Source of the DNA: Escherichia coli
GTDB lineage: Bacteria; Pseudomonadota; Gammaproteobacteria; Enterobacterales; Enterobacteriaceae
NCBI RefSeq assembly: GCF_001677475.2
Contig: NZ_CP015229.1
Strand: one strand, 5' to 3'
Length of the DNA stretch: 64,000 bases
Positions 1-64,000 of the stretch are shown piece by piece (positions within the stretch are counted from its first letter, which is position 1; each line of letters begins with the position of its first letter). The notes beneath the pieces are model-generated. The model saw only the letters and a list, made by a program, of their open reading frames with translations. It made no database searches and had not been told where the DNA came from. The translations under genes were made by a program, and so were the position numbers.

Positions 1-515
1 AGCTGTTTGAGGACGCTACACTGATACCTTCCGGGTTGAAAGCGGCATTCCTGAAAGCGACAGATGAGCTGATCGCCGCCGTTACAGCACACTGGCGGGA
101 AGATTTCACCGTTCTGCGGCTACATGGAGACTGCCACGCCGGGAATATTCTCTGGCGCGATGGTCCAATGTTTGTTGATCTGGATGATGCACGTAATGGT
201 CCAGCTATTCAGGATTTGTGGATGTTGCTCAATGGCGATAAAGCCGAGCAGCGGATGCAACTGGAAACTATTATTGAAGCTTATGAAGAATTTAGCGAGT
301 TCGACACCGCTGAAATCGGACTGATTGAACCTTTACGCGCCATGCGTTTGGTTTATTATCTTGCCTGGCTAATGCGGCGTTGGGCTGATCCCGCGTTCCC
401 GAAAAATTTCCCGTGGTTAACCGGGGAAGATTACTGGCTGCGACAGACGGCGACTTTTATAGAACAGGCAAAAGTTATACAAGAACCCCCTTTGCAATTA
501 AGACCAATGTATTAA
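1..515 (+). CDS. srkA: Stress-response kinase SrkA (YihE/RdoA), C-terminal part; the 5' end lies upstream of the window
   Basis: Frame is open from the window edge to the stop at 513-515. HGDCHAGNILW catalytic-loop and DLDD motifs of aminoglycoside-phosphotransferase-like kinases. Sits directly upstream of dsbA, as in E. coli. Confidence 0.85.
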   Translation, partial: LFEDATLIPSGLKAAFLKATDELIAAVTAHWREDFTVLRLHGDCHAGNILWRDGPMFVDLDDARNGPAIQDLWMLLNGDKAEQRMQLETIIEAYEEFSEFDTAEIGLIEPLRAMRLVYYLAWLMRRWADPAFPKNFPWLTGEDYWLRQTATFIEQAKVIQEPPLQLRPMY

Positions 516-531
516 TCGGAGAGAGTAGATC

Positions 532-1158
532 ATGAAAAAGATTTGGCTGGCGCTGGCTGGTTTAGTTTTAGCGTTTAGCGCATCGGCGGCGCAGTATGAA
601 GATGGTAAACAGTACACTACCCTGGAAAAACCGGTAGCTGGCGCGCCGCAAGTGCTGGAGTTTTTCTCTTTCTTCTGCCCGCACTGCTATCAGTTTGAAG
701 AAGTTCTGCATATTTCTGATAACGTGAAGAAAAAACTGCCGGAAGGCGTGAAGATGACTAAATACCACGTCAACTTCATGGGTGGTGACCTGGGCAAAGA
801 TCTGACTCAGGCATGGGCAGTGGCGATGGCACTGGGCGTGGAAGACAAAGTCACTGTTCCGCTGTTTGAAGGCGTACAGAAAACCCAGACCATTCGTTCA
901 GCATCTGATATCCGCGATGTATTTATCAACGCAGGTATTAAAGGTGAAGAGTACGACGCGGCGTGGAACAGCTTCGTGGTGAAATCTCTGGTCGCTCAGC
1001 AGGAAAAAGCCGCAGCTGACGTGCAATTGCGTGGTGTTCCGGCGATGTTTGTTAACGGTAAATATCAGCTGAATCCGCAGGGTATGGATACCAGCAATAT
1101 GGATGTTTTTGTTCAGCAGTATGCTGATACTGTGAAATATCTGTCCGAGAAAAAATAA
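532..1158 (+). CDS. dsbA: Periplasmic thiol:disulfide oxidoreductase DsbA
   Basis: 208 aa with signal peptide [19 protein letters not shown] and CPHC active site. Translation reads as the E. coli DsbA protein. Confidence 0.98.
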
Positions 1159-1176
1159 TTCAATGTAAATTACATA

Positions 1177-1206
1177 AAGCCCGTGAATATTCACGGGCTT
1201 TTTTTA
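1177..1206 (+). terminator. Rho-independent terminator after dsbA
   Basis: Hairpin AAGCCCGTGAATATTCACGGGCTT followed by a T-run. Confidence 0.8.
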
Positions 1207-1312
1207 TTATTTAATAAATATAAATACATTCTGATAATGCATCCTGCCGCTGGACATTATTTCAGCATAAGTGGATATTCAAAGTTTTGCTGTTTTATCA
1301 GGGAATATTTAT

Positions 1313-2743
1313 ATGATACGTAAGTCAGCTACAGGTGTCATTGTTGCGTTAGCCGTTATCTGGGGTGGTGGCACATGGTACACAGGTACGCAAATTCAGC
1401 CAGGTGTCGAAAAGTTTATTAAAGATTTTAACGATGCTAAAAAGAAAGGTGAACATTCCTACGCGATGACATTAAGTTATAAAAATTTTGACAAAGGTTT
1501 TTTTAATTCCCATTTTCAGATGCAAATTATATTTGATAACGGTGCACCCGATCTCAATATCAAACCAGGCCAGAAAGTTGCATTTGATGTGGATGTTGAG
1601 CACGGTCCGTTACCCATCACAATGTTAATGCGTGGTAATGTCATCCCCGCACTGGTAGCGGCAAAAGTGAACTTAGTGAACAATGAACTGACACAACCGC
1701 TATTTATCGCCGCGAAAAATAAATCGCCCGTGGAAGCGACATTGCGATTCGCGTTTGGTGGCTCATTCTCTACGACATTAGATGTTGCCCCTGCAGAGTA
1801 TGGAAAGTTTTCTTTTGGTGAGGGCCAGTTTACTTTTAATGGTGATGGTAGTTCATTGTCTAACCTGGATATTGAAGGCAAAGTCGAAGATATTGTTCTG
1901 CAATTATCGCCATTGAACAAAGTAACGGCAAAAAGTTTTACCATTGATTCTCTGGCTCGATTAGAAGAAAAGAAATTTCCGGTTGGTGAAAGCGAGTCGA
2001 AATTTAATCAGATTAACATTATCAATCACGGGGAAGACGTTGCCCAAATCGATGCTTTCGTTGCAAAAACCAGGCTGGATCGCGTTAAAGACAAAGATTA
2101 TATCAATGTCAATCTGACCTACGAACTTGATAAGTTAACAAAAGGGAATCAGCAACTCGGTAGTGGTGAGTGGTCATTGATTGCTGAATCTATTGATCCC
2201 TCAGCGGTGCGCCAATTTATCATCCAGTATAACATTGCGATGCAGAAGCAGCTTGCTGCACACCCTGAGTTAGCAAACGATGAAGTTGCTCTGCAAGAAG
2301 TGAATGCTGCATTGTTCAAAGAGTATTTACCGTTATTACAAAAAAGTGAGCCGACCATTAAACAACCGGTAAGATGGAAGAATGCACTCGGCGAACTAAA
2401 TACCAATCTGGATATCAGTATTGCCGACCCAGCCAAATCCTCATCATCCACAAACAAAGATATTAAATCGCTTAATTTTGATGTGAAGTTACCGCTTAAT
2501 GTCGTCACAGAAACCGCAAAACAGCTTAATTTATCTGAAGGAATGGATGCGGAAAAAGCGCAAAAGCAGGCTGATAAACAAATCAGCGGGATGATGACAT
2601 TAGGTCAGATGTTTCAGTTAATCACGATTGACAACAATACCGCCTCGCTGCAGCTGCGTTATACACCGGGTAAAGTTGTTTTTAACGGACAGGAGATGAG
2701 CGAAGAAGAATTTATGTCTCGTGCCGGACGTTTTGTTCATTAA
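1313..2743 (+). CDS. yihF: DUF945-family protein YihF
   Basis: Track ORF 1271-2743 trimmed to ATG 1313 (MIRKSATGVIVALAV...), giving 476 aa. N-terminal membrane anchor. K-12 synteny between dsbA and yihG. Confidence 0.9.
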   Translation: MIRKSATGVIVALAVIWGGGTWYTGTQIQPGVEKFIKDFNDAKKKGEHSYAMTLSYKNFDKGFFNSHFQMQIIFDNGAPDLNIKPGQKVAFDVDVEHGPLPITMLMRGNVIPALVAAKVNLVNNELTQPLFIAAKNKSPVEATLRFAFGGSFSTTLDVAPAEYGKFSFGEGQFTFNGDGSSLSNLDIEGKVEDIVLQLSPLNKVTAKSFTIDSLARLEEKKFPVGESESKFNQINIINHGEDVAQIDAFVAKTRLDRVKDKDYINVNLTYELDKLTKGNQQLGSGEWSLIAESIDPSAVRQFIIQYNIAMQKQLAAHPELANDEVALQEVNAALFKEYLPLLQKSEPTIKQPVRWKNALGELNTNLDISIADPAKSSSSTNKDIKSLNFDVKLPLNVVTETAKQLNLSEGMDAEKAQKQADKQISGMMTLGQMFQLITIDNNTASLQLRYTPGKVVFNGQEMSEEEFMSRAGRFVH

Positions 2744-2750
2744 AATACTC

Positions 2751-2778
2751 ACTCGCCTCTGCTCATTCAGAGGCGAGT
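2751..2778. terminator. Bidirectional hairpin terminator between convergent yihF and yihG
   Basis: Inverted repeat ACTCGCCTCT / AGAGGCGAGT flanked by A/T runs. Confidence 0.7.
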
Positions 2779-2783
2779 AAAAC

Positions 2784-3716
2784 TTACTTATTCTGACGCT
2801 GTGATGACATGAGAGACGTCAGAAGTCGGTCCTTTTCCTGCCACAGTGAGTTCAGCCATTGCTGAAAATGGCGCTTAAAGCTTTTGTCATTGATGTAATC
2901 GCCATGTAACTCATCGGCAATAGGCTGTAAATCCACATGTACGACAATCCGCGTCAGTTTACCGCTTAACATATCGAAGAACGGCTGACGGTTATTGTCC
3001 GGATAACACAGCGTAACATTAAGCAGTTTATCGAATTGTTTACCCAGTACATTTAGCGCCATCGCAATGCCTGCCGCCTTTGGTGGCAACAAGTTTTGAA
3101 AAGTGGAGTGGGTTTGCTGATGTTTTTCTTGCGTGAAACGGGAGCCTTCAACGAAATTGACAATGGTGGTGGGATGCAGGCGAAACTTTTCACAAGAACG
3201 CCGAGTGGTTTCAACATCTTTACCACGTCGCTCCGGATGACGTAATAAATAAGCGCGGGAATAACGCTTCATAAACGGCATATCCAGCGCCCAGCACGCC
3301 AGGCCAAGAAATGGCACCCAGGCCAGTTGTTGCTTGAGGAAATATTTATTCATCGGAATGTGCTTACGAAACAGCACGCACAGTACGACAATATCTGCCC
3401 AACTACGGTGGTTACAAATAAGCAGATACCAGTTTTTCTTACTTAACCCTTCCAGCCCGTGAACTTCCCATTGCAGGTGTGGGTTCAGATGCAGTAATAC
3501 CGCCAGACCTTCACACCAGCAATACATCATAAAATCACAAAACCGCGAAACCTTTCGCCAAATGACTGGCACAGGTAGCAATAGTTTTACAATCCCGGCA
3601 ATGATGATCGGGACGGAACAAAAAATAGTGACCAAAATGGTCAATACGATACTCAGCAAAAGGGTTATCGCAGCGAGTATTCTCGTCATAATGAATTTAT
3701 TCAAAAGGTTAGCCAT
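2784..3716 (-). CDS. yihG: Acyltransferase YihG (1-acyl-sn-glycerol-3-phosphate acyltransferase family)
   Basis: Track ORF trimmed to MANLLNKF... (310 aa). NHRSWAD (HX4D) acyltransferase motif. N-terminal TM helices. Confidence 0.9.
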
Positions 3717-3947
3717 AGACAGTACGCTAAAGAAGCGCAAGGCGCAGATTTTAGCAGAAAACGCCCCAAATAACGGATGATCCTTAAGGAGAAAAATAAT
3801 TCATATCTATCCACATTAGAAAAAATCCCATTATCTCAATTATTAGGGAAGGCTTTATTTTTAACTGCATGAAAAACAAAGACAAACATCATACTGTAAA
3901 AAGCATGATAATAAATTAAAAGCGATGTAAATAATTTATGCACAAAG

Positions 3948-3956
3948 TTATCCACA
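3948..3956. promoter_or_regulatory. DnaA box in the polA upstream region
   Basis: Exact TTATCCACA 9-mer about 125 bp upstream of the polA start. A second near-match, CTATCCACA, lies at 3807-3815. Confidence 0.5.
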
Positions 3957-4079
3957 TGACGATTTGCGAGCGATCCAGAAGATCTACAAAAGATTTTCAC
4001 GAAAAGCGGTGAAAAACTCATGTTTTCATCCTGTCTGTGGCATCCTTTACTCATAATCTGATAAACAGGCACGGACATT

Positions 4080-6866
4080 ATGGTTCAGATCCCCCAAAAT
4101 CCACTTATCCTTGTAGATGGTTCATCTTATCTTTATCGCGCATATCACGCGTTTCCCCCGCTGACTAACAGCGCAGGCGAGCCGACCGGTGCGATGTATG
4201 GTGTCCTCAACATGCTGCGCAGTCTGATCATGCAATATAAACCGACGCATGCAGCGGTGGTCTTTGACGCCAAGGGAAAAACCTTTCGTGATGAACTGTT
4301 TGAACATTACAAATCACATCGCCCGCCAATGCCGGACGATCTGCGAGCACAAATCGAACCTCTGCACGCGATGGTTAAAGCGATGGGACTGCCGCTGCTG
4401 GCGGTTTCTGGCGTAGAAGCGGACGACGTTATCGGTACTCTGGCGCGCGAAGCCGAAAAAGCCGGGCGTCCGGTGCTGATCAGCACTGGCGATAAAGATA
4501 TGGCGCAGCTGGTGACGCCAAATATTACGCTTATCAATACCATGACGAATACCATCCTCGGCCCGGAAGAGGTGGTGAATAAGTACGGCGTGCCGCCAGA
4601 ACTGATCATCGACTTCCTGGCGCTGATGGGTGACTCCTCTGATAACATTCCTGGCGTACCGGGTGTCGGTGAAAAAACCGCGCAGGCATTGCTGCAAGGT
4701 CTTGGCGGGCTGGATACGCTGTATGCCGAACCAGAAAAAATTGCTGGGTTGAGCTTCCGTGGCGCGAAAACAATGGCAGCGAAGCTCGAGCAAAACAAAG
4801 AAGTTGCTTATCTCTCATACCAGCTGGCGACGATTAAAACCGATGTTGAACTGGAGCTGACCTGTGAACAACTGGAAGTGCAGCAACCGGCAGCGGAAGA
4901 GTTGTTGGGGCTGTTCAAAAAATATGAGTTCAAACGCTGGACTGCTGATGTCGAAGCGGGCAAATGGTTACAGGCCAAAGGGGCAAAACCAGCCGCGAAG
5001 CCGCAGGAAACCAGTGTTGCAGACGAAGCACCAGAAGTGACGGCAACGGTGATTTCTTATGACAACTACGTCACCATCCTTGATGAAGAAACACTGAAAG
5101 CGTGGATTGCGAAGCTGGAAAAAACGCCGGTATTTGCATTTGATACTGAAACCGACAGCCTTGATAACATCTCTGCCAACCTGGTCGGGCTTTCTTTTGC
5201 TATCGAGCCAGGCGTAGCGGCATATATTCCGGTTGCTCATGATTATCTTGATGCGCCCGATCAAATCTCTCGCGAGCGTGCACTCGAGTTGCTAAAACCG
5301 CTGCTGGAAGATGAAAAGGCGCTGAAGGTCGGGCAAAACCTGAAATACGATCGCGGTATTCTGGCGAACTACGGCATTGAACTGCGTGGGATTGCGTTTG
5401 ATACCATGCTGGAGTCCTACATTCTCAATAGCGTTGCCGGGCGTCACGATATGGACAGCCTCGCGGAACGTTGGTTGAAGCACAAAACCATCACTTTTGA
5501 AGAGATTGCTGGTAAAGGCAAAAATCAACTGACCTTTAACCAGATTGCCCTCGAAGAGGCCGGACGTTACGCCGCCGAAGATGCTGATGTCACCTTGCAG
5601 TTGCATCTGAAAATGTGGCCGGACCTGCAAAAACACAAAGGGCCGTTGAACGTCTTCGAGAATATCGAAATGCCGCTGGTGCCGGTGCTTTCACGCATTG
5701 AACGTAACGGTGTGAAGATCGATCCGAAAGTTCTGCATAATCATTCTGAAGAGCTCACTCTGCGCCTGGCGGAGCTGGAAAAGAAAGCGCATGAAATTGC
5801 AGGTGAAGAATTTAACCTTTCTTCCACCAAGCAGTTACAAACCATTCTGTTTGAAAAACAGGGCATTAAACCGCTGAAGAAAACGCCGGGTGGCGCGCCG
5901 TCAACGTCGGAAGAGGTACTGGAAGAACTGGCGCTGGACTATCCGTTGCCAAAAGTGATTCTGGAGTATCGTGGTCTGGCGAAGCTGAAGTCGACTTACA
6001 CCGACAAGCTGCCGCTGATGATCAACCCGAAAACCGGGCGTGTGCATACCTCTTATCACCAGGCAGTAACTGCAACGGGACGTTTATCGTCAACCGATCC
6101 TAACCTGCAAAACATTCCGGTGCGTAACGAAGAAGGTCGTCGTATCCGCCAGGCGTTTATTGCGCCAGAGGATTATGTGATTGTCTCAGCGGACTACTCG
6201 CAGATTGAACTGCGCATTATGGCGCATCTCTCGCGTGACAAAGGCTTGCTGACCGCATTCGCGGAAGGAAAAGATATCCACCGAGCTACGGCGGCAGAAG
6301 TGTTTGGTTTGCCTCTGGAAACCGTCACCAGCGAGCAACGCCGTAGCGCGAAAGCGATCAACTTTGGTCTGATTTATGGCATGAGTGCTTTCGGTCTGGC
6401 GCGGCAATTGAACATTCCACGTAAAGAAGCGCAGAAGTACATGGACCTTTACTTCGAACGCTACCCTGGCGTGCTGGAGTATATGGAACGCACCCGTGCT
6501 CAGGCGAAAGAGCAGGGCTACGTTGAAACGCTGGACGGACGCCGTCTGTATCTGCCGGATATCAAATCCAGCAATGGTGCTCGTCGTGCAGCGGCTGAAC
6601 GTGCAGCTATTAACGCGCCAATGCAGGGAACCGCCGCCGACATTATCAAACGGGCGATGATTGCCGTTGATGCGTGGTTACAGGCTGAGCAACCGCGTGT
6701 GCGTATGATCATGCAGGTACACGATGAACTGGTATTTGAAGTTCATAAAGATGATGTCGATGCCGTCGCGAAGCAGATTCATCAACTGATGGAAAACTGT
6801 ACCCGTCTGGATGTGCCGTTGCTGGTGGAAGTGGGGAGTGGTGAAAACTGGGATCAGGCGCACTAA
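4080..6866 (+). CDS. polA: DNA polymerase I
   Basis: 928 aa with a 5'-nuclease domain, a 3'-5' exonuclease domain (FDTETDSL) and a Pol A-family palm ([15 protein letters not shown]). Confidence 0.99.
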
Positions 6867-7013
6867 GATTCGCCTGAACATGCCCTTTTTTCGTAAGTAA
6901 GCAACATAAGCTGTCACGTTTTGTGATGGCTATTAGAAATTCCTATGCAACAACTGAAAAAAAATTACAAAAAGTGCTTTCTGAACTGAACAAAAAAGAG
7001 TAAAGTTAGTCGC

Positions 7014-7124
7014 GTAGGGTACAGAGGTAAGATGTTCTATCTTTCAGACCTTTTACTTCACGTAATCGGATTTGGCTGAATATTTTAGCCGCCCCAGTCA
7101 GTAATGACTGGGGCGTTTTTTATT
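7014..7124 (+). ncRNA. spf: Spot 42 sRNA
   Basis: Sequence GTAGGGTACAGAGGTAAGATGTTCTATCTTTCAGACC...GCCCCAGTCAGTAATGACTGGGGCGTTTTTTATT matches the Spot 42 RNA as I recall it, including its terminator. Lies downstream of polA. Confidence 0.95.
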
Positions 7125-7147
7125 GGGCGAAAGAAAAGATCCGTAAT

Positions 7148-7227
7148 GCCTGATACGCCATGTTTATCAGGCCAACGGTAAAATCGTAATCTATTGAATT
7201 TACGGGCCGGATATGCCACATCCGGCA
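7148..7227. repeat. REP/BIME element pair
   Basis: GCCTGATACGCCATGTTTATCAGGCC and GCCGGATATGCCACATCCGGC palindromic units. Confidence 0.7.
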
Positions 7228-7247
7228 CAAGCATTAAGGCAAGAAAA

Positions 7248-7880
7248 TCATTCGCCGTCCTGCGTTTCTTCTACAGGCTGCATCTCGCTAAACCAGGTAT
7301 CCAGTTTCTGCCGCAGCTTGTCCACGCCTTGTTTCTTCAACGAAGAAAACGTTTCAACCTGCACATCACCGTTAAACGCCAGTACAGCTTCACGCACCAT
7401 ATTCAATTGCGCTTTACGTGCGCCGCTTGCCAGTTTGTCCGCTTTGGTCAGCAGCACCAGAACGGCGATATTGCTGTCTACCGCCCACTCAATCATCTGC
7501 TGATCCAAATCTTTCAGCGGATGGCGAATATCCATTAGCACCACCAGACCTTGCAGGCTCTGACGTTTTTCGAGGTATTCGCCGAGCGCGCGTTGCCATT
7601 TGCGCTTCATCTCTTCCGGGACTTCCGCGTAGCCATAGCCGGGCAGGTCAACCAGACGCTTGCCGTCAGCCACTTCAAACAGGTTGATAAGCTGGGTGCG
7701 CCCTGGGGTTTTTGAGGTACGAGCCAGGCTTTTCTGGTTAGTCAGCGTGTTCAGCGCGCTGGATTTACCTGCGTTGGAACGGCCTGCAAAAGCCACTTCA
7801 ATTCCGGTATCGGAAGGTAAGTGGCGAATATCAGGCGCACTCATCACAAAATGCGTCTGTTGATAATTCAAATTAGTCAA
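7248..7880 (-). CDS. engB: Ribosome-biogenesis GTPase EngB (YihA)
   Basis: 210 aa. G1 motif GRSNAGKSS and G3 motif DLPGYG. Confidence 0.97.
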
Positions 7881-8150
7881 AGCGGTCGTCTCCGTCAGTC
7901 AAAGCTTTGCGGCGATTATACCTGAACCATAATAAAAGGCGGATTTTTCGGCGTGAGCGTTGTAAGTAAAAGCCATACGCTTTGTGAGACATTGCCGATA
8001 GTCTTTATGCGAAATAGCAGAGAAAATTCTGCGATGCATGTCAAATAAGCCATATAAATCAGTGAATTGCTTTTATATAAAACTCTGAAAATGTGCAAAT
8101 ACTGATGGCGGTTGATTGTTTGTTTAAAGCAAAGGCGTAAAGTAGCACCC

Positions 8151-8395
8151 ATAGAGCGAGGACGCTAACAGGAACAATGACTCAGGATGAGGGTCAGGAG
8201 CGCCAGGAGGCGAAGACAGAGGATTGTCAGGAAGACAAACGTCCGGAGACGTAATTAAACGGAAATGGAATCAACACGGATTGTTCCGGCTAATGGAAAA
8301 ACAGGGTGTGTTGGCGGCCTGCAAGGATTGTAAGACCCGTTAAGGGTTATGAGTCAGGAAAAAAGGCGACAGAGTAATCTGTCGCCTTTTTTCTT
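8151..8395 (+). ncRNA. csrC: CsrC sRNA (CsrA-sequestering)
   Basis: Starts ATAGAGCGAGGACGCTAACAGGAACAATGACTCAGGATGAGGGTCAGGAG. Many GGA/AGGA motifs in loops. Ends at terminator GGCGACAGAGTAATCTGTCGCCTTTTTT. Located between engB and yihI. Confidence 0.9.
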
Positions 8396-8461
8396 TGCTT
8401 GCTTTCTGTTAGATTCCGCCGCAAATCTATACTGAATAAAACGGCTAAAAGACGAACCATT

Positions 8462-8971
8462 ATGAAACCATCATCTTCAAACTCACGCAGCAAAGGTCAT
8501 GCAAAAGCGCGTCGAAAAACACGCGAGGAGCTGGATCAGGAAGCTCGTGACCGTAAGCGTCAGAAAAAACGTCGTGGTCATGCGCCGGGCAGCCGCGCAG
8601 CGGGCGGAAACACCACGTCAGGCAGCAAAGGCCAGAACGCACCGAAAGATCCACGTATTGGCAGTAAAACCCCTATTCCATTGGGCGTGACTGAAAAAGT
8701 CACCAAACAGCACAAACCGAAGAGTGAGAAACCTATGCTTTCACCGCAGGCGGAGTTGGAATTACTGGAAACGGATGAGCGTCTGGATGCGCTGCTGGAA
8801 CGTCTGGAAGCAGGCGAAACCCTGAGCGCCGAAGAGCAATCCTGGGTGGATGCTAAACTGGATCGTATTGATGAGTTGATGCAGAAACTCGGCCTCTCTT
8901 ATGACGATGACGAAGAAGAGGAAGAAGACGAGAAGCAAGAAGACATGATGCGTCTGCTACGGGGCAACTAA
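8462..8971 (+). CDS. yihI: Der GTPase-activating protein YihI
   Basis: Track ORF trimmed to [13 protein letters not shown]... (169 aa). Basic N-terminal half and acidic [10 protein letters not shown] tail. Confidence 0.95.
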
Positions 8972-9159
8972 CGGATTGCCGCCGTGGGCCTTCCCGTTCT
9001 GCTGATAACCCTTCCGGTTATATGTTATCTGGTGTGGTTATTCGTTAAACTACAGCGGTTGTCGCGGCGACAAAAGTGGCTGCGCAACCGGCTGATGACC
9101 CGAAACGGGCATCCGCCGGTACGCCGTAGCCGCCAGAGACGCCATCGGAAGGAGTGAGC

Positions 9160-10533
9160 ATGTCTGTACAGCAAATCGACTGGGATCTGGCCCTGATCCA
9201 GAAATATAACTATTCCGGGCCACGATACACCTCGTACCCGACCGCGCTGGAGTTTTCAGAAGACTTCGGCGAACAGGCGTTTTTACAAGCCGTGGCGCGC
9301 TATCCTGAGCGTCCATTATCTCTCTACGTACATATTCCGTTCTGCCATAAGCTTTGTTACTTCTGCGGTTGCAATAAGATTGTTACTCGCCAGCAGCACA
9401 AGGCCGATCAGTATCTGGACGCGCTGGAGCAAGAAATCGTCCATCGTGCACCGCTGTTCGCCGGGCGTCACGTCAGCCAATTGCACTGGGGCGGCGGAAC
9501 GCCGACGTATCTGAATAAAGCGCAAATCAGCCGCCTGATGAAGCTGCTGCGTGAAAACTTCCAGTTCAATGCCGATGCGGAGATTTCGATCGAAGTCGAT
9601 CCGCGGGAAATCGAACTGGATGTACTCGATCATTTACGCGCCGAAGGCTTTAATCGCCTGAGCATGGGCGTGCAGGACTTCAACAAAGAAGTGCAACGTC
9701 TGGTTAACCGCGAGCAGGATGAAGAGTTCATCTTTGCACTGCTTAACCATGCGCGTGAGATTGGTTTTACCTCCACCAACATCGACCTGATTTACGGCCT
9801 GCCGAAACAGACGCCGGAGAGTTTCGCCTTTACCCTGAAACGTGTGGCGGAGCTGAACCCCGATCGTCTGAGTGTCTTTAACTATGCGCATCTGCCGACC
9901 ATTTTTGCTGCTCAGCGCAAAATCAAAGATGCTGACCTGCCGAGTCCGCAGCAAAAACTCGATATCCTGCAGGAAACCATCGCCTTCCTGACGCAATCGG
10001 GCTATCAGTTTATCGGTATGGATCACTTTGCCCGTCCTGATGACGAGCTGGCGGTGGCCCAGCGTGAAGGCGTGCTGCATCGTAACTTCCAGGGCTACAC
10101 CACTCAGGGCGATACCGATCTGCTGGGGATGGGCGTTTCCGCCATCAGCATGATTGGCGACTGCTACGCGCAGAACCAGAAAGAGTTGAAGCAGTACTAT
10201 CAGCAAGTGGATGAACAAGGCAATGCGCTGTGGCGTGGTATTGCGCTAACGCGTGATGACTGTATTCGCCGCGATGTGATTAAGTCGCTCATCTGCAACT
10301 TCCGTCTGGATTACGCCCCTATTGAGCAACAGTGGGATTTGCACTTCGCAGATTACTTTGCGGAAGATCTCAAGCTGCTCGCCCCGTTAGCAAAAGATGG
10401 GCTGGTGGATGTGGATGAGAAGGGAATACAGGTGACGGCGAAAGGTCGCTTGCTGATCCGCAACATTTGCATGTGCTTTGATACCTATCTGCGCCAGAAA
10501 GCGCGGATGCAGCAGTTCTCTCGGGTGATTTAA
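9160..10533 (+). CDS. hemN: Oxygen-independent coproporphyrinogen III dehydrogenase HemN (radical SAM)
   Basis: 457 aa from ATG 9160 (MSVQQIDWDL...) with AAGGAG upstream. CHKLCYFCGC radical-SAM CX3CX2C motif. Confidence 0.97.
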   Translation: MSVQQIDWDLALIQKYNYSGPRYTSYPTALEFSEDFGEQAFLQAVARYPERPLSLYVHIPFCHKLCYFCGCNKIVTRQQHKADQYLDALEQEIVHRAPLFAGRHVSQLHWGGGTPTYLNKAQISRLMKLLRENFQFNADAEISIEVDPREIELDVLDHLRAEGFNRLSMGVQDFNKEVQRLVNREQDEEFIFALLNHAREIGFTSTNIDLIYGLPKQTPESFAFTLKRVAELNPDRLSVFNYAHLPTIFAAQRKIKDADLPSPQQKLDILQETIAFLTQSGYQFIGMDHFARPDDELAVAQREGVLHRNFQGYTTQGDTDLLGMGVSAISMIGDCYAQNQKELKQYYQQVDEQGNALWRGIALTRDDCIRRDVIKSLICNFRLDYAPIEQQWDLHFADYFAEDLKLLAPLAKDGLVDVDEKGIQVTAKGRLLIRNICMCFDTYLRQKARMQQFSRVI

Positions 10534-10600
10534 ATAGTGAATGGCGCTTCGTTTACAAAGTAGAAAACGAAAGCGCCATCAATGTGCTGAGAACAAGATT

Positions 10601-10690
10601 GCCTGATGCGCTACGCTTATCAGGCCTACAAAACCTGTTGAAAATATTGCTTTTGTAGGCCGGATAAGGCGTTCACGCCGCATCCGGCAT
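10601..10690. repeat. REP/BIME element
   Basis: GCCTGATGCGCTACGCTTATCAGGCCTAC ... GTAGGCCGGATAAGGCGTTCACGCCGCATCCGGC. Confidence 0.75.
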
Positions 10691-10722
10691 GAACAAAGAG
10701 CACTTCATCAGCAATCTGAAAC

Positions 10723-10833
10723 TCAACTAAACAGCCCAATCATCGCGGCACACAGCACGGCAGCAACGGCAGTTTGCGGTGTGTGGCTGTCAACTGCGCC
10801 ACTCGATACCAGATTAATTATTGATTCCAGCAT
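10723..10833 (-). CDS. yshB: Small membrane protein YshB (36 aa)
   Basis: Below the track cutoff. My translation is MLESIINLVSSGAVDSHTPQTAVAAVLCAAMIGLFS*, with GGAGAG upstream of the ATG. Position between hemN and glnG matches K-12 yshB. Confidence 0.75.
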   Translation of the reverse strand: MLESIINLVSSGAVDSHTPQTAVAAVLCAAMIGLFS

Positions 10834-10944
10834 AATGACTCTCCCCGTTTTCCGGGCAAGATCATACTGAACTTATCGGAACAGTAAAGCGCAAAATACC
10901 AGCAATTTGCGCTCAATAATCAATCTTTACACACAAGCCGTGAA

Positions 10945-12354
10945 TCACTCCATCCCCAGCTCTTTTAACTTCCGCGTCAGAGTGTTACGCCCCCAGCCGA
11001 GTAGCCGCGCCGCTTCCTGTTTATGTCCTTGCGTATATCGCAACGCGGTCGTCAGTAACGTCCGCTCCAGCTCAGGCTGCGCTTCGGAAAGCAGATTTTG
11101 ATGACCGGAACGCAGCGCCCTGTCTGCCCACTGCGCTAACAGCGTCGCCCAACTGTCCGGTTGCATTTGCGAAGTACTCTCCGCAACCGTTGATTCAAAC
11201 AGTTCACCGGGCAAATCCTGAATCAACACTTCCTGCCCGGCGGCCATCACCGTTAGCCAGCGGCAGGTGTTTTCCAGCTGGCGCACGTTGCCTGGCCACG
11301 CCAGACGCGTCAGAGCAGCTTCGGTTTCCGGATGCAGCAACTTCGCTTCTACGCCCAGTTCACGCGCGGCAACCTGTAAAAAATGGCGCGCCAGACGGGG
11401 AATATCTTCCCGACGTTCGCGCAGCGGCGGCAGATGAACGCGGATAACGTTCAGGCGGTGGAACAGATCCTCACGGAACTTGCCTTCCTGCACCCGCTGT
11501 TCAAGATTCTGGTGAGTGGCAGCGATAATCCGCACATCTACTTTCACCGGCGCATAGCCGCCAACGCGATAAAACTGACCATCTGCCAGTACGCGCAGCA
11601 AACGCGTCTGCACATCCAGCGGCATATCGCCAATTTCATCGAGGAATAATGTACCGCCATCAGCCTGTTCAAAACGCCCCTGACGAATGGTATTCGCGCC
11701 GGTAAACGCGCCTTTCTCGTGGCCAAACAGTTCTGATTCGATCAAATCTTTTGGGATAGCTGCCATATTCAGCGCGATAAACGGCGCTTTGGCGCGCGGA
11801 CTGTGGCGATGCAGGGCATGAGCGACCAGTTCTTTACCGGTACCGGATTCGCCGTTAATCAGCACGCTAATAGAAGAACGCGAAAGCCGACCGATAATAC
11901 GGAACACGTCCTGCATGGCTGGCGCTTCGCCGATGATATCGGTCGTTGGGCCGTTAAGCTGAACATTACGCGGCTGCTGCTGTTCCTGATAATGGCTGAT
12001 GGCGCGCTCAACCAGCGCCACGGCTTCGTCGATATCAAACGGTTTGGGCAGATAATCAAACGCCCCTTGTTGATAGGCGCTGACGGCAGCATCCAGATCG
12101 GAATGTGCGGTCATGATGATGACCGGAAGCATCGGATGGCGCTGTTTAATCTGCTTGAGCAGTGCCAGTCCGTCCATTCCCGGCATACGGATATCTGAAA
12201 GCAGCACATCCGGCGTTTTGCTCGCCAGCGCCTCCAGTACCTCCGCGCCGTTCTCAAATGTCGTACAGGTTAAACCCGCTCCAGCGAGCGCACGTTCAAG
12301 CACCCAACGGATGGAACTATCGTCATCGACTACCCAGACTATCCCTCGTTGCAT
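10945..12354 (-). CDS. glnG: Nitrogen regulation response regulator NtrC (sigma-54 activator)
   Basis: Track ORF trimmed to [12 protein letters not shown]... (469 aa). Receiver domain, AAA+ domain ([14 protein letters not shown]) and C-terminal HTH. Confidence 0.98.
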
Positions 12355-12365
12355 AAACGTCACCT

Positions 12366-13415
12366 TTATTTCCTGATAGGCAGGTAAACCGAGAACTCGG
12401 TATGCCCTGGCCAACTGGTAAATTCAATTTTGCCTGAATGCTGATCAATCAAATTACGAGCGATGGATAAGCCAAGCCCGGTGCCACCTTCGCGGCCGCT
12501 GACCATCGGGTAAAACAGCGTATCCTGCAAATGAGGCGGAATGCCCGGCCCGTTATCTTCCACATCAATCCGCGCCGCCAGCCGGTAGCGCTCGCCGTGT
12601 AAGGTCAGTTGAAACGCGGTGCGGGTACGCAGAATGATTTCACCGCCTTCCGGCCCCAGCGCCTGTAGCGCATTGCGCACAATATTCAGGAGCACTTGCT
12701 CAATTTGATCCGGGTCGTGCGCCAGTTCCGGCAGGCTGGGGTCGTAATCACGAATCAACCGCACGTTGTCCGGCAGTTCCATCGACACCAGCGTCACCAC
12801 ACGTTCAGCCACTTTATGAATACTTTCGGTAACGCGCGTACCGGGCAGCTGCGGCCCCAACAGACGGTCGACCAGATTTCGCAGCCGGTCCGCCTGTTCG
12901 ATAATCACTTTGGTATATTCGAGTAGTGACGGGTCAGGTAATGCTTTGCTGAGTAGCTGCGCCGCGCCCCGTAAACCGCCAAGCGGATTTTTAATCTCAT
13001 GTGCCAGGCCGCGCACTAAATCACGGGCAGCAACCTGCTGGGCGTGCTGTAGCTGTTCCTGACTTAAGCGGCGCTGGTTATCCATCGGTGCCATCTCCAG
13101 CAGGATCATGCCGTCCGGCATACGCTGGGCCGTCACAGAAAGGATATGCGAACGCCCGTCGATGACCAGCGTCACTTCGTTATCGGTAAAACCTTGCCCC
13201 GCCTCCAGACTTTCTTGCATCAGCTCGATATTTAATGAGAAGTAGCTCAACAGTTCCGGTAACGGCGTACCAAACAATTTGCGGGAGCTTTGGGCGAGCA
13301 GTTGTTGCGCGGCGGGGTTGGCGTAATGGATCGCCAGGTTGTCATCGATTAACAAAATACTGTTAATCAGCGAGTTGAGGATCTGCCCAGCATCGGGCTG
13401 CGTGCCTGTTGCCAT
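12366..13415 (-). CDS. glnL: Nitrogen regulation sensor histidine kinase NtrB
   Basis: 349 aa. PAS domain, H-box LAHEIKNPL and G-box GTGLGLS. Confidence 0.98.
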
Positions 13416-13436
13416 AAAGCAGTCTCCTGAACAGGT

Positions 13437-13453
13437 TGCACCATTTTAGTGCA
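13437..13453. promoter_or_regulatory. NtrC operator overlapping the glnL promoter
   Basis: TGCACCATTTTAGTGCA dyad next to a TATAAT (minus strand), just upstream of glnL. Confidence 0.6.
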
Positions 13454-13502
13454 TTATAGCTTTTTACGGATAAAAAGCGCGAAGCATCAGAGAATTGACG
13501 GA

Positions 13503-13733
13503 GAAAAAAGCCCATGCAGAGATGGGCTGAAATTTCCACGGCAACTAAAAACCAGTCCCATCAGGCTATTTTATTTGCCATTTTGAACCTGGGCAGTGCT
13601 CGAACTCCTCACGTACCAGTGTACGCTCCGGGTTCTGCGCGCTGTCCGTGTTCAAACTGGCTGCAACAATTACGCCAGATGGGCCTGGTTTGAACCTCCG
13701 GCGTTGTTGCGCCGGGTAGTACAACTTCAACTA
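13503..13733 (-). ncRNA. glnZ: glnA 3'UTR, source of the GlnZ sRNA, ending at the glnA terminator
   Basis: Untranslated stretch after the glnA stop. Terminal hairpin AGCCCATCTCTGCATGGGCT plus a U-run (minus strand). The exact 5' end cannot be read from sequence. Confidence 0.5.
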
Positions 13734-15143
13734 TTAGACGCTGTAGTACAGCTCAAACTCTACCGGATGCGGAGTCATACGCACGCGGTCATCTTCTTCG
13801 CGACGCAGAGCGATGTACGCATCGATCGCTTCATCCGTGAACACGCCACCGGCTTTCAGGAACTCGCGATCCAGATCCAGTTCGTTCAGTGCTTCTTCCA
13901 GAGAGCCTGCAACCTGTGGGATCTCTTTCGCTTCTTCTGGCGGCAGGTCATACAGGTTTTTGTCCATGGCTTCGCCCGGATGGATCTTGTTCTTGATACC
14001 ATCAAGACCGGCCATCAGCAGGGCAGCAAAGCACAGGTACGGGTTAGCCGCCGGGTCCGGGAAACGTACTTCGATACGACGTGCTTTCGGAGAAGAAACC
14101 ACCGGAATACGGATAGACGCAGAACGGTTACGCGCAGAGTAAGCCAGCATTACCGGTGCTTCGTAGCCCGGGACCAGACGCTTGTAAGAGTTGGTGGTCG
14201 GGTTTGCCAGGGCGTTAATCGCTTTAGCGTGTTTGATTACGCCGCCAATGTAGTACAGCGCCTGCTCAGACAGACCTGCGTATTTATCGCCCGCGAACAG
14301 GTTAACGCCGTTTTTAGACAGTGACATGTGGCAGTGCATACCGGAGCCGTTATCACCGAACATCGGTTTTGGCATAAAGGTCGCAGTTTTACCGAAGCGG
14401 TGCGCTACGTTGTGCACAACATATTTGTAGATCTGAATTTCGTCAGCTTTTTTGGTCATGGTATTGAAGCGGGTAGCCACTTCGTTCTGACCAGCAGTCG
14501 CTACTTCGTGGTGATGGGCTTCAACCACCAGACCCATCTGTTCCATCACCAGACACATTTCAGAACGAATATCCTGAGCAGAGTCTACCGGTGGAACCGG
14601 GAAGTAACCGCCTTTCACTGCCGGACGGTGACCTTTGTTACCACCTTCGTATTGGGTGGAGGAGTTCCATGCGCCTTCGATATCGTCGATAGCAACGTGG
14701 GAACCGGAGATAGATGATCCGAAACGGATGTCATCGAACAGGAAGAATTCAGGTTCTGGCCCGAACAGTACGGTGTCGGCAATGCCAGTGGAACGCAGGT
14801 AATCTTCGGCGCGCTTCGCAATAGAGCGCGGGTCACGGTCATAGCCTTGCAGGGTGCCAGGTTCAAGGATGTCGCAACGGATAATCAGGGTAGAGTCGGC
14901 GAAGAACGGGTCAATCACTGCGGTGGATGCGTCTGGCATCAGCACCATGTCGGATTCGTTAATGCCTTTCCAGCCGCCAATCGAGGAGCCGTCAAACATT
15001 TTGCCTTCTTCGAAGAATTCAGCATTCACCTGATGAGCAGGGATAGTGACGTGCTGTTCTTTACCTTTGGTATCGGTGAAGCGCAAATCAACAAACTTCA
15101 CTTCGTGCTCGTTCAGCATCGTCAGTACGTGTTCAGCGGACAT
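13734..15143 (-). CDS. glnA: Glutamine synthetase
   Basis: 469 aa, [22 protein letters not shown]... Contains the adenylylation-site region NLYDLPPEE. Confidence 0.99.
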
Positions 15144-15226
15144 ACTTTAACTCTCCTGGATTGGTCATTGTCGTCGTGGTAACGAAATCTGCAATTATTT
15201 TGGCCGTGTCGCCGTAAAAAAGATAA

Positions 15227-15244
15227 AGCGAAAACTGTGCCAAC
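15227..15244 (-). promoter_or_regulatory. glnAp2 sigma-54 promoter
   Basis: Minus strand reads TTGGCACAGTTTTCGCT, with GG and GC elements 12 nt apart (the -24/-12 spacing). Confidence 0.8.
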
Positions 15245-15296
15245 TTTTAAATTGCCCCTAAAAGGCGTTATCATGCTTAACATCGTGCAAAAGGGC

Positions 15297-15364
15297 TGCA
15301 CCATGATGTGAATGTTGCACCAATATAGTGCTTCAATGGAAACATTAAGCACCATATTGGTGCA
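15297..15364. promoter_or_regulatory. NtrC enhancer sites upstream of glnA
   Basis: Repeated TGCACCA...TGGTGCA-type dyads: TGCACCATGATG, TGCACCAATATAGTGC and GCACCATATTGGTGCA. Confidence 0.75.
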
Positions 15365-15515
15365 ATGACCTTTGGATAACCCTTTTTATGCTCCGTGAAA
15401 GCGATCACAAAGGGACTCTGCAATACTTGTTTGCGGAGGATGTTTGTGATCCTGTTTTGTAGTGCGATTAATCCGTGTACAATAACGCGCTATTTCTAAT
15501 GCCTGAGGCAAAGTT

Positions 15516-17339
15516 GTGATCGAAAAATTGCGTAATATCGCCATCATCGCGCACGTAGACCATGGTAAAACCACCCTGGTAGACAAGCTGCTCCAACAAT
15601 CCGGTACGTTCGACTCTCGTGCCGAAACCCAAGAGCGCGTGATGGACTCCAACGATTTGGAGAAAGAGCGTGGGATTACCATCCTCGCGAAAAACACCGC
15701 TATCAAATGGAATGATTACCGTATCAACATCGTTGATACCCCGGGGCACGCCGACTTCGGTGGTGAAGTTGAACGTGTAATGTCCATGGTAGACTCAGTG
15801 CTGCTGGTGGTTGACGCATTTGACGGCCCGATGCCGCAAACGCGCTTCGTAACCAAAAAAGCGTTTGCTTACGGCCTGAAGCCGATTGTTGTTATCAACA
15901 AAGTTGACCGCCCTGGCGCGCGTCCTGACTGGGTTGTGGATCAGGTATTCGATCTGTTCGTTAACCTCGACGCGACCGACGAGCAGCTGGACTTCCCGAT
16001 CGTTTACGCTTCTGCGCTGAACGGTATCGCGGGTCTGGACCACGAAGATATGGCGGAAGACATGACTCCGCTGTATCAGGCGATTGTTGACCACGTTCCT
16101 GCGCCGGACGTTGACCTTGACGGTCCGTTCCAGATGCAGATTTCTCAGCTCGATTACAACAGCTATGTTGGCGTTATCGGCATTGGCCGCATCAAGCGCG
16201 GTAAAGTGAAGCCGAACCAGCAGGTTACTATCATCGATAGCGAAGGCAAAACCCGCAACGCGAAAGTCGGTAAAGTGCTGGGCCACCTCGGTCTGGAACG
16301 TATCGAAACTGATCTGGCGGAAGCTGGCGATATCGTTGCGATCACGGGCCTTGGCGAACTGAACATTTCTGACACCGTTTGCGACACGCAAAACGTTGAA
16401 GCGCTGCCGGCACTCTCCGTTGATGAGCCGACCGTTTCTATGTTCTTCTGCGTTAACACCTCACCGTTCTGCGGTAAAGAAGGTAAGTTCGTAACGTCTC
16501 GTCAGATCCTGGATCGTCTGAACAAAGAACTGGTACACAACGTTGCGCTGCGCGTAGAAGAAACCGAAGACGCCGATGCGTTCCGCGTTTCTGGTCGTGG
16601 CGAACTGCACCTGTCTGTTCTGATCGAAAACATGCGTCGTGAAGGTTTCGAACTGGCGGTATCCCGTCCGAAAGTTATCTTCCGTGAAATCGACGGTCGT
16701 AAACAAGAGCCGTATGAAAACGTGACTCTGGACGTTGAAGAACAGCATCAGGGTTCTGTAATGCAGGCGCTGGGCGAACGTAAAGGCGACCTGAAAAACA
16801 TGAATCCAGACGGTAAAGGCCGCGTACGTCTCGACTACGTGATCCCAAGCCGTGGTCTGATTGGCTTCCGTTCTGAGTTCATGACCATGACTTCCGGTAC
16901 TGGTCTGCTGTACTCCACCTTCAGCCACTACGACGACGTACGTCCGGGTGAAGTGGGTCAGCGTCAGAACGGCGTACTGATCTCTAACGGTCAGGGTAAA
17001 GCGGTCGCGTTCGCGCTGTTCGGTCTGCAGGATCGCGGTAAGCTGTTCCTCGGTCACGGTGCAGAAGTTTACGAAGGTCAGATTATCGGTATTCATAGCC
17101 GCTCTAACGACCTGACTGTAAACTGCCTGACCGGTAAGAAACTGACCAACATGCGTGCTTCCGGTACTGACGAAGCCGTTGTTCTGGTTCCGCCTATCCG
17201 CATGACTCTGGAACAAGCTCTGGAGTTCATCGATGATGACGAACTGGTAGAAGTGACTCCGACCTCTATCCGTATTCGTAAACGTCACCTGACGGAAAAT
17301 GATCGTCGTCGCGCTAACCGCGCACCGAAAGACGATTAA
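15516..17339 (+). CDS. typA: Ribosome-associated translational GTPase TypA/BipA
   Basis: 607 aa, GTG start. [10 protein letters not shown]1 motif. EF-G-like domain order. Confidence 0.98.
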
Positions 17340-17356
17340 TTTCGTTTTTTAGCCAT

Positions 17357-17389
17357 AAAAAACCTGCCAGCGATGGCAGGTTTTTTTTT
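17357..17389 (+). terminator. Rho-independent terminator after typA
   Basis: AAAAAACCTGCCAGCGATGGCAGGTTTTTTTTT. Confidence 0.85.
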
Positions 17390-17555
17390 ACCTGTCGTGA
17401 GCGCACACCAATGCGAGTATCTCCCTTATAAGTCTGTGATTACGTCAATAGAGAGCTTTGTCACAATTATCTGCAAAGTCATACGCCGTTAATTGCTTTC
17501 TTTTTTGGCGTAAGCGTAAGATGCTTCATCTGGTTTAAACCAAAAGGATTAAACA

Positions 17556-18266
17556 ATGGCGGAGAATCAATCCACCGTAGAAAATGCAAAAGAGAAACTG
17601 GATCGGTGGTTGAAAGATGGCATCACCACGCCGGGTGGAAAACTCCCTTCAGAAAGAGAGCTGGGAGAACTGCTGGGCATTAAACGTATGACGCTGCGCC
17701 AGGCGTTGTTGAACCTCGAGGCAGAATCCAAAATCTTCCGTAAAGATCGTAAGGGGTGGTTCGTGACCCAGCCGCGATTTAATTACAGTCCGGAGCTGTC
17801 GGCGAGCTTTCAGCGGGCCGCAATTGAGCAAGGGCGAGAGCCTTCCTGGGGGTTTACCGAGAAAAACCGTACCAGCGATATTCCCGAGACGCTCGCGCCA
17901 CTGATTGCAGTGACGCCATCAACTGAACTCTATCGCATCACCGGCTGGGGGGCGCTGGAAGGACATAAAGTTTTCTATCACGAAACATATATTAATCCTG
18001 AAGTTGCTCCGGGTTTTATTGAACAACTTGAAAACCACTCATTTTCTGCAGTCTGGGAAAAGTGCTACCAAAAAGAGACGGTAGTAAAAAAATTGATTTT
18101 CAAACCCGTCAGAATGCCGGGCGATATCAGCAAGTATCTTGGCGGTTCTGCGGGTATGCCTGCGATCTTAATTGAAAAGCATCGCGCCGACCAGCAAGGC
18201 AATATTGTCCAGATAGATATTGAATATTGGCGATTTGAGGCCGTAGACCTCATCATTAATCTGTAG
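17556..18266 (+). CDS. yihL: GntR/HutC-family transcriptional regulator YihL
   Basis: 236 aa. Winged-helix segment LPSERELGELLGIKRMTLRQAL plus a UTRA-like C-terminal domain. Confidence 0.9.
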   Translation: MAENQSTVENAKEKLDRWLKDGITTPGGKLPSERELGELLGIKRMTLRQALLNLEAESKIFRKDRKGWFVTQPRFNYSPELSASFQRAAIEQGREPSWGFTEKNRTSDIPETLAPLIAVTPSTELYRITGWGALEGHKVFYHETYINPEVAPGFIEQLENHSFSAVWEKCYQKETVVKKLIFKPVRMPGDISKYLGGSAGMPAILIEKHRADQQGNIVQIDIEYWRFEAVDLIINL

Positions 18267-18273
18267 GTGTTTT

Positions 18274-19254
18274 ATGGTGACAATAAATAACGCAAGAAAG
18301 ATTCTACAACGTGTCGACACTCTTCCTCTTTATTTACATGCTTATGCCTTTCATTTAAATATGCGGCTGGAAAGAGTGTTGCCTGCTGATTTACTTGATA
18401 TCGCAAGTGAAAATAATCTACGTGGCGTCAAAATCCATGTTCTGGATGGCGAGCGTTTTTCTCTTGGTAATATGGACGATAAAGAACTCTCTGCCTTTGG
18501 GGATAAAGCCCGCCGTCTGAACCTTGATATTCATATTGAAACCAGTGCCTCAGATAAAAAATCTATTGACGAAGCCGTCGCCATCGCGTTGAAAACTGGG
18601 GCATCCTCCGTACGTTTTTATCCGCGTTATGAAGGTAATTTGCGCGACGTATTATCGATTATCGCTAACGACATTGCCTATGTACGGGAAACGTATCAGG
18701 ACAGCGGCCTGACTTTTACGATCGAGCAGCATGAAGATTTAAAAAGTCATGAGCTGGTGTCGCTGGTCAAAGAAAGTGAGATGGAGTCTCTTTCCTTACT
18801 GTTTGATTTTGCGAACATGATCAATGCAAATGAGCATCCCATCGACGCTTTAAAAACGATGGCACCGCATATTACCCAGGTCCATATCAAAGATGCCTTG
18901 ATCGTTAAAGAACAGGGTGGCCTGGGTCATAAAGCCTGTATTTCAGGTCAGGGGGATATGCCCTTCAAAGCGTTATTAACGCACCTTATCTGCCTGGGTG
19001 ATGATGAGCCGCAGGTGACGGCATATGGCCTGGAAGAAGAGGTTGATTATTATGCGCCGGCGTTCCGCTTTGAAGACGAAGATGATAATCCGTGGATCCC
19101 TTATCGCCAGATGAGTGAAACACCCCTACCAGAAAATCATTTACTGGATGCGCGGTTACGTAAAGAAAAAGAAGATGCAATTAATCAGATAAATCATGTG
19201 CGTAACGTACTACAACAAATCAAACAAGAGGCAAACTATCTTCTGAACCACTAA
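18274..19254 (+). CDS. yihM: Xylose-isomerase-like TIM-barrel protein YihM (putative sugar-phosphate isomerase/epimerase)
   Basis: 326 aa. K-12 synteny between yihL and yihN. Confidence 0.85.
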   Translation: MVTINNARKILQRVDTLPLYLHAYAFHLNMRLERVLPADLLDIASENNLRGVKIHVLDGERFSLGNMDDKELSAFGDKARRLNLDIHIETSASDKKSIDEAVAIALKTGASSVRFYPRYEGNLRDVLSIIANDIAYVRETYQDSGLTFTIEQHEDLKSHELVSLVKESEMESLSLLFDFANMINANEHPIDALKTMAPHITQVHIKDALIVKEQGGLGHKACISGQGDMPFKALLTHLICLGDDEPQVTAYGLEEEVDYYAPAFRFEDEDDNPWIPYRQMSETPLPENHLLDARLRKEKEDAINQINHVRNVLQQIKQEANYLLNH

Positions 19255-19355
19255 TAAGTTTTAACTCATACGCAGTTAATAAAACCATTCCATATGAATG
19301 GTCGGTATCTTATTGCCTTTAAAACAGTGATTTTAAAAATCGCTTAGGGGATGTT

Positions 19356-20621
19356 ATGCTCACGAAAAAGAAATGGGCGTTATTTAGTCTATTAACACTG
19401 TGTGGCGGTACAATTTATAAATTACCGTCGCTGAAAGATGCGTTTTATATCCCGATGCAGGAATATTTCCATTTGACCAATGGTCAAATTGGTAATGCTA
19501 TGTCGGTAAACTCATTTGTCACCACAGTGGGCTTTTTTCTGTCTATTTATTTTGCCGATAAACTACCGCGCAGATACACCATGTCACTCTCACTCATTGC
19601 GACAGGATTACTGGGTGTTTATTTGACGACAATGCCGGGGTATTGGGGCATCCTCTTTGTCTGGGCGCTATTTGGCGTTACTTGCGACATGATGAACTGG
19701 CCGGTCTTGCTCAAGTCGGTAAGTCGATTGGGCAATAGCGAACAACAAGGTCGGTTGTTTGGCTTCTTCGAAACAGGGCGTGGCATTGTCGATACCGTGG
19801 TGGCATTTTCTGCGTTGGCAGTATTTACCTGGTTTGGCAGTGGCTTATTGGGTTTTAAAGCAGGCATCTGGTTCTATTCCCTTATTGTGATTGCCGTAGG
19901 CATTATTATTTTCTTTGTCCTGAATGACAAAGAAGAGGCACCGTCCGTTGAGGTGAAAAAAGAAGACGGAGCATCGCAAAACACCAGTATGACCTCGGTG
20001 CTGAGAGACAAAACCATCTGGCTTATCGCTTTCAACGTCTTCTTCGTTTACGCGGTTTACTGTGGCCTGACATTCTTCATTCCATTCCTGAAAAACATCT
20101 ATCTATTGCCCGTTGCGTTGGTGGGGGCTTACGGCATCATTAACCAATATTGTCTGAAAATGATTGGAGGACCGATTGGTGGCATGATTTCAGATAAGAT
20201 CCTGAAATCGCCGAGTAAATATCTATGCTACACCTTTATCATCAGTACCGCTGCGCTCGTACTGTTGATTATGCTGCCGCACGAAAGTATGCCGGTCTAT
20301 TTAGGGATGGCATGTACATTAGGCTTTGGCGCGATAGTCTTTACACAGCGAGCCGTATTTTTTGCACCTATCGGCGAAGCAAAAATTGCTGAAAATAAAA
20401 CAGGCGCGGCGATGGCGTTGGGTAGCTTTATTGGTTACGCCCCGGCGATGTTCTGCTTCAGTCTGTATGGCTACATTCTGGATTTAAATCCGGGGATTAT
20501 TGGCTACAAAATCGTGTTTGGCATTATGGCCTGCTTCGCATTCTGTGGTGCGGTGGTTTCCGTAATGCTGGTTAAGCGTATTAGCCAACGTAAGAAAGAG
20601 ATGCTGGCGGCTGAAGCTTAA
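19356..20621 (+). CDS. yihN: MFS transporter YihN
   Basis: 421 aa, about 12 hydrophobic helices. K-12 synteny. Confidence 0.9.
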   Translation: MLTKKKWALFSLLTLCGGTIYKLPSLKDAFYIPMQEYFHLTNGQIGNAMSVNSFVTTVGFFLSIYFADKLPRRYTMSLSLIATGLLGVYLTTMPGYWGILFVWALFGVTCDMMNWPVLLKSVSRLGNSEQQGRLFGFFETGRGIVDTVVAFSALAVFTWFGSGLLGFKAGIWFYSLIVIAVGIIIFFVLNDKEEAPSVEVKKEDGASQNTSMTSVLRDKTIWLIAFNVFFVYAVYCGLTFFIPFLKNIYLLPVALVGAYGIINQYCLKMIGGPIGGMISDKILKSPSKYLCYTFIISTAALVLLIMLPHESMPVYLGMACTLGFGAIVFTQRAVFFAPIGEAKIAENKTGAAMALGSFIGYAPAMFCFSLYGYILDLNPGIIGYKIVFGIMACFAFCGAVVSVMLVKRISQRKKEMLAAEA

Positions 20622-20680
20622 TTAATGGCCGGATGTGCTTAATCCGGCCAACGAAAACCGTATCAACCGAAGTTTCAATT

Positions 20681-21469
20681 TCAGGATACTTCTTGCTCAG
20701 CAACCACCAGTTCAACATTCTCTTCACTTAACAACTGGCAGAAAGAATTGGGAGGCGGGGCATCAGTAAAAAAAGCCCTGACATTCCGTGCATTGCCAAT
20801 TGAAACGGCAGCAGACGCGGCAAACTTCGTATGATCGGCCACTAACAATGTATTCCGCGCATGTTTAATCATCGTTCTTGCGACTAACGCTTCATTGACA
20901 TCAAATTCCAGTAGGGTGCCGTCATGTTCAATGGCACCTATACTGGTGATTAAATAATCTGCGCGGAAGCCTTCAATAAAATCCACGGCTCCTGGGCCGA
21001 TAATCCCGCCGTTATGAGCGCGTAAAGTGCCTCCCGGCACCATCACTTCAATATCCTGATTCTTATAAAGAATCTGTGCCACACGTAGGCTGTTAGTGAT
21101 AATGCGTAAATCACGACGGTTGAGTAATGCCCTGGCAACGGCTTCTACGGTTGTACCGATGGTGATAAAGACGGTACAGCGTTCGGGAAGGTAATCGGCG
21201 ACTGCCTCAGCGATCGCCCGTTTCTCGGCGGTGAGCGAAAGTTCCCGTTGCTCAAAAGCGGTATTCATGACGCTGGAGACGCGCCCGGCCCCTCCATGAT
21301 GACGGGTGATCAACCCCTGCTCACTGAGTTTTCGGATATCCCGGCGCACGGTTTGCGTTGAAACATCCAGCAGTTGTGCCAGTTCTTCAATATTCATATA
21401 ACCGCGTTCTGCGATTAGATGAACGAGTTGGTCATGGCGTGGATTACCTGTCACTTCGATGATACTCAT
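20681..21469 (-). CDS. DeoR-family repressor, YihW/CsqR-like (diverged homologue)
   Basis: 262 aa. HTH segment VSTQTVRRDIRKLSEQGLITRHHGG and a DeoR C-terminal sugar-phosphate sensor domain. Collinear with K-12 CsqR as I recall it, but with substitutions throughout. Confidence 0.85.
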   Translation of the reverse strand: MSIIEVTGNPRHDQLVHLIAERGYMNIEELAQLLDVSTQTVRRDIRKLSEQGLITRHHGGAGRVSSVMNTAFEQRELSLTAEKRAIAEAVADYLPERCTVFITIGTTVEAVARALLNRRDLRIITNSLRVAQILYKNQDIEVMVPGGTLRAHNGGIIGPGAVDFIEGFRADYLITSIGAIEHDGTLLEFDVNEALVARTMIKHARNTLLVADHTKFAASAAVSIGNARNVRAFFTDAPPPNSFCQLLSEENVELVVAEQEVS

Positions 21470-21508
21470 GAATACTCCCTTGCCCCTCCTCGGTATATGT
21501 TTACCATT

Positions 21509-22405
21509 TTACGCATAAAGTGACAAAAATGATTCGGTTTGCTCACGATTAGGAATGCCGGCCCGACCGCCAGGCTGGGTACATTTCATCGCGGCAACCG
21601 CACTGGCAAAACGAATAGCCTCTTTTGTTGGCATTTTTTCTGCCAACGCTACCGCGAGTGCGCCGTGAAAAACATCGCCTGCTCCAGTGGTATCAACCAC
21701 ATTGACAGAAAATGCCTCCTGTTGACACAAATGATCATCTTCAATCCACAACGATCCTTCAGAACCCAGCGTAACATACACTTTACCTGCTGTTTGTGTC
21801 GTTGCCTGGAACAAACCTTCTTCAGGTGACTGCAGGCCAGTCATGCGTTTCAGCCCCGGTGTTGAGAACACGGCGTGATCGGCAAGCGCGACAAGTGGAG
21901 AAATATCCTGCGGTGTCATATCGGCGTCTAAAAGCGTTGTCACCCCCGCAAGGCGCGCTAGCGAGAATGCTTTTTCAGTACCGCTATGCCAGCGAACATC
22001 GGCCAGAATCAGATCATAACGAGAGAAATCGATCGCTTCTAACCATTCGGCATCAGTACCGAGATCGGGACTTGGATAATTAACGATAATCCGTTCGCCA
22101 TGCTGATCAACGAGGATCGCTGATTGCGACGAACGGGCGTTAGGATATCGGCGGCAAAATGCGGTATTGACGCCCCAACCCTCAAGTTCTGCAAGTAAGG
22201 TATTTCCACAACTGTCATCGCCGACGCGACCGATGAAATCAACCTCCACGCCAAGCTTTGCGATTGCAACAGCGGCTGTTGCTGCCGGGCCGCCACCAAT
22301 CTCAAGATAATGATTTGCCTGATATTTCCCGCCGCCATCCGGCAGAGTGAGCAAAGAATAAATCCTGTCCTGAACTGTGATACCCACGCATGCAATTTTT
22401 GTCAT
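21509..22405 (-). CDS. PfkB-family kinase, YihV-like (6-deoxy-6-sulfofructose kinase homologue)
   Basis: Track ORF trimmed to ATG 22405 ([11 protein letters not shown]..., AGGA upstream), giving 298 aa. Motifs [11 protein letters not shown] and [14 protein letters not shown]. Confidence 0.85.
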
Positions 22406-22577
22406 ATTTGTCTTGTCCTGTTTAATTTTGTCGTCTTTGGTCAATTTAAATGACACAAATGATCAAATTAGTGATGTGTGTCGTGTTTTTGAACATAAAT
22501 TACAAATATGCTCAAAAACAGACGAAAACGAATTTTCAATTGTCATTATTTTGTCAATGTCAGACAGGAGAGTATTC
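22406..22577. promoter_or_regulatory. AT-rich divergent control region between the kinase/regulator and reductase/aldolase operons
   Basis: Inverted repeat TGTTTTTGA (22484-22492) / TCAAAAACA (22512-22520). Three TGTCA direct repeats at 22541-22562. No protein-like coding. Confidence 0.5.
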
Positions 22578-23456
22578 ATGGCAACCATTGCATTTCTCGG
22601 GCTGGGGCAGATGGGTAGCCCAATGGCTAACAATCTATTGCGAAAAGGGCATTCATTGCAGGTATTTGATGTCAATGCACAGGCCGTCGATGCGCTAGTT
22701 ACGCAGGGGGCCACTGCGGCACAAACCCCAGCGGAAGCGGCAGCAGGCGCTGAATTTATCATCACTATGCTTCCCAATGGTGACATTGTTCGACAGGTTC
22801 TGTTGGGGGAAAAAGGCGTCTGTGAGGCTGTTTCATCTGACGCGTTATTGATTGATATGTCGACTATTCATCCCTTACAGACCGATGCATTAATACGGGA
22901 GTTACAAGAAAAAGGCATCAGTATGATGGACGCCCCCGTGGGCAGAACATCCGTGAATGCGATTGATGGCACATTGCTGATTTTAGCGGGTGGCACTGAT
23001 GAGCAGATTGCGCGTGCACGCCCGATTCTCATGTGCATGGGTAATGAGCTGGTCGAGGCTGGCGGCCCAGGAATGGGGATCCGCGTGAAGCTAATTAACA
23101 ACTATATGAGCATTGCGCTTAATGCGCTGTCCTCCGAGGCCGCTGTGTTATGTGAGTCACTGGGATTAAATCTTGATGTCGCAATTAAGGTGATGAGTGG
23201 TACGGCAGCAGGGAAAGGACATTTTACGACCACCTGGCCTGGCAAAGTGCTGAAAGGCGATCTTTCACCCGCCTTCATGGTGGATCTGGCGTTGAAAGAT
23301 CTGCGTATTGCAGTTGACGTCGCTCGGGAGACGGGGGCACCGCTCAATATGGGGATTGCAGCAGAAAGTTATTACGCCGCAGCAAGTCAAGACGGCAAAG
23401 GGCGGCAGGACTGGAGCGCCCTGCTAAATCAGGTTCGCCAGCAGGCTGGTCTTTAA
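22578..23456 (+). CDS. NAD(P)-dependent beta-hydroxyacid dehydrogenase, YihU-like (sulfolactaldehyde reductase homologue)
   Basis: Start moved to ATG 22578 ([26 protein letters not shown] upstream), giving 292 aa. Rossmann GxGxxG motif. 3-hydroxyisobutyrate-dehydrogenase family. Confidence 0.85.
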
Positions 23457-23480
23457 TTTTATCTATTAACAGGAGTTTCT

Positions 23481-24368
23481 ATGTCATCCCACTTCACCCC
23501 ATTTACGCTGAAAGATATCTCCCGCCCAGGTGGTGGATTCGCCATGTTAGCTGTCGATCAGCGTGAGGCCATGCGCCTGATGTTTGCGGCAGCAGGGCAG
23601 CCCAAACCCATCGCCGACAGTGTACTCACCGATTTTAAAGTTGCCGCGACCCGAATCCTTTCTCCTTATGCTTCTGCCGTTCTGGCGGATAAACAATTTT
23701 GTCTTGAGCAAATAGTCGAGCAGGGCGCTGTTGCTAATTCTTGCGGCCTGATTGTCGCTGCCGATCTTTTTATCCCAGGTAATGGCATCCCGGTTGATAG
23801 CGTTGAAATAGATATGTCCGTCGACCCGCATAAAGCCCGTGAAATGGGGGCTAAGGCAATGAAATTACTTGTACTCTGGCGTGAAGATGAACCCGCAGAG
23901 GAACGTCTGGCAATGGTTGATAAATTTGTTCGTCGCTGCCGTAGTGCCGGACTGGTTAGCATTATTGAACCTGTGGTGCGTCCACCTCGTCGCGGTTGGG
24001 ACTTTGATCGTGAAAGCGCCATTGCCGCGGCCGCCGCAGAGCTTGGTGGAACAGAGGCTGATCTTTACAAAGCCGAGATGCCATTAGGGGGCAAAGGCGA
24101 TGAAAAAACCTTACTTGCCGCCTGTCAGCAACTTAACGATCAGATGAAGATGCCGTGGGTAATTCTTTCTTCTGGCGTTGATGCCGATATTTTTGGCCGT
24201 GCAGTAAGTATTGCCATGAAAGGTGGGGCGTCGGGCTTCCTGGCTGGACGAGCGGTTTGGGCGTCGGTTGTTGGTGCACAAGATCCACAAACTATGCTGC
24301 GCGATGTCTCCGTTCCACGCTTGCAACGGCTGGCTGAAATTGTCGATGAAGGTATCGCGCAACGCTAA
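23481..24368 (+). CDS. Class I aldolase, YihT-like (sulfofructose-phosphate aldolase / LacD family)
   Basis: 295 aa. Long collinear blocks shared with K-12 YihT as recalled: [69 protein letters not shown]. Confidence 0.85.
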
Positions 24369-24400
24369 TCCCCTATGGATATCGATTCTGGAGAATAACA

Positions 24401-25411
24401 ATGGATAAAAGTACCCAGGTTTTATTTTCAGATATTGGGAAAGTCACCACTCAATATGTTGAAGTACCACACCAGGAACTTAAACCGCACGAAGTGCGGA
24501 TTGCGCCTGTGTTCTATGGGATATGCGGTTCGGATCTGCATGTTCTGAAAGGCGGTCATCCGTTTGCCAAACCACCTGTCGTCCCCGGTCATGAAATTGC
24601 AGCGCGCGTTGCGGAAGTTGGCAGCGACGTTAAAAATGTACAGCCGGGCGATCATGTTGTGGTCGATCCCATCATGGCTTGCATGGAATGCCGAGCCTGC
24701 AAAGCAGGACGTTTTAATCTTTGTGAACCACCGCAGGTTGCTGGTTTTCGCGCACCGGGCTTTGCTCGCTCACAACACATTGTTCCTGCGCGTAATTGCC
24801 ATGTCGCACCAGCCTCTTTACCGCTAAAAGTGTTAGCCTTTGCCGAACCGGCGGCTTGTGCTCGTCACTGCGTTAACCGAATGCCGAAAGCTTCTCTGGA
24901 AAGCGTACTGGTGATTGGTGCCGGAACGATAGGCTTATCCATCGTGCAGGCACTGCGCATTATGGGGGCAGGTAAGATTACCGTGATTGAACCTGACGCT
25001 GCCAAACGCGCGCTGGCGTTAAAGCTGGGCGCAGCAGAAGTTTGGGCACCAGGTGAGCTGGCCGCAGATGTGCGATTTACGGGGGCGATTGATGTCGTTG
25101 CAGCGCAGGCCACGCTTAACGATGCATGTACCCGTGTATATGCCGGAGGCACCGTCGTGTGCATGGGCGTACCAAGTGGGCCGCGTGAAATACCATTACC
25201 TATGATGCAACGTTTCGAGCGTGACTTGCTCAACTCTGGCATGTACATCCCTGAAGATTTCGATGCTGTTATCGAATGGCTGGCGGATGGGCGGTTTGAT
25301 ACCAGTGAACTGGTTACCGATTTATTTGCCATTGAGGATGCAGCGGCGGCATTCGAACGCGCGCAGCAAAATGACTCCATAAAGGTCATGCTGCAATTTG
25401 CGCCGGAATGA
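24401..25411 (+). CDS. Zinc-dependent medium-chain dehydrogenase/reductase (polyol/threonine dehydrogenase-like)
   Basis: 336 aa. Catalytic Zn ligands in GICGSDLH and PGHE. Structural Zn site CMECRACKAGRFNLC. NAD-binding fold VIGAGTIGL. Confidence 0.85.
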   Translation: MDKSTQVLFSDIGKVTTQYVEVPHQELKPHEVRIAPVFYGICGSDLHVLKGGHPFAKPPVVPGHEIAARVAEVGSDVKNVQPGDHVVVDPIMACMECRACKAGRFNLCEPPQVAGFRAPGFARSQHIVPARNCHVAPASLPLKVLAFAEPAACARHCVNRMPKASLESVLVIGAGTIGLSIVQALRIMGAGKITVIEPDAAKRALALKLGAAEVWAPGELAADVRFTGAIDVVAAQATLNDACTRVYAGGTVVCMGVPSGPREIPLPMMQRFERDLLNSGMYIPEDFDAVIEWLADGRFDTSELVTDLFAIEDAAAAFERAQQNDSIKVMLQFAPE

Positions 25412-25480
25412 TTTTCTAAATCTCTGTCTGGCGCTGCGTCACGTCAGCGCCACCCTACAACAATTAAAAAGGACACTGCG

Positions 25481-26914
25481 ATGAGTCAAATCACCAGTCC
25501 TGCAACTTATTCAATTAGTCGGCCACAGGACGTAATTGATATTGTTAATAAGAACTCTGCAATCAACACCAGTATCGGCGTTATTTTTATTGCTTTGGGC
25601 GGCATATTGATTGATGCCTACCAGGCGGCGATGGTGGGGTTTGGTAATAAATACATTGCCGCTCAATTCGGCATTTCGCCGGGTCTTGCTGCAACCGTCA
25701 ATGCATCAGTATTAATCGCCGCGTTAATTGGCGGTTTATTAGCGAACCGAGTAATAAACCGCTTTGGGCAAAAGCGGGCATTTATTATTGGCATGGGGCT
25801 GTGCACCATCGGTGCTGCAGCGGTAGCTATTGCTCCCAGTATCTGGTGGGTGCTGGTGTGCCGCGTCATCATGGGCTTTGGTTTAGGCATCGACTTCCCT
25901 TTGGCAACCAATGCCGTGGCAGAGCTTCGTGGTTCAACGTCGAAGAAAACCGGAACGTCGGTCAACCTCTGGCAAATGGCCTGGTATGTTTCGACAACCG
26001 TTGTTTATTTGGTGCTTTTGCCGCTGCTTCTGTCGGGTATCGCTGAAGAACAATTGTGGCGTTACGGAATATTCATCGGAGCTATTTTTGCAGTCATCTT
26101 CATGATTTTGCGTTACTTCTTTATTGGTGAATCCGCAATGTGGGCTGCACGCGTCGGGCGTTACCAGGAAGCGTGCGACATTCTGGGAAAACGTTATGGT
26201 GTTCAGGCTCGCGTTGCGGCATCGGGTACAACAGAAGCGAAATTCTCGGAAAAAGCAGAGAATAAATACAGTGGTGGATATGGCATCTTATTTAATGATC
26301 GTTACCGCAAACGCACCATTCTTGGTTGTGTCGTGGCAACCATGCAGGCGTGGCAATATAACGCCGTAGGTGTTTATCTTCCTCTTACGTTGGCGGGAAT
26401 AATAAGTGGCGGGCTTACTGGCGCGTTGACCGGTTCTGCCGTCGTGAATGCCCTTTGTGGGGTGACAGGTGGGATGATCGGCTCGTTTATTCTCCAACGA
26501 CTGGGTACTCGCCGACAGTCGATGTATGGATTTGCTGTTGTGACCTTAGCATTGCTGTCGTTAGGCGCACTGGCAACGACTAATCCCTGGCTGTCTTTAG
26601 GGTTATTGGGATCAATTATTTTCTTCCATTCAGCGGGTCCTGGTGGGCTGGGCATGACCATTGCCACACTCTCTTATCCTCCCGCTATTCGTCCTACTGG
26701 GGTCGGATTTGCCCGCGCTATTATGCGCACAGGGGCAATTGCAGGACTCATTTTCTGGCCGATGCTGTGGGGTACGTTGAAAACTGAAGCGTTTTATTGG
26801 TTGGCAATTGTGCCATTCCTGGGGTTCCTGACCTGCGTATTGATTAATTGGGAACCTTTGGGAGCAAATGTTGATGCTGAGGATGCAGAGGTTCTGGCTG
26901 AATTGAAGAAATAA
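25481..26914 (+). CDS. MFS transporter, sugar-porter-like
   Basis: 477 aa, about 12 TM helices. Loop 2-3 motif LANRVINRFGQKR, RVIMGFGLG, and GESAMWAA resembling the PESPRW motif. Confidence 0.8.
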   Translation: MSQITSPATYSISRPQDVIDIVNKNSAINTSIGVIFIALGGILIDAYQAAMVGFGNKYIAAQFGISPGLAATVNASVLIAALIGGLLANRVINRFGQKRAFIIGMGLCTIGAAAVAIAPSIWWVLVCRVIMGFGLGIDFPLATNAVAELRGSTSKKTGTSVNLWQMAWYVSTTVVYLVLLPLLLSGIAEEQLWRYGIFIGAIFAVIFMILRYFFIGESAMWAARVGRYQEACDILGKRYGVQARVAASGTTEAKFSEKAENKYSGGYGILFNDRYRKRTILGCVVATMQAWQYNAVGVYLPLTLAGIISGGLTGALTGSAVVNALCGVTGGMIGSFILQRLGTRRQSMYGFAVVTLALLSLGALATTNPWLSLGLLGSIIFFHSAGPGGLGMTIATLSYPPAIRPTGVGFARAIMRTGAIAGLIFWPMLWGTLKTEAFYWLAIVPFLGFLTCVLINWEPLGANVDAEDAEVLAELKK

Positions 26915-27012
26915 ATTAATGCGCATCGGCTTAAACCGATGCGCATTAATTCAAACTGCCCACGTTTAGTGGTTCGTATCCCAGATTTCTCGCCTACCAG
27001 GAGAGGAAAATT

Positions 27013-28362
27013 ATGTCTGAAAAGTTACCCGCACCGCGTGAAGGGCTTTCCGGTAAAGCCATGAGACGTGTCGTTATGGGCAGTTTCGCAGGCGCGTTAA
27101 TGGAATGGTATGACTTCTTTATTTTTGGCACGGCAGCAGGACTGGTATTTGCACCGCTGTTTTATCCAGACAGCGATCCTTTTATAGGTCTTATAGCTTC
27201 CTTTGCGACCTTTGGTGTCGGTTTTCTGACTCGTCCTTTAGGTGGCATCGTCTTTGGTCATTTTGGCGATAAAATCGGGCGAAAAATAACACTTATCTGG
27301 ACGCTGGCTATTGTCGGTTGCTCCACATTTTTGATTGGTTTTATTCCGACGTATCAGGAAATTGGCATTTGGGCACCGCTTGTATTAATGGTGCTGCGTT
27401 TGATTCAGGGCTTTGGTCTTGGTGGCGAGTACGGCGGAGCGGCATTGATGACCATAGAATCAGCGCCCGAATCCCGACGCGGATTTTTAGGTTCACTCCC
27501 GCAAACGGCTGCGTCTGTGGGTATTATGCTGGCAACCGGTATTTTTGCTCTCTGTAACCATTTTCTTACTTCGGAGCAGTTTCTCTCCTGGGGATGGCGC
27601 ATTCCGTTTTGGCTTTCTGCGGTGATGTTGATCGTTGGGCTGTTTATCCGCCTGCATACCGAAGAAACGCTGGATTTTCAAAAGCAAAAAACGACGAATA
27701 ATAAAGAAAAGTCCGTTCCTCCGTTGATTGAATTATTCAAAAAACATCCACGAAATATTTTATTGGCACTGGGTGCGAGGCTGGCGGAAAGTGTCTCCTC
27801 TAATATTATTAACGCCTTTGGTATTGTCTATATTTCCAGCCAATTAGCATTGTCGCGAGATATTCCCCTGACGGGTATGTTGATTGCCTCGGCGATCGGT
27901 ATTTTCAGTTGTCCATTGGTTGGATGGTTATCAGATCGTATAGGTCAAAAAAGTCTGTATTTGTCGGGAGCAGGATTTTGTGTCCTGTTCGCGTTTCCTT
28001 TCTTCTTATTACTGGATAGCAAAAGTACGCTCATCATCTGGTGCAGTATGATCCTCGGCTACAACTTAGGTCCGACGATGATGTTTGCCGTGCAGCCAAC
28101 ACTTTTCACCCGCATGTTCGGTACCAAAGTACGATATACCGGCCTTTCTTTTGCTTATCAATTTTCCGCGATTCTTGGCGGACTAAGCCCCCTTATCGCC
28201 TCAAGTTTGCTGGCGCTAGGGGGAGGAAAACCGTGGTATGTCGCTCTGTTTTTATTTGCTGTCTCAGTTCTTTCCTTTGTTTGCGTCTGGCTGATTGAGC
28301 CGACCGATGAACAAGAAACCGCTTCTTACCGCTACATCAGGGAACAATCTCATGAAAACTGA
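27013..28362 (+). CDS. MFS transporter, metabolite:H+ symporter (MHS; ProP/KgtP/ShiA-like) family
   Basis: 449 aa. Motifs RPLGGIVFGHFGDKIGRK and RLIQGFGLGGEYGGA, typical of the MHS family. Confidence 0.8.
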   Translation: MSEKLPAPREGLSGKAMRRVVMGSFAGALMEWYDFFIFGTAAGLVFAPLFYPDSDPFIGLIASFATFGVGFLTRPLGGIVFGHFGDKIGRKITLIWTLAIVGCSTFLIGFIPTYQEIGIWAPLVLMVLRLIQGFGLGGEYGGAALMTIESAPESRRGFLGSLPQTAASVGIMLATGIFALCNHFLTSEQFLSWGWRIPFWLSAVMLIVGLFIRLHTEETLDFQKQKTTNNKEKSVPPLIELFKKHPRNILLALGARLAESVSSNIINAFGIVYISSQLALSRDIPLTGMLIASAIGIFSCPLVGWLSDRIGQKSLYLSGAGFCVLFAFPFFLLLDSKSTLIIWCSMILGYNLGPTMMFAVQPTLFTRMFGTKVRYTGLSFAYQFSAILGGLSPLIASSLLALGGGKPWYVALFLFAVSVLSFVCVWLIEPTDEQETASYRYIREQSHEN

Positions 28363-29239
28363 ACGAAAAAACGAGCATTACCTGGCGCTACAACAGGCGT
28401 TTGACGCGCCATGGCCTGGGCCTGTAGGAGAGTTAGTGACGCTGGAAAAAGGCAATATTCACCTGCAGATTTATCCGCATGATGGTGCCAGGATAACCTC
28501 GTTAAAGGCATTTGGTTCTGAAGTATTACGCCAATGGCAGCCGCAGCGCAGAGCTTTTCAGTATGGCTGTTTCCCAATGGTGCCGTGGGCAGGGCGACTG
28601 GGGAATGCGACGCTGAATGCTGGTGGGCAATGTTATTCTTTACCCGCCAATAAACCACCACATGCGTTGCATGGTATGGCTTGTTACTCAACGTGGGAAA
28701 TCATCGACAAAACAATAGATTCCCTGACTTTACGTATGCCCCTGGCTTCACCGTGGCCCTGGCAAGGGGAAGTGATTCAGACTTTTTTGCTGGAGAACGA
28801 TGCGCTGGTTTTGCAACTGGAAATCCATTCACATACCGATACATTCCCGGCCTCTGCAGGCTGGCATCCGTGGTTTGCGAAAAAGCTGACTCCGCAAAAT
28901 ACAGAATCGTTGCAGGTGCTTTTTGATGCGGACTGGCAAGAGGAAGCGGGTAGTGATGAACTGCCAACTGGAAATCGCATCTCTCCTCAAGCTGGTCCCT
29001 GGGATGACTGTTTTGGTTTTTATGACGGGGTGAAGGTTAAGTTACTGTGGCCTGGTAAACTCACGATGACCATGACCTCTTCTGCAAACAGTCTGGTGGT
29101 ATTTGATAAACAGCCCGATGCCACCTGTGTTAATCCGCTTACTCAGGCACCTAACGCAATAAATCTAACGCCGGAATTGGTGACATCAGATAAGCCGCTG
29201 GTCATCGAAACTCGTTGGCAATTTACACCTGAATCTTAA
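28352..29239 (+). CDS. Aldose 1-epimerase (mutarotase) family protein, YihR-like
   Basis: Track ORF 28295-29239. Preferred start is ATG 28352 (MKTERKNEHY..., 295 aa), overlapping the upstream stop by 11 nt. Motifs PPHALHG and SAGWHPWF. Confidence 0.7.
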   Translation: MKTERKNEHYLALQQAFDAPWPGPVGELVTLEKGNIHLQIYPHDGARITSLKAFGSEVLRQWQPQRRAFQYGCFPMVPWAGRLGNATLNAGGQCYSLPANKPPHALHGMACYSTWEIIDKTIDSLTLRMPLASPWPWQGEVIQTFLLENDALVLQLEIHSHTDTFPASAGWHPWFAKKLTPQNTESLQVLFDADWQEEAGSDELPTGNRISPQAGPWDDCFGFYDGVKVKLLWPGKLTMTMTSSANSLVVFDKQPDATCVNPLTQAPNAINLTPELVTSDKPLVIETRWQFTPES

Positions 29240-29249
29240 CCATTCATCT

Positions 29250-29290
29250 ATTGCGAAAAAGCCAGTGAAATTACTCTGCTTTTTCGCAAT
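29250..29290 (+). terminator. Hairpin (possible terminator) at the right edge of the variant cassette
   Basis: 13-bp perfect inverted repeat ATTGCGAAAAAGC / GCTTTTTCGCAAT. No long T-run after it. Confidence 0.4.
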
Positions 29291-29379
29291 CAGCATCACA
29301 AGATTACCCTTATTGCCACATAGCCAAACCCATCCTTTCCCGCTACAGTTAATTTCTTGTGGCGCGAAAGGAGGCAAAA

Positions 29380-29979
29380 ATGCTCTATATCTTTGATTTA
29401 GGTAATGTGATTGTCGATATCGACTTTAACCGTGTGCTGGGAGCCTGGAGCGATTTAACGCGTATTCCGCTGGCATCTCTTAAGAAGAGTTTTCATATGG
29501 GGGAGGCGTTTCATCAGCATGAGCGTGGGGAAATTAGCGACGAAGCGTTCGCAGAGGCGCTGTGTCATGAGATGGCTCTACCGCTAAGCTACGAGCAGTT
29601 CTCCCACGGTTGGCAGGCAGTGTTTGTCGCGCTGCGCCCGGAAGTGATCGCCATCATGCATAAACTGCGTGAGCAGGGGCATCGCGTGGTGGTGCTTTCC
29701 AATACCAACCGCCTGCATACCACCTTCTGGCCGGAAGAATACCCGGAAATTCGTGATGCTGCTGACCATATCTATCTGTCGCAAGATCTGGGGATGCGCA
29801 AACCTGAAGCACGAATTTACCAGCATGTTTTGCAGGCGGAAGGTTTTTCACCCAGCGATACGGTCTTTTTCGACGATAACGCCGATAATATAGAAGGAGC
29901 CAATCAGCTGGGCATTACCAGCATTCTGGTGAAAGATAAAACCACCATCCCGGACTATTTCGCGAAGGTGTTATGCTAA
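29380..29979 (+). CDS. yihX: HAD-family alpha-D-glucose-1-phosphate phosphatase YihX
   Basis: 199 aa from ATG 29380 (AAGGAGG upstream). Begins [13 protein letters not shown] with the DxD nucleophile motif. Confidence 0.95.
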
Positions 29980-30845
29980 AAACCATTCAGGACAAAGCCA
30001 GGCACCGTACCCGTCCACTATGGGCCTGGCTAAAACTACTCTGGCAACGCATTGATGAGGACAACATGACAACCCTGGCAGGTAACCTTGCCTATGTGTC
30101 GTTGCTCTCATTAGTGCCGCTGGTTGCCGTTGTTTTTGCGCTTTTCGCCGCTTTTCCCATGTTTTCCGACGTCAGCATTCAGTTGCGTCACTTTATTTTT
30201 GCCAACTTTCTGCCTGCTACTGGCGATGTTATTCAGCGGTATATCGAACAATTTGTTGCCAATTCCAACAAGATGACCGCCGTTGGCGCGTGCGGGCTGA
30301 TCGTCACAGCGCTATTGTTGATGTACTCCATCGATAGCGCGTTGAATACCATCTGGCGCAGTAAACGAGCGCGACCAAAAATTTACTCGTTTGCCGTGTA
30401 CTGGATGATTTTAACGCTGGGGCCGCTGCTGGCAGGGGCCAGTCTGGCGATCAGTTCCTATTTGCTCTCCCTGCGCTGGGCGAGCGATCTCAATACTGTC
30501 ATCGACAACGTGCTGCGTATTTTTCCGTTGCTGTTGTCGTGGATCTCCTTCTGGTTGCTGTACAGCATTGTTCCTACCATCCGCGTACCTAACCGCGACG
30601 CGATTGTCGGCGCGTTTGTCGCCGCGCTCCTGTTCGAAGCAGGAAAGAAAGGTTTCGCGCTTTATATCACCATGTTCCCGTCATATCAGCTCATTTACGG
30701 TGTGCTGGCGGTGATCCCCATTCTCTTCGTCTGGGTCTACTGGACATGGTGTATCGTCTTGCTTGGCGCGGAAATTACTGTCACTCTCGGGGAATACCGC
30801 AAACTAAAACAAGCTGCTGAACAAGAAGAAGACGACGAACCATGA
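29973..30845 (+). CDS. yihY: Inner-membrane protein YihY (BrkB/Rbn family)
   Basis: 290 aa, multi-TM. Overlaps the yihX stop. Confidence 0.92.
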
Positions 30846-31279
30846 TTGCATTAATTCAACGCGTAACCCGTGCCAGCGTCACCGTGGAGGGAGAAGTGAC
30901 GGGCGAAATTGGCGCGGGACTTTTGGTGTTATTGGGTGTCGAAAAGGATGACGACGAACAGAAAGCAAACCGTCTGTGCGAGCGTGTGCTCGGCTACCGC
31001 ATCTTTAGCGATGCCGAAGGCAAGATGAATCTCAACGTGCAACAGGCGGGCGGCAGTGTACTGGTGGTTTCCCAGTTTACCCTCGCCGCAGATACCGAAC
31101 GGGGGATGCGCCCAAGTTTCTCCAAAGGCGCATCACCGGATCGCGCAGAGGCGTTATATGACTATTTCGTCGAACGCTGCCGCCAGCAAGAGATGAACAC
31201 GCAAACAGGACGCTTCGCTGCCGATATGCAAGTATCGCTGGTCAATGATGGCCCCGTGACATTCTGGTTGCAGGTATGA
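30842..31279 (+). CDS. dtd: D-aminoacyl-tRNA deacylase
   Basis: 145 aa. [13 protein letters not shown]...SQFTLAADT...NDGPVTF. Confidence 0.97.
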
Positions 31280-32265
31280 GCCAGCTTCCAGGGTTGTCAC
31301 GGGAAACAAGAGAGAGTATCGCTATGTATCACCTTCGGGTTCCACAAACAGAAGAAGAATTAGAGCGTTACTATCAGTTTCGCTGGGAAATGTTGCGTAA
31401 GCCCCTGCATCAACCAAAAGGTTCGGAACGCGACGCGTGGGATGCGATGGCGCATCACCAGATGGTCGTCGACGAGCAGGGTAATTTGGTGGCAGTAGGG
31501 CGGCTGTATATTAATGCCGACAATGAAGCGTCCATTCGCTTTATGGCCGTTCATCCCGACGTGCAGGACAAAGGGCTAGGAACGCTGATGGCGATGACCC
31601 TGGAGTCGGTGGCGCGTCAGGAAGGCGTTAAGCGCGTGACCTGTAGCGCCCGTGAAGACGCGGTGGAGTTTTTCGCCAAGCTGGGTTTTGTTAATCAGGG
31701 AGAAATCACCACGCCAACCACCACGCCGATTCGCCATTTTTTGATGATTAAACCTGTCGCCACTCTGGATGATATTTTGCATCGCGGCGACTGGTGCGCG
31801 CAGCTGCAACAGGCGTGGTACGAACATATCCCGCTAAGCGAAAAAATGGGCGTGCGCATTCAACAATATACCGGGCAAAAATTTATCACTACCATGCCAG
31901 AAACCGGCAATCAGAATCCGCACCATACGCTGTTTGCCGGGAGTTTATTCTCACTGGCAACGCTCACCGGTTGGGGGCTTATCTGGCTGATGCTGCGCGA
32001 ACGCCATCTCGGCGGAACGATTATTCTGGCGGATGCGCATATCCGCTACAGCAAGCCGATTAGCGGTAAACCTCATGCGGTAGCCGACCTTGGTGCCTTA
32101 AGCGGCGATCTCGACCGTCTGGCGCGCGGACGAAAAGCACGGGTGCAGATGCAAGTAGAAATCTTTGGCGACGAGACGCCGGGTGCAGTGTTTGAAGGCA
32201 CGTATATCGTTCTGCCCGCGAAGCCATTTGGCCCGTATGAAGAGGGCGGGAACGAAGAAGAGTAG
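31276..32265 (+). CDS. yiiD: GNAT acetyltransferase/thioesterase fusion protein YiiD (FabY)
   Basis: 329 aa. GNAT core [15 protein letters not shown] plus a C-terminal hotdog-like domain. ATGA overlap with dtd. Confidence 0.92.
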
Positions 32266-32271
32266 CTGATG

Positions 32272-32300
32272 GAGAGGGGCGGTGTAGCCTCTCTCATTTT
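32272..32300 (+). terminator. Rho-independent terminator after yiiD
   Basis: GAGAGG...CCTCTC hairpin followed by ATTTTTT. Confidence 0.7.
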
Positions 32301-32680
32301 TTCAGGTCATTTACATTAGCCTCTGACTATTCCGGTTATATTGAATAAGAACTCTATTAATTTTTATTCTTCGTTGGCACCATACGTGTCTTGCTACATC
32401 ACTGTTCAGGAGCATTTAAATATTATTTGTAGAGGTGAGTGGCAATTATCGCCGATAATGCTTAATTCATCATCTTACTTCAGGTTTGAGCGATTTTTGA
32501 TAGTCAAAACCCCCTATGGTGCCATACTTTTCTCATAAATATTTTTAAAATCTATAGCTAACTAACATTATGCAAAGATAATGGGCTGGCACCATTGTCA
32601 GTATCATTCATTTACTGCTTCTAGATGTTGTAAATAATTATGTTGTATGTTTGCTCTTAAACCGTGGGAAGGAGGCTGTA

Positions 32681-41976: not shown

Positions 41977-42810
41977 GTGAAAAAAACACAGCAAAAAGAA
42001 ATCGAAAATGTGACAAATATCACAGGTGTTCGTCAAATTGAGTTATGGCGGCGTGATGATTTACAACACCCACGGTTAGATGAGGTCGCGGAAGAAGTTC
42101 CCGTTGCGCTGGTCTACAACGGCATTTCGCATGTGGTGATGATGGCGTCGCCCAAAGACCTTGAGTACTTTGCGCTCGGTTTTTCGCTTTCCGAGGGGAT
42201 AATAGAAAGTCCGCGCGATATCTTCGGCATGGATGTCGTTCCTTCCTGTAATGGTCTTGAAGTACAAATTGAGCTTTCCAGCCGCCGCTTTATGGGGTTG
42301 AAGGAGCGCCGCCGGGCGCTGGCGGGACGTACGGGCTGTGGCGTATGCGGCGTGGAGCAACTTAATGACATCGGAAAACCGGTGCAGCCGCTACCGTTCA
42401 CCCAGACGTTTGATCTCAACAAACTGGATGATGCATTACGTCATCTCAATGATTTCCAGCCAGTGGGGCAACTGACTGGTTGTACTCACGCCGCCGCCTG
42501 GATGTTGCCATCTGGCGAACTGGTCGGCGGGCATGAAGACGTGGGTCGCCATGTGGCGCTGGATAAACTGCTGGGCCGCCGGGCGCAAGAAGGGGAAGGC
42601 TGGCAGCAAGGTGCGGTACTGGTTTCCAGTCGTGCCAGTTATGAAATGGTGCAAAAGTCGGCGATGTGCGGCGTAGAGATTTTGTTTGCGGTGTCTGCCG
42701 CGACCACGCTTGCTGTAGAAGTGGCTGAGCGTTGTAATCTGACGCTGGTAGGTTTTTGTAAACCAGGTCGGGCAACCGTTTATACCCATCCGCAGCGTTT
42801 GAGCAATTAA
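41977..42810 (+). CDS. fdhD: Formate dehydrogenase sulfurtransferase FdhD
   Basis: 277 aa, GTG start. Contains the GRTGCGVCG cysteine motif. Confidence 0.95.
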
Positions 42811-42814
42811 TTAA

Positions 42815-42853
42815 AATAAGTCCTGCGATATATATTAAATTGCAGGACTTATT
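42815..42853 (+). terminator. Hairpin terminator after fdhD
   Basis: AATAAGTCCTGC / GCAGGACTTATT inverted repeat followed by CATTTTG. Confidence 0.65.
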
Positions 42854-42962
42854 CATTTTGTGAATTTTATTATTTTATTTATAAACAAAACGCGTGTAGT
42901 GGCGTTTTCTTTTTTCATTTATTATGTTCACTCTCTTATCTATATATTTATAAGGCAATTAA

Positions 42963-44018
42963 ATGAAAAGGAATTTATTATCTTCCGCTATTATAGTCGC
43001 CATCATGGCCCTCGGTCTGACGGGTTGTGATGATAAAAAAGCCGAAACAGAAACTCCCCCGCCCGCCAATAGTCAACCTGCCGCTCCAGCTCCTGAAGCG
43101 AAACCTACTGAAGCTCCCGTTGCAAAAGCAGAAGCTAAACCTGAAACGCCTGCGCAACCGGTGGTCGATGAACAAGCGGTTTTCGACGAAAAAATGGATG
43201 TCTATATTAAGTGCTACAACAAGTTACAGATCCCTGTACAGAGCAGTCTGGCGCGTTATGCTGACTGGCTGAAAGATTTTAAACAGGGGCCTACCGGTGA
43301 AGAGCGTACTGTTTATGGCATCTACGGCATTAGTGAATCCAGCCTATCTGAGTGTGAAAAAGGCGTAAAAAGTGCTGTGGCGTTAACGCCTGCGCTGCAA
43401 CCAATTGATGGCGTGGCGGTGAGTTATATCGATGCTGCCGTGGCGTTGGGTAATACCATTAACGAAATGGATAAATATTACACCCAGGAAAATTATAAAG
43501 ACGATGCGTTTGCGAAAGGGAAAACGCTGCACCAGACATTCTTAAAAAATCTGGAAGCCTTTGAACCTGTAGCAGAATCTTATCATGCGGCGATTCAGGA
43601 AATTAATGATAAGCGTCAGCTTGCGGAACTGAAAAATATTGAACAAAGAGAAGGGAAAACATTCCACTACTACTCTCTGGCAGTCATGATTTCAGCGAAA
43701 CAAATTAATAACCTGATATCGCAAGATAAGTTTGATGTTGATGCGGCAATGAAGAAAGTCTCTGAACTGGAAACGCTGGTGGCGCAGGCCAAAGAAGCGG
43801 ATAAAGGCGGTATGAATTTCTCGTTCATTAATTCGGCAGACCAGTATCAACTCGAGGCTAAAAAATATGTTCGCCGCGTCAGAGATAAAGTTCCGTACTC
43901 TGACTGGGATAAAGAGCAACTTCAGGATGCAAACACAAGCTGGATGGTCGACGACTCTTTCCCGAGAGCATTACGCGAGTACAACGAAATGGTCGATGAT
44001 TATAATCGCCTGCGTTAA
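42963..44018 (+). CDS. yiiG: Lipoprotein YiiG (DUF3829)
   Basis: 351 aa. Lipobox LGLTGC. Pro/Ala/Glu-rich linker. Confidence 0.9.
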   Translation: MKRNLLSSAIIVAIMALGLTGCDDKKAETETPPPANSQPAAPAPEAKPTEAPVAKAEAKPETPAQPVVDEQAVFDEKMDVYIKCYNKLQIPVQSSLARYADWLKDFKQGPTGEERTVYGIYGISESSLSECEKGVKSAVALTPALQPIDGVAVSYIDAAVALGNTINEMDKYYTQENYKDDAFAKGKTLHQTFLKNLEAFEPVAESYHAAIQEINDKRQLAELKNIEQREGKTFHYYSLAVMISAKQINNLISQDKFDVDAAMKKVSELETLVAQAKEADKGGMNFSFINSADQYQLEAKKYVRRVRDKVPYSDWDKEQLQDANTSWMVDDSFPRALREYNEMVDDYNRLR

Positions 44019-44045
44019 ACGTTTTTGTTTTTGCTGTGAAATACA

Positions 44046-44079
44046 AGGTCGGATGTGGCGTAAACGCCTTATCCGACCT
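44046..44079. repeat. REP element
   Basis: AGGTCGGATGTGGCGTAAACGCCTTATCCGACCT. Confidence 0.7.
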
Positions 44080-44119
44080 ACACGTCATTAAGCCGTGTCA
44101 GCTGTGGATCCGACAACAT

Positions 44120-44631
44120 TCACCCCTCGCGAAGTAACGCCATAAACCCTTCATACCCCGTTAGCCCGACAATAGTTTCCGCCGAATGCTGACACAGGAC
44201 GCTGGCAAGATAGCTGAATATTTTTAACTCGTGACGCGCATCGGCGGCGGCGCAGGCGATCAAGACATGGTTAATGACTTCGTTATTCACCTCAACTGGT
44301 TGGGCGAGGGTAATAAAAAATCCACGAAAACGTCGCTCCTGTTCGCTCCAGCAATTTCGCCATCGCTGGCTTTCCAGTCAATGGCCTGCGCTTTGCGGGC
44401 GAACAACACAAAGGGCTGTTTTACGCAGGCGCTTTTACCGTGCGGCACGGCGATGCCGGAACCAAATCCCGTGGAGTGCATTTTTTCGCGCAGCAGCAGG
44501 GTTTGCAGGAACTGGTGTTAGTCGGTGATAAAACCGTTTTGTAACGCCATTGTCGCCAACTGCTTCAGAATGGAATAAGCGCCATTGCCCTGAATATTCA
44601 GGTCAATACAGCTTGCAGTAAGAGCTGCCAT
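44120..44631 (-). pseudogene. frvA: Disrupted PTS EIIA gene: frvA 5' part carrying an in-frame TAA, joined out of frame to an EIIA-type 3' tail (possibly the frvR 3' end)
   Basis: MAALTASCIDLNIQGNGAYSILKQLATMALQNGFITD-TAA(44518-44520)-HQFLQTLLLREKMHSTGFGSGIAVPHGKSACVKQPFVLFARKAQAIDWKASDGE. The frame then ends at 44287. A different frame continues FFITLAQPVEVNNEVINHVLIACAAAADARHELKIFSYLASVL...LLREG* to 44120. Confidence 0.75.
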
Positions 44632-45108
44632 TAATCGAACTCCATGAAAAAATATTTCAGTTAATTGTAACGGCGGGGCGGGTTTGTGATGAGCGCGGAT
44701 ATGTCGTGAAGTCGTGACAATATAAAGCAGAGTGAAGGATAAATTTTGCGGGGTAAGGCACATAGTGATTGGTAAAATAAATGTTGTGAATAAAAATTAA
44801 TTCTTTAATGATTTTATGAATGTTTAACTGTCGCGGATATTTTGCTGCAACGTTATTTATATTTGTGGCTTATGAGTCAGCGTGAATCATATCTAATATT
44901 TTTTACGATATTTAGTTAAAAACGGCACTATTGTTATATTCCTCACGTTCCAGGAAATCAGCGGATTTACTCATATTATGCAGCGGGATACTATCCATCG
45001 GCCTGCTGAAGTTGGATTAAAAATTCGAAAGTGCACACCTTATATTTCTCTATATGCGTATTCCTTTTGGAAAGCGTAGGGTCTCTTTTATTTCAGGGAA
45101 CGTAAATA

Positions 45109-46503
45109 ATGAAAAAATCGACATTATCTTTAGCCATCGGTTTATTATTGGCATGTAGTACCGGAATGGCAAAAACACAGCATTTAACGCTGGAACAACG
45201 CATGGCATTGCTGGAAGAACGCCTGGAAGCGGCAGAAATGCGGGCAGCAAAAGCAGAGAGCCAGGTTAAACAGCTGCAGACACAACAAGCCGCTGAGATC
45301 CGCGAAATTAAGACTGCCCAGGGCAATACGCCGGTAAATGGACAGGCAACGGCGGAATCTGCAAAGAAAAATTCCACCTCACCTAATCTTTTGCTCTCAG
45401 GTTATGGCGATTTAAAAATCTACGGCGACGTAGAATTTAATATGGATGCGGAAAGTAATCATGGCCTGCTGGCAATGACCAACGCTGATGTGAATAGCGA
45501 TCCCACTAATGAACAGTGGAATCTCAATGGTCGTATTCTGTTAGGTTTTGATGGTATGCGAAAACTGGATAATGGTTATTTCGCCGGGTTCTCCGCACAA
45601 CCGCTGGGGGACATGCACGGTTCAGTAAATATCGATGATGCGGTATTCTTCTTTGGCAAAGAAAACGACTGGAAGGTCAAAGTAGGCCGTTTTGAAGCCT
45701 ACGATATGTTCCCGCTGAATCAGGATACCTTTGTTGAACATTCCGGTAATACTGCGAACGATCTTTATGACGATGGCAGCGGTTATATCTATATGATGAA
45801 AGAGGGCCGCGGGCGCTCTAACGCTGGCGGTAATTTCCTCGTCAGCAAACAACTTGATAACTGGTATTTTGAATTAAACACGTTACTTGAAGACGGAACA
45901 TCTTTATATAATGATGGTAATTATCATGGACGCGATATGGAGCAGCAGAAAAATGTTGCTTATCTGCGTCCGGTAATTGCCTGGTCGCCGACGGAAGAAT
46001 TCACCGTTTCCGCAGCGATGGAAGCGAACGTGGTAAATAATGCTTATGGTTATACCGATAGCAAGGGTAATTTTGTCGATCAGTCCGATCGTACCGGCTA
46101 TGGTATGAGCATGACCTGGAATGGCCTGAAAACGGATCCGGAAAATGGTGTCGTGGTTAATCTTAATACCGCCTATTTAGATGCTAATAATGAGAAAGAC
46201 TTCACTGCCGGGATTAACGCGCTGTGGAAACGTTTCGAGCTGGGTTATATCTACGCGCACAATAAGATTGATGAATTCAGCGGTGTAGTTTGTGATAACG
46301 ACTGCTGGATTGATGATGAAGGGACGTACACCATTCACACCATTCATGCGTCTTATCAGTTCGCTAATGTGATGGATATGGAGAACTTTAATATTTACCT
46401 CGGGACGTATTACTCCATTCTGGATAGCGACGGTGATAAAAAACACGGTGATGATACTGATGACCGTTACGGCGCACGCGTTCGCTTTAAATACTTCTTC
46501 TGA
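45109..46503 (+). CDS. Outer-membrane beta-barrel porin with N-terminal coiled-coil extension (carbohydrate-porin-like, ScrY/RafY/OprB style)
   Basis: 464 aa. Signal peptide MKKSTLSLAIGLLLACSTGMA. Heptad-like LEQRMALLEERLEAAEMRAAKAESQVKQLQ. Aromatic-rich alternating strands. Ends RVRFKYFF with a terminal Phe. Confidence 0.7.
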   Translation: MKKSTLSLAIGLLLACSTGMAKTQHLTLEQRMALLEERLEAAEMRAAKAESQVKQLQTQQAAEIREIKTAQGNTPVNGQATAESAKKNSTSPNLLLSGYGDLKIYGDVEFNMDAESNHGLLAMTNADVNSDPTNEQWNLNGRILLGFDGMRKLDNGYFAGFSAQPLGDMHGSVNIDDAVFFFGKENDWKVKVGRFEAYDMFPLNQDTFVEHSGNTANDLYDDGSGYIYMMKEGRGRSNAGGNFLVSKQLDNWYFELNTLLEDGTSLYNDGNYHGRDMEQQKNVAYLRPVIAWSPTEEFTVSAAMEANVVNNAYGYTDSKGNFVDQSDRTGYGMSMTWNGLKTDPENGVVVNLNTAYLDANNEKDFTAGINALWKRFELGYIYAHNKIDEFSGVVCDNDCWIDDEGTYTIHTIHASYQFANVMDMENFNIYLGTYYSILDSDGDKKHGDDTDDRYGARVRFKYFF

Positions 46504-46510
46504 TGAAGTC

Positions 46511-46537
46511 GCGGTGCTGGATATTTTCCGGCACCGC
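46511..46537. terminator. Bidirectional hairpin between the convergent porin gene and rhaM
   Basis: GCGGTGCTGGA-TATT-TTCCGGCACCGC, 10 of 11 arm positions complementary. Confidence 0.65.
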
Positions 46538-46543
46538 AACTCA

Positions 46544-46858
46544 TTAAGGCAGGTAAAACACTTCTTGCAGCTCGCTACTGACTGGGCTGTTATCCGGGTT
46601 AGCTGGCATAACGTCGGTCATATATTTCCACCAACGTTGGCAAACATCAGTACTGGCTACCGCATTCCACCGTTCTTCAGATTCAATCTCTACCGTGGCA
46701 AACAGCAGATTACGCGCTTTGTCGAGGTAAATGGTGTAGTTATGCGCACCGTGAGATTTCAACACTGCTTCCAGTTCCGGCCAGATGGGATTATGCCGAC
46801 GCTGATACTCTTCGTGGGCGTCGGGGTTAACCTGCATGACAAAGGCTTTGCGGATCAT
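46544..46858 (-). CDS. rhaM: L-rhamnose mutarotase
   Basis: 104 aa. [30 protein letters not shown]... Confidence 0.96.
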
Positions 46859-46867
46859 GTTTGCTCC

Positions 46868-47692
46868 TTACAGCGCCAGCGCACTGGCTAGTGGTGTAAC
46901 GCCGAAGCGCTTGCCGAGCGCTATCAACTCTTCACGGTTGATGGTCTGTTTCATGCCGCCCATCGAATAAACCTTCACTAATACTTGTGCTGATTTTTCT
47001 GCGGTGTCGATTAAACCGAATGTTTCATCCAGCGTCGGCCCGCTGCCGAAGACGCCGTGGAAGGGCCACAACACCAGCGAATGTTTTTGCATTTCTTGTG
47101 CGGTCGCCTGGCCGATTTCGTCCGTGCCGGGCACCATCCACGGCAGAATGCCAACGCCATCCGGGAACACTACCAGACACTCGGTGCTGCCTTCCCACAG
47201 TTGGCGAGTAAAGACCGCGGTGTCGTTTTCCAGTACGTAGGTAAGGGCGATCAGGTTGGTGGCGTGGCAGTGCATGATCACCCGATCTTTACCGTTGGTG
47301 GCTTTAATGCGCTCGCAGTGGGAAAGGAAGTGAGCCGGAAGTTCGGAAGTGGGGACGGCTTCGTTGGTTAATCCCCAGAGAATATGGTAGCCCGCGCCGT
47401 CGCTGTCGACTTTTACGACGCCTAAGTTAGCCGCAGGATCAAGCTGGACGTTACGGAAGAATTTGCCGGAGCCGGTGACAATAAACGGTGTATTTGCCAG
47501 TAAAGGCATGGGCTGGCTGAGCGGAATATAGCGTGGTTGTGGGTGGAAGTTGTCGTGATAAAGCGCGATATCGGCGTCATCCAGGCGCAGCGTCAGGTTG
47601 CCGCCGTTGCGCTCGTCCCAGCCTTTCAGCCAGGCATCGGTGGTGGCTTTGATCATTCCCTGGACAAACCAGGACTGGGTAATGTTTTGCAT
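46868..47692 (-). CDS. rhaD: Rhamnulose-1-phosphate aldolase
   Basis: Track ORF trimmed to [19 protein letters not shown]... (274 aa). Class II aldolase. Confidence 0.96.
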
Positions 47693-47735
47693 GTTCTGTG
47701 TTCCTGTAAATTCGGTGTTGTCAGATGCACGACCC

Positions 47736-47770
47736 GTAGGCCGGATAAGGCGCTCGCGCCGCATCCGGCA
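47736..47770. repeat. REP element between rhaA and rhaD
   Basis: GTAGGCCGGATAAGGCGCTCGCGCCGCATCCGGCA. Confidence 0.75.
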
Positions 47771-47774
47771 GTGT

Positions 47775-50787
<3,013 letters not shown>

Positions 50788-51624
50788 ATGGCCGTATTAC
50801 ATAGTGTGGATTTTTTTCCGTCTGGTAACGCGTCCGTGGCGATAGAACCCCGGCTCCCGCAAGCGGATTTTCCTGAACATCATCATGATTTTCATGAAAT
50901 TGTGATTGTTGAACATGGCACGGGTATTCATGTGTTTAATGGGCAGCCCTATACCATCACCGGTGGCACGGTCTGTTTTGTGCGCGACCATGATCGGCAT
51001 CTGTATGAACATACCGATAATCTGTGTCTGACCAATGTGCTATATCGCTCGCCGGATCGATTTCAGTTTCTCGCCGGGCTGAATCAGTTGCTGCCACAAG
51101 AGCAGGATGGGCAGTATCCGTCTCACTGGCGAGTTAACCACAGTGTATTGCAGCAGGTGCGACAGCTGGTTGCACAGATGGAACAGCAGGATGGGGAAAA
51201 TGATTTACCCTCGACCGCCAGTCGCGAGATCTTGTTTATGCAATTACTGCTCTTGCTGCGTAAAAGCAGTTTGCAGGAGAACCTGGAAAACAGCGCATCA
51301 CGTCTCAACTTGCTTCTGGCCTGGCTGGAGGACCATTTTGCCGATGAGGTGAATTGGGATGCTGTGGCGGATCAATTTTCTCTTTCGCTGCGTACGCTAC
51401 ATCGGCAGCTTAAGCAGCAAACGGGACTGACGCCTCAGCGTTACCTGAACCGCCTGCGACTGATGAAAGCCCGACATCTGCTACGCCACAGTGAGGCCAG
51501 CGTTACTGACATCGCCTATCATTGCGGATTCAGCGACAGTAACCACTTTTCGACGCTTTTTCGCCGAGAGTTTAACTGGTCTCCGCGTGATATTCGCCAG
51601 GGACGGGATGGCTTTCTGCAATAA
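50788..51624 (+). CDS. rhaS: AraC-family activator RhaS
   Basis: 278 aa. Cupin sensor domain plus a double HTH. Confidence 0.97.
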
Positions 51625-52546
51625 CGCGAATCTTCTCAACGTATTTGTACGCCATATTGCGAATAATCAACTTCGTTCTCTGGCCGAGGTAGCCACGGTG
51701 GCGCATCAGTTAAAACTTCTCAAAGATGATTTTTTTGCCAGCGACCAGCAGGCAGTCGCTGTGGCTGACCGTTATCCGCAAGATGTCTTTGCCGAACATA
51801 CACATGATTTTTGTGAGCTGGTGATTGTCTGGCGCGGTAATGGTCTGCATGTACTCAACGATCGCCCTTATCGCATTACCCGTGGCGATCTCTTTTACAT
51901 TCATGCTGACGATAAACACTCCTACGCTTCCGTTAACGATCTGGTTTTGCAGAATATTATTTATTGCCCGGAGCGGCTGAAGCTGAATCTTGACTGGCAG
52001 GGGGCGATTCCGGGATTTAGTGCCAGCGCAGGGCAACCACACTGGCGCTTAGGTAGCGTGGGGATGGCGCAGGCGCGGCAGGTTATCGGTCAACTTGAGC
52101 ATGAAAGTAGTCAGCATGTGCCGTTTGCTAACGAAATGGCAGAGTTGCTGTTCGGGCAGTTGGTGATGTTGCTGAATCGCCATCGTTACACCAGCGATTC
52201 GTTGCCGCCAACATCCAGCGAAACATTGCTGGATAAGCTGATTACCCGGCTGGCGGCCAGCCTGAAAAGTCCCTTTGCGCTGGATAAATTTTGTGATGAG
52301 GCATCGTGCAGTGAGCGCGTTTTGCGTCAGCAATTTCGCCAGCAGACTGGCATGACCATCAATCAATATCTGCGGCAGGTCAGAGTGTGTCATGCGCAAT
52401 ATCTTCTCCAGCATAGCCGCCTGTTAATCAGTGATATTTCAACCGAATGTGGCTTTGAAGATAGTAACTATTTTTCGGTGGTGTTTACCCGGGAAACCGG
52501 GATGACGCCCAGCCAGTGGCGTCATCTCAATTCGCAGAAAGATTAA
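51608..52546 (+). CDS. rhaR: AraC-family activator RhaR
   Basis: Frame of track ORF 51491-52546. ATG 51608 gives 312 aa ([10 protein letters not shown]...). The alternative GTG 51698 gives the 282-aa form (MAHQLKLL...). Confidence 0.93.
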
Positions 52547-53577
52547 TTCGCCATGCCCATGCCGACGATGTTGGCGGCGACAATAATCACCACACAACCG
52601 AGGCTCAACACCGTTACCGGACGGCGACCTGCATTGTTCCACTCTTTCAGCACCAACCCGACGATACCGCCGCACAATACATAGAAGCTCATATGCAGCA
52701 TCCAGCTGATGTAGTCATACTGCGCCGGAATACGCGCGTGGCCCCAGGCATAGAAAAAGAATTGTAGATACCACATCAACCCGCCCAGTGCTGAGAGTAA
52801 CACATTGTGAATGATCAGCGGTTTTGCCAGCGAGAAGTCGGCTTTTAGCGACAAATCCTTCATTTTTGCCAGACGAATAAAACAGAAACCGAGGTTGATG
52901 ATCGCGCCGCCGCCCATGATGACAACATAGCTTGGCAGAGCGACATACAGTGGATCGACGCCTAGTGCGACAGCGGCTTCATGCATCGGTTTTGCGGCGT
53001 TCATCGCAAAGGACATCCCGGCAGAGAAAATGCCGCACATCACCGCCAGCACCAGCCCTTTTTTCAGATTGAACTCTTCGGCTTTAATGCCCATCTTGCG
53101 CTCTTTCAACTGCCCGGCTCGAGTTACAATCCCTACGCCAATCAGCGCCACCAGAACGCCGAGCAACGTCATGCGTCCGCCTTCGGTATTAATCAGCACA
53201 TCGAAATTGCCGTTGATAATTGGCGTCATCAGCGTACCGACAATCAACGTAATGCCAATGGCGATGCCAATTCCCATCGACATGCCGAGATAACGCATGG
53301 TCAGGCCGTAGTTGATATTACCGATCCCCCACATAGCGCCGAACAGAAAAACAGGCAGCAGCGTAGAGAGACTAAACGAGCTGTAATACGCCCAGAAATT
53401 CGGCAGTAACAGGGCGCTGATGGCCCACGGCAGAATAATCCACGAAACAATCCCACCAACTGACCACATGGTTTCCCATGACCATTTTTTTACTTTTTTG
53501 AACGGAGCGTAAAAACAGGCTGCACTGGCCGCGCCGATCAAATGCCAAAATATCCCCATCGTAATCGCGTTACTCAT
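52543..53577 (-). CDS. rhaT: L-rhamnose:H+ symporter
   Basis: 344 aa, 10 TM helices. DMT-like. Confidence 0.96.
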
Positions 53578-53768
53578 CTTCTTATCCTCATCATTTTTCG
53601 TCGCGTCACATCTCCGACGAGATGAGTGTAAAAATCGTGCTGTCGATTAACCTTTCGCCTGTTGCCGCCGTTGTCGATTTACTGGCAATCACGGCATTAA
53701 GTGGGTGATTTGCTTCACATCTCGGGCATTTTCCTGCAAAACCATACCCTTACGAAAAGTACGGCATT

Positions 53769-53787
53769 GATAATCATTTTCAATATC
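53769..53787. promoter_or_regulatory. Fur box in the sodA promoter
   Basis: GATAATCATTTTCAATATC resembles the GATAATGATAATCATTATC consensus. TATAAT at 53799-53804. Confidence 0.7.
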
Positions 53788-53861
53788 ATTTAATTAACTA
53801 TAATGAACCAACTGCTTACGCGGCATTAACAATCGGCCGCCCGACAATACTGGAGATGAAT

Positions 53862-54482
53862 ATGAGCTATACCCTGCCATCCCTGCCGTATGCTTACGAT
53901 GCCCTGGAACCGCACTTCGATAAGCAGACCATGGAAATCCACCACACCAAACACCATCAGACCTACGTCAACAACGCCAACGCGGCGCTGGAAAGCCTGC
54001 CAGAATTTGCCAACCTGCCGGTTGAAGAGCTGATCACCAAACTGGACCAGCTGCCAGCAGACAAGAAAACCGTACTGCGCAACAACGCTGGCGGTCACGC
54101 TAACCACAGCCTGTTCTGGAAAGGTCTGAAAAAAGACACCACCCTGCAGGGTGACCTGAAAGCGGCTATCGAACGTGACTTCGGCTCCGTTGATAACTTC
54201 AAAGCAGAATTTGAAAAAGCGGCAGCTTCCCGCTTTGGTTCCGGCTGGGCATGGCTGGTGCTGAAAGGCGATAAACTGGCGGTGGTTTCTACTGCTAACC
54301 AGGACTCCCCGCTGATGGGTGAAGCTATTTCTGGCGCTTCCGGCTTCCCGATTCTGGGCCTGGATGTGTGGGAACATGCTTACTACCTGAAATTCCAGAA
54401 CCGCCGTCCGGACTACATCAAAGAGTTCTGGAACGTGGTGAACTGGGACGAAGCAGCGGCACGTTTCGCGGCGAAAAAATAA
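53862..54482 (+). CDS. sodA: Manganese superoxide dismutase
   Basis: 206 aa from [20 protein letters not shown]. Metal ligands in HHTKHH and DVWEHAYY. Confidence 0.98.
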
Positions 54483-54538
54483 TCATTTGCCGCCTGCTGC
54501 AATGAGGCGTTTACGCCGCATATCAGCTTAAAAAATGA

Positions 54539-54566
54539 ACCATCGCCAACGGCGGTGGTTTTTTTG
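54539..54566 (+). terminator. Rho-independent terminator after sodA
   Basis: ACCATCGCC-AAC-GGCGGTGGT followed by TTTTTTT. Confidence 0.8.
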
Positions 54567-54600
54567 TGATCAATTTCAAAATAAAAACAATAATCCGATA

Positions 54601-54622
54601 AAAATAAAACAGTGTTTCAATT
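54601..54622. promoter_or_regulatory. KdgR operator upstream of kdgT
   Basis: AAAATAAAACAGTGTTTCAATT fits the KdgR AAAACA-N-TGTTT dyad. Confidence 0.65.
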
Positions 54623-54741
54623 GATGTGGTTTTGATCACTTTTATTGATTAAATGAATGTCTATCTTCGTTTCCATCAACACTGATGCTCCATTGAGGAA
54701 TTACGCATCAGCCCTTAAAAATATGCCGACAGGTGATGGAA

Positions 54742-55725
54742 ATGCAGATAAAACGCTCGATTGAGAAAATCCCGGGGGGGATGATGCTCGTCCCGCTATT
54801 CCTTGGCGCACTGTGCCACACCTTCTCGCCGGAGGCGGGGAAATATTTTGGATCATTCACCAACGGGATGATTACCGGTACGGTGCCCATTCTGGCGGTG
54901 TGGTTTTTTTGCATGGGGGCGTCAATAAAATTAAGCGCGACGGGAACGGTATTGCGTAAATCCGGTACGCTGGTGGTAACAAAAATTGCCGTCGCGTGGG
55001 TGGTTGCGGCAATTGCCTCGCGCATTATTCCGGAACATGGTGTTGAAGTTGGATTCTTTGCCGGACTTTCAACGCTGGCGCTGGTGGCGGCGATGGATAT
55101 GACAAACGGCGGACTTTACGCTTCCATCATGCAGCAGTACGGCACAAAAGAAGAAGCTGGGGCATTTGTGTTGATGTCGTTGGAGTCCGGGCCGCTCATG
55201 ACGATGATTATTTTGGGCACTGCCGGGATTGCCTCGTTTGAACCGCATGTTTTCGTCGGCGCAGTATTACCGTTCCTGGTGGGCTTTGCCCTGGGGAACC
55301 TTGACCCTGAATTGCGAGAATTTTTCAGCAAAGCGGTGCAAACGCTGATTCCGTTCTTTGCCTTCGCGCTGGGCAATACCATTGATTTGACTGTGATTGC
55401 CCAGACAGGTTTGCTGGGGATCCTGTTGGGTGTGGCAGTAATCATCGTGACCGGTATTCCGTTGATTATCGCCGATAAATTGATTGGCGGTGGCGATGGT
55501 ACAGCCGGAATCGCGGCTTCCAGTTCCGCAGGGGCCGCGGTAGCGACACCTGTGCTGATTGCAGAAATGGTGCCTGCGTTTAAACCGATGGCTCCGGCAG
55601 CAACTTCGCTGGTAGCGACGGCGGTCATTGTGACTTCGATTCTGGTGCCAATTCTTACCTCTATCTGGTCACGTAAAGTCAAAGCCAGAGCGGCGAAAAT
55701 CGAAATTTTAGGTACGGTGAAATAA
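54742..55725 (+). CDS. kdgT: 2-keto-3-deoxygluconate permease
   Basis: 327 aa from [19 protein letters not shown]. Polytopic membrane protein. Confidence 0.95.
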
Positions 55726-55873
55726 ACCTGCTTCCTTAATCTCCACAGCCGGATGAACTAACGTTCGTCCGGTTTGCTATTGAGTTCCTGCCTGGATACT
55801 TACCGCGAAAACAGCACGCCTGACATAAAATAAATATGGTCTAATGGGGAAATTTCTCGTGGAGAGGGAACAG

Positions 55874-64000: not shown

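Follow-up and report, generated by a model that had tools for sequence, protein, structure and literature searches.

The yih locus of Escherichia coli occurs in two published forms, the "long" and the "short" cassette (Kaznadzey 2025, PMC12608037; PMC13427033), with the K-12 type present in 3879 and the short type in 1325 of 5426 complete genomes. In EMSA, each of the two regulators binds both intergenic regions, and strains with the short cassette carry no homologue of yihO, yihP, yihQ, yihS or ompL elsewhere in the genome (PMC12608037). In the published reading, the short form is what remains of the long cassette (yihTUVW) after truncation or in the course of decay, has lost its role in sulfosugar catabolism and is kept for regulatory or other, unrelated purposes; neither PMC12608037 nor PMC13427033 states that it is more than a truncation.

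Here, we analyse a 64-kb stretch of E. coli DNA (the window), in which this site is occupied by the published short allele. We find that the short cassette is an intact module and not a truncated K-12 cassette. We propose that it constitutes a complete, selectively maintained divergent operon pair for dehydrogenase-type sulfoglycolysis, in which the lower sulfo-EMP pathway would be fed by oxidation of a reduced sulfosugar; to this reading we assign a probability of roughly 0.55.

Anatomy and boundaries of the short cassette

Between yihN and yihX, 8.6 kb (20673–29312) stand in for the 11.9-kb ompL-yihOPQRSTUVW segment of K-12 (Table 1). Collinearity with K-12 breaks exactly at 20672/20673 and 29312/29313; both breakpoints are clean, and neither is marked by a tRNA, an IS element or flanking repeats. 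An initial annotation had delimited the segment as 20622–29379, for which the site is correct, but the true breakpoints lie slightly inward; a hairpin, GGCCGGATGTGCTTAATCCGGCC, at 20627–20649 downstream of yihN is also present in K-12. Gene order, strands and families given there agree with our ORF and domain assignments, and the K-12 order it gave is that of the RefSeq annotation of MC1061. Its label "YihR-like", however, was too strong, given that the epimerase-like protein shares a Pfam family with YihR but is no ortholog (27% identity over 164 residues only).

Table 1. Features of the short yih cassette and its flanks (positions in the window)
Feature	Position	Strand	Remarks
yihN, conserved left flank, MFS transporter	19356-20621	+	99.05% protein, 98.7% nucleotide identity to K-12; dS 0.046
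Left junction	20622-20672		sequence 3' of yihN common to K-12; collinear up to 20672/20673
DeoR-family repressor, CsqR/YihW homolog, 262 aa	20681-21469	-	PF08220 + PF00455; 71.5% identity to CsqR
PfkB kinase, YihV-type sulfofructose kinase homolog, 298 aa	21509-22405	-	66.7% identity to YihV
Divergent promoter/operator region	22406-22577		between kinase and reductase genes
YihU-type sulfolactaldehyde 3-reductase homolog, 292 aa	22578-23456	+	72.3% identity to YihU
Class I DeoC/LacD-family aldolase, YihT-type SFP aldolase homolog, 295 aa	23481-24368	+	66.7% identity to YihT
Zn-dependent medium-chain dehydrogenase, polyol-dehydrogenase clade, 336 aa	24401-25411	+	PF08240 + PF00107
MFS transporter, Sugar_tr / aromatic-acid:H+ symporter-like, 477 aa	25481-26914	+	profile matches
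Near-perfect palindrome, 19-nt arms	26912-26953		95% complementary; between two MFS genes
MFS transporter, metabolite:H+ symporter family, ShiA-like, 449 aa	27013-28362	+	TIGR00883 407 bits, NF007414 410 bits, both under cutoff
Aldose-1-epimerase-family protein, 295 aa	28352-29239	+	PF01263 79 bits
Right junction	29240-29312		cassette-specific sequence stops; K-12 collinearity back from 29313 (TTGCCACATAGCC...)
yihX, conserved right flank, glucose-1-phosphatase	29380-29979	+	100% protein, 99.0% nucleotide identity to K-12

The flanks are K-12-like, as had been claimed for yihN and yihX (YihM 99.1% and YihY 100% protein identity; YihN and YihX in Table 1), with 98.4–99.0% nucleotide identity and dS values of 0.046–0.058. 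The shared core reaches only 65–71% nucleotide identity, with saturated synonymous sites (pS 0.73–0.81) and dN of 0.21–0.31, and its four proteins, which had been described as homologous yet diverged, are 66.7–72.3% identical to their K-12 counterparts. That these four genes are inverted relative to K-12 and to the flanks would fit a recent event in which a K-12-like locus was simply inverted or rearranged and the missing genes came to lie elsewhere. The likelihood of such an event is close to nil: besides the core divergence, tblastn with OmpL, YihO, YihP, YihQ and YihS gave no match anywhere in the 64-kb window, in keeping with the initial claim that these five lack a counterpart.

In the divergent intergenic region, the block ATAAATTACAAATATGCTCAAAAACAGAC at 22495–22523 is almost invariant across the alternative cassettes and K-12, and the 15-mer TGACACAAATGATCA at 22451–22465 has a second copy at 21723–21737. 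The regulator is most similar to CsqR in residues 1–75, comprising the HTH (88%), followed by the sensor domain (72%) and the C-terminal tail (27%). The palindrome between the transporter genes is possibly an internal terminator or attenuator.

Age of the cassette and its recurrence in other bacteria

The same cassette is found at the same site, between yihN and yihX, in Citrobacter murliniae, and divergence of the window from this species is equal in the cassette (72–83% nucleotide identity) and the flanking core genes (76–85%). In Salmonella, a K-12-type cassette adjoins yihX, most genes of which show 85–92% protein identity (YihO 80%, YihR 55%), and the aldolase of the window is closer to those of Alphaproteobacteria with a dehydrogenase-type module (74–76%) than to K-12 YihT (70%). 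These three relationships support the earlier view that this is an alternative cassette of long standing at a fixed chromosomal site, as do the saturated synonymous sites next to flanks with a dS of about 0.05. The best explanation is that the two types of cassette are ancient alleles of the yihX-proximal site, present before Escherichia parted from Citrobacter and Salmonella, and swapped within E. coli through recombination between flanks that are nearly identical. This may be worded as "xenologous replacement"; an ancient site polymorphism shuffled through flank recombination fits equally well.

Beyond the window, the module is conserved in Alphaproteobacteria, Gammaproteobacteria and Actinobacteria. 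Its eight genes encode a DeoR repressor, a kinase, a reductase, an aldolase, a Zn-dependent polyol-type dehydrogenase and two MFS transporters, joined in most loci by the mutarotase-like protein. Dehydrogenase, kinase, aldolase, MFS and DeoR genes occur together in every one of the 16 further loci that were analysed (R. palustris, Rhodovastum, Roseospira, S. marincola, S. rapamycinicus, Propionicimonas, Prauserella, Pseudomonas, Vibrio, two species of Citrobacter, Budvicia, Erwinia, Jejubacter, one further bacterium and E. coli D8), and the examined stretches contain no homologue of YihS, YihQ, YihO/P or OmpL; hence, the short cassette is not a truncation. The Sugar_tr-type MFS gene adjoins the dehydrogenase gene in 14 of these 16 and is missing in L015 and L016. 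A class II aldolase takes the place of the class I enzyme in Vibrio, Citrobacter sp. NCU1, Budvicia and Jejubacter, and non-orthologous displacement of the same kind is known for SFP aldolases (PMC10665668).

The published remnant reading can draw on the missing isomerase and glycosidase, on the lack of induction by sulfoquinovose discussed below (PMC12608037), and on a decayed third state in strain Z1323HEC0399, where only pieces of the regulator and kinase genes are left, along with the 3' end of the epimerase-like gene. It is contradicted by eight intact genes, by conservation of the four "extra" genes within a module kept across three bacterial classes, by core divergence and by retention of all sulfonate-pocket residues. 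Between E. coli and Citrobacter, dN/dS is ≤0.10 in the eight of 12 genes with estimable dS, the remaining ones being saturated. Moreover, the core genes are equally far from those of K-12 and Salmonella, so that the cassette cannot have arisen out of the long form within the species. We regard the remnant reading as very improbable.

Conserved sulfonate-pocket residues and the cassette-specific dehydrogenase

All sulfonate-pocket and catalytic residues published for YihV, YihT and YihU (PMC8006165) are retained in the E. coli cassette. Aligned to YihV, the kinase keeps the K27-N109-R138 sulfonate triad as well as D13, S95, D162 and D244; the aldolase, whose best PDB matches are the sulfofructosephosphate aldolases 7ag1 and 7ag7, keeps A26, K193 (Schiff base), S226, S227 and R253; and the reductase keeps R123, K171, N174 and S178. 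The latter also reaches 579 bits with the NCBIfam sulfolactaldehyde reductase equivalog NF012005 (cutoff 348); together, these features indicate sulfonate specificity for E. coli. Independent links of the module to sulfonates may be seen in TauE, encoded only within the more distant modules of S. rapamycinicus and Pseudomonas, in an aldehyde dehydrogenase at the reductase's place in three loci, and in a SuyB-like gene adjoining the Pseudomonas module.

The Zn-dependent dehydrogenase is without counterpart in K-12 yih. Its zinc ligands are invariant (catalytic C42, H64, E65, E149; structural C94, C97, C100, C108), its AF2 model has a pLDDT of 94.4, and its closest structures are RspB, ketose reductase, IdnD, sorbitol dehydrogenase and HpsP. 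RspB, which we take to be an L-gulonate 5-dehydrogenase, is also the top sequence match, with a common HPFAK motif.

This kinship, together with the JGI label "L-gulonate 5-dehydrogenase" on several family members, would agree with a module for an anionic sugar or polyol that carries no sulfonate, such as an aldonate or uronate route from an L-gulonate-like compound via fructuronate and its 1-phosphate to DHAP and tartronate semialdehyde and on to glycerate. Its logic would resemble the ydj cluster of E. coli. Kinases and reductases of the alphaproteobacterial and actinobacterial modules share about 30% identity with YihV and YihU and have neither the KRN triad nor the N174/S178 pair, and these reductases score about equally on the sulfolactaldehyde and tartronate-semialdehyde reductase models; a sulfonated substrate in those lineages therefore rests on the aldolase. 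We nevertheless consider a non-sulfonated substrate improbable in view of the triad, the N174/S178 pair and the equivalog score in E. coli, the linked TauE and SuyB-like genes in other genera, and family-specific basic residues that RspB does not share.

Proposed entry route and comparison with known systems

In the proposed sulfoglycolytic pathway, the K-12 entry module for sulfoquinovose glycosides (OmpL, YihO/P, sulfoquinovosidase YihQ, mutarotase YihR, isomerase YihS) would be replaced by two anion-type MFS transporters, the mutarotase-like protein and the Zn/NAD-dependent polyol-type dehydrogenase, while the lower half of sulfo-EMP would be retained. A free, reduced sulfonated sugar derivative would be imported and oxidised at C2 to sulfofructose by the dehydrogenase, which would occupy the isomerase's place in the pathway; both this reaction and its substrate we infer. 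The simplest candidate substrate would be a 6-deoxy-6-sulfo-hexitol, such as 6-deoxy-6-sulfo-D-glucitol; no natural compound of this kind is known, and a full-text literature search for such names was empty. The YihV-type kinase would then form sulfofructose-1-phosphate, the YihT-type aldolase would cleave it to DHAP and sulfolactaldehyde, and the YihU-type reductase would yield DHPS for export, with the CsqR-type DeoR repressor acting through the conserved operator. As NADH from the entry step would be used by the reductase, the route to DHAP and DHPS would be redox-balanced.

Alternatively, free sulfoquinovose, by far the most abundant sulfosugar, could still be degraded, with the dehydrogenase replacing YihS by a redox route via a sulfo-alditol to sulfofructose. 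The enzyme might do so by itself, as a nicotinoprotein, or with the help of a housekeeping aldose reductase, and the reactive anomer or open chain would come from the mutarotase-like protein. A mutarotase-family gene is kept in most modules and missing from the actinobacterial and Pseudomonas versions; its conservation speaks for a cyclic hemiacetal or hemiketal at some point of the route, for which an acyclic alditol gives no explanation. This objection to the alditol is eased by the gene's absence from some modules and by substitution of the catalytic Glu by Asn in all gammaproteobacterial versions, the Arg and two His of mutarotases being present in the E. coli protein (alignment to YihR and alphaproteobacterial homologs). 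The Asn in E. coli equally counts against the sulfoquinovose route. In vitro, sulfoquinovose weakly releases the Nissle 1917 regulator from DNA, which counts against the sulfo-hexitol; this regulator binds weakly at 37 °C, so that expression could be constitutive, and growth of Nissle with sulfoquinovose was reported as K-12-like (PMC12608037). The medium, however, contained 5% LB, and this growth is therefore no proof of sulfoquinovose use. Moreover, the Nissle cassette is not induced by sulfoquinovose, and the four cassette-only genes are absent from the text-form differential-expression tables (PMC12608037). The module contains no aldose reductase gene, and enzymes of the polyol-dehydrogenase clade oxidise the hydroxyl adjoining the terminal carbon, with none known as an isomerase. 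Degradation of free sulfoquinovose thus appears rather unlikely.

Oxidation of a reduced sulfosugar, the reading we prefer, would have parallels in described enzymes. The closest structures of the dehydrogenase are polyol or aldonate 2- and 5-dehydrogenases, among them HpsP, an enzyme of sulfonated polyols; the invariant basic residues H53, R117 (substrate loop) and R271/R274 of the family are lacking in RspB and ketose reductase. A Zn-MDR enzyme from a comparable Paracoccus cluster, the likeness being stated for the cluster, did not oxidise sulfolactaldehyde (PMC12421959). The proposed C2 oxidation itself would parallel that of L-gulonate to D-fructuronate by RspB and that of galactitol-1-phosphate to tagatose-6-phosphate by GatD.

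The alternative cassette at the yih site

Two yih variants share one site in E. coli and Shigella (Kaznadzey et al. 2025, PMC12608037). These short and long cassettes are mutually exclusive and scattered over the E. coli phylogeny; the short one is found in Nissle 1917 and is overrepresented among pathogens. In Nissle 1917, sulfoquinovose (SQ) does not induce the short-cassette genes; their regulator, which shares 72% identity with CsqR, shows weaker DNA binding and a smaller SQ response, and the authors conclude that the short cassette has probably ceased to take part in SQ degradation (PMC12608037). A 2026 method paper ranks the long/short pair as the strongest negative gene–gene association in the E. 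coli pangenome and mentions “unique genetic content”, giving no function (PMC13427033). In a 2010 synteny survey, CFT073 c4828–c4830 (“shikimate metabolism”) belong to gene sets associated with uropathogenic strains; by putative mapping, these are probably the unique genes of the short cassette. None of the three sources gives a role for the Zn-dependent dehydrogenase, the two MFS transporters and the epimerase-like protein, on which PMC12608037 is silent. That the yih site can hold an alternative, inverted cassette is, thus, already in the literature. While the published view is that of a truncated four-gene form with SQ catabolism lost (PMC12608037), what appears to be new here is an eight-gene, dehydrogenase-type sulfoglycolysis module that is conserved across bacterial classes and older than the genus; our literature search found no such description of the short cassette.

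Between yihN, ending at 20621, and yihX, starting at 29380, ORF listing and family scans agree with the gene order of the initial annotation, and the K-12 order given there for comparison matches strain MC1061. RefSeq annotates the same eight cassette genes in the near-identical strain E. coli D8.

Genes of the alternative cassette (window coordinates), from ORF listing and family scans
Gene product	Coordinates	Strand
DeoR regulator	20681-21469	-
PfkB kinase	21509-22405	-
YihU-type reductase	22578-23456	+
DeoC/LacD aldolase	23481-24368	+
Zn-MDR dehydrogenase	24401-25411	+
MFS transporter, first	25481-26914	+
MFS transporter, second	27013-28362	+
Aldose-1-epimerase-family protein	28352-29239	+

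The cassette is of the short type: it occupies the chromosomal site of the long cassette within the same conserved flanks, with the yihT/U/V/W homologs reversed and yihO/P/Q/R/S absent. Collinearity with K-12 stops at 20672, directly beyond a hairpin 3' of yihN, and restarts at 29313, 67 bp before the yihX start codon, so that 8,640 bp stand where K-12 has 11,922 bp. All cassette ORFs were assigned to metabolism, transport or regulation, and their GC content (0.44–0.54) is like that of the flanks. A mobile island was ruled out: the composition is ordinary, and the segment has neither a tRNA nor an IS element or integrase, nor is it flanked by repeats. The two MFS genes are separated by 98 bp that harbour a near-perfect palindrome (26912–26953; 19-nt arms, 95% complementary), which may be an internal terminator, an attenuator or a REP-like element.

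Among 5,426 complete E. coli genomes, 1,325 (24%) carry the window-type cassette and 3,879 the K-12 type; the remaining roughly 220 include a third, decayed state. In strain Z1323HEC0399 (locus L002), only fragments of the alternative cassette are left, namely the 3' ends of the regulator and epimerase-like genes and an internal 286-bp kinase piece.

The flanking proteins had been said to read like those of K-12, and the shared ones to be homologous but diverged; both hold, with 99–100% identity for the flanks versus 66.7–72.3% protein and 65–71% DNA identity for the four shared genes. OmpL, YihO, YihP, YihQ and YihS, noted as lacking, gave no tblastn match in the 64-kb window, which rules out that the missing genes moved nearby. 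Less fortunate was the label “YihR-like”: the epimerase-like protein does match YihR, but weakly, at only 27% over 164 residues.

Synonymous divergence from K-12 is 0.046–0.058 in the flanks (yihM, yihN, yihX, yihY), as opposed to a proportion of synonymous differences of 0.73–0.81, i.e., saturation, and a dN of 0.21–0.31 in the four shared genes. This disparity bears out the proposal of an old alternative cassette in place of a rearranged K-12 locus, and excludes a simple inversion of a K-12-like locus as the source of the reversed gene order. At the breakpoints, nucleotide divergence steps sharply from about 1% to about 33%, the trace that allele exchange through flank recombination would leave. 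Within E. coli, the cassette is 98.0–99.8% identical to that of D8, equalling flank diversity.

The age of both alleles is evident from neighbouring genera. In Citrobacter murliniae, yihN and yihX enclose these eight genes, oriented alike, with per-gene nucleotide identities to the window of 72–83% in the cassette and 76–85% in flanking core genes; as the cassette has diverged like its flanks, it has been at this site since the two genera split. The dN of the cassette between both species is 0.05–0.19 and dN/dS does not exceed 0.10 (genes with estimable dS), indicating purifying selection; that the cassette is a functionless remnant, a fate to which locus L002 attests, is, thus, highly improbable. 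Salmonella enterica carries a K-12-type cassette in which csqR adjoins yihX. Most of its long-cassette proteins are 85–92% identical to those of K-12 (YihO 80%, YihR 55%), compared with 89% for YihX and 94% for YihY in the flanks, and the window proteins are as distant from Salmonella (66–72%) as from K-12. With the short type in C. murliniae and the long type in Salmonella, both alleles are older than the genera. At 54.5% identity to K-12, the YihR of Salmonella (locus L093, 11246–12103) is an outlier in an otherwise 80–92% identical long cassette, suggesting that the mutarotase gene was replaced separately or evolves fast.

Further differences from other E. coli strains lie elsewhere in the window. 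A 614-aa ORF (32651–34495, +; TTG start, GC 0.36–0.42, no Pfam match) is found in a roughly 2-kb segment (32745–34793) between fabY and yiiE, which is absent from K-12 (a 117-bp remnant is annotated) and annotated as a pseudogene and a “transposase” in D8. A yiiF-like gene (35553–35849, +) is followed by a gene for a 126-aa PIN-domain protein (35843–36223, +; PF01850, 69.6 bits), and the two look like a VapBC-type toxin–antitoxin pair; the PIN gene region 35858–36197 aligns to neither K-12 nor D8. At 44028–44356, the window lacks the frv operon of K-12 and D8 (frvR, frvX, frvB and part of frvA; about 4.2 kb), the junction 44355/44356 corresponding to positions 14328 and 18534 of the D8 locus L092.

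Enzymes, transporters and regulator of the cassette

The sulfonate pockets of the sulfo-EMP enzymes are known from structures (Sharma 2021, PMC8006165). In the window, the kinase keeps the YihV sulfonate triad K27, N109 and R138 together with D13, S95, D162 and the catalytic D244, the aldolase keeps the YihT pocket (Schiff-base K193, S226, S227, R253, A26), and the reductase keeps R123, K171, N174 and S178 of YihU and reaches 579 bits against the NCBI sulfolactaldehyde-reductase equivalog NF012005 (cutoff 348). From these residues and this score, the lower pathway is very probably retained, with predicted steps from sulfofructose via sulfofructose-1-phosphate to DHAP and sulfolactaldehyde and on to dihydroxypropanesulfonate (DHPS). 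Of the components that define a sulfo-EMP1 cluster, sulfofructose kinase, class I sulfofructosephosphate (SFP) aldolase and sulfolactaldehyde reductase are, hence, all represented, as judged by residues. The YihS isomerase (PF07221) had no tblastn match in the window and no homolog in the stretches examined of the other module loci; the GH31 sulfoquinovosidase YihQ and the GPH SQ-glycoside transporters had none in the window. We consider it highly likely (probability about 0.85) that the cassette is an intact, ancient and selected alternative sulfosugar module retaining the sulfofructose-to-DHPS steps.

One of the four additional proteins is the Zn dehydrogenase. Its catalytic (C42, H64, E65, E149) and structural (C94, C97, C100, C108) Zn ligands are invariant in 23 family members; it has the Rossmann motif GAGTIGL and, after β-2, an acidic residue (E197, invariant or Asp), suggesting a preference for NAD. 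The AF2 model (pLDDT 94.4) has an MDR fold with TM-scores of 0.88–0.91 to sorbitol, arabinitol, idonate and RspB dehydrogenases, the nearest solved relatives being polyol, aldonate and threonine dehydrogenases. The nearest structures comprise RspB, which is also the best sequence match and shares the HPFAK motif, ketose reductase, sorbitol dehydrogenase, L-idonate 5-dehydrogenase, L-arabinitol 4-dehydrogenase, YdjJ, galactitol-1-phosphate 5-dehydrogenase and HpsP, a (S)-DHPS dehydrogenase and, thus, an enzyme acting on a sulfonated polyol. Most of these relatives convert a secondary hydroxyl beside the terminal carbon, yielding a ketose or keto acid, and several take anionic substrates. An anionic substrate would also fit the family-invariant basic residues without counterpart in RspB and ketose reductase, i.e., H53, R117 (substrate loop GFRAPG), R160 and R271/R274 (QRFER).

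Other roles were considered for this enzyme. That of a sulfolactaldehyde dehydrogenase is unlikely, since every module also has either a YihU-type reductase or an aldehyde dehydrogenase and a similar Paracoccus enzyme is inactive on sulfolactaldehyde (PMC12421959). An SQ 1-dehydrogenase of an Entner–Doudoroff-type route was ruled out: the core module lacks lactonase, dehydratase and KDSG aldolase, MR_MLE genes being found in two variants only, and the ketose-1-phosphate-type kinase and aldolase contradict this role as well.

Both MFS proteins are nearest to organic-anion:H+ symporter families (AAHS-like and MHS/ShiA-like). The epimerase-like protein (PF01263) keeps the mutarotase Arg and two His residues (R82, H107, H172; motifs PWAGR, HALHG, GWHPW). 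At the position of the catalytic Glu, which we take to be the general base (E304 of Lactococcus lactis GalM), the E. coli, Citrobacter, Erwinia and Vibrio proteins have Asn (CVNPLT). In the copies compared (window 28352–29239 and loci L004, L006, L008, L009, L011, L013 and L089), this position is Asn in all gammaproteobacterial proteins, versus Glu in the alphaproteobacterial ones and YihR. Despite the Asn, the gene is under purifying selection (dN/dS 0.10, E. coli versus Citrobacter).

The window regulator is 71.5% identical to CsqR, the values being 88% for the DNA-binding part and 72% for the sensor domain. The divergent promoter region holds a 29-bp block (22495–22523) that hardly varies between K-12 and the E. 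coli, Citrobacter and Erwinia versions of the alternative cassette, whereas the coding DNA is only about 66% identical. This conservation agrees with the published finding that each regulator binds both intergenic regions (PMC12608037) and suggests an operator shared by the two regulators, with a changed effector. A 15-mer, TGACACAAATGATCA, at 22451–22465 in the yihU/yihV-type intergenic region is repeated at 21723–21737 within the kinase gene, with an 80% match at 21521–21535, where the kinase gene ends and the regulator gene lies downstream; because published EMSAs were run on the U/V and V/W regions, the 15-mer is a candidate half-site of an operator.

According to the main rival reading, the substrate would be SQ itself, with the dehydrogenase serving as a redox bypass of the isomerase. 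Growth of Nissle with SQ seemed to support it; however, the medium contained 5% LB, which makes the reported “growth on SQ like K-12” uninformative, and SQ did not induce the cassette in this strain (PMC12608037). In the text tables of differential expression on SQ, the four additional genes (K8943_RS13585–13600, assigned by position) do not appear (PMC12608037). Altogether, we regard SQ as an unlikely substrate.

The module in other bacteria and a possible entry route

Among the matches listed, dehydrogenase homologs of 55–93% identity come from Enterobacterales and Vibrio, from Alphaproteobacteria (Rhodopseudomonas palustris, Rhodovastum, Roseospira, Telmatospirillum, Pleomorphomonas) and from Actinobacteria (Streptomyces, Propionicimonas), with distant members (43–45%) in Pseudomonas, Prauserella and Streptomyces rapamycinicus. 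A profile search of genome contigs with the dehydrogenase alignment listed mostly distant MDR paralogs, the informative matches being loci L008–L016. In 16 of 16 other loci, the dehydrogenase gene lies beside genes for a PfkB kinase, an aldolase, at least one MFS transporter of the same type and a DeoR regulator, usually also a YihU-like reductase and the epimerase-like protein; homologs of YihS, YihQ, YihO/P and OmpL were found in none of them, up to 10 kb on each side.

Within this frame, individual enzymes are exchanged. Vibrio rhodolitus, Citrobacter sp. NCU1, Budvicia and Jejubacter encode a class II aldolase (PF01116) instead of the class I enzyme, a displacement documented for SFP aldolases (PMC10665668). 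An aldehyde dehydrogenase stands in place of the reductase in the Jejubacter, S. rapamycinicus and Pseudomonas modules. Sulfo-EMP is known in DHPS-forming and sulfolactate-forming variants, and by analogy the swap would match these. A TauE/SafE exporter gene lies within the S. rapamycinicus and Pseudomonas modules, the latter being followed by a SuyB-type (altronate-dehydratase) gene. In Jejubacter calystegiae (L088) and S. rapamycinicus (L090), an enolase-superfamily MR_MLE gene is paired with the aldehyde dehydrogenase gene, and the two replace the reductase, the second MFS and the epimerase-like genes.

The YihV, YihT and YihU pocket residues are kept in other gammaproteobacterial modules, too, and the aldolase pocket in all module lineages compared. 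In the aldolase tree, K-12 and Salmonella YihT (88% identical) form one branch nested within the diversity of the dehydrogenase-type modules; the window aldolase is 74–76% identical to the Roseospira and R. palustris enzymes and 70% to K-12 YihT. The alphaproteobacterial and actinobacterial kinases and reductases belong to other subfamilies, about 30% identical to YihV and YihU, that miss the triad and the N174/S178 pair, respectively, and their NCBIfam scores do not separate sulfonate from carboxylate substrates. Given the sulfonate pockets of the window enzymes, a non-sulfonated anionic sugar as substrate is, nonetheless, improbable.

For the entry into the sulfosugar module, a free sulfonated polyol, in the simplest case 6-deoxy-6-sulfo-D-glucitol or an epimer, would be imported and oxidised at C2 by the Zn dehydrogenase to sulfofructose. 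The oxidation would mirror the reactions of RspB (L-gulonate to D-fructuronate) and GatD (galactitol-1-phosphate to tagatose-6-phosphate) and extend the rule, established for sulfoglycolysis, of sulfonate as a mimic of phosphate. Since the NADH formed would be used by sulfolactaldehyde reductase, the route would be redox-balanced. This entry step is put forward tentatively: a natural sulfo-hexitol of this kind, like the dehydrogenase module itself, was not found in our literature search, and an acyclic substrate leaves the conserved mutarotase-family gene unexplained. It is conceivable, though short of an even chance, that the module constitutes an undescribed “dehydrogenase-entry sulfo-EMP” branch on a sulfonated sugar derivative so far unrecognised as a natural nutrient, e.g., a 6-deoxy-6-sulfo-hexitol from host or microbial reduction of SQ or sulfofructose.

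E. coli is the textbook sulfo-EMP organism, and SQ breakdown by gut Enterobacteriaceae supplies DHPS to sulfite-respiring bacteria and so adds to H2S production. Yet 24% of complete E. coli genomes carry a cassette that the literature dismisses as truncated and inactive. About a quarter of E. coli, Nissle 1917 among them (PMC12608037), have the dehydrogenase-type module, which also occurs in Alpha- and Gammaproteobacteria and in Actinobacteria. If it is a working pathway for another sulfosugar, there is an unrecognised organosulfonate nutrient in guts and soils, surveys of sulfoglycolysis scored by yihS or yihQ overlook a whole class of degraders, and the long/short polymorphism is testable niche partitioning at one locus, predating the split of Escherichia, Citrobacter and Salmonella. 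Should the dehydrogenase-entry reading be true, the two yih alleles would represent an ancient, possibly balanced niche polymorphism for two sulfosugars, and a widespread orphan Zn dehydrogenase family would gain a candidate function. Viewing the cassette as an eight-gene module gives a directly testable prediction on this family and on a possibly unrecognised sulfonated nutrient.

Comparison with known systems

With the K-12 sulfo-EMP pathway (ompL-yihOPQRSTUVW; Denger 2014; PMC8006165), the cassette has in common a kinase, a class I aldolase and a reductase with the same pocket residues, as well as a CsqR-type repressor and the operator block in the divergent promoter. It differs in lacking the porin, the GPH transporters, the sulfoquinovosidase and the YihS isomerase, and in having a Zn polyol-type dehydrogenase, two MFS transporters of other families and a divergent mutarotase-like protein.

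A similar pathway logic, i.e., dehydrogenase, ketose-1-kinase and DHAP-yielding aldolase together with MFS transporters and a DeoR regulator, is seen in the E. coli ydj cluster, which we take to comprise YdjF (DeoR), YdjH (PfkB kinase), YdjI (class II aldolase), the Zn-MDR dehydrogenases YdjJ and YdjL, and MFS transporters. YdjJ (5vm2) is among the nearest structures to the cassette dehydrogenase. However, the ydj cluster, for which carboxylated sugars have been proposed as substrates, has neither the sulfonate-pocket residues nor a YihU-type reductase, and its substrates differ from those of the cassette.

In an organosulfonate locus of Paracoccus wurundjeri, cluster 2, devoid of an isomerase, has the gene for the Zn-MDR “threonine dehydrogenase” MDP0926266 adjacent to those for a PfkB kinase and an aldolase of PF01791 (Stewart et al. 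2025, PMC12421959). MDP0926266 did not oxidise sulfolactaldehyde; sulfofucose is degraded by an Entner–Doudoroff-type route in this organism, and the cluster 2 kinase and aldolase were not induced (PMC12421959). The likeness of MDP0926266 to the window dehydrogenase is one of family and gene context, not of established orthology.

Finally, RspB (4ilk), IdnD (6dkh), GatD (4a2c), sorbitol dehydrogenase (1pl6) and HpsP (8wwd) share with the cassette dehydrogenase the fold (TM-score 0.84–0.91) and the catalytic and structural Zn sites. They convert polyols to ketoses or keto compounds, several acting on anionic polyols and HpsP on a sulfonated one. The cassette enzyme is only 23–28% identical to them; its family has invariant residues of its own (H53, R117, R160, R271 and R274) and always lies within a kinase–aldolase module.

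Follow-up and report, generated by a model that had tools for sequence, protein, structure and literature searches.

An eight-gene yih-type cassette of Escherichia coli with a zinc-dependent dehydrogenase in the place of the isomerase suggests a yet undescribed way into sulfosugar catabolism

The eight genes between positions 20681 and 29239 of the window (the whole analysed stretch of 64,000 nucleotides from Escherichia coli) are best explained as an intact, self-contained sulfoglycolytic module, rather than as a truncated form of the cassette known from strain K-12. Much of the sulfur cycle, and of the cross-feeding in the gut that ends in H2S, runs on sulfoquinovose (SQ) and the compounds formed from it, and textbooks present sulfoglycolysis by way of the K-12 pathway. 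In the cassette described here, a Zn-dependent MDR dehydrogenase (ADH) is found in the isomerase's place, which suggests that sulfosugars enter breakdown by a route not yet described. On balance, we slightly favour the view that the module belongs to an unrecognised branch of sulfoglycolysis that spans several phyla and employs a Zn/NAD dehydrogenase for the SQ isomerase, acting either on an undescribed sulfo-hexitol or in a redox conversion of SQ to sulfofructose.

All eight ORFs are of full length. The minus strand harbors a DeoR-family regulator similar to YihW/CsqR (20681–21469, 262 aa; Pfam HTH_DeoR and DeoRC) and a PfkB kinase similar to the sulfofructose kinase YihV (21509–22405, 298 aa; 67% identity to YihV of K-12). 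A divergent intergenic control region (22406–22577), delimited by the gene coordinates, separates the kinase from the genes on the plus strand. These encode the sulfolactaldehyde reductase YihU (22578–23456, 292 aa), a class I aldolase of the DeoC/LacD family similar to the sulfofructose-1-phosphate aldolase YihT (23481–24368, 295 aa), the ADH (24401–25411, 336 aa), two MFS transporters, namely MFS1 (25481–26914, 477 aa; Pfam Sugar_tr/MFS_1) and MFS2 (27013–28362, 449 aa; metabolite:H+ symporter family), and a YphB-like protein with an aldose-1-epimerase fold (28352–29239, 295 aa; Pfam Aldose_epim). A perfect inverted repeat of 19 bp (26912–26953), found in a scan for terminator-like structures and by reading the sequence, is located between both MFS genes. 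The ORF calls for the kinase (21509–22456) and for yihU (22377–23456) are over-extended; the kinase start at 22405 follows the RefSeq annotation of strain AR_0077, and the yihU gene corresponds to 22578–23456.

The original prediction held that the cassette has no isomerase or glycosidase and that a Zn-dehydrogenase is the only candidate to feed the kinase. Searches by tblastn with the K-12 sequences of YihS, YihQ, YihO, YihP, and OmpL return zero matches within the 64-kb window, which confirms the absence of both enzymes, and the ADH is indeed the only conserved extra enzyme of the cassette. A gene located 1.4 kb upstream, yihM (18274–19254), encodes a xylose-isomerase-like TIM-barrel protein and was considered as a hidden isomerase. 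It is 99% identical to yihM of K-12, occurs next to either type of cassette, and does not accompany the module outside Escherichia/Citrobacter; it is therefore regarded as flanking DNA rather than as a cassette gene, and is ruled out as the isomerase.

In K-12, the sulfo-EMP pathway is encoded by ompL-yihOPQRSTUVW (Denger et al. 2014; Sharma et al. 2021, PMC8006165). The cassette in the window occupies the same chromosomal site, between yihN and yihX, and has in common with the K-12 cassette a homologous regulator, kinase, aldolase, and reductase (67–72% identity, with identical sulfonate-pocket residues) as well as the predicted products, DHAP and DHPS. It differs in its inverted orientation, in the lack of YihQ, YihS, OmpL, and YihO/YihP, and in the addition of the Zn MDR dehydrogenase, two unrelated MFS proteins, and the YphB-like protein. 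Kaznadzey et al. (2025, PMC12608037) described a "short yih cassette (yihTUVW)" of four genes as a truncation, with carriers that include the probiotic strain Nissle 1917 and many ExPEC/pathogenic strains. Location, orientation, strain distribution, and a YihW identity of 72% identify it as the same locus. That study (PMC12608037) leaves the dehydrogenase, both MFS genes, and the epimerase-like gene without discussion. The unit described here comprises eight genes, with an aldolase-ADH-MFS-MFS-epimerase core that forms a separate lineage across phyla. We consider the core a separate lineage and not the product of a deletion because its aldolase is nearer to the module aldolases of Alphaproteobacteria than to YihT of K-12.

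Every published sulfonate-pocket residue is kept in the kinase, aldolase, and reductase of the E. coli cassette. The kinase (67% identity to YihV of K-12) aligns without gaps to the EcYihV structure 7ag6 (428 bits) and retains D13, K27, S95, N109, R138, and D244, comprising the sulfonate triad K27-N109-R138 and the catalytic D244. The aldolase (414 bits against 7ag1 and 7ag7) retains A26, the Schiff-base residue K193, S226, S227, and R253; its identity to the module aldolase of R. palustris (74%) exceeds that to YihT of K-12 (67%). The reductase (72% identity to YihU of K-12; 452 bits to 6sm7) passes the cut-off of the NCBIfam equivalog NF012005 with 579 bits versus 348, and retains R123, N174, and S178. 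In Alpha- and Actinobacterial modules, neither the kinase nor the reductase has the YihV/YihU sulfonate residues, a point against the main reading, and the putative sulfonate specificity of these modules would rest on the aldolase and the gene context only.

The ADH gene starts with ATG, 9 nt downstream of a GGAG Shine-Dalgarno sequence and only 32 nt after the stop codon of the aldolase. The protein shows the motifs GICGSDLH (residues 40–47), GHE (63–65), and CMECRACKAGRFNLC (94–108), and scores above the Pfam gathering thresholds of ADH_N (92 bits) and of ADH_zinc_N (64 bits). With a GroES-like catalytic domain and a Rossmann cofactor domain it is a member of the MDR superfamily; the original assignment as a Zn-dependent MDR dehydrogenase holds, and the gene is intact. 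Foldseek searches with an AF2 model (pLDDT 92.6) retrieve polyol, threonine, and idonate dehydrogenases at 24–28% identity, with TM values of 0.84–0.91 to MDR structures. The catalytic zinc ligands C42, H64, E65, and E149 do not vary among the 19 orthologues and 71 sister sequences compared, and in alignments they fall on the ligand motifs of both RspB and ketose reductase, the second Glu being of the SDH/TDH type. Also invariant are the structural zinc lobe (C94, C97, C100, C108) and the dinucleotide fold G173-A-G175-T-I-G178. The acidic residue after strand beta-B is E197 in 18 of the 19 orthologues and Asp in one; together with the GxGxxG motif it predicts NAD, rather than NADP, as cofactor.

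Within NCBIfam, the ADH misses every cut-off. The top family is the RspB-type PRK10083 (NF007489, 164.8 bits versus 376); the scores for IolM (NF041097, 148.9 versus 450), Tdh (NF003808, 139.9 versus 380), IdnD (NF007375, 125.2 versus 469), and GatD (NF007642, 112.9 versus 550, with a match limited to residues 22–225) are likewise too low. Assignment by profile and structure hence yields the MDR fold and RspB as nearest named family, but reaches no curated family; GatD, SDH, IdnD, and Tdh, originally named as relatives, have the fold in common with the ADH, which is an orthologue of none of them. Relative to the sister family, whose genes adjoin sugar transporters and PfkB kinases, the ADH has gained arginines at R117 (versus Q), R271 (versus D/E), and R274 (versus L). 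R117 and the stretch Q270-R271-F272-E273-R274 are invariant in the ADH family and do not occur in RspB. These gains, placed on SDH and ketose reductase by sequence alignment only, would be compatible with an anionic substrate. Arg298 of SDH aligns to Tyr282 of the ADH. Between E. coli and Citrobacter/Erwinia the ADH is 91–93% identical, the highest value among the cassette proteins, with a dN/dS of ~0.03 that is rough since dS is close to saturation. A weak match to Glu_dehyd_C and the K-12 pair yphB-yphC, encoding an epimerase and a Zn-ADH, prompted us to consider a function as aldose 1-dehydrogenase leading to sulfogluconolactone. It is rejected: kinase and aldolase keep all residues that contact sulfofructose, and the module has neither a conserved lactonase nor a conserved dehydratase.

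Several known systems resemble parts of the cassette. The PRK10083/RspB family is named L-gulonate 5-dehydrogenase in KEGG, and the activity of RspB, which we take from there and from earlier literature, is presumably that of this enzyme. RspB/GulD (EC 1.1.1.380; PDB 4ilk) is the best-scoring named family and the best PDB sequence match for the ADH, with the same fold, zinc sites, and PFAK-type loop; it differs in sequence (~30% identity to 4ilk) and in the anion, a carboxylate versus the proposed sulfomethyl group. HiGulD oxidises the penultimate carbinol of the anionic hexonate L-gulonate to D-fructuronate (PMC5788505), and its reaction is the carboxylate analogue of the one proposed for the ADH. 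SDH (1pl6) and GatD (4a2c) share the MDR fold (TM ~0.9), and SDH and hexitol routes follow the same logic, in which a secondary alcohol is oxidised to a ketone, followed by a sugar kinase and an aldolase. Both differ by identities of only 25–27% and by the missed curated cut-offs; GatD acts on a phosphorylated hexitol and is partnered with the class II aldolase GatYZ. The galactitol/tagatose comparison made in the original prediction concerns the layout and extends to nothing beyond it. The E. coli cluster ydjLKJIHG, studied by the Raushel laboratory, reportedly consists of two Zn MDR dehydrogenases, the PfkB kinase YdjH, the aldolase YdjI, and the MFS transporter YdjK, and is said to involve a class II aldolase and carboxylated sugars of heptose/octose type. 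It represents the same toolkit (Zn-ADH, PfkB kinase, aldolase, MFS) for an acidic sugar; the ECK1772 structure 5vm2 is the third Foldseek match of the ADH (27% identity), and YdjH (3h49) is among the structure matches of the cassette kinase. The differences are the low identity (27%) and that no sulfonate residues are involved.

The route that fits best agrees in outline with the original prediction of a polyol being oxidised to a ketose, phosphorylated to the ketose-1-phosphate, and cleaved to DHAP and a C3 aldehyde that is reduced and exported. An anionic C6 sulfonate would be imported by MFS2, a transporter of metabolite:H+ symporter type. The Zn/NAD+ ADH would then oxidise the C2 secondary alcohol of a 6-deoxy-6-sulfo-hexitol, of gluco or manno configuration, to 6-deoxy-6-sulfofructose, which the YihV-like kinase may convert into sulfofructose-1-phosphate. 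Cleavage by the YihT-like aldolase would give DHAP and sulfolactaldehyde; the latter would be converted into DHPS by YihU and exported by MFS1. In this order of reactions, the ADH would hold the pathway position of the K-12 isomerase YihS. That the ADH oxidises a 6-deoxy-6-sulfo-hexitol to sulfofructose in an NAD+-dependent reaction, and so feeds the kinase, is our tentative assignment, with a probability a little short of even. The literature searched holds no report of a natural 6-deoxy-6-sulfo-hexitol and nothing relevant on an SQ reductase or a polyol dehydrogenase acting with sulfofructose; the ADH variant is unmentioned in sulfoglycolysis reviews and in the class II aldolase survey.

Both transporters show no significant similarity to YihO/YihP. 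Their distribution suggests MFS1 as putative DHPS exporter and MFS2 as putative substrate importer. A homologue of MFS1 is missing in modules that have an aldehyde dehydrogenase for the reductase (loci L014, L015, L089, L090, L136, and L137), and modules with a reductase have MFS1, except L091, which has an ABC transporter. MFS2 (407 bits to TIGR00883 and 410 bits to the ShiA-type family, both under the cut-off) is found in most modules, including the minimal modules L014, L015, and L090, with an ABC system instead in L091. The epimerase-like protein (PF01263, 79 bits versus 27) is 27% identical to YihR and 26% to YphB, and is YphB-like and not an orthologue of YihR. His107 and His172 align with His104 and His175 of GalM and are kept, whereas the position of the catalytic base Glu309 of E. 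coli GalM is Asn261 in the window (codon AAT at 29132); among 30 orthologues, the position is occupied by Asn in 24 and by Glu in 6. The gene is found in most modules, yet is missing from many. With the gene absent in many modules and the catalytic Glu replaced by Asn in E. coli, the earlier argument that a mutarotase-like gene indicates an aldose is weak. We note that an epimerase-fold gene would be without an obvious job if the substrate is acyclic, which counts against the sulfo-hexitol route.

The cassette is present at an identity of at least 95% in 1384 of 5426 complete E. coli genomes (about a quarter). Enterobacterales, Vibrio, Alphaproteobacteria, and Actinobacteria all have loci with its aldolase-dehydrogenase-transporter core, and the same gene set is found in Vibrio, Rhodopseudomonas, Roseospira, Streptomyces, and Propionicimonas. 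A scan of genome contigs by full-length ADH alignment relied on generic MDR motifs and mostly yielded sister-family genes with 29–36% identity; only nine of the loci are true modules, and the remaining sequences serve as outgroup. The rescan of metagenomes used a C-terminal, family-specific ADH alignment. None of the ~30 related loci outside E. coli has a homologue of YihS or YihQ, and no SqvD-type (Firmicute) isomerase family occurs among the called genes of those loci that were annotated with Pfam. The ADH stays beside aldolase and kinase while other parts are exchanged between lineages: the aldolase is of class I or class II, the kinase is of YihV type or one with only ~30% identity, the slot of the reductase is filled by a YihU-type enzyme, another reductase of the HIBADH family, or an aldehyde dehydrogenase, transport is by MFS or ABC proteins, and the epimerase is present or absent. 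Module L014 contains an aldehyde dehydrogenase (Aldedh), a split SAF/GD_AH (SuyAB-like) pair, and two Ldh_2 genes similar to sulfolactate dehydrogenase; in L090, TauE sits between aldolase and ADH; L136 and L137 combine SAF/GD_AH, Aldedh, 2-Hacid_dh, kinase, aldolase, and ADH in one string. No second reductase is found in the minimal modules L014, L090, and L136. The ADH persists where an aldehyde dehydrogenase replaces the reductase, which argues for a role upstream in the pathway. Cassette proteins are under purifying selection, with dN/dS values between genera of 0.02–0.17 for the computable pairs; as dS (NG86 method) is saturated or undefined for several gene pairs, the values are rough.

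The regulator is 72% identical to CsqR of K-12, and no consensus sigma-70 site is found in the region 22406–22577. For Nissle 1917, EMSA experiments have shown that YihW binds the homologous yihU/V region, that its hold on DNA is weaker at 37 °C, and that SQ releases it from DNA in vitro, though less strongly and only weakly (PMC12608037). The weak release hints at an SQ-like effector, an observation against a sulfo-hexitol. The Nissle cassette is not induced by SQ (PMC12608037), which counts for a sulfo-hexitol, and the cassette genes are not listed in the DEG tables of the supplement of the 2025 study. Growth of Nissle 1917 on SQ was reported to be like that of K-12, despite the lack of a YihS homologue (PMC12608037); the result is inconclusive because the medium contained 5% LB.

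The closest competing explanation takes SQ as the substrate, with a redox bypass of polyol type in the isomerase's stead, to which the ADH would contribute one half or the whole: an aldose reductase encoded elsewhere, or the ADH itself with its bound NADH, would reduce SQ at C1 to the sulfo-alditol, and C2 would be re-oxidised to give sulfofructose, with the epimerase-fold protein supplying the right anomer or the open chain. The presence of this gene in most modules, the similarity of the regulator to CsqR together with its weak release by SQ, and the reported growth of Nissle 1917 on SQ are consistent with such a bypass. A precedent is the classical aldose-to-ketose polyol pathway, in which the second enzyme is an MDR sorbitol dehydrogenase. 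We nevertheless consider it unlikely, as SQ does not induce the Nissle cassette, the growth data are compromised by LB, the minimal modules L014, L090, and L136 have no second reductase, and the epimerase gene is missing in many modules and carries Asn for the catalytic Glu in E. coli; moreover, no MDR is known to us that works as an aldose-ketose isomerase in a redox-neutral manner. Less probable still is a downstream role of the ADH as an oxidoreductase of sulfolactaldehyde/DHPS, with sulfofructose being taken up or the entry enzyme located elsewhere. Such a role would be analogous to HpsP (PDB 8wwd), a Zn MDR that acts on an organosulfonate and converts S-DHPS into sulfolactaldehyde (PMC11131964). 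HpsP is among the sequence and fold neighbours of the ADH (108 bits; Foldseek rank 14), and the ADH could replace the HIBADH-type reductase where it is missing (L014, L089, L090). But the similarity of ~26% is no higher than to other MDRs, and HpsP differs in its C3 sulfonate, its primary alcohol, and its hpsNOP operons, which are not beside a kinase and an aldolase. The ADH would also duplicate the dedicated YihU-type reductase in most modules, and it persists where an aldehyde dehydrogenase already removes sulfolactaldehyde. Finally, ~30 modules would be left without an entry enzyme, and free sulfofructose is, to our knowledge, not an environmental substrate.

That the substrate is different from SQ, as the original prediction proposed, is in line with the published lack of induction by SQ; its examples of a plain alditol or a deoxy-sugar are unlikely, given the conserved sulfonate residues and the aldehyde dehydrogenase, sulfolactate-lyase-like, and TauE genes in the neighbourhood. 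We accordingly give little weight to a non-sulfonated polyol or deoxy-sugar handled in a galactitol/tagatose-like manner, with common ancestry only behind the similarity to yihTUV, even though the layout of dehydrogenase, PfkB kinase, and LacD-family aldolase resembles hexitol/tagatose routes, SQ is no inducer, and the sulfonate residues are missing from Alpha- and Actinobacterial kinases and reductases. In E. coli, all sulfonate-pocket residues of kinase, aldolase, and reductase are kept and yihU clears the curated cut-off for sulfolactaldehyde reductase; related modules contain TauE, SuyAB-like, sulfolactate-dehydrogenase-like, and aldehyde dehydrogenase genes, and the putative importer belongs to a family of organic-anion symporters. 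We consider it very improbable that the locus is what decay has left of the long yih cassette, without a catabolic function today and with the ADH as an unrelated neighbour. The 2025 study named the cassette a truncated short form and observed weak repressor binding and no transcriptional response to SQ, but the eight full-length ORFs, the occurrence in roughly one in four complete E. coli genomes, the recurrence of the gene set from Vibrio to Streptomyces, the low dN/dS where computable, and the proximity of the aldolase to alphaproteobacterial module aldolases rather than to YihT all speak against decay.

If the ADH is the entry enzyme, the "short cassette" would encode the whole breakdown of a sulfonated substrate other than SQ, or else another way into sulfofructose. 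The dehydrogenase would then constitute a new enzyme class for sulfoglycolysis, possibly together with a new natural organosulfonate, and matches to yihT, yihU, and yihV in genomes and metagenomes without the isomerase would need to be reread. If the proposed unrecognised branch is real, E. coli Nissle 1917 and many ExPEC strains would use an undescribed natural sulfonated hexitol, or else a polyol-type redox isomerisation of SQ to sulfofructose that would be new for sulfosugars.

The Zn-dependent dehydrogenase (24401-25411, + strand) is confirmed as a 336-amino-acid open reading frame with an ATG start and the Pfam domains ADH_N and ADH_zinc_N, and the motifs quoted in the original prediction are located at residues 40-47 (GICGSDLH), 63-65 (GHE) and 94-108 (CMECRACKAGRFNLC). 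The catalytic zinc ligands (C42, H64, E65, E149), the structural zinc cysteines (94, 97, 100, 108), a GxGxxG motif and the acidic E197, a residue typical of NAD dependence, are present; judged by its sequence, the protein carries every hallmark of an active MDR dehydrogenase. The structural neighbours of its confident AlphaFold model (pLDDT 92.6) are rhizobial MDR proteins without assigned function, YdjJ, threonine dehydrogenase, L-idonate 5-dehydrogenase, RspB, sorbitol dehydrogenase, GatD and the DHPS dehydrogenase HpsP, all at 24-28% identity. A comparison with GatD, sorbitol dehydrogenase, IdnD and Tdh had been proposed, and it assigns the protein to none of them: no curated NCBIfam equivalog cut-off is reached, be it for RspB-type PRK10083 (165 bits, cut-off 376), IolM (149, 450), Tdh (140, 380), IdnD (125, 469) or GatD (113, 550). 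By this measure the dehydrogenase is a separate family.

Orthologues share 55-93% identity, and the next sequences fall to 45% or less. They occur in Enterobacterales (Citrobacter, Erwinia, Budvicia, Leminorella, Edaphovirga, Jejubacter), in Vibrio, in Alphaproteobacteria (Rhodopseudomonas, Roseospira, Telmatospirillum, Rhodovastum, Pleomorphomonas) and in Actinobacteria (Streptomyces, Propionicimonas). The dehydrogenase is the best-conserved cassette protein between genera (91-93% to the Citrobacter and Erwinia orthologues), with a dN/dS of about 0.03 at a dS near saturation. Relative to an outgroup of 71 sister-family MDR proteins (29-36% identity), invariant positions carry charge-gaining changes to arginine (Q117, D/E271, L274, L203 and D/E320), of which positions 117 and 271-274 would lie in loops flanking substrate-cleft residues, according to alignment with sorbitol dehydrogenase and ketose reductase. 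The pattern would fit an anionic substrate.

The dehydrogenase gene is preceded by a GGAG ribosome binding site 9 nt upstream of the ATG and starts only 32 nt after the stop codon of a DeoC/LacD-family aldolase (23481-24368, +). Profiles also assign two MFS transporters, MFS1 (25481-26914, +) and MFS2 (27013-28362, +), and a DeoR regulator (20681-21469, -). For the PfkB kinase (21509-22405, -) and yihU (22578-23456, +), both assigned by profiles, the starts at 22405 and 22578 follow from crystal-structure alignment and RefSeq annotation; the Pfam Aldose_epim gene (28352-29239, +), its start taken from alignment and RefSeq annotation, shares its first 11 nt with the end of MFS2. Mechanical calls of these three frames (21509-22456, 22377-23456 and 28295-29239, respectively) are too long N-terminally. 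As originally predicted, the cassette contains neither isomerase nor glycosidase: K-12 YihS and YihQ, as well as YihO, YihP and OmpL, have zero tblastn matches across the whole 64-kb window. A perfect 19-bp inverted repeat (26912-26953, TAAATTAATGCGCATCGGC...GCCGATGCGCATTAATTCA region) overlaps the MFS1 stop codon 60 nt before MFS2 and could be a terminator, attenuator or REP-like element dividing the operon. Just past fabY, a 41% GC island holds a 614-amino-acid frame (32651-34495) that starts with TTG and matches no Pfam family, followed by two RHH genes (CopG-type, yiiE/yiiF-like) and a PIN-domain gene (35144-36223), likely a toxin-antitoxin set.

Three cassette enzymes can be compared with crystal structures (Sharma et al. 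2021, PMC8006165), in which the EcYihV pocket comprises the sulfonate residues K27-N109-R138 with D13, S95 and the catalytic D244, the SeYihT pocket the Schiff-base K193 with S226, S227, R253 and A26, and the EcYihU pocket N174, S178 and R123. All of these residues are kept in the kinase, aldolase and reductase of the window, whose alignments with the sequences of the crystallised proteins are ungapped (428, 414 and 452 bits, respectively). The yihU product also exceeds the NCBI curated cut-off for sulfolactaldehyde reductase (579 bits against 348). From the retained pockets and this score, the substrate of the kinase is almost certainly sulfofructose or a very close stereoisomer, and the pathway would then end in DHAP and sulfolactaldehyde, the latter being reduced to DHPS. 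We class the locus as sulfoglycolysis of the EMP type. Among the substrates suggested originally (an alditol, a deoxy- or a sulfo-sugar derivative), the same observations favor the sulfonated option and speak against the others; the overall interpretation is partly supported and sharpened.

The epimerase-like protein, which shares 27% identity with YihR and 26% with YphB (best PDB match 3nre), is by this measure no orthologue of YihR. It keeps two conserved histidines, and the catalytic Glu of GalM (Glu309), YihR and YphB is replaced by Asn261 (codon AAT, 29132-29134); among 30 orthologues checked, 24 have Asn and six Glu. It may therefore not be a canonical mutarotase. The argument that a mutarotase-like gene implies a ring-forming aldose is weak, because of this substitution and because the gene is absent from many modules. 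In K-12, yphB (aldose-1-epimerase) and yphC (Zn-binding dehydrogenase) adjoin a sugar ABC transporter (2673816-2675761); their products share only 26% and 22% identity with the cassette proteins, and epimerase-fold proteins may be paired with MDR dehydrogenases recurrently.

In about 30 non-E. coli loci the dehydrogenase is always accompanied by a PfkB kinase and the aldolase. The remaining parts vary; none of these loci contains a YihS or YihQ homologue. In type A modules (Enterobacterales, Vibrio) kinase, reductase and regulator are orthologues of YihV, YihU and YihW with the sulfonate residues kept, and the aldolase is of class I, or of class II (F_bP_aldolase) in Vibrio, Budvicia, Citrobacter sp. 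NCU1 and Jejubacter. In type B modules (Alpha- and Actinobacteria) kinase and reductase share only about 30% identity with YihV and YihU and have no triad; MFS1, MFS2, aldolase (68-74%), dehydrogenase (64-70%) and, where present, epimerase (about 52%) are clearly orthologous to those of the window. Further variants replace reductase and MFS1 by an aldehyde dehydrogenase. Pseudomonas UBA5706 also has a dehydratase-like SAF/GD_AH pair, split and with SuyAB architecture, together with a DctA-type carrier and two Ldh_2 genes of the "sulfolactate dehydrogenase"-like type; Streptomyces has TauE between aldolase and dehydrogenase, plus Aldedh and MR_MLE; and in two actinobacterial metagenome contigs SAF/GD_AH, Aldedh, 2-Hacid_dh, kinase, aldolase and dehydrogenase genes form a single run. 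In a separate variant, one contig has an ABC transporter in place of MFS. The enolase-superfamily MR_MLE gene, found beside the aldehyde dehydrogenase in Jejubacter (L089, 12571-13767) and Streptomyces (L090, 5082-6269), might have sulfolactate or a different sulfonated acid as its substrate. In Citrobacter murliniae (L008, 9080-13748) and Erwinia typographi (L007, 11081-12505), aldolase, MFS1 and MFS2 are matched only in part, or MFS1 has an in-frame stop, which may reflect pseudogenes or faulty assembly; both genomes have an intact dehydrogenase.

From these gene contents we infer a sulfoglycolytic module in which the dehydrogenase is the sole enzyme never replaced. Since it is kept whichever route disposes of sulfolactaldehyde, it would act upstream of the aldolase, in the slot of the isomerase. 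Modules with a reductase carry MFS1 and the aldehyde dehydrogenase variants contain no MFS1 homologue, so that MFS1 probably exports DHPS and MFS2, which belongs to the metabolite:H+ symporter family, is probably the importer.

The cassette is matched in 1384 of 5426 complete E. coli genomes (at least 95% identity) and lies between yihN and yihX, where K-12 has ompL-yihOPQRSTUVW. Protein identity to K-12 steps abruptly from 99-100% for the flanking yihL, yihM and yihN (17556-20621) to 72% (regulator), 67% (kinase), 72% (reductase) and 67% (aldolase) in the cassette (20681-29239), which on this evidence is an allelic replacement with sharp borders. A metagenome locus (L121) has a regulator and a kinase closer to K-12 (87% and 82%) next to a short-type aldolase-dehydrogenase side; together with the identity step, this suggests recombination between cassette types within the yihU/V/W block. 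The E. coli cassette aldolase is nearer to that of the Rhodopseudomonas palustris module (74%) than to K-12 YihT (67%), which argues that the "short cassette" forms a lineage of its own and did not arise by deletion.

Kaznadzey et al. 2025 (PMC12608037) described the same locus from Nissle 1917 and from many pathogenic strains, in an orientation opposite to that of K-12, and termed it a "truncated short form (yihTUVW)". That study reports no induction by sulfoquinovose (SQ) in RNA-seq and qRT-PCR, and a short-cassette YihW with weaker DNA binding at 37 C and poorer release by SQ. The dehydrogenase, both MFS genes and the epimerase-like gene are undiscussed there and absent from its DEG tables. 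Nissle grew on SQ like K-12; as the medium was M9 with 5% LB, this does not establish SQ catabolism.

If a redox enzyme supplies the kinase with a 2-ketose, the simplest reaction would be oxidation of a C2 carbinol, that is, 6-deoxy-6-sulfo-D-glucitol (or -mannitol) + NAD+ to sulfofructose + NADH. We hold this specific reaction tentatively, at slightly under an even chance; the broader statement that the dehydrogenase serves a sulfoglycolytic module as its entry enzyme is probable. The nearest named family is of the RspB/L-gulonate 5-dehydrogenase type, whose reaction is the carboxylate version of the proposed one. RspB is assigned in KEGG and earlier literature to EC 1.1.1.380. For HiGulD, conversion of L-gulonate to D-fructuronate has been shown (PMC5788505). 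Sister-family genes adjoin sugar transporters and PfkB kinases, as in Roseburia faecis (ROK, dehydrogenase, GPH transporter, PfkB), and these neighbourhoods show the pairing of a putative polyol dehydrogenase with a ketose kinase as a recurring design.

Alternatively, SQ itself could be the substrate, isomerised through a polyol-type redox bypass, for which the epimerase-fold gene and a CsqR-like regulator weakly released by SQ speak; the missing induction by SQ, minimal modules without a second reductase and the dispensable epimerase gene make this unlikely, if still worth considering. An HpsP-like oxidoreductase of sulfolactaldehyde and DHPS would duplicate YihU, and no module would then have an entry enzyme; we consider it quite improbable. 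Pocket residues and gene context contradict a non-sulfonated substrate, which is very unlikely, and we give hardly any credence to a vestigial cassette, given intact reading frames, spread across phyla and purifying selection.

Neither a dehydrogenase-type sulfo-EMP variant nor a sulfonated hexitol was found described in the literature searched; new relative to it are the locus as an eight-gene module in several phyla, the dehydrogenase as putative replacement of the isomerase, and the sulfo-hexitol hypothesis for its substrate.

Follow-up and report, generated by a model that had tools for sequence, protein, structure and literature searches.

The 64-kb stretch of Escherichia coli DNA analysed here (the window) carries a gene for a large outer-membrane protein beside the rhamnose gene rhaM, at a site where K-12 has no gene. 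This raises the question of what kind of pore the gene encodes, and whether it was gained by this strain or lost from K-12. The gene (45109..46503, plus strand) is an intact open reading frame with an ATG start and 464 codons plus a stop, and its GC content is 44.9%, against 49.8% for the whole window. The precursor opens with MKK, a hydrophobic core and GMA, which we read as a signal peptide of residues 1–21 (MKKSTLSLAIGLLLACSTGMA; 45109..45171, plus strand), and closes with RVRFKYFF. These features agree with the first-pass annotation of the locus, which had described a 464-residue outer-membrane protein with a signal peptide and this C terminus. Ala21 is invariant across the porin family in two alignments, and we infer from this pattern that the signal peptide is cleaved after it; aromatic residues make up 12% of the mature porin. 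The gene is already annotated: public databases list the exact sequence as 'carbohydrate porin [Escherichia coli]', and some O157:H7 annotations call it 'rafY2'. We put at roughly 80% the probability of the following account as a whole: the protein is a chromosomal RafY-family pore, an old resident of the site next to rhaM that survives from a raf cluster and was lost from K-12.

Residues 104–464 (45418..46500, plus strand) matched the profile PF16966 (Porin_8) with 513.9 bits (cutoff 25, E = 3e-154) and aligned to profile positions 1–372 of 372; this region is the β-barrel domain, which is predicted to have 16 strands and ends in Phe. Judged by its sequence, the window porin belongs to the RafY glycoporin family (PF16966, TCDB 1.B.15) as its chromosomal representative in Escherichia, and it has the signal peptide, outer-membrane barrel of 16 predicted strands and C-terminal aromatic residue that go with this family. 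The family is also marked by linkage to genes of raffinose or other oligosaccharide catabolism, which is absent from the window; such linkage is typical of RafY-family members but is not needed for membership.

The porin was 79% identical over 450 amino acids to RafY of plasmid pCREC-532_1, whose gene comes after rafR-rafA-rafB-rafD and whose product UniRef names RafY. Plasmid RafY, encoded in rafRABD-Y operons of the pRSD2 type, belongs to the same Pfam family, has the same length of 464 residues and shares both the N-terminal coiled coil and the C-terminal RFKYFF. Identity reached 87–88% in the barrel, over the third loop and later strands (87% in the third loop), but only 45% in the linker that precedes it; the two proteins differ in their signal peptides, in the linker and in one late loop. 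Unlike plasmid rafY, the window gene is chromosomal, lies beside rhaM and lacks the partners rafR, rafA, rafB and rafD, and its leader is unrelated to the plasmid rafD-rafY spacer.

Other porin families were considered in turn. The first-pass annotation had compared the protein to a ScrY/LamB-type glycoporin, yet PF02264 was not matched even at E ≤ 1, and 16 strands were predicted rather than the 18 of a LamB/ScrY-type barrel. The profile of the OprB carbohydrate porins (PF04966) was not matched either, and an NCBIfam search with the porin gave no significant match. Sequence and profile searches of the PDB returned chance or coiled-coil matches, with no barrel relative, no ScrY or LamB chain and no solved structure of the RafY family. 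The trimeric 16-stranded porins OprP, Omp-Pst1, VhChiP, Omp32 and DcaP were 11–13% identical to the window porin, with no relationship at the sequence level. Family profiles and barrel prediction, which the annotation had proposed as checks, thus correct the family to a RafY-type pore (PF16966) with a 16-strand barrel in the AF2 model.

The resemblance to ScrY lies in the N-terminal segment. Residues about 27–62 (45187..45294, plus strand) form a predicted periplasmic coiled coil, with a continuous heptad a/d core (L28, M32, L35, L39, A42, A46, A49, V53 and L56), a helix at residues 28–71 in the AF2 model and, in the family alignment, invariant residues E29, R31, L35, E36, R38, L39, E43, R45, A49 and E50. 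This is the heptad-like segment that had been noticed on first reading. The profile PF11471 (Sugarporin_N) matched the window porin with E = 0.026 and 15.2 bits, under its cutoff of 25.7, and matched 26 of 30 porin-family members at E ≤ 0.01 (best 4.1e-7), which supports the earlier suggestion of a ScrY-type coiled coil. ScrY itself, an 18-stranded member of the LamB maltoporin family (PF02264), carries a periplasmic coiled coil of this Pfam type at its N terminus. The module is probably shared by ScrY and the RafY-family porin, and does not place the barrel in the LamB family. Within the segment, two 17-nt direct repeats (GCTGGAACAACGCATGG and GCTGGAAGAACGCCTGG; 45189..45226, plus strand), 21 nt apart, are the DNA image of one heptad, and the allele of ATCC 25922 lacks exactly residues 31–37, a natural deletion of a single heptad.

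A variable linker of residues about 63–100 (45295..45408, plus strand) joins coil to barrel; it diverges from RafY, had a pLDDT below 50 in the AF2 model and holds most of the differences between E. coli alleles. The model as a whole was of moderate confidence (pLDDT 62). The most conserved stretch of the porin is the long third external loop, residues 195–239 (FEAYDMFPLNQDTF...GYIYMMKEGRGRS; 45691..45825, plus strand), with near-invariant columns and invariant residues spanning R194 to S237. This loop is probably the constriction loop; since model confidence is low over residues 197–237, its placement inside the barrel follows from classical porin architecture.

We then compared the site with that of K-12. 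In a K-12-type genome the frvA–rhaM spacer is 300 bp long and gene-free, so the K-12 map given in the first-pass annotation was correct. Homology of K-12 to the window ends at 44781 and picks up again at 46543, and the intervening segment (44782..46542, from blastn of K-12 against the window) separates the two haplotypes. Among 5,426 complete E. coli genomes, 2,557 had the porin, BL21 and O157:H7 included, and 2,824 had the K-12-type filler of about 150 bp, which had no significant match in the porin segment. The filler occurs in two variants that differ by an indel of 12–13 nt.

The porin had been described as inserted, but two observations argue against this. The porin–rhaM arrangement is also found in Citrobacter, Scandinavium, Klebsiella and Raoultella; wherever a genus has the porin here, rhaM lies next to it in convergent orientation (a Pfam rhaM match was found in the Citrobacter and Klebsiella loci), and porin identity drops with taxonomic distance as that of the flanking genes does. 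Moreover, between the window and one B2 strain the dS of the porin was 0.20, equal to that of the core flanks (rhaD 0.16, rhaM 0.19, rhaA 0.20, fdhD 0.21). By gene order and divergence, the porin has long been present next to rhaM and is not an insertion. Because it occupies the same site in four other genera and has the dS of its core flanks, the gene-less state of K-12 is derived, which reverses the direction of the event: a loss in K-12 rather than a gain in the window strain.

A likely candidate for the original operon, whose search the annotation had called for, was found in Klebsiella and Raoultella. The order rafR-rafA-rafB(-acetyltransferase)-porin-rhaM was seen in Klebsiella sp. B345, Klebsiella sp. 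WOUb02 and Raoultella terrigena; the porin there occupies the corresponding place on the chromosome, again facing rhaM, and is 73–75% identical to the window porin, whereas E. coli has frvA or its remains in place of the raf genes. Citrobacter and Scandinavium have the same upstream flanks as this cluster, namely azlC and an HTH_3/cupin regulator. Elsewhere in the Enterobacterales, RafY-family porins nearly always lie within a sugar-utilisation cluster, and in Serratia one fills the ScrY slot in a scrK-Y-A-B-R-like cluster. Given that rafR-rafA-rafB stand directly upstream in Klebsiella and Raoultella, the E. coli gene is most simply the survivor of an ancestral raf cluster, and comparison of the loci leads us to infer that it is the surviving end of such a chromosomal cluster, of which no scar was found. 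Because no raf remnant lies upstream and the leader is unlike the Klebsiella and plasmid spacers, it is synteny that carries this step.

The strongest alternative, which we regard as possible but less probable, is that the porin always stood alone by rhaM and that raf genes joined it later in Klebsiella and Raoultella, the unit then passing to plasmids; this would change the history alone and leave the RafY-family identity as it is. Orphan porins in E. coli, Citrobacter, Scandinavium and Trabulsiella are in its favour, as are a leader that could not be aligned to Klebsiella or plasmid spacers and the lack of raf remnants upstream in E. coli. No remnants of raf, pfkB, maa, azlCD or HTH_3 genes were found upstream of the porin in the window; within the 64 kb there was no homologue of RafR, RafA, RafB or RafD and no cognate permease or hydrolase, and no sugar-cluster genes adjoin the porin, which had rightly been called an orphan. 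However, the family is embedded in sugar clusters elsewhere, and RafR, RafA, RafB and RafY are equally diverged between plasmids and the Klebsiella/Raoultella chromosomes (65–67%, 70–73%, 73–75% and 66–68% identity, respectively), a similarity that fits an old rafRAB...Y unit. Plasmid RafY also has its closer relative in the E. coli orphan (78% identity, dS 0.95), with the porins of Klebsiella (66–68%) and Citrobacter (about 70%) further away, a pattern that suggests a raf-bearing lineage close to Escherichia.

The remaining explanations bear on why E. coli keeps or loses the gene. Porin dN/dS was 0.04–0.10 across phylogroups, with dS up to 0.23; the gene was intact in six of six E. coli alleles examined, and the sole indel among them was exactly one heptad. 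By these substitution patterns, purifying selection acts strongly on the porin in the roughly half of E. coli that has it. It is kept alongside an intact frv operon (BL21, O157), a broken one (the window) and none at all (B2 strains).

In the window, a 3' remnant of frvR (about 44108–44355) is fused to the 5' part of frvA (44356–44632), both within 44108..44632 on the minus strand; this reading comes from feature names and megablast coverage. Both frvX and frvB have been lost, and the annotation of strain GF43 shows the same frvR'-'frvA fusion. The true frvA start is at about 44632, not 44763, which makes the frvA–porin intergenic region 476 bp. The porin faces rhaM (L-rhamnose mutarotase; 46544–46858, minus strand) across a gap of 40 bp, so that the earlier description of a gene convergent with rhaM and beside a broken frv operon stands. 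One proposal pairs the porin, as outer-membrane component, with the divergent frv PTS operon, the 476 bp serving as their common control region. The frvRXBA–porin adjacency is kept in E. coli and Trabulsiella, the two are close in Scandinavium lactucae, and RafY-family porins in Pantoea, Cedecea and Erwinia come after a fructose-type PTS, a GH38 mannosidase and a PRD regulator on one strand. However, those PTS proteins are just 31–35% identical to FrvA and FrvB, K-12 has frv without the porin, and purifying selection keeps the porin intact in strains whose frv is broken or absent. We therefore consider this proposal unlikely, and rejected a functional frv link on the independent retention and loss of the two.

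It is very unlikely that the gene is a functionless leftover, cryptic under H-NS silencing and heading for loss: its AT-rich leader, the lack of a significant promoter or of partner genes, and its absence from about half of the species would fit, but its low dN/dS over such divergence and its uniformly intact, in-register alleles would not. Least probable of all is that phage or colicin attack on a surface receptor governs keeping and loss, since the near 50:50, complementary split of E. coli and the common use of porins as receptors are set against allele differences that are few in the predicted external loops and mostly in the periplasmic linker, and against literature in which we found no phage or colicin reported to use this porin.

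How a chromosomal RafY-family pore might work can be sketched by homology to plasmid RafY. The precursor would be exported by Sec and cut after Ala21; residues about 27–62 would form a parallel coiled coil of the ScrY kind in the periplasm, presumably holding a trimer together, followed by the linker and a 16-stranded barrel whose near-invariant third loop is the likely constriction, and the C-terminal Phe is predicted to serve outer-membrane assembly. The pore would be a wide diffusion channel without a sugar-binding site, letting di- to oligosaccharides (raffinose, stachyose, sucrose and maltodextrins) into the periplasm even when they are scarce outside; the strain's own inner-membrane permeases would then take them over. 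About half of E. coli would keep this route, and the other half, K-12 included, carry the short filler instead. In work by Ulmke in 1997, RafY is reported to have complemented lamB and scrY mutants, and Andersen in 1998 reportedly recorded a conductance of about 2.9 nS in 1 M KCl for plasmid RafY, with no block by sugars. The substrate had been called open in the first-pass annotation, which overstates the case: RafY, the founding member, has been functionally characterised, according to later papers that cite that work (PMC4809568, PMC4827864, PMC12987596), and E. coli with rafY but without rafABD have been noted (PMC4827864, PMC12987596). The suggested role in uptake of rhamnose-containing oligosaccharides found no support; the gene is convergent with rhaM, and the RafY family does not lie beside rha genes outside this clade.

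The practical value of these findings is small, and the locus is an ordinary one with a modest evolutionary twist, namely that the gene was lost from K-12 rather than newly gained here; its likely original operon can also be named, as rafR-rafA-rafB in Klebsiella and Raoultella. If expressed, the porin would give BL21, O157:H7 and B2 lineages an outer-membrane route for large solutes that K-12 lacks, and could alter growth on plant oligosaccharides and the uptake of bulky compounds. More speculatively, and in our view rather doubtfully, the orphan may be all that is left of an ancestral raf operon in Escherichia and the nearest chromosomal relative of the rafY mobilised by plasmids, with the roughly 50:50 distribution a maintained polymorphism between access to oligosaccharides and a leakier outer membrane. 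If so, the trade-off would be between the dietary oligosaccharides that a very wide pore brings in and the large antibiotics, bile and phage that it also admits.

Finally, we examined the signals around the gene. The leader specific to the porin-bearing haplotype (44782..45108, plus strand) has a GC content of 33.6%, as AT-rich as first described, and could be silenced; the BL21 leader is 96% identical to it. Comparison with the leaders of Klebsiella, Raoultella, Scandinavium and the plasmid gave no similarity, and only two blocks matched Citrobacter: one at 44885..44947 (plus strand, 77–78% identity) and the proximal leader with the ribosome-binding region at 45055..45108 (plus strand, 70–72%). 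Inside the first of these blocks, a consensus scan gave a candidate CRP-like site with two mismatches (TGTTATATTCCTCACG; 44932–44947, plus strand); by our own estimate, chance would supply about 0.2 such sites. A weak sigma-70-like match, TTAAAA-18-TATATT (45017..45046, plus strand), fits 9 of 12 consensus positions, but promoter-like sites in the leader were no commoner than in shuffled sequence and none was convincing. A 5'-UTR hairpin in the proximal leader was not significant (z = -1.4), and Rfam over 44000–47000 gave only a sub-threshold REP-like naRNA4 match outside the porin locus. An 18-nt direct repeat flanks the gene (44835–44852 and 46519–46536, 83% identical); it may be due to chance, and the K-12 junction cannot be predicted from it. 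Within the 40 bp that separate porin and rhaM, an inverted-repeat search found a strong stem-loop (46507..46541), probably a bidirectional terminator, which has no clear U-tract; its folding energy is -27.4 kcal/mol on one strand and -25.6 kcal/mol on the other (z about -7).

The frame at window 45109-46503 (+) is the single intact reading frame listed there, with 464 codons, an N terminus of MKKSTLSLAIGLLLACSTGMA and a C terminus of RVRFKYFF. Residues 104-464 of its product matched the full profile of PF16966, "Porin-like glycoporin RafY" (E=3e-154), whereas the Pfam search returned no LamB/ScrY-family or OprB-family match and NCBIfam held no model for the protein. The porin is real, intact, well conserved and already known as a RafY-family member annotated in thousands of genomes; GenBank and UniRef hold a letter-for-letter identical protein, "carbohydrate porin [Escherichia coli]". 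The plasmid pCREC-532_1 of E. coli encodes a LacI repressor, a GH36 alpha-galactosidase, a LacY-type permease, a GH32 invertase and a porin, that is, the classical rafR-rafA-rafB-rafD-rafY operon, and this porin (464 aa, named RafY in UniRef) shares 79% identity with the window protein. The porin occurs in BL21 and O157:H7, and the orphan rafY has already been mentioned: O157:H7 genomes carry "a rafY homolog annotated as rafY2" and lack rafRABD (PMC4809568), and one set of E. coli isolates had rafY in 45 and rafABD in only 23 (PMC12987596). Our analysis establishes the protein's family and predicted fold, the register of its coiled coil, its conservation and synteny, and the selection on it; it adds which way the event went, the presence of raf genes at the orthologous site and evidence of purifying selection.

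The first-pass annotation had correctly called the gene an orphan porin, and every feature it described was found. The leader (44782-45108, 327 bp) has a GC content of 33.6%, whereas the gene has 44.9% and the window as a whole 49.8%. rhaM (46544-46858, minus) is convergent with the porin, and the 40-bp spacer between them is filled by a strong stem-loop (-27.4 and -25.6 kcal/mol on the two strands, z ~ -7). On the other side, the frvR 3' end is fused to the frvA 5' part (44108-44632, minus), and frvX and frvB are missing; the junction is identical in strain GF43, where the fusion is annotated as two partial pseudogenes. Because the true frvA start lies at ~44632, the frvA-porin spacer measures 476 bp, as in BL21. 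Just downstream of yiiG, a sub-threshold Rfam match to the REP-derived naRNA4 (44038-44081; 34.8 bits, gathering score 59.5) is probably a REP element.

The neighbourhood in other Enterobacteria, to which the first-pass annotation had looked for the original operon, does contain raf genes in Klebsiella and Raoultella. Porin and rhaM likewise converge in Citrobacter species, C. rodentium and C. sedlakii among them, and in Scandinavium, Klebsiella sp. B345, Klebsiella sp. WOUb02 and Raoultella terrigena. Upstream of the porin, Citrobacter and Scandinavium have azlC and a gene for an HTH_3/cupin regulator; in Klebsiella/Raoultella, rafR, rafA and rafB lie between the porin and these two genes, with a maltose-acetyltransferase-like gene beside them in two of the loci. 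All four Raf proteins of the plasmid diverge to the same degree from the Klebsiella/Raoultella chromosomal versions (RafR 65-67%, RafA 70-73%, RafB 73-75% and RafY 66-68% identity), so that, judged by divergence, the porin was already in the raf unit when these versions split. Plasmid RafY is nearest to the E. coli orphan (78%, dS 0.95), followed by Citrobacter (~70%) and Klebsiella (66-68%). Given the equal divergence, this affinity and the shared site, the simplest reading would be that rafRAB(D)Y once stood at the rhaM site in an ancestor shared by Escherichia and Citrobacter, and that all of it but the porin was lost. We put this at roughly even odds, because no raf fragment is detectable upstream of the porin in the window and the leader is similar only to that of Citrobacter, in two blocks (44885-44947 and 45055-45108). 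These two observations would suit a later recruitment of the raf genes to the porin in Klebsiella, by which the E. coli gene would not be a raf relic; such recruitment is about as probable, although the parallel divergence of the Raf proteins and the closeness of plasmid RafY to the E. coli orphan argue against it. Within the first block of the leader, a CRP-like half-palindrome (TGTTATATTCCTCACG, 44932-44947) has two mismatches to TGTGA-N6-TCACA, and by our own estimate chance alone would give ~0.2 such matches in the frvA-porin spacer; the sole sigma-70-like match in the leader region is unremarkable. Far from the porin, a PfkB-family sugar kinase homologue (21524-22306, minus), 27% identical to the kinase of a plasmid raf cluster (E=1.6e-10), is probably unrelated.

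The idea that the porin was inserted did not hold. Between the window and a B2 strain its dS is 0.20 (rhaD 0.16, rhaM 0.19, rhaA 0.20, fdhD 0.21), and against BL21 it is 0.06 (rhaA 0.07, rhaD 0.10). Since these values match those of its neighbours, unlike those of a recently inserted gene, the dS comparison places the porin already in the E. coli ancestor and makes the K-12 state derived. Identity to the window protein declines in parallel with the flanking genes, from 81-84% in Citrobacter to 73-75% in Klebsiella/Raoultella and 67% in Scandinavium. The first-pass statement that K-12 has no gene between frvA and rhaM was right: in a K-12-type genome this spacer is 300 bp with nothing annotated inside, and homology to the window stops at 44781 and restarts at 46543, with ~150 bp of unrelated AT-rich DNA between. 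The two states complement each other almost exactly across 5426 complete genomes: 2557 have the porin (at least 80% covered) and 2824 the K-12-type filler.

The haplotype without the gene is more than a simple deletion: 1761 bp are replaced by the ~150 bp of filler, which has its own hairpin and comes in two variants a 12-13-nt indel apart (K-12 type, locus L004 1926-2075; O113:H21, locus L057 701-862). An 18-nt direct repeat (83%) flanks the porin at 44835-44852 and 46519-46536, the right copy within the stem-loop, a probable terminator; the repeat fails to predict the K-12 junction and may be of chance origin. BL21 and O157:H7 have intact frvRXBA together with the porin, and the B2 strains U14A and ATCC 25922 have kept the porin with frv absent and yiiG truncated. 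The gene was lost independently in strain HS30-1 (L005 2503-2577), where a deletion associated with IS1 took out yiiG, frv and all of the porin except its final 77 bp, which still adjoin rhaM.

The alleles argue against a decaying relic: none of the six examined in E. coli is disrupted, their dN/dS of 0.04-0.10 (dS up to 0.23) is evidence of purifying selection, and the amino-acid differences mostly spare the barrel and fall in the periplasmic linker. The differences among these alleles gave no sign of a surface-loop arms race.

Sequence and profile searches found no related solved structure. An AlphaFold2 model based on 30 members of the family, of moderate confidence (pLDDT 62, pTM 0.62), has a long helix at residues 28-71, then a disordered linker, and 16 beta-strands within residues 101-463. 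In fold comparison with known porins it gave values of 21.2 for OprP, 20.8 for Omp-Pst1, 20.5 for both VhChiP and Omp32, 20.4 for DcaP, and 17.9 and 17.3 for the 18-stranded ScrY and LamB. Residues 195-239 (GRFEAYDMFPLNQDTF...GYIYMMKEGRGRS) form the third external loop, counting strands from the periplasmic N terminus; these 45 residues are nearly invariant, by far the most conserved stretch in the RafY family, and 87% identical to plasmid RafY. The third loop of classical porins is folded into the barrel and determines pore size. By analogy, residues 195-239 would do the same, but the model is at its poorest there. By homology to the characterised RafY, the protein would be a wide diffusion pore admitting raffinose-family sugars, sucrose and maltodextrins. 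C395 and C399 (46291-46305), nearly invariant in a predicted external loop, could possibly form a disulphide; the O157:H7 allele has W400C adjoining them.

The "ScrY-like" label stood for the coiled-coil module but not for the barrel, which belongs to another family. The 3-4 spacing of the hydrophobic core (L28 M32 L35 L39 A42 A46 A49 V53 L56) is unbroken, and the family shows no variation at the charged positions E29 R31 E36 R38 E43 R45 E50. The ScrY-derived PF11471 (Sugarporin_N) is below cutoff on the window protein (E=0.026) and matches 26 of 30 relatives at E<=0.01 (best 4e-7). The ATCC 25922/Seattle 1946 allele (L055 3001-4374) lacks exactly one heptad, residues 31-37 (RMALLEE), at a spot with two 17-nt repeats 21 nt apart (window 45189-45226), which looks like slippage that kept the coil register.

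Across 36 genome loci of other Enterobacterales, in which neighbouring ORFs were clustered and cluster representatives annotated with Pfam, RafY-family porins stand at the edge of many differing sugar clusters, which fits a size-permissive rather than substrate-specific pore. The partners are LacI, a LacY-type permease and GH32, with or without a PfkB kinase (Rahnella, Rouxiella, Pseudescherichia, Orbus and a mobile E. coli cluster); trehalase and MFS_2 (K. michiganensis, Lelliottia, Enterobacter mori); GH5 and MFS_2 (Dryocola, Raoultella scottii; MFS_2 only in Apirhabdus); GH65, HAD and PTS (Providencia); an scrK-porin-scrA-scrB-scrR-like set (Serratia); and PTS, GH38 and a PRD regulator (Pantoea, Cedecea, Erwinia). 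Another plasmid-type E. coli allele lies within rafRABD-pfkB-rafY. The Serratia clusters (L031, L032, L048 and L049, ~9000-15300) encode a PfkB kinase, the porin, PTS EIIBC, GH32 and LacI, in the order of scrK-Y-A-B-R but with a RafY-type barrel in the ScrY slot. In Pantoea, Cedecea and Erwinia (L041, L044 and L045), the porin lacks the N-terminal part, its match beginning at residue 100, and is encoded last in what looks like an operon with EIIA and EIIBC of a fructose-type PTS, a GH38 alpha-mannosidase and a PRD/EIIA regulator.
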